A stretch of 20,000 bases of DNA, from IMG/VR virus record IMGVR_UViG_3300032330_000565. One strand, 5' to 3'. Every line of letters starts with the position of its first letter. Positions within the stretch are counted from its first letter, which is position 1. This document shows, in pieces, positions 1 through 20,000 of the stretch. The notes below the pieces were generated by a model that was given only the letters and a program-made list of their open reading frames with translations, had not been told where the DNA came from and did no database searches. This stretch comes from an uncultured virus (IMG/VR IMGVR_UViG_3300032330_000565). Lineage: Duplodnaviria; Heunggongvirae; Uroviricota; Caudoviricetes. The position numbers and the translations under genes are program-made.

Positions 1-965
1 GCATACATATCAATTGTGCCTTCTTTGCCCAACTCAATAAAACTTTGACCATTGCTATGAATAATGAATAATGTCTGTCCATCGTCACTCATTAATATCT
101 GATGACCCAATGCGGTACGTAATCTAATTAATTGATCTTTGCCGGTAACATCTCCGTCGTCCATAACAATACTATGTCCGCCGCGTCTAGAAACTACAGC
201 AAGTGATTCACTGTCTTTTTTACTGACACCATCAGTTAAAACATTATCATCAGTAAATCCACCTTGATAGATTGGTCTGCCTGGAGTACTGACTCCCCAG
301 CCAACTCTTGAAGGAGATTCACGTAAAGCACTTGATGATATTGGACCTCTAATTGGATCTCTTATTAGTCCTTGCTGTGTATAGATTGATGACGAATAGC
401 TGTGTATAGGTTTAGCAGCATTGAGATACGAAGTATCGTTTGTTATACTAGGGTTATTGGTGTTTATATTAGTTACTGGAAGTTTAGTTGCTCCGCCTAA
501 TCCTTCTGCTTCTCCTGAATTTGCCACAATATTTTCAGATGAACCTATTGCAGGAATCATTTGTAACAATTCAGGTTGCAATACACTACCAATATAATAC
601 CCGTAACTTGGGTCACCGTTAATGAATATACAAACGACAGTACTTCCTATATCAGGTGGGCTATACCACATGCCATATGAACTTGGGTTTTGTGTGTATG
701 TGCCATAGTCATCAGATTTATTGGAGCCACTTGGTTGAGTAGCCCCAAAGAAAGGACTCATATAACTGACAGTTACCCAGCTTGAACTATCATCAGAGTC
801 TGGAGCTCCAAAGTCAGCAAGATACACTTGTATCCTTCCACCTCGTGTAGAGTCAATATTATTTTTAACTATTGCTAGCGTAGGGGTATTACGTATTACA
901 CCGCCGCCGGCATCTGGCTTGCTTGCTGCAAGTTGTCCTTTTGGTTTAAAAATGTCTTGTGCCAT
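1..965 (-). CDS. Baseplate hub/central spike protein, gp5/VgrG-like OB-fold (3' end runs off the window)
   Basis: Not in the ORF track because it is truncated. Manual translation from ATG 965 gives MAQDIFKPKG...AIVKNNIDSTRGGRIQVYL...SWVTVSYMSPFFG...YGMWYSPPDIGSTVVCIFINGDPSYGYYIG...RRGGHSIVMDDG...LIRLRTALGHQILMSDDG. This fits a gp5-type OB-fold (D-x3-GRIQV, P-x-IG-x-V-x3-F-x2-GD) followed by GH-containing beta-strand repeats. It sits in a baseplate gene block. Confidence 0.8.
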   Translation of the reverse strand, partial: MAQDIFKPKGQLAASKPDAGGGVIRNTPTLAIVKNNIDSTRGGRIQVYLADFGAPDSDDSSSWVTVSYMSPFFGATQPSGSNKSDDYGTYTQNPSSYGMWYSPPDIGSTVVCIFINGDPSYGYYIGSVLQPELLQMIPAIGSSENIVANSGEAEGLGGATKLPVTNINTNNPSITNDTSYLNAAKPIHSYSSSIYTQQGLIRDPIRGPISSSALRESPSRVGWGVSTPGRPIYQGGFTDDNVLTDGVSKKDSESLAVVSRRGGHSIVMDDGDVTGKDQLIRLRTALGHQILMSDDGQTLFIIHSNGQSFIELGKEGTIDMY

Positions 966-1002
966 AATTATTTACTTAAATTTTATCCTATTCTAAAGCC
1001 CG

Positions 1003-4000
1003 TTAAGGACCCACATCATCATCTTGCACTTGTCCAGTACTTGTAGGGACTGTTATAGTTTGATTTTGTTGCAGTCTTTGCATAGGATCTACTACGTTGT
1101 TTAAAGAATTTACCGATACAGGTAAATTTGCTTCTAGTGCTTGCGCTCTTTGTGCAGGGTCTTGTATACTATTGATTGAATTAACTGACGCTGTAGTGGC
1201 AGAACCATTAGCAGTCGGGGCTGAGCCTGACCCTGATCTATTAAGTCTCTCAGTTTCTGCATCTGTTTGATTTGCTTTTGCTTCTCTACCGGCAGCAGCA
1301 GCAACTTCAGCATCTGAGGGTGTGTCAGGAAACGTATTTATATTACAAGTCAATTCTTGCTCAAATTTACCTTTGCTAAATGTGCTAATAACTGTTCTAA
1401 CCATGTAGCTAACACCACCACCCCTGCTATCTATATCTTGTTGAACTGATTTTGGATATTGCCAAAATACTATTTTATCATTGATAGCCATCAAGCCATC
1501 TCTATTATTATAATCCATTGGTTCTTTGAAATTAATCTCAATAAAAACTTGTCCGCCGTTTGGATTAATAGTGTAGCCGTCTGTACCATAATATTGATCA
1601 TAGAATGAATTTATACTACTTGGTGCCGGTTGCATTAAGAAATCAGGATCTCCTAAAACTTTTATCTTTGCAGTAGTATATGCTCCAGGATCATATAAAC
1701 TAGTCATATATGCATTTTGTGCTTGTAAACCTAAATCTAATGCACCCTGATCTGGTTGTCCCTGTTCTGCCCCAACTTTCAGCGGAATGTTTGCGTTACC
1801 ACCGGATGATCCTGAAGTGGCACCGCCCCCTGATACTGCTGTGTTATAGTATGCATTATTCATCTCTTGTTCATAATGCAAGACTTCAGAATTTTTACCA
1901 GTGAACCAGTATTCATATCTTTTATGAGGGCCATAATATTTTTTACCAGGTTTAGCGTATGGAGCAGCTATTACTGGTGTTTCGTATGGTTGAATTACAA
2001 AGGTTGTTCTATATGCAAAATCTGATTGGCTTTTATCCCATCCCAAGTTTTGCACTTCTGCTGTCATAGTATACCATTTGATTCTTACTTCTTCAGGCTG
2101 AACATCTTCTACTGGTTTACCATCTTCATTTGTTTCAGCAGTTGAGACATATACCGTTTTTAACGCATTAACCAAATATTCGCTTTGTAAAATAATTTGA
2201 TTAACACATTGTAAGATAGAGCCACCTTTGGTAAAAGTAATTTGACGCACAGTGTTATCAGGTGCGCTTTCCTGTTCGGCTGCTACATTTGACTGAGAAC
2301 TATTACTAACGTTACTCATGGCCCAAACTCTTTTATCTAAAACATCTTTATTAACAATACTTGCATATTTGATTTCAGTTTCAGACTCTCCTAAAAATAC
2401 TACATCCCATTCACTTGCGATTTCAATTGCCTTGGTATCTAACAGCTTCTTTTGATCTCGGTTTAATTTTGCAAGTAATCCAAGTGTACCGGCTTGCGGA
2501 GGTTTAGAAGCCGCTTGTTCACCGGGTTTAACTCCGGCAGCTACTTGCCCGTCCATACCACCCATCAGTGCATCATATACAGTTGACCCTAAAACAGCGG
2601 CACCTTTATCTACAAATCCGCGTTTTGTTCCAAATGCTGTCCCGGACGCAATATTACTTGCTTTGATATTATATACTACTGCTTTACCATCTATTTTAAA
2701 TTTTAGTTCAGTGATGAAAATATCATAAAATCTTTCATATAGACCAAATGCATTTCCATTTGGATTACCATCAGCAGATGGTATTTTAGAAGGATCAATT
2801 ACTTCACCATTAGCATCATATCCCAAAAATCTAATACCTAACATAAAAAACTGTCTTGATGGATTTTTTAAATCTTGAAAATTTTTAGATTTAGATACTT
2901 TACCTAATTCCGTTGCAGCATTGCGTAATTTTGTAATAAAAGAAAATCCATATGGTTCTGTTATTGTAAAAGTTATATCGGTGACGTTTGTTGCACTAAG
3001 GGTGTCTTGTCCGCTAATAGCCTGTGTTATTTTTAAATCATCAATAAAAAAATCTAGGTCAAAGCCAGGGGCACGTTTAGAAGTATTGTTATTAATACCA
3101 CCGCTTTGTGCAATTAAGTAAGCACCATTTTTAAATTGTGTAGTAGAAGCATTTGCACTTGATGATGACGGTGGAGAAGTTGTTCTTCCCCGTTCACCAA
3201 CTGCTTGAACAAACCCTGAATTTACCGCAGCATCTCTAGTATTTGCATCTTCTGCTGCAACTGATTCGGGAGATGATACTCCAGGTGCTGCATTGTTAAT
3301 AGCGTTGATATCAAGCCTACCCGATTGAATAAATGCGTCATACGCATCAGGTGTAATCATATAAAGAGATATTTGATATGTATAGCTTGAAAAGTTACCC
3401 AATGGATTTTGCCAACGCTTATTTGGTTTTTTTACTTTATTTCTACCTGCTTTACCTGCTTGTGTAGTAGGATTTGCTATAACCGGAGCACCCCCGCCTG
3501 CAGGAGGATTTTCATTTAATAAATTTTGATCTTCTCCCGGAGCAGCTTCTATTTCCTTGTCACCGTCAGCACCGCCGGAGTTTATAAATTCTTTGTTTTG
3601 TTGGTCAGTTTGTTCTTGAGTTTTAGCAGCATTCGCTTCTATTTCAGCATTTTTACTTTTTACTTCTTGTTTAATCTCAGAGGTAACAGTAAAGTTCATT
3701 GCGTCAAAACTACCTTTAGCGGTTACAGCGGCATCACGGGCCGTTTGTGAAGCAGTAATATAACTAGTTACCGGCGCTTGTTCTTCGGGAGTCAAAGACG
3801 CATAAAGTGCATTCATCTCACTTACTAAACTAGGATAAGCACTAAGATAAGCCTGATATGCAGCAGTGTTCTCAGCTACAATAACGTCAACTTGTGCTTG
3901 TGCGGATGGTTCATAGATACTAACTTGATCTACATTGTTCTCTAACGTAGTTGCTTTATTAACATAAGTAGTCGCTAATGCCTGTATCTGCGTTGACAAC

Positions 4001-4044
4001 TCAATTATTCTATTTTGTTTTGCGCTGTTTAAGTTATCAGCCAT
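1003..4044 (-). CDS. Large baseplate hub/tail protein (possibly gp27/gp44-like) with low-complexity termini
   Basis: 1013-aa ORF between the gp53-like and gp5-like genes. Its C-terminal part contains AKIKVLGDPDFL and YMVRTVISTFSKGKFEQEL, which resemble hub-protein ends. The family is inferred from context and weak motifs. Confidence 0.55.
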   Translation of the reverse strand: MADNLNSAKQNRIIELSTQIQALATTYVNKATTLENNVDQVSIYEPSAQAQVDVIVAENTAAYQAYLSAYPSLVSEMNALYASLTPEEQAPVTSYITASQTARDAAVTAKGSFDAMNFTVTSEIKQEVKSKNAEIEANAAKTQEQTDQQNKEFINSGGADGDKEIEAAPGEDQNLLNENPPAGGGAPVIANPTTQAGKAGRNKVKKPNKRWQNPLGNFSSYTYQISLYMITPDAYDAFIQSGRLDINAINNAAPGVSSPESVAAEDANTRDAAVNSGFVQAVGERGRTTSPPSSSSANASTTQFKNGAYLIAQSGGINNNTSKRAPGFDLDFFIDDLKITQAISGQDTLSATNVTDITFTITEPYGFSFITKLRNAATELGKVSKSKNFQDLKNPSRQFFMLGIRFLGYDANGEVIDPSKIPSADGNPNGNAFGLYERFYDIFITELKFKIDGKAVVYNIKASNIASGTAFGTKRGFVDKGAAVLGSTVYDALMGGMDGQVAAGVKPGEQAASKPPQAGTLGLLAKLNRDQKKLLDTKAIEIASEWDVVFLGESETEIKYASIVNKDVLDKRVWAMSNVSNSSQSNVAAEQESAPDNTVRQITFTKGGSILQCVNQIILQSEYLVNALKTVYVSTAETNEDGKPVEDVQPEEVRIKWYTMTAEVQNLGWDKSQSDFAYRTTFVIQPYETPVIAAPYAKPGKKYYGPHKRYEYWFTGKNSEVLHYEQEMNNAYYNTAVSGGGATSGSSGGNANIPLKVGAEQGQPDQGALDLGLQAQNAYMTSLYDPGAYTTAKIKVLGDPDFLMQPAPSSINSFYDQYYGTDGYTINPNGGQVFIEINFKEPMDYNNRDGLMAINDKIVFWQYPKSVQQDIDSRGGGVSYMVRTVISTFSKGKFEQELTCNINTFPDTPSDAEVAAAAGREAKANQTDAETERLNRSGSGSAPTANGSATTASVNSINSIQDPAQRAQALEANLPVSVNSLNNVVDPMQRLQQNQTITVPTSTGQVQDDDVGP

Positions 4045-4045
4045 T

Positions 4046-4357
4046 TTATATTCCTAGAACTTGTTTTATCATGTCTAATTTAGGTAAATATATTCCTATT
4101 CCAGTAACAAAATCAAAGTATGGATCTTTTAATCTATTTGGATTACGTTGTGCAAACACCCACCACAATCTGCTATCAGAATACAAATCATATGCTAGTA
4201 AATCAGGCCTATATTCATATACCGCAGTTATTTCCCAATACAAATCTGATGGTTGCATTGGTATAGGTCTATTGACCATAATATCTAAAAAATTATTATT
4301 AACTGTTTCAGTATAATAATACGGGCTTGACGCCGGGTATACACTATTAGCTGCCAT
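4046..4357 (-). CDS. Baseplate wedge protein, T4 gp53-like (LysM-like)
   Basis: YEYRPDLLAYDLYSDSRLWWVFAQRN matches the gp53-type pattern RP-x2-LA-x2-LY-x4-W-x5-N. The start is placed at ATG 4357, which overlaps the upstream stop (TAATG), giving 103 aa. Confidence 0.8.
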   Translation of the reverse strand: MAANSVYPASSPYYYTETVNNNFLDIMVNRPIPMQPSDLYWEITAVYEYRPDLLAYDLYSDSRLWWVFAQRNPNRLKDPYFDFVTGIGIYLPKLDMIKQVLGI

Positions 4358-6501
4358 TACCAAATTCCTCCGCCTGCTCGTTTAGATCCTCTTAATAATG
4401 CACCTGTTGCATATTCTGTCAAACTAAACTTATTGCTTATATCATTTCTAGTTACTATTGGGATTGCTGTTATACTTAAACTAATTTTAGTAGGAACATA
4501 CGTGGGTTCTTTTGTTCCAGTATCTCTTTGCCAATCCGGAGGTGCTGAAACTGCCCCTGGATTAATTCCACTACTAGACAACCTAGCTGCACCTGCTTGT
4601 CCCGATCCGCCGGGTTTGGGTTGTGATGGATTATTTCCTCTATTTACTCCCGCCGGTGTAGCAGTACTGCCTGCTTTTATATAATCAACATCAGTGGGTA
4701 AAGCATAGGTGAAGCCTGTAATTGCTAACGGGTGTTCATCAAATTGAAATGCACCTAGTCCAGTTAAATAACACAAAGGAGGGGGAGTTCCGTTTTTAGG
4801 ATTCTGATCTTGTCCATAGAACATCTTAGTTAATGATCTAAAGAAATGTATAACTGCTAATAAGTATTCTGCCTCTGAGGTGTCTTGTGCAGTAAAATCA
4901 CATCCAATACTGATTGAATCAACTGCGCTACTTCTATAAGTAAAAAACTTATAATTACTATGAGTTAACTCAGTAGGATCATAACTTGCTGCATATTGAA
5001 CTGAAATTGCAGGAGTATACGGAAATATTACTCCATCTGTTGCTTGTAATGGAGCCAAAATACCCGGCGGGTCAGCATTATATAAATATTTTGCACCCGG
5101 CGATAATCTTAATTTTACACGCCAATCTGGTTTAGCTGCAAAATTTGCAGCATCTTGTTGAGTAGCTTGTGATTGTGTATTACGTTCATCCCCGGTTGCT
5201 CCGTTATAGCCAGATTCATCTGCACCATCTTGCGGGTTGTCTGATTCAATTTCGTCATCCGGGGGCGGGTCATTCTCATCTGGAATGTCTTCCGGAAACG
5301 GATTTTCTACGGCCTCATCTTTAGCCCGTTGTATCTCTGCATCTATTTCTTCATCACTAACTGTTGGAGCATCAAAGTTTTCAACATAATTATTTGCATC
5401 TACTTGTGCATCTATCCCATCAAATTCATCGGTTGGAGGCGGATCAAAGTTTTCAACATAATTGTTTTCATCAACTTGCTGATCACCCGGTGGATATGCA
5501 GATAGTTCATCTACTTCGGCTGATTGCTGTGCTACCGTATTTGGTGGGAACGCAGATTCTTCATCCGGAATCTCTTCCGGAAAGGGACTTTCAATTACCT
5601 CCTCATCTACCTGTGCGAATAATTGAGCAGTTTCTTCATCAGACAATACTGTTGTCTCACTATTTGGGAATGGATCCTCATCTACTGCGACTAATTGAGA
5701 GGCCGGGCTTTCATTTTCAATTGCCTCTTCATCTATCTGTGCAAATATTTTGGCTGCTTCTTCATCAGACAATACTGTTGTCTCACTATTTGGGAATGGA
5801 TCCTCTTCTACTGCAAATAATTGAGATGTTTCTGCATCAGATAATGTAGTTGATTCGGCTGCTGCAAACGGATCCTCTTCTGTTGCAAATAGCTGAGCCG
5901 CTTCTGCATCAGATAATGTAGATGTTGTAGAAGTTACATCTGCGGGCGCCGCAGCAGCAGCCGCCTGCGCTCGTTGCGCCGGATCTGATACATTATTAGT
6001 TGAGCCTGTACTTGGAACTACCACCGCTGCTTGTGCCCTTTGTGCCGGATCTTGTACATTGTTTGTTGAAGATGCCGGTGTAGCAGTATTTGAATTATTC
6101 ACAAGAGTCTGTGATAAGTTTGTCCCACCAAATACGTTATTAAAAACTGACAATCCCGCACCAGCTAGTGCTGCTAAACCCAAAATATTTTGTACTGATA
6201 CAACAGACGAAACTCCATTGTTTGTTGCAGGCGGGGATGCGGCTGCTGCTGCATTCAATACAGGAGTAGTAACTGATCCTTGGACAAACTTGCCCCCGGG
6301 TGCTGCTTGAGAAACATTTGTGGTTGACCCTACGGCAAACGTATTAGGCGGAGCATTTCCTGTAGCTTGCTTGATTGCAGCCTGTGCAGCAGCCAATGTT
6401 GCTGCTGAATTAGCTGTAATATTAATTGTTGAGGTTGTGGCTGTAGTCCCGGTACCGGTTACATTTGCTGTAGAGGGTGATGCGTTTGGGGTGGTTGCCA
6501 T
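4357..6501 (-). CDS. Baseplate tail-tube initiator/cap-like protein (gp48/gp54-type C-terminal domain) with a long Ala/Thr-rich and acidic repetitive N-terminal region
   Basis: The C-terminal ~255 aa (GVIFPYTPAISVQYAASY...ISIGCDFTAQ...IHFFRSLTKMFYG...PPPLCYLTGLG...LAITGFTYALP) look like a tube-fold protein. The gene is adjacent to the gp53-like gene. Residues 1-455 are low complexity. Confidence 0.6.
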   Translation of the reverse strand: MATTPNASPSTANVTGTGTTATTSTINITANSAATLAAAQAAIKQATGNAPPNTFAVGSTTNVSQAAPGGKFVQGSVTTPVLNAAAAASPPATNNGVSSVVSVQNILGLAALAGAGLSVFNNVFGGTNLSQTLVNNSNTATPASSTNNVQDPAQRAQAAVVVPSTGSTNNVSDPAQRAQAAAAAAPADVTSTTSTLSDAEAAQLFATEEDPFAAAESTTLSDAETSQLFAVEEDPFPNSETTVLSDEEAAKIFAQIDEEAIENESPASQLVAVDEDPFPNSETTVLSDEETAQLFAQVDEEVIESPFPEEIPDEESAFPPNTVAQQSAEVDELSAYPPGDQQVDENNYVENFDPPPTDEFDGIDAQVDANNYVENFDAPTVSDEEIDAEIQRAKDEAVENPFPEDIPDENDPPPDDEIESDNPQDGADESGYNGATGDERNTQSQATQQDAANFAAKPDWRVKLRLSPGAKYLYNADPPGILAPLQATDGVIFPYTPAISVQYAASYDPTELTHSNYKFFTYRSSAVDSISIGCDFTAQDTSEAEYLLAVIHFFRSLTKMFYGQDQNPKNGTPPPLCYLTGLGAFQFDEHPLAITGFTYALPTDVDYIKAGSTATPAGVNRGNNPSQPKPGGSGQAGAARLSSSGINPGAVSAPPDWQRDTGTKEPTYVPTKISLSITAIPIVTRNDISNKFSLTEYATGALLRGSKRAGGGIW
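5280..6065 (-). repeat. Intragenic degenerate peptide repeats, including an exact 48-bp direct repeat (5632-5679 / 5758-5805)
   Basis: TTCTTCATCAGACAATACTGTTGTCTCACTATTTGGGAATGGATCCTC occurs twice, 126 bp apart. Peptide units: LSD(A/E)E-x3-(L/I)FA x4, EDPF x3, QVD(E/A)NNYVENFD x2, PFPE(E/D)IPDE x2, NNV(Q/S)DPAQRAQAA x2. Confidence 0.9.
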
Positions 6502-6521
6502 ATTATTCTTGTCCTTATCTT

Positions 6522-6537
6522 ATATTTAGCATAAATA
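6522..6537. promoter_or_regulatory. Back-to-back candidate late promoters: CTAAATA on - (6529-6523) and ATAAATA on + (6531-6537)
   Basis: Both resemble the T4 late promoter TATAAATA. They lie in the divergent gap between the baseplate block and the gp55-like gene. Confidence 0.55.
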
Positions 6538-6573
6538 TAATGCTCTGTTTTTACCTTTTCTGCACAAAATCTG

Positions 6574-6602
6574 TTGCATTTCTGCAACCATTATGCTATA
6601 AT
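6574..6602 (+). promoter_or_regulatory. Sigma70-type promoter for the gp55-like gene
   Basis: TTGCAT (6574-6579), a 17-bp spacer ending in TGC (extended -10), then TATAAT (6597-6602). An SD sequence AAGGAG at 6625-6630 precedes ATG 6635. Confidence 0.75.
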
Positions 6603-6634
6603 CACTCAAGCATAACTATAAATCAAGGAGACCT

Positions 6635-7546
6635 ATGTCATTACCCTCAAGAAAACCCGTCAATTATTTAAATAACAAAGATATCTTAAAAGAGATACAC
6701 GAAAGTAAAAACGCATACTGCTGCTTCACAAAACCAGAATATCATAGATACGACTTCATAGTGGATATGCCACAATCTTCAATAGAAGAAAGTCTAGAAC
6801 ATGCATTTAAACCCGAAACTATTCAACAAGCCAAAGAAACTAGAGCCGCTAGATTAAGTTTAGAGGCGGGAGCAAAAGATAGTATTTCCCCAGATTCTAT
6901 AGCCGTAACCGATCTAGTTTTCCGTGTAATGAATTGGGATCACGTCCCAGTCGCCCCAAAAGTCCCCCGCAAAACAGTTAAAAAGAAAACAGCAAAGGAT
7001 ATCTTTGAATTTGAAGAATCTGACCCAGATGAGATTTTCGCTGATTTAGAAGATGTAACTACCAAAGCAGAAGTAGATGACATGGTTCATGTCAAAGTAA
7101 ACTTCCCTCCATTCCAACATTACAAAATTGATAAAAATAATACATTCTATTGCGTAGGTAAAAGTCATTGGAAGGGCGATCTAGCAACTGGAGAATTCAG
7201 TAAAGATCATGGACAAGTCACAAACAAACTTGCCCGTATGTATATTATGATGTGCGAAAAATATGCCATGAAATACAATTGGCGTGGATATACATACAAC
7301 GATGAAATGCGTAACAGTGCCATTCTACAGCTTACTTATGTTGGACTACGATTCAATGAAGCTAAATCAGCCAACCCATTCGCTTATTACACCGCAGCAA
7401 TTACAAATAGTTTCTGCCGTGTATTGAATACTGAAAAGCGTAATCAAAATATCCGTGATGATATCTTAGAGATTAATGGACTTAACCCAAGCTGGACTCG
7501 TCAGGGTCTGGGTGCCGGTATGAGTTCAGTTGTTTACGAAGAATAA
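6635..7546 (+). CDS. gp55: Late-transcription sigma factor, T4 gp55-like
   Basis: The N-terminal NYLNNKDILKEI and C-terminal YNWRGYTYNDEM...FNEAKSANPFAYYTAAITNSFCRVLNTEK match gp55 hallmark motifs. It lies upstream of gp47/gp46, as in T4-like phages. Confidence 0.85.
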   Translation: MSLPSRKPVNYLNNKDILKEIHESKNAYCCFTKPEYHRYDFIVDMPQSSIEESLEHAFKPETIQQAKETRAARLSLEAGAKDSISPDSIAVTDLVFRVMNWDHVPVAPKVPRKTVKKKTAKDIFEFEESDPDEIFADLEDVTTKAEVDDMVHVKVNFPPFQHYKIDKNNTFYCVGKSHWKGDLATGEFSKDHGQVTNKLARMYIMMCEKYAMKYNWRGYTYNDEMRNSAILQLTYVGLRFNEAKSANPFAYYTAAITNSFCRVLNTEKRNQNIRDDILEINGLNPSWTRQGLGAGMSSVVYEE

Positions 7547-8703
7547 TGCCAATAATTAACCATACACATTATCCTTATATATATTCAACCAAAGAAACAA
7601 CTAAGGTTGAATATAAAACTGAGTCTGGTGGATACTGGTCTGTTAGAAATTGGCAAGATGGAAATATATATTGGTATTGTGCAGTATTCCACGGTGGCGG
7701 CCTTGATAATGTTGATTTTACTCAGCTTATCCCAAATGAAGTTATCATGGATCCTTCTATTTTTATAGTTTTATGTACAGAACATGAAGCATTTACTGAC
7801 ATTGTAGAACCTATCTATAGAAATTTAATACAAGGGTTAAATATAAATCCTAAAAGAATTATATTAATTAGTGAAAACTATGATATAGCTAATATAGTTA
7901 AACAAGTCGCCGAAACATGTAATTTAGACACCATCAACGTAGAATGGAGTATTGTCCATGAGAGACACACTAAAACAGAAAAGATGTTGTTAGATTTAGA
8001 AACAGCAAATATATTAGAAAAAAAATCTTACAAAAAAGCATTTTTAAATTTTAATCGCAGGTGGAGGATTCATCGTCCTTGCTTTGTTGGACTATTATAT
8101 AGTATGAACTTATTGGATAAGGGATTTGTTAGTTTAGGCAAATCGGATGATAATTTAAATTGGATTGAAACAATTGACACTATAATAAAATTAGTTGAAG
8201 AGGATCAAGAATTATTTTCCCTACTAACTGATAGTAAAACTGAATTGATTAATTTACCTGAACTATATTTAGATACAAATGATTTAATAACAAATCCAAT
8301 TCAACAACATTATGACGGAACTATTAAATTGTATGAGGATAGTTATTTTAGTATAGTAAGTGAAACATGGTTTTTTGAAAATGTAGGTAGAGCATTTACA
8401 GAAAAAACATTTAATTCCATGCTATATAAACACCCCTTCATTTTGTTGTCTAGCCCAAACAGTTTAGAATTAATTAGACAATTGGGATACAAAACTTTTC
8501 ATCCATATATTGATGAAAGTTACGATAGTGAAAAAAACAATACTAAACGATTGAAAATGATTTTGAATGAGGTAAAGAGATTAAGTAACCTAACTGAAGT
8601 GGAACTTTTTGAATTCATAGATAATATAAAAGATATAACCATTCATAATAAAAACCTCTTACTCAATAAACCAAAATTTTCATATACCCACAAGAGGTTG
8701 TGA
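7546..8703 (+). CDS. Hypothetical enzyme, possibly glycosyltransferase-like
   Basis: 385-aa AT-rich ORF coupled to gp55 by a TAATG overlap. Motifs FLNFNRRWRIHR, YFSIVSET, FTEKTF, HPFI and LGYKTF...DESYD are present. The E-x(~10)-TEK pattern recalls GT10-type nucleotide-sugar binding. The function is inferred. Confidence 0.45.
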   Translation: MPIINHTHYPYIYSTKETTKVEYKTESGGYWSVRNWQDGNIYWYCAVFHGGGLDNVDFTQLIPNEVIMDPSIFIVLCTEHEAFTDIVEPIYRNLIQGLNINPKRIILISENYDIANIVKQVAETCNLDTINVEWSIVHERHTKTEKMLLDLETANILEKKSYKKAFLNFNRRWRIHRPCFVGLLYSMNLLDKGFVSLGKSDDNLNWIETIDTIIKLVEEDQELFSLLTDSKTELINLPELYLDTNDLITNPIQQHYDGTIKLYEDSYFSIVSETWFFENVGRAFTEKTFNSMLYKHPFILLSSPNSLELIRQLGYKTFHPYIDESYDSEKNNTKRLKMILNEVKRLSNLTEVELFEFIDNIKDITIHNKNLLLNKPKFSYTHKRL

Positions 8704-8719
8704 TAGGTAACCTATATTG

Positions 8720-8748
8720 TTTACTTTCACCCAAACAATTGATACAAT
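8720..8748 (+). promoter_or_regulatory. Sigma70-type promoter for gp47, probably giving a leaderless mRNA
   Basis: TTTACT (8720-8725), a 17-bp spacer ending in TGA (extended -10), then TACAAT (8743-8748). ATG 8755 is 7 nt downstream and has no SD. Confidence 0.55.
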
Positions 8749-8754
8749 AGAAAA

Positions 8755-9768
8755 ATGACTAACCTTTTTAAAAAAGCCGCTGTATTCACTGATATTCACT
8801 TTGGACTAAAGTCAAACAGTTTACAGCATAACCATGACTGCATGAATTTTGTTGATTGGTTCATTACCAAAGCCAAAAGTGAAGGGTGTGAAACTTGTTT
8901 TTTCTTAGGTGATTATAATCATCACAGGGCAAGTATCAACATCCACACATTACAGTTTGGATTACAAGCATTGGAGAAACTAAATGATAACTTTGATCGG
9001 GTATATTTTATACCGGGTAATCATGACCTTTATTATCGTGACCGCAGGGACATTCATAGTGTTGAGTGGGCTAAACATCTACCAAACGTACAAATCATCA
9101 ACGACTTCTTCAGTGAAGGAGATGTAGCAATTGCACCCTGGCTTGTGCAGGATGATTACAAAAAGGTTCAGAAACTAAGTGGCAAATATATGTTTGGGCA
9201 TTTTGAATTGCCCCGATTCTATATGAACGCTATGGTAGAGATGCCCGATCATGGTGAAATCAATACCGATCATATGAAGGGTTTTGATTATGTCTTTAGT
9301 GGTCATTTTCACAAACGACAAAGCAAAGCTAATGTTTGGTACATTGGCAATGCTTTCCCACATAACTATGCTGACGCACAAGATGATGCTCGTGGCATGA
9401 TGGTATTAGAATGGGGTGAAGATCCAATCTTTCATAGTTGGCCTAATCAACCCTTATATCGTGTCCATAAGTTAAGCGATATATTAGAAAATCCAAAGGG
9501 ATTGCTATTACCTGACAGTCATGTTAGAGTACATCTTGACATTGATATTTCATATGAAGAAGCTAATTTCATACGTGAAACATTAATCCCAGAACATAAA
9601 CTAAGAGAGATGGCATTGATACCAATGAAAGTAGACCAAGTTGAACAAGAGGGACGCGGTGATTTGAAGTTTGAATCAGTAGACCAAATCATCATTGACC
9701 AAATCAATAGCATTGAAAGTAATGCATTTGATAAACGAATACTCTTGGAAATTTATAACAATCTATGA
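8755..9768 (+). CDS. gp47: Recombination endonuclease subunit, gp47/Mre11/SbcD metallophosphoesterase
   Basis: Contains the metallophosphoesterase motifs DIHFG, LGD, GNHD, GHFE and SGHFH. It overlaps the gp46 start (ATGA). Confidence 0.93.
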   Translation: MTNLFKKAAVFTDIHFGLKSNSLQHNHDCMNFVDWFITKAKSEGCETCFFLGDYNHHRASINIHTLQFGLQALEKLNDNFDRVYFIPGNHDLYYRDRRDIHSVEWAKHLPNVQIINDFFSEGDVAIAPWLVQDDYKKVQKLSGKYMFGHFELPRFYMNAMVEMPDHGEINTDHMKGFDYVFSGHFHKRQSKANVWYIGNAFPHNYADAQDDARGMMVLEWGEDPIFHSWPNQPLYRVHKLSDILENPKGLLLPDSHVRVHLDIDISYEEANFIRETLIPEHKLREMALIPMKVDQVEQEGRGDLKFESVDQIIIDQINSIESNAFDKRILLEIYNNL

Positions 9769-11528
9769 TAACTCTGAAGAATATCACCCTCCGTAATTTT
9801 TTATCAATCGGACAAGTAACACAAGCAGTCAACTTTGACAGACAGGAACTAACACTTATTCTAGGTGAGAACTTAGACTTAGGTGGTGATGGTGCTCGTA
9901 ATGGTACGGGTAAAACATCATTGATTCAAGCCTTGTCCTACGCATTATTTGGTGTTCCCATTAACAGCATTCGTAAAGATAATCTAGTTAATCGTACCAA
10001 TGCTAAAAACATGATGGTAACACTAGAGTTTACTGTCAATGGTATTGATTATAAGATTGAACGCGGTCGTAAGCCCAACATTCTACGATTCTATGTAAAC
10101 AGTGATTTACAAAAGGGTGTAGATGATGCACAGGGCGAAAACAAAGAAACACAGGTTGCGATTGAAAGGGTAATCCACATGAGTTCAGATATGTTCAAAC
10201 ATATCGTGGCACTCAATACTTACAGCGAACCTTTTCTTGCATTAAAAGCAAACGAACAACGTGCTATTATTGAACAACTATTGGGTATCACTTTGCTTTC
10301 AGAAAAAGCAGAAGTTATTAAAGGTATGGTAAAAGATACTAAGGATGATATCCAACAAGAAGAATTTAAAGTTAAGGCAATTGAAGAAGCCAATAAACGT
10401 GTAAAAGAACAGATTGATTCTACTAAACGTAGACAGAAATTGTGGAAGATGAAGCACGATGAGGATTTAGAGAAACTTGCCATTGATTATCAGCGGTTGA
10501 TTACTATTGATATTGCTAATGAATTGCAGGCTCATAAAGATTTAACCACATACAATACTAAGCGCAAGACTATTGATGATCTTAATAAGTTGGTTGCTCG
10601 TTGTATAGCTGATGAAGCCAAAGAAGAAAAATTAATAAACAAACTAACAAAAGAAATTGTTGATTTAAAGAATCATACTTGCTATGCATGTGGACAAGAG
10701 TTCCATGATAAAAAGCATGAATCTGTGTTGGATGAGAAGGTAAAAGCACTACAAGAAGCCTCATTGCAGGCTTTGGCTATTAATACGCAATACGTAGAAC
10801 ATACACAATCATTGCAAGAATTAGGTGAGTTAGGTACAATGCCAGTCACTCACTATGATACAGAAGCACAAGCAATCAAACATAGTAGCCAACTTGAGAA
10901 TCTTATTAAAGATATTGAAAGAAAAGGTAATGAGGTTGATCCATATAGTGAACAGATTATTGAGATGGAGAACCAGGCATTACAAGAAATTAACTTTGAT
11001 AAGATTAATAAGTTAACACGTACTATGGAACATCAAAAGTTCTTGCTTGATTTATTGACCAGCAAAGATAGTTTTGTTCGTAAGAAGATTATTGACCAGA
11101 ATCTATCATATTTGAATGGTAGATTGACACATTACTTAGATAAGATTGGATTGCCACATCAAGTAATATTTAAAAATGATTTACAAGTTGAGATTACGGA
11201 ATTGGGGCGTGAACTTGATTTTGATAATCTTAGTAGAGGTGAACGCAATCGTTTGATTCTAGGATTGAGTTTTGCGTTCCGTGATGTTTGGGAGAATTTA
11301 TATAGCCCAATCAATACATTGTTTATTGATGAATTGATTGATAGCGGGTTAGACACAATGGGTGTTGAGAATGCTATTGCTATTCTTAAAGAGATGAGCC
11401 GTCGTAGACAGAAATCTATTTGGCTTGTCAGTCATAGAGAAGAATTAGCAGGTAGAGTTCCAAACGTATTGAAAGTTGTAAAGGAAAACGGCTTTACAAG
11501 CTATAATACAGCAGTAGATATAGAATGA
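9765..11528 (+). CDS. gp46: Recombination ATPase subunit, gp46/Rad50/SbcC
   Basis: Contains Walker A RNGTGKT, a coiled coil with a CYAC zinc hook, signature LSRGE, Walker B/D-loop LFIDELIDSGLD and H-loop VSH. Confidence 0.95.
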   Translation: MITLKNITLRNFLSIGQVTQAVNFDRQELTLILGENLDLGGDGARNGTGKTSLIQALSYALFGVPINSIRKDNLVNRTNAKNMMVTLEFTVNGIDYKIERGRKPNILRFYVNSDLQKGVDDAQGENKETQVAIERVIHMSSDMFKHIVALNTYSEPFLALKANEQRAIIEQLLGITLLSEKAEVIKGMVKDTKDDIQQEEFKVKAIEEANKRVKEQIDSTKRRQKLWKMKHDEDLEKLAIDYQRLITIDIANELQAHKDLTTYNTKRKTIDDLNKLVARCIADEAKEEKLINKLTKEIVDLKNHTCYACGQEFHDKKHESVLDEKVKALQEASLQALAINTQYVEHTQSLQELGELGTMPVTHYDTEAQAIKHSSQLENLIKDIERKGNEVDPYSEQIIEMENQALQEINFDKINKLTRTMEHQKFLLDLLTSKDSFVRKKIIDQNLSYLNGRLTHYLDKIGLPHQVIFKNDLQVEITELGRELDFDNLSRGERNRLILGLSFAFRDVWENLYSPINTLFIDELIDSGLDTMGVENAIAILKEMSRRRQKSIWLVSHREELAGRVPNVLKVVKENGFTSYNTAVDIE

Positions 11529-12049
11529 AAATCGCAATAACAGGTCATACTTCTGGTATAGGATTAGCACTTGCTAATAGACTACAGCAAGACCACGATA
11601 TTGTTGGTCTAAGTAGAAGCAACGACTATAATATTGAAGATGTTTCTAGCATTGTTGCTGCGGCTAAAGATTGTGATGTTTTTATAAACAATGCATACTG
11701 TGAATATCAACAGGCTTTATTATTACAAGAACTATATATTAACTGGGAACATACTGATAAGCAGATAATTAATATTGGCAGTGTTGTTACAAATTACCCT
11801 CGTAGTCAAATAGAGTTGAATGACTTACCTTGGCCCTATCGTGACCACAAAATTGCATTAGAAAAGATGTTTAGAAACTTAGTTTGGAGACGTAGTCCTT
11901 GTAGTTTACATTTGATTAGTCCCGGGCCTGTTGATACACCAATGGTTAAACATTTACAAGTATCAAAACTAAATCCTAATAGTGTAGTTGACGTTGTACT
12001 GAATATAATGTATAATAGAAACATAAAAGAATTAACGTTATGGCAATAA
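11525..12049 (+). CDS. Short-chain dehydrogenase/reductase (compact SDR)
   Basis: Contains TGHTSGIG (TGxxxGxG), DVFINNA, INIGS, catalytic YRDHK (YxxxK) and SPGPVDTPM. Confidence 0.88.
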   Translation: MKIAITGHTSGIGLALANRLQQDHDIVGLSRSNDYNIEDVSSIVAAAKDCDVFINNAYCEYQQALLLQELYINWEHTDKQIINIGSVVTNYPRSQIELNDLPWPYRDHKIALEKMFRNLVWRRSPCSLHLISPGPVDTPMVKHLQVSKLNPNSVVDVVLNIMYNRNIKELTLWQ

Positions 12050-13143
12050 ACTGGCAATACTATCATTGGCATCTTGAACCTAGCGCAGTATGTGCGGTGA
12101 AATGTCCAAGGTGTCCTAGAACTGAGTATCCAGACACGCCATGGTTAAACTACAATATGGATTTAGAATTCATAAAGAAGTTCTTTACCCCAGAGATGTT
12201 GCAAACACAAGTGAAACGTATTACAATGTGTGGTGATGTAGGAGATCCTATCTACTGTAAAGAATTTATAGAGATATGCAGATACATCAAAGAACAGAAT
12301 CCAAAGATACACTTGTTTATAATTACTAACGGCAGTCATAAGAAACCAGAATGGTGGAGTGAACTTGCTAGCGTTTTAGATGCAAGAGATACTATTAACT
12401 TTAGTATTGACGGGTATGATAACGAATCAAATAACTTATACAGAGTAAACAGTAAGTTTGATAGTATTATAAATGGCATTCGTGCTGTGCGTGAAGTTAA
12501 CAAAGAAGTTTTTTTATCTTGGGCAGTTATTGTGTTTAGTTTTAACCAAGACCATTTAGATAAAATAAAAAATCACGCAATTGCATTAGAAATGGATTCG
12601 GTACAGATTACTAAAAGCACAAAGTTTGGTAGTAAGTATGGTACTGCATATGGAGCAGACAAAGATTCACTAGAACCTAGACCAGAATGGATAAGTTCTT
12701 CACATCGTTATGAACGTAGTGAAATTAACATTAGTAATCGCATTCAGGACAATAGTGATTACATGCAGACTAATCAAATAATGTTTGATAAGGTTAAGAA
12801 AGAATATGAAAATCAACCTATTGTTCCTTTATGCGAAATAGGGAACAGGGGTGTTTATGTAAATGCTGAAGGTGTTGTATTCCCTTGTTCTTGGTTGAGT
12901 TTCCCGTACAATGATTTGACATACAAAAACAAAACTATAAATTGGAAAGATACATTCTTTGCAATGTATAGAGAAAAGATGAATATACGCAATCGCCCAT
13001 TTGAAGATATCATTAACGATCCATTATGGAACAAATGTAGTAATGGATGGAAAGATGAATCAAAGACATGGGTAGAATGCGGGATGAAATGCAATCAATC
13101 TATTGTAGACCAAGAGTACGCAGTGGGCTGGTTAACCAATTAA
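12040..13143 (+). CDS. Radical SAM enzyme with a C-terminal SPASM/Twitch-like Cys region
   Basis: Contains CAVKCPRC (CxxxCxxC), CGDVGDP, ITNGS, FSIDG and YRVN. The C-terminus has LCEIG...VNAEGVVFPC...ECGMKC. Confidence 0.9.
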   Translation: MAINWQYYHWHLEPSAVCAVKCPRCPRTEYPDTPWLNYNMDLEFIKKFFTPEMLQTQVKRITMCGDVGDPIYCKEFIEICRYIKEQNPKIHLFIITNGSHKKPEWWSELASVLDARDTINFSIDGYDNESNNLYRVNSKFDSIINGIRAVREVNKEVFLSWAVIVFSFNQDHLDKIKNHAIALEMDSVQITKSTKFGSKYGTAYGADKDSLEPRPEWISSSHRYERSEINISNRIQDNSDYMQTNQIMFDKVKKEYENQPIVPLCEIGNRGVYVNAEGVVFPCSWLSFPYNDLTYKNKTINWKDTFFAMYREKMNIRNRPFEDIINDPLWNKCSNGWKDESKTWVECGMKCNQSIVDQEYAVGWLTN

Positions 13144-13152
13144 GGAATAAAA

Positions 13153-13779
13153 ATGAAAATTTTAATTACAGGTGGTAATAAAGGGTTGGGCAAATATTTA
13201 ACAGAGCAGTTTGGTGCTGATAGTATTGGACGTTCTGAGGGGTATGATATTACTAAACCAGAAGATCAAAAGCGTATTGCTGAATTAAGTCTGCAATATG
13301 ATGTGTTTATTAATAATGCATTTGACGGTCCACCAGCAGAAGATTGGGCTAATTTTGGCCAAGTTAATGTATATCTTGCTGTGTATGAAGCATGGCGTAA
13401 CATTGACAAAGGTGGACATATATTCAATATAGGATCAATTGGGGCAAAAGTTATACCTGCACCCGAACCTAGATACAAAACATATTGTGTAGCTAAAGCT
13501 GCATTAGAACAAGCTAGTAAGCAAGGAACACAGGGTTTTAAACAAGGCAAAGCTAAGTTTAAGACTACATTGATTACAATGGATAAATTGAATACTGCCG
13601 AGCATCCTCATTGGAAGCCTGAATGGTATGATGCATTTTGGCCTAGGCTAGAACAATGGGAAGGTACCGGTATTGAATTAGAAGATATCTACAACTATAT
13701 AAAATTTTGTTTAACTTTGGGTAAAAATAATTGCATTGAAGAAACAGTTTTTTATTGCAATTACGATATTAAGGGATAA
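13153..13779 (+). CDS. Short-chain dehydrogenase/reductase (compact SDR)
   Basis: Contains TGGNKGLG, DVFINNA, FNIGS and YCVAK (YxxxK). An SD sequence TAAGGA lies upstream. Confidence 0.88.
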   Translation: MKILITGGNKGLGKYLTEQFGADSIGRSEGYDITKPEDQKRIAELSLQYDVFINNAFDGPPAEDWANFGQVNVYLAVYEAWRNIDKGGHIFNIGSIGAKVIPAPEPRYKTYCVAKAALEQASKQGTQGFKQGKAKFKTTLITMDKLNTAEHPHWKPEWYDAFWPRLEQWEGTGIELEDIYNYIKFCLTLGKNNCIEETVFYCNYDIKG

Positions 13780-13789
13780 GTATATGTCT

Positions 13790-14350
13790 ATGTCAAGTCC
13801 ACAGAAAAACAAAGGTTCAGGTTTCGAGCGAGAAATCGCTAAATATCTCTCAGAGAAATACGGTGAAAGTTTCATTCGTGCTCCTGGATCTGGTGCTTAT
13901 GTGGGCGGGAAGAATCAGAGTAGAACAGAAGTATTACACGAAGGACAGATTCGTTCATTCAAAGGTGATATTGTGCCTGGGCAGTCATTTACAAAAATGA
14001 ACGTTGAGTGCAAGTTTTATGCTGATTTTCCTTTTCATTTATTACTTACAGGGGAATGTAAAGTAATAGATGCATGGATTGGACAACTTATGGACGTAGC
14101 TGATCCTAACGATTTAAACATTCTTTTTATGAAATTTAATCGTAAAGGTCGTTATATTTGTGTACAAAGCAAATTAACATGGGTTGCTGATAATTTTACT
14201 TATTATACATCTCAAAAACACGGAGACTGGATGATTTTTGAATTTGATAGTTTCTTCTTACACAATACTGAATTACTTAAAACATATTCTAGTACAATAG
14301 ACACCAAGTCAATAGAAAACAAAGATTCCCTTTTAACAATTAATATATAA
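13790..14350 (+). CDS. PD-(D/E)XK nuclease, Holliday-junction-resolvase-like (Hjc type)
   Basis: Contains KNKGSGFERE, RAPGSGA, GDIV and VECKFY. The start is likely ATG 13790 (or 13784) rather than the track's 13736, which overlaps the SDR. Confidence 0.8.
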   Translation: MSSPQKNKGSGFEREIAKYLSEKYGESFIRAPGSGAYVGGKNQSRTEVLHEGQIRSFKGDIVPGQSFTKMNVECKFYADFPFHLLLTGECKVIDAWIGQLMDVADPNDLNILFMKFNRKGRYICVQSKLTWVADNFTYYTSQKHGDWMIFEFDSFFLHNTELLKTYSSTIDTKSIENKDSLLTINI

Positions 14351-14720
14351 AAATTTGACGGCTCAGCTTGTGAGTCCTCCTTGAGTTTGTACAGATAGTG
14401 CTGTGCTGACGGATCTGGAGTATGCATGAACAGCAATGTTCATGGAAAACCGAGAAGGCAATCGTCAAAGCGAACCTTCAATGAGTCTATATCTAACTCT
14501 ATCTTGCGGATATAGAACATGCGTTGTCGAAGAATCAATTGAAAGACATTGGTAGCTTCACTACAGTCCCAAAAACACTACAGGACAACCGGTTGCGTAT
14601 AATGTCATGAAAAAGGCAATTATACGGGGAATAGATGGCAAAGGATGACGGGCATGGCAAGTTTCCATTGGTAGTGCAAAATTGCACTACCATGGCTTCA
14701 AAGCGGCAATATATTCCGAA
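14351..14720 (+). ncRNA. Candidate large structured non-coding RNA, family unassigned
   Basis: At least eight near-consecutive hairpins in a non-coding convergent gap. Examples: CATGAACA-GCAA-TGTTCATG (14425-14444), TCTATATC/GATATAGA (14486-14516), CGTATAAT/ATTATACG (14596-14626), TGGTAGTGCA/TGCACTACCA (14669-14692). The G-U pairs favour the + strand. Boundaries are approximate. Confidence 0.6.
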
Positions 14721-14740
14721 TCAAATAAAAGTTTTTAAGA

Positions 14741-14802
14741 CTACAGAATTGTAGAAAACAAAGACCGAACGAAGTGAGGTCTTAGATGAACGTAGTTCAT
14801 CT
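14741..14802. other. Cluster of three short hairpins (ssDNA signal or terminator of the leftward operon)
   Basis: CTACA-GAAT-TGTAG (14741-14754), AAGACC-GA-AC-GAA-GT-GA-GGTCTT (14761-14783) and AGATGAAC-GTA-GTTCATCT (14784-14802). Confidence 0.6.
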
Positions 14803-14856
14803 CTTAATGAAACAACCCAATGTTAGATAAATGAATAATTGCGTCTACAGTACCAA

Positions 14857-15033
14857 TTAGAAGAACGGCATTTGTGTTTTCTTAGTAGTTTCTAGATTGT
14901 TCTCTACTAATTCATTTACTAGTTTACGTTCCTCATGGGACATGTTTAGGATATCTTCATACGAAGCACCGCCCCTCATATACCAAGATAAAGTCAATGC
15001 TGACTTTCTTATCTCGGTACATTCTTTTTCCAT
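14857..15033 (-). CDS. Small gp51-like baseplate hub assembly ORF, probably expressed as a -1 frameshift extension of the gp26-like gene
   Basis: Below the ORF-track cut-off at 58 aa: MEKECTEIRKSALTLSWYMRGGASYEDILNMSHEERKLVNELVENNLETTKKTQMPFF. The SYEDILNMS-x2-ER motif resembles gp51 and tail-chaperone extensions. There is no SD, and the frame stays open upstream to the end of the gp26-like gene. Confidence 0.75.
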   Translation of the reverse strand: MEKECTEIRKSALTLSWYMRGGASYEDILNMSHEERKLVNELVENNLETTKKTQMPFF

Positions 15034-15043
15034 GCTGTCTAGC

Positions 15044-15093
15044 AGCTTCTGAACACCCTCAGGGTCTAAGTGTAGAAGCCTTAACCGAAAAAA
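15044..15093 (-). promoter_or_regulatory. Candidate programmed -1 ribosomal frameshift signal
   Basis: Slippery heptamer T TTT TTC (15093-15087), 6-nt spacer GGTTAA, then the stem-loop GGCTTCT-ACAC...GTGT-TC-AGAAGCT (15080-15044). Confidence 0.7.
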
Positions 15094-15905
15094 TCTGATT
15101 GGTTAATTACTATATCTTGTGAATATTCATGTTGGCAATGAATACATTTGATTTTTTGTGGCTCTAATTTTGATTGATCTTTTAATTTACCGTGATAATC
15201 ACGTATCTCAACATAGATGTTCTTATCACAGTTCTGCAAATATTCTAATATAAATTCTCTTTGGTTTACTACTATATCTTTAATTTTTACATATTCAATA
15301 GTTTGAGATAATAGATCCATTGTAATTGAAGTGATTGATACTACTGCCTCATGCATCTTTGCAGTTCGTTCTTCTTCTGGCAATGATTGCAGATTTGTAA
15401 AGACTTTTTGTAGTTCAAATTGATGTTTTCCAGCAAGACTCATTTCTTTGTAAATCAATGGTCTGAATTTTATTTCCATTTCACCTAAACGTAATGGGGT
15501 AGAGTAGTCTACTTTTTTGATATTTTGTAGCATACCAATTAAATTAACCCCATAAGTAGCCGCTTCAGTACATGCTGGACATGTAGATTCAACTTCTAAA
15601 TCATTGCCCTGTGAGCAAGATTTGATTGCTAACAATATAGCATCCACGTCAATGCTTTTTACTTGCCAAGGGTCTTTGATTGCTGGTACACAGCTTTTGA
15701 TTAGTTCTACGATAGCAGTACCATTATACAAAGCGTCTGGTGTTCTAACTGTGATTTCATCAATTGCAGTCATTGGATATACTGGAACTTCCCCGGTTTC
15801 CGACATATTTAAAACTTCCGAAGAATATCCTTCTCCGCCACTGGGCAATTTTAAATAAATTGAGGGTCTGCGAAAATATTGCTTTAATGGATTGTTTGGT
15901 AACAT
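15081..15905 (-). CDS. Baseplate hub assembly protein, T4 gp26-like
   Basis: Contains YLKLPSGG, PMTAIDE, IDVDAILLAIK, two CxxC pairs (CPAC, CIHC) and a terminal DFFG. SD AAAGGA is upstream. The gene neighbours the tape-measure gene. Confidence 0.78.
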   Translation of the reverse strand: MLPNNPLKQYFRRPSIYLKLPSGGEGYSSEVLNMSETGEVPVYPMTAIDEITVRTPDALYNGTAIVELIKSCVPAIKDPWQVKSIDVDAILLAIKSCSQGNDLEVESTCPACTEAATYGVNLIGMLQNIKKVDYSTPLRLGEMEIKFRPLIYKEMSLAGKHQFELQKVFTNLQSLPEEERTAKMHEAVVSITSITMDLLSQTIEYVKIKDIVVNQREFILEYLQNCDKNIYVEIRDYHGKLKDQSKLEPQKIKCIHCQHEYSQDIVINQSDFFG

Positions 15906-15944
15906 TAGTTGTATTCCTTTGATAAAAAAACGGGTTTTTCCCGA

Positions 15945-15969
15945 TACTAAATACTAGTGATATTTAGTA
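15945..15969. promoter_or_regulatory. Inverted pair of candidate late promoters, TACTAAATA-N7-TATTTAGTA
   Basis: A perfect 9-bp inverted repeat (15945-15953 / 15961-15969) in the divergent gap between the gp26-like and tape-measure genes. Each half contains TAAATA. Confidence 0.65.
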
Positions 15970-16005
15970 CTTAAAAAGTGGCTAAAATTAAAATGGAATA
16001 ATAAC

Positions 16006-19000
16006 ATGCCAGATAAACCACTAGACCCACAAGAATTAAGAGAAATAAGTGAAAGCCTAAGGTACCTGCGAGAGGGTATTGTTGAGACCTCTACCAGTAC
16101 CAAAAAATTCAGTGAGGGAATGACTGAGGCTGCAAAAGCTGAAGCAGAAGCGGCTGATATCATAAACAAAGCTAACAAGCGCATGGAGCAAGCGCAGAAC
16201 CAAGCTATAGCGGGCATGGCTAGTTTTGGCAAAGCATTAACAAGTGGTGCTGACGGAGGATTCAGTAAATTCAACGACGGGTTAATGTCTGGAGCTGGAG
16301 CAATATCTACTCTAGCTAAAAGTTTTGGACCATTGGGTGCAGTATTAGGAGGGATAGTAACTGTTGGTACTAAGCTGCTCACTTTGCAGATGAAGCAAGC
16401 AGATGATGCACTAAAAGCCAGTGATGAGATTAAGAAATTAGGTAACGCCGGGGCATTATCAACTCAACAAGTAACCGACATGGTTCATGCTTCTGGGTTG
16501 TCTTTAGAACAATCTAAGAAGTTTACAGATGCAATGAAACGCACTAGTGGCGGTTTAATAGCATTAGGTGATAAATTTGGTGATGGTGCTGTTAACTTTG
16601 GGAAGATGGTTGCTGTAACTGATGCGACTCGTGAAGCATTCCAAAGAATGGGCGTAAGCCAAGAAGAATTGATGAATCAACAAGCCGACTATGTTGCATT
16701 GCAAACAATGTCCGGTAAGTCATTATCTGCCCAAGCAAAAGATTCTGATGCATTAAAAAAGGCATCATTAGAATATTCACAAAACTTATTGCGCTTATCA
16801 GCGTTAACCGGTAAGAATGCTGATCAACTTCAAGAAGATCAAAAAGCAGCAATGCTAGAGTATGAAGAAGTAATAGCTACTCGTTTAGAAGATGATAAGA
16901 TACGCAAATTAAAAAAAGAAGGCAGAAATGATGAAGCGGCTGCATTGCAACAAGAGCAAGATGCTAGAAAAGAATACATTACTCAAGTAACTGCAACACT
17001 TGGTAAAGAAGCCGGATTACAAGTAGGAAAAGTAGCACGTACCGGTACATTTGATGCATCAACTGCTGGTTTAGCTAATTTAGGTATATCTGCGGATCAA
17101 GTTCAAAAAGGATTTAAAGGTAAAACCAAAGAACAAGCTAGAGAAGGTGCAGCAGAATTTACTGAATCTTTTAAAGGAAAACAAAGTGAAAAAATAGGTC
17201 AGTTTGGTACGGCATTACAATACGGAGGCGCAGAGTTAGGTAAACAATTAGGATTAGGGCAAGAATCTGTAACACGAACCGGGATGACTGCTGGAACAAG
17301 TGATGTTGATAGAAATAAATCAGCTACAGATTCAGTGAAAGGTGTTGTTGAGGGAGATAAAACAGCAGGCGGTAAAACAGCAGTCGATCCCGCAGAAAAA
17401 GCTAGAAACGCGGTAACTACTGCTACGATTAAAACTACAGTGGCGTTTGACGAAGCACTAGCAGCAACGAATCCATTACTTAAAGGTTTTGGGTTTAACT
17501 TAGGTACAGCTACTGCTGCACTGGGTGTATTTGCCGCAGCAGCCGTAGGAGCATTAACAGTCAAGTCAGTTGCCGGTTCAGCAGGTGGACTGAAAGATGG
17601 TATTAAAGGTGTGTTTGGTAAAGGTGCGTCAGCTTTACCTTCAACTGCCGCTTCTAGTGCTCCTAATATTAAAGGATTGCCAATACGTAATATGGCAGGA
17701 GCTGCGTCATCTGGGGTTAGTGGCATGGCAGGAGCAGCCGCACCAAGTGGTGCTGGTGGAAGCAAAGTAATGTCTATGATTGGCGATGCAGGCCCTGCAT
17801 TAGCTAAACTAGGAACAGGAGTGGGTGAAGGTGCTGCTGGCTTCTTGAAAGCATTTGCTAATCCATTGGTTCTTGTTGGTGCAACAACATTGGGTGCCTC
17901 AATCGCAGCAATGATTGCTACAATAGGCGCAGGCATTGCAGGTGCAAGTTGGATAATGGGAAAAACATTGCCAACATTAATGGAAGGCATTCAAAGTTTT
18001 GAAAAATTAGATGGTGCTAAACTAAAAGATGCCGGTGACGGTATGATTGGATTAGGCCAAGGATTGGCAGTATTTGGTGCAGGCGGAGCAGCAGCGGGCA
18101 TAGGTGGTATCATTGGCAATATGGCTGAGGGCTTAACTGCTTTCTTTGGTGGCAAAACACCAATCGATAAATTAGTTGAATTCTCTAAACTTGACATAGA
18201 TGGACCTAAAGTAAAATCAAATGCTGAAGCATTTAGTGCATTTAGCGCAGCATTTGCTATGGGAGGTGTAGGTCAAGCATCTGCTGCAATAGGTAATACA
18301 ATTGGAAACATTGGTGATGGTATAGGAAAACTATTTGGTCAAAAAGACATTATACAAAAATTTGTTGATTTTTCTAAACTTGATATTGACCCTAAAAAGA
18401 CAAAAGAAATGGCAGAAGCATTTGCTTCTTTCTCATCTGGGTTAAAAGGTGGCACAACCGCAGCACCAGCAGCATTAGTATCAAAACCAGCAGCACCAGC
18501 AGCAGCACCAGCAGCAGCACCAGCAGCAGCACCAGCAGCACCGGTAGGAGCTGCAGGATCCGGCACAAGATCAATGGCATCATCGGCAAAAACACCTGCG
18601 CAAGCAGGTTCAGTTGCAGAAGCAAAAGCTATTGGCGCAGCAAAACCAAGCGCACCGGTAACTAATGCTGGTGCAGGAAGAGGCAGTGCGGGTACATCGG
18701 CCGCAACAGGTGCTGCCGATTCGGGCGGGGCAGAAAAAACAGCAAGTGCTGGATCAACCCCTCCACCGGCAGCAGTAAAATCTTCAGGATCAACCGTATC
18801 TCTTAGTGAAAAAGATATTAAAGAGATGATTAAACGCCATGAAGGTGTTAGAAACAAACCGTATAAAGATAGTTTAGGTCTATGGACAGTTGGTGTGGGA
18901 CATTTGATTGGTGATGGAAAATCATTACCCGATGAGTGGAATAGAACATTTACCGATCAAGAAATAAATGATTTATACGATAAAGATTTTGAACATCATA

Positions 19001-19542
19001 AAAATGCTGCTGCATCAATACCCGGATATGATAAATTTAACTCTGCCGGTCAAGGAGCATTAACAGATTTAACTTTCAATATGGGACCAAGTTGGATTAA
19101 ACGATTCCCCTCTACAGCAAAAGCTATCGCAAAAGGCGACGGACCTGCATCAGCGGCGGGCTTACAAGATAGTAAATGGTATGGTCAAGTAGGAAGTCGT
19201 GCTCCGGAAGTGGTAGGATTAATGGCAGCGGGTGGTATTAGTGCTAAAGATGGTGGAATAACAGATGGTCCAGAATCTGGATACCCTGCTACACTTCATG
19301 GCAATGAAATTATAACTCCATTATCAGCTAATAGTATTTTAGAGCAATTAGGAAAAACTCCTGCTTCTTCAGTTGAAACAGCAAGTTCATCTTCATCATC
19401 TACTAGTGACACTATCAAAGAAATCTATTCAATGAACACAGATGTTATGGAAATGCTTGCTGAAAAATTGGATACTGTGATTGCAAAACTTAGTGATGGT
19501 AACGATACACAGTCAAAATTATTAATGTATTCTAAGGTTTAA
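16006..19542 (+). CDS. Tape-measure-like tail protein with a T4-type (GH24) lysozyme domain near the C-terminus
   Basis: 1178 aa with an Ala/Gly-rich helical composition and internal repeats (LVEFSKLDID...AEAFSAFS / FVDFSKLDID...AEAFASFS). The segment RHEGVRNKPYKDSLGLWTVGVGH has the E-x8-D-x5-T spacing of T4 lysozyme (Glu codon at 18841), followed by DLTFNMG and SKWYGQVGSRA. Confidence 0.8.
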   Translation: MPDKPLDPQELREISESLRYLREGIVETSTSTKKFSEGMTEAAKAEAEAADIINKANKRMEQAQNQAIAGMASFGKALTSGADGGFSKFNDGLMSGAGAISTLAKSFGPLGAVLGGIVTVGTKLLTLQMKQADDALKASDEIKKLGNAGALSTQQVTDMVHASGLSLEQSKKFTDAMKRTSGGLIALGDKFGDGAVNFGKMVAVTDATREAFQRMGVSQEELMNQQADYVALQTMSGKSLSAQAKDSDALKKASLEYSQNLLRLSALTGKNADQLQEDQKAAMLEYEEVIATRLEDDKIRKLKKEGRNDEAAALQQEQDARKEYITQVTATLGKEAGLQVGKVARTGTFDASTAGLANLGISADQVQKGFKGKTKEQAREGAAEFTESFKGKQSEKIGQFGTALQYGGAELGKQLGLGQESVTRTGMTAGTSDVDRNKSATDSVKGVVEGDKTAGGKTAVDPAEKARNAVTTATIKTTVAFDEALAATNPLLKGFGFNLGTATAALGVFAAAAVGALTVKSVAGSAGGLKDGIKGVFGKGASALPSTAASSAPNIKGLPIRNMAGAASSGVSGMAGAAAPSGAGGSKVMSMIGDAGPALAKLGTGVGEGAAGFLKAFANPLVLVGATTLGASIAAMIATIGAGIAGASWIMGKTLPTLMEGIQSFEKLDGAKLKDAGDGMIGLGQGLAVFGAGGAAAGIGGIIGNMAEGLTAFFGGKTPIDKLVEFSKLDIDGPKVKSNAEAFSAFSAAFAMGGVGQASAAIGNTIGNIGDGIGKLFGQKDIIQKFVDFSKLDIDPKKTKEMAEAFASFSSGLKGGTTAAPAALVSKPAAPAAAPAAAPAAAPAAPVGAAGSGTRSMASSAKTPAQAGSVAEAKAIGAAKPSAPVTNAGAGRGSAGTSAATGAADSGGAEKTASAGSTPPPAAVKSSGSTVSLSEKDIKEMIKRHEGVRNKPYKDSLGLWTVGVGHLIGDGKSLPDEWNRTFTDQEINDLYDKDFEHHKNAAASIPGYDKFNSAGQGALTDLTFNMGPSWIKRFPSTAKAIAKGDGPASAAGLQDSKWYGQVGSRAPEVVGLMAAGGISAKDGGITDGPESGYPATLHGNEIITPLSANSILEQLGKTPASSVETASSSSSSTSDTIKEIYSMNTDVMEMLAEKLDTVIAKLSDGNDTQSKLLMYSKV
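18487..18543 (+). repeat. Pro/Ala linker microsatellite (CCA/GCA codons, PAAPAAAPAAAPAAAPAAP)
   Basis: Three tandem CCAGCAGCAGCA units flanked by CCAGCAGCA units. Confidence 0.9.
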
Positions 19543-19543
19543 C

Positions 19544-19555
19544 ACTAAATACTAG
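19544..19555 (+). promoter_or_regulatory. Candidate late promoter ACTAAATACTAG upstream of the portal gene
   Basis: The identical 12-mer also occurs at 15946-15957, upstream of the tape-measure gene. Confidence 0.65.
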
Positions 19556-19563
19556 ATAATATT

Positions 19564-20000
19564 ATGACCTACAAAAAACGTTTTACGAATAAAAGTGGTA
19601 TTTCTAGCCCTATAGGTGGTGGAAATAGTAATTCTGGCGCCTGGAATGGCAGCGCAGGACAAAACGCTTCATCAACAGGTGGTTGGAATAACCACGAGAT
19701 GGGTTATAAAAACTACATGAGTAGACTTCCAGAAGTCTATACAGGTCATCCAAATCGCATTGAACGTTATAACCAATATGAAATGATGGACGTTGATGCT
19801 GAAATCAACGCATGTTTGGACATCATTAGTGAATTCAGTACACAGAAAAACGAACATAACGATACACCATTTAACTTAGCATTCACTGAGGATCCAACTC
19901 CTCACGAAGTAGAATTGCTTAAAACACAATTACAACAATGGTGTAAACTAAACGAATTTGGAACAAGAACATTCAAAATTTTCCGTAATACTATCAAGTA
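19564..20000 (+). CDS. gp20: Portal protein, T4 gp20-like (truncated by the window end)
   Basis: Manual translation gives MTYKKRFTNK...LPEVYTGHPNRIERYNQYEMMDVDAEINACLDIISEF...EFGTRTFKIFRNTIK. This resembles the gp20 N-terminal pattern Y-x2-M-x4-E(V/I)-x-A-x2-(D/E)I-x2-E. The frame is open to the window edge. Confidence 0.8.
   Translation, partial: MTYKKRFTNKSGISSPIGGGNSNSGAWNGSAGQNASSTGGWNNHEMGYKNYMSRLPEVYTGHPNRIERYNQYEMMDVDAEINACLDIISEFSTQKNEHNDTPFNLAFTEDPTPHEVELLKTQLQQWCKLNEFGTRTFKIFRNTIK

What the first reader, a model, noticed from the sequence alone, without database searches (positions are those of the whole stretch)
14351..14720. Unassigned large structured RNA candidate directly downstream of the resolvase
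Seen: the only large non-coding gap (~505 nt, between convergent genes) in an otherwise tightly packed window is almost fully pairable. Hairpins: GGCTCA/TGAGTC 14360-14376; CTCC..GTACAG/CTGTGC..GGAG 14377-14420; an 8-bp stem with a GCAA (GNRA) tetraloop 14425-14444; GAAGG..TCG/CGA..CCTTC 14454-14479; 14486-14516; GAAG..ATCAAT/ATTGGT..CTTC 14529-14559; GTCC/GGAC 14566-14586; 14596-14626; and a 10+3-bp stem 14665-14695. Long-range pairings are also possible. TTTGACG (14354-14360) is complementary to CGTCAAA (14463-14469), which covers a hairpin loop, so it could form a pseudoknot or an alternative helix. CATGC-GTTGTC (14518-14528) can pair with GATGAC-GG-GCATG (14644-14656) to close a multibranch junction. 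Several stems need G-U pairs that work only on the + strand. Established: phages encode large structured RNAs of unknown function, such as GOLLD and ROOL. Inference: this is a 350-450 nt RNA transcribed with or after the recombination operon, possibly a ribozyme, scaffold or replication-primer RNA. I could not match it to a known family.
Basis: partly seen in the sequence, partly recalled or inferred. Interest (0 to 1): 0.85.

Follow-up and report, generated by a model that had tools for sequence, protein, structure and literature searches.

The report
New large pseudoknotted jumbo-phage RNA
The 500-base gap after a DNA-repair nuclease gene of this uncultured giant T4-like phage encodes an RNA of roughly 350-450 bases that folds into an intricate, knotted shape kept intact in more than 200 related phages, matches no catalogued RNA family and has no known job.

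Summary
The finding is real. Window 14351-14856 is non-coding. Its + strand carries a conserved structured RNA with a core at about 14356-14712, followed by two hairpins (14761-14802).

- **Distribution:** homologues lie at the same place in 206 of 207 IMG/VR loci and in 20 of 20 further loci. There is one copy in each of five phage genomes of 267-525 kb.
- **Structure:** on 105 distinct sequences, 93.9% of cells in my 125-pair structure are paired, against 33-44% when partners are slid. Of the 125 pairs, 93 change on both sides. None of 500 shuffles reached any measure.
- **Tertiary contacts:** there are two covarying pseudoknots (14499-14504:14633-14638 and 14567-14570:14627-14630). There is also a non-Watson-Crick pair, 14652/14703, that switches G/G to U/U at least 10 times independently.
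- **Strand:** G-U cells outnumber A-C cells 623 to 140. The folding z-score is -2.98 on + and -0.39 on -.
- **Family:** no Rfam, tRNA or tmRNA match.
eight of nine hairpins hold. Its two long-range pairings and one hairpin do not.

Function is unknown. No transcript data could be obtained. This scan already noted the same family in another genome (e1-5365887).

The parts
13736..14350 (+). Upstream gene: PD-(D/E)XK endonuclease ('resolvase', T5 D14-like). The RNA always follows it.
   Evidence: Pfam PF24608, E 5.7e-25. PHROG 244, named RusA-like resolvase. It lies upstream on the same strand in every locus with enough room.
14346..14359 (+). Conserved A-rich leader just 5' of the first helix. 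It may be a -10-like promoter element or a processing signal.
   Evidence: Columns are 80-100% conserved, including in sequences where the resolvase stop codon lies 15-120 nt further upstream. It is not a repeated genome-wide motif: in 4 related genomes it occurs only once, at the RNA itself.
14360..14376 (+). P1 hairpin (6 bp).
   Evidence: 5 of 6 pairs change on both sides (helix 1). Pair 14361:14375 covaries with the third base of the P4 tetraloop (MI 0.81; 4 of 5 independent contrasts go the same way).
14377..14420 (+). P2 (14377-14380:14417-14420) enclosing the variable hairpin P3 (14386-14394:14401-14409).
   Evidence: P2 is 100% paired, with a C-G to U-A double change in 3 sequences from 2 independent events. 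In P3, 6 of 8 pairs change on both sides and 89% of cells are paired.
14425..14444 (+). P4 hairpin, 8 bp, with a GNRA-type loop at 14433-14436.
   Evidence: 8 of 8 pairs change on both sides (helix 4). The loop G and A are 95-96% conserved.
14448..14594 (+). Four-way-junction domain. P5 (14448-14452:14590-14594) encloses P6 (14454-14479), P7 (14481-14520) and P8 (14523-14528:14584-14589). P8 encloses the variable hairpin P9 (14529-14559) and an invariant single-stranded stretch (14560-14583).
   Evidence: helices 5-8, 10 and 11: 96-100% paired, except P9 at 76%. P6 pair 14456:14477 switched in 13 of 13 independent contrasts.
14499..14504 (+). Pseudoknot PK1, 5' strand (loop of P7). It pairs with 14633-14638.
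   Evidence: 5 of 6 pairs change on both sides and 97.5% of cells are paired (helix 9). Independent contrasts going the same way: 6 of 6, 7.7 of 9 and 5.8 of 7; none went the other way.
14567..14570 (+). Pseudoknot PK2, 5' strand. It pairs with 14627-14630.
   Evidence: 4 of 4 pairs change on both sides and 97.5% of cells are paired (helix 12). 3 of 3 independent contrasts go the same way.
14596..14626 (+). P10 hairpin (11 bp with one bulge).
   Evidence: 10 of 11 pairs change on both sides (helix 13). It carries 136 G-U cells against 4 A-C cells.
14627..14664 (+). Conserved joining region. It holds the 3' strands of PK2 (14627-14630) and PK1 (14633-14638), a weak 3-bp hairpin P11 (14645-14655), and base 14652 of the tertiary pair.
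   Evidence: P11 is only weakly supported (1 of 3 pairs changes on both sides).
14665..14695 (+). P12 hairpin, 13 bp. This is the most conserved element.
   Evidence: 7 of 13 pairs never vary. The loop-closing pair switches U-A to A-U (6 of 6 independent contrasts). The exact motif was found in more than 120 IMG/VR stretches.
14696..14713 (+). Invariant 3' tail of the core. It contains base 14703, the tertiary partner of 14652.
   Evidence: The 14652/14703 states are G/G 62, U/U 35, C/A 3, A/A 2, C/C 1 and G/A 1 (tally; G/G and U/U counts also). MI is 1.21 bits against 0.47 for the next-best partner. 10 of 10 independent contrasts go the same way, p 0.002.
14714..14760 (+). Variable, A+U-rich linker.
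   Evidence: Column conservation is mostly 40-80%, with many indels.
14761..14802 (+). Two adjacent conserved hairpins: A (14761-14783, with a 2x2 G-A internal loop) and B (14784-14802). They are probably the 3' end of the RNA. The A-run before hairpin A could also serve as the U-run of a terminator for the convergent gene.
   Evidence: In B, 7 of 8 pairs change on both sides and 99.8% of cells are paired (helix 22). The loops are of the C-G..A-G type on +. Hairpin A is more stable on + in 99 of 105 sequences. Both hairpins stay with the RNA when the downstream gene differs. No canonical U-run follows B (mean 2.5 T in 8 nt), and the scan found no terminator-like site.
14826..14843 (.). Conserved 18-nt motif after hairpin B. 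Its role and strand are unknown.
   Evidence: Columns are 90-100% conserved at 14827-14835. A related motif persists next to hairpin B where other genes are inserted downstream.
14857..15905 (-). Convergent gene: gp26/gp51-like baseplate-hub protein with a -1 frameshift site (15087-15093, - strand). The long form ends at 14857.
   Evidence: Pfam PF12322. The -1 frame is open from the slippery run to 14857. The same frameshift is described in earlier notes on related genomes.

Best explanation
The gap holds a gene for a discrete, + strand, non-coding RNA of a family that is in no catalogue.

Shown here:
- About 357 nt (14356-14712) fold into twelve helices around a four-way junction.
- The fold is locked by two pseudoknots (PK1 and PK2) and a lone non-Watson-Crick pair (14652/14703).
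- A tetraloop probably docks on P1.
- Roughly 70 invariant bases sit mostly in junctions.
- Two + strand hairpins lie downstream of a variable linker.

Inferred, not shown:
- The RNA starts within a few bases of 14360, either at a -10-like element in the conserved leader or by processing of the upstream operon transcript.
- It ends after hairpin B, near 14805, which gives a stable RNA of about 450 nt.
- It acts in trans during infection as a compactly folded particle: an RNA-only or RNA-protein assembly in the manner of the large 'ornate' phage RNAs GOLLD and ROOL. It does not act as a cis regulator.

I cannot tell whether it is catalytic, a scaffold or a decoy. My odds are about 35% scaffold or assembly, 25% decoy for a host factor, 20% ribozyme, 10% cis 3'-UTR element and 10% other.
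For: Conservation:
- 79 of 80 loci with a related resolvase carry the gap at 70-94% identity.
- 206 of 207 loci held gave an nhmmer match, and 20 of 20 further, more distant loci did too.

Structure:
- 93.9% of cells are paired, against 33-44% when partners are slid. Of 125 pairs, 93 change on both sides. None of 500 shuffles reached any of the five measures.
- Eight hold-out sequences kept 648 of 746 core pairs.
- Mutual information, computed without any energy model, recovered the helices and found PK1, PK2 and 14652/14703.
- Tree-aware contrasts going the same way: P6 13 of 13, P10 13 of 13, PK1 6 of 6, 14652/14703 10 of 10.

Strand:
- G-U cells 623 against A-C cells 140.
- z -2.98 on + against -0.39 on -.
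- Hairpin A is more stable on + in 99 of 105 sequences.

Not coding: no 3-base periodicity of variation (0.666, 0.650, 0.647) and no conserved open frame.

Not cis-regulatory of a downstream gene: the next gene is convergent.

The unit travels with the resolvase side. In L082, L086, L140, L146 and L151 the downstream gene is displaced or different, yet the core and both hairpins remain.

There is one copy per genome in 5 of 5 phage genomes of 267-525 kb.
Against: - No transcript evidence.
- The simple scans found no terminator-like site, and promoter-like sites were no more frequent than in shuffles (5 against 5.7). No -35 element is conserved. Hairpin B is not followed by a U-run.
- The RNA starts about 10 nt after the resolvase stop codon and never separates from that gene. 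It could therefore be a co-transcribed 3' element.
- Synteny is nearly constant, so neighbours say little about function.
- The alignment is MAFFT-based. The tree for the independence tests was built from the same alignment, and phage recombination could inflate the number of 'independent' switches.
- Nothing observed points to one function over another.
Confidence: 0.6

Rival explanations
1. A cis-acting 3' element of the upstream operon. The structure is transcribed as the 3' untranslated end of the resolvase mRNA and protects it from 3' exonucleases, or sets its processing, with no function of its own.
For: It begins about 10 nt after the stop codon. No convincing promoter was found. It always follows the resolvase gene and stays with it when the downstream gene changes.
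Against: A 3' protective element needs a hairpin or two. It does not need twelve helices, two pseudoknots, a covarying non-canonical pair and about 70 invariant junction bases. The conserved leader persists at a fixed distance from P1 even where the stop codon lies 15-120 nt further upstream. That ties the leader to the RNA and not to the gene's end.
Confidence: 0.12
2. A new ribozyme. The invariant junction bases form an active site, for instance for self-processing from the operon transcript or for action on a host or phage RNA.
For: The size, the pseudoknotted compact core, the tetraloop-helix covariation and the dense invariant unpaired bases resemble large ribozymes (the comparison itself rests on recalled general knowledge).
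Against: No match to any ribozyme family in Rfam, including at permissive E-values on 21 family members. No exons, so it is not an intron. No cleavage-site signature could be tested here.
Confidence: 0.2
3. An RNA partner of the adjacent PD-(D/E)XK nuclease. The conserved core would be a protein-binding scaffold, and the variable segment 3' of it (14714-14760) a guide. This would parallel transposon nucleases whose guide RNA is encoded at the 3' end of the nuclease gene.
For: The RNA is strictly adjacent to a nuclease gene and on the same strand in all loci. A variable stretch follows directly after a conserved scaffold.
Against: The same nuclease family is common in phages that have no such gap. 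The closest isolate, at 47.6% identity, has the next gene 12 nt after the resolvase gene. The variable segment is A+U-rich with indels, like ordinary spacer DNA. Adjacency is explained equally well by frozen synteny.
Confidence: 0.03
4. A DNA-level element, such as a replication origin, a packaging or recombination site, or a protein-binding palindrome. The hairpins would then be incidental inverted repeats.
For: P12 is an almost invariant 13-bp inverted repeat. The region lies beside recombination genes.
Against: G-U cells exceed A-C cells 623 to 140, which matters only in RNA of the + strand. The - strand folds no better than shuffles. Compensatory changes keep pairing while sequence drifts. 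The pseudoknots and the G/G to U/U pair have no DNA duplex meaning.
Confidence: 0.02

Closest known systems
GOLLD and ROOL RNAs (large 'ornate' RNAs of phages and prophages; cryo-EM study PMC12286853, of which I saw only the search listing and the start of the abstract)
   Same: Large, phage-borne, stand-alone non-coding RNAs with many helices and long-range loop pairings. They show strong covariation and have no known function.
   Different: No sequence or covariance-model similarity: no match to either family at any threshold tried. The core here is smaller (about 357 nt; their sizes are recalled as roughly 600-800 nt). It is not next to tRNA genes. Whether it forms oligomers is unknown. No conserved self-complementary loop was seen.
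Group I introns of T4-like phages
   Same: Similar size. Compact pseudoknotted core, GNRA loop docking on a helix, presence in T4-type genomes (recalled).
   Different: No flanking exons: the upstream protein domain is complete (profile positions 2-159 of 164) and the downstream gene is convergent. No Rfam intron match. No conserved U-G pair with U on the 5' strand of P1.
Bacterial RNase P RNA
   Same: Four-way junction, long-range pairings and a tetraloop-helix contact in an RNA of 350-400 nt (recalled).
   Different: No match to any RNase P model, even at E up to 10. The topology of the two pseudoknots differs. No helix closing the 5' and 3' ends was supported in general.
phi29 prohead (packaging) RNA
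   Same: A phage-encoded structural RNA whose covarying loop pairing turned out to be between molecules (recalled). PK1 here could likewise be intra- or intermolecular.
   Different: Much smaller (recalled, about 120-174 nt) and from a different phage type. No Rfam match.
Guide-RNA scaffolds of IscB/TnpB nucleases (HEARO / omega RNA)
   Same: A large structured RNA encoded directly beside a nuclease gene, with a conserved scaffold next to a variable stretch.
   Different: The nuclease here is a small PD-(D/E)XK resolvase-type enzyme that is widespread without any RNA. No Rfam match. There is no evidence that the variable stretch targets anything.

Membership tests
Any Rfam 15 family (4227 models, including large ornate RNAs, ribozymes, RNase P, tmRNA, riboswitches) | Covariance-model score at or above the family's gathering threshold | tested here: not met
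   0 matches in the whole window. With permissive filters on 14250-14950 the best hits were 15-20 bits against thresholds of 36-60, none over the core as a whole. In 20 divergent homologues there were 4 weak, scattered hits and none on the RNA's strand.
Group I intron | Inserted in a gene, with exons on both sides that restore a reading frame or an RNA | tested here: not met
   The upstream ORF carries the full PF24608 domain and stops at 14350. There is no + strand ORF downstream, and the next gene is convergent.
Group I intron | P1 with a conserved U-G wobble at the 5' splice site | tested here: not met
   No P1 pair has a conserved U on the 5' strand paired to G; pair types are listed (helix 1).
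tmRNA / tRNA-like RNA | tRNA-like domain and tag reading frame recognised by ARAGORN | tested here: not met
   0 tRNA or tmRNA genes in the window.
Riboswitch or other 5' cis-regulator | Lies upstream of a gene on the same strand whose expression it controls | tested here: not met
   No + strand gene follows. The gp26/51-like gene converges on the RNA and ends at 14857.
Large 'ornate' phage RNAs as a loose kind (GOLLD, ROOL) | More than 300 nt, many covarying helices plus long-range or loop pairings, phage-borne, not coding | tested here: met
   Core of median 358 nt, 93 pairs changing on both sides, two pseudoknots, found in phage genomes of 267-525 kb, no coding signal.
Large 'ornate' phage RNAs as a loose kind (GOLLD, ROOL) | Forms RNA-only homo-oligomers through intermolecular loop contacts | not testable with these tools
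   Covariation cannot tell an intramolecular PK1 from an intermolecular one. This needs native gels, SEC-MALS or cryo-EM.
Intrinsic terminator (for hairpins A and B) | G+C-rich stem directly followed by a U-run | tested here: inconclusive
   The scan found 0 terminator-like sites in 13600-15200. After B there are on average 2.5 T in 8 nt. Before A there are on average 4.8 A in 8 nt, which is a U-run for the - strand.

The most novel reading that the evidence does not exclude
This is a new class of natural RNA machine made by giant phages: a ribozyme, or a self-assembling RNA particle, whose invariant junction bases and knotted core carry out a step of infection that proteins do in other phages. 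PK1 may be an intermolecular contact that builds a multimer.
Probability: 0.15. Interest if true: 0.9.

Novelty: new variant of a known kind. Interest (0 to 1): 0.76.

Why it matters
Bacterial and phage RNAs that are this large, this intricately folded and this well conserved are rare. Almost every earlier example turned out to be a ribozyme, part of an RNA-protein machine or an unexpected RNA-only assembly.

This family is present, in one copy, in every examined member of a large clade of uncultured T4-like jumbo phages (genomes of 267-525 kb). It has more than 90 compensating base pairs, two pseudoknots and a repeatedly switching non-canonical pair.

It is therefore an unusually well-defined target. 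The structure model is precise enough to order a transcript for probing, cryo-EM and activity tests without further computation. It also adds to the growing evidence that large phages carry their own complex RNAs.

Tried and rejected
- **Rfam.** Gathering thresholds on the window, and permissive E-values on the gap and on 20 divergent homologues, found nothing credible. A 21-bit 'freshwater-1' hit in L117 lies on the opposite strand and far below its threshold of 72.
- **ARAGORN.** No tRNA or tmRNA.
14354-14360:14463-14469, 14518-14528:14644-14656 and hairpin 14566-14586 are rejected.
- **A stem closing a '3' domain' (14749-14755:14839-14844).** RNAalifold suggested it. I reject it because duplex energy with the sequence's own partner (-7.18) equals that with other sequences' partners (-7.17; 10 of 20 permutations were as good).
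- **The RNAalifold pairings 14404-14408:14704-14708 and 14417-14420:14696-14699.** They compete with P3 and P2 and show no change on both sides. The G-to-A change at 14417 is matched at 14380 and not at 14699.
- **A base triple 14467 with 14603:14619.** The MI signal comes from a single evolutionary event.
- **A helix joining the 5' leader to the 3' tail.** Clear in a few divergent members (L113, L101, L143) but weak overall (own partner -4.00 against -3.81; 11 of 1000 permutations reached it).
- **The leader as a general promoter motif.** In 4 related genomes it occurs only at the RNA itself.
- **Protein coding.** No periodicity and no conserved frame.
- **Prokaryote genomes.** 0 matches to the P12 motif in 185,579 species' genomes.
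- **Cultured phages.** No DNA match to the gap. The closest resolvase carrier has no gap.
- **My first motif pattern.** It was off by one N and by accident found only 7 variants that carry an extra base.
- **Literature.** Four full-text searches and one preprint checked for terms gave no description of this RNA.

Full report
**Context**

The window is part of an uncultured T4-type phage. It encodes:
- baseplate and hub proteins;
- a gp55-like late sigma factor (6635-7546);
- SbcD/SbcC-like nucleases (8755-11528);
- short-chain-dehydrogenase-like and radical-SAM genes (11525-13779);
- a PD-(D/E)XK endonuclease of the T5 D14 / 'resolvase' type (13736-14350, + strand);
- a portal protein.

The gene that converges on the gap is a gp26/gp51-like baseplate-hub gene. 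Its 274-codon frame stops at 15081. A -1 frame is open from a T-rich slippery run (15087-15093, - strand) down to 14857. Earlier notes of this scan describe this frameshift in related genomes. The non-coding gap is therefore 14351-14856.

Yes.
- The + strand of 14351-14720 folds to -108.6 kcal/mol, z -2.98, with 1 of 100 shuffles as good. The - strand folds no better than shuffles (z -0.39, 33 of 100).
- For the whole gap the z-scores are -4.14 and -2.39.

**Homologues**

- A search with the resolvase protein found 306 related stretches in IMG/VR, of which the best 80 were kept. Of these 80, 79 carry a homologue of the gap at 70-94% DNA identity over about 490 nt. The remaining locus gave no match.
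- A profile of the gap matched 206 of the 207 loci then held.
- A walk outward from a distant member (resolvase 58% identical) gave 20 loci, all with the RNA.
- Five whole phage records of 267-525 kb each hold one copy.
- The motif is absent from one genome each of 185,579 prokaryote species.
- No cultured phage has DNA similar to the gap.
- The nearest cultured carrier of the resolvase, Salicola phage SCTP-2 (47.6% identity), has the next gene 12 nt after it.
- Of the 207 loci then held, 155 gave the full-length region; these collapse to 104 distinct sequences. With the window, that makes the 105-row alignment A1. Core identity between pairs is 58-100%, median 74%.

**Structure**

Conservation alternates between invariant blocks, mostly unpaired, and variable stems. 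RNAalifold and an energy-free mutual-information scan agree on the helices.

| Helix | Coordinates |
|---|---|
| P1 | 14360-14365:14371-14376 |
| P2 | 14377-14380:14417-14420 |
| P3 | 14386-14394:14401-14409 |
| P4 | 14425-14432:14437-14444, GNRA-type loop |
| P5 | 14448-14452:14590-14594 |
| P6 | 14454-14458:14475-14479 and 14462-14464:14471-14473 |
| P7 | 14481-14483:14518-14520 and 14486-14493:14509-14516 |
| P8 | 14523-14528:14584-14589 |
| P9 | 14529-14559, variable |
| P10 | 14596-14606:14615-14626 |
| P11 | 14645-14647:14653-14655, weak |
| P12 | 14665-14678:14683-14695 |

P5, P6, P7 and P8 meet in a four-way junction.

The information scan also revealed contacts that no nested fold can contain:
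- PK1: the loop of P7 (14499-14504) pairs with 14633-14638.
- PK2: 14567-14570 pairs with 14627-14630.
- 14652 and 14703 are almost always the same base (G/G 62, U/U 35, A/A 2, C/C 1, C/A 3, G/A 1). Their MI is 1.21 bits, and no third partner exceeds 0.47.
- The third base of the P4 tetraloop covaries with pair 14361:14375 of P1 (MI 0.81). This pattern is expected for a tetraloop docked on a helix.

**Formal counts**

My 125-pair structure also included hairpins A and B and a later-rejected stem. On A1 it gives:
- 93.9% of 12,735 cells form standard pairs, against 33.4-43.7% when 3' partners are slid by 1-3 columns.
- 93 pairs change on both sides, against 33-54 when slid.
- None of 500 shuffles reached any of the five measures.

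Kinship can mimic covariation, so I counted independent contrasts on a FastTree tree of A1:

| Pair | Contrasts going the same way |
|---|---|
| P6 14456:14477 | 13 of 13 |
| P10 14597:14625 | 13 of 13 |
| PK1 (three pairs) | 6 of 6, 7.7 of 9, 5.8 of 7 (none opposite) |
| PK2 | 3 of 3 |
| P12 loop-closing pair | 6 of 6 |
| 14652/14703 | 10 of 10 (p 0.002) |
| P2 | 2 of 2 |
| Tetraloop against 14375 | 4 of 5 (p 0.125; suggestive only) |

Two caveats apply. The tree comes from the same alignment, and recombination between phages could inflate the number of independent events.

Eight sequences fetched after the structure was fixed kept 648 of 746 core pairs on a rough added alignment, and brought new compensating pair types.

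Eight of the nine listed hairpins are confirmed. Hairpin 14566-14586 is not: its 5' arm belongs to PK2 and its 3' arm to P8. The two proposed long-range pairings are present in the window's sequence but are not kept in relatives.

**Strand and ends**

- Over all helices, G-U cells number 623 and A-C cells 140. The imbalance is strongest in the well-aligned P3 (141 to 2) and P10 (136 to 4). The RNA is therefore read from the + strand.
- 5' of P1 lies a conserved A-rich leader (14346-14359). It keeps its distance to P1 even where the resolvase stop codon lies 15-120 nt further upstream.
- The leader resembles a -10 element, but no -35 is conserved. It is not reused elsewhere in four related genomes.
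- 3' of the core (tail conserved to about 14713) comes a variable A+U-rich linker. Two conserved hairpins, A and B (14761-14802), follow.
- Their loops begin with G and end with A on the + strand (for B, 74 of 105 sequences share the commonest such loop with its C-G closing pair). Hairpin A contains a 2x2 G-A internal loop and is more stable on + in 99 of 105 sequences.
- Both hairpins stay next to the core where another gene has been inserted downstream (L082, L086, L140, L146).
- I therefore count them as the 3' part of the RNA unit. However, B lacks a U-run, and the A-run before A could serve the convergent gene as a terminator tail. The transcript ends are inferences.

**Not coding**

Column entropy in the core shows no 3-base period (0.666, 0.650, 0.647). 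The longest stop-free stretches differ in frame and length between relatives (median 55 codons on + and 60 on -).

**Known families**

- No Rfam 15 family matches, either at curated thresholds or at E up to 10, in the window or in 20 divergent relatives.
- ARAGORN finds nothing.
- It is not an intron (no exons), not a 5' regulator (no downstream gene on its strand) and not a DNA palindrome (strand asymmetry, pseudoknots).
- Four full-text searches and a term check of one 2026 preprint found no description of it.
- The nearest kind is the loose group of large 'ornate' phage and prophage RNAs (GOLLD, ROOL). I saw the cryo-EM paper on them only as a listing and the start of its abstract.

**Mechanism**

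What is shown is the fold. What I infer is a stable, trans-acting RNA of about 350-450 nt, made from the + strand during infection. I favour this over a mere 3' mRNA element because of three features:
- the complexity of the fold;
- the density of invariant unpaired bases;
- the leader's fixed distance to P1.

I cannot decide between scaffold or assembly, decoy and ribozyme. PK1 could be intra- or intermolecular. The idea that the RNA guides the neighbouring nuclease is not excluded but is unlikely, because that nuclease family is common without any RNA.

**Earlier notes of this scan**

A note on another genome (e1-5365887, seen, after I had found PK1) describes the same family and a covarying knot from the same hairpin loop. 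So the scan has met this RNA before on other DNA. Other notes list further uncatalogued large phage RNAs. One of them warns that a remembered Rfam number for GOLLD was wrong, so I cite no accession numbers from memory.

**Limits**

- No expression data.
- MAFFT alignments.
- No host known.

Noticed in passing
window 14857-15905 (- strand), slippery run at 15087-15093: The gp26/gp51-like baseplate-hub gene has a T-rich slippery run 4 nt before its stop codon. The -1 frame is open from there to 14857 and runs through the separately listed 58-codon ORF (14857-15033). This gives a long form about 75 residues longer. Earlier notes of this scan describe the same frameshift in related genomes.
   Followed up: partly
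window 14826-14843: An 18-nt motif after hairpin B is 90-100% conserved at 14827-14835. A related motif stays beside hairpin B where other genes are inserted downstream (L082, L086, L140). Its strand and role are unknown. It could belong to the RNA's 3' end or be a signal for the convergent gene.
   Followed up: partly
window 11525-13779: Two short-chain-dehydrogenase-like ORFs flank a radical-SAM gene (12040-13143). The 174-aa ORF matches the N-terminal part of the profile and the 208-aa ORF matches the middle part. It looks as if one reductase gene were split or duplicated around the radical-SAM gene.
   Followed up: no
L082, L086 and L146, directly 3' of hairpin B: In these relatives a 244-263-codon - strand gene is inserted between the RNA unit and the gp26/51-like gene. 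Its product begins with a motif that I recall as typical of SGNH/GDSL hydrolases; I ran no family search. L140 has a different 215-codon insert.
   Followed up: no
window 14652 and 14703: These two unpaired bases are nearly always identical to each other (G/G, U/U, A/A, C/C). They switched together at least 10 times. I know no simple pairing geometry that explains a same-base rule; it suggests a symmetric non-Watson-Crick contact.
   Followed up: partly
L101, L113, L143 (leader and tail of the RNA): In a divergent subgroup the leader and the 3' tail are complementary over 6-8 bp, with changes on both sides relative to the majority. This hints at a helix joining the RNA's two ends in some members. 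Support over the whole family is weak.
   Followed up: partly
window 15925-15950: Between the divergent gp26/51-like gene and the 1178-codon lysozyme-domain gene lies a short G+C hairpin. An A-run precedes it on the + strand, which is a U-run on the - strand. Next to it are two facing copies of an A/T-rich motif that may be this lineage's late promoters.
   Followed up: no
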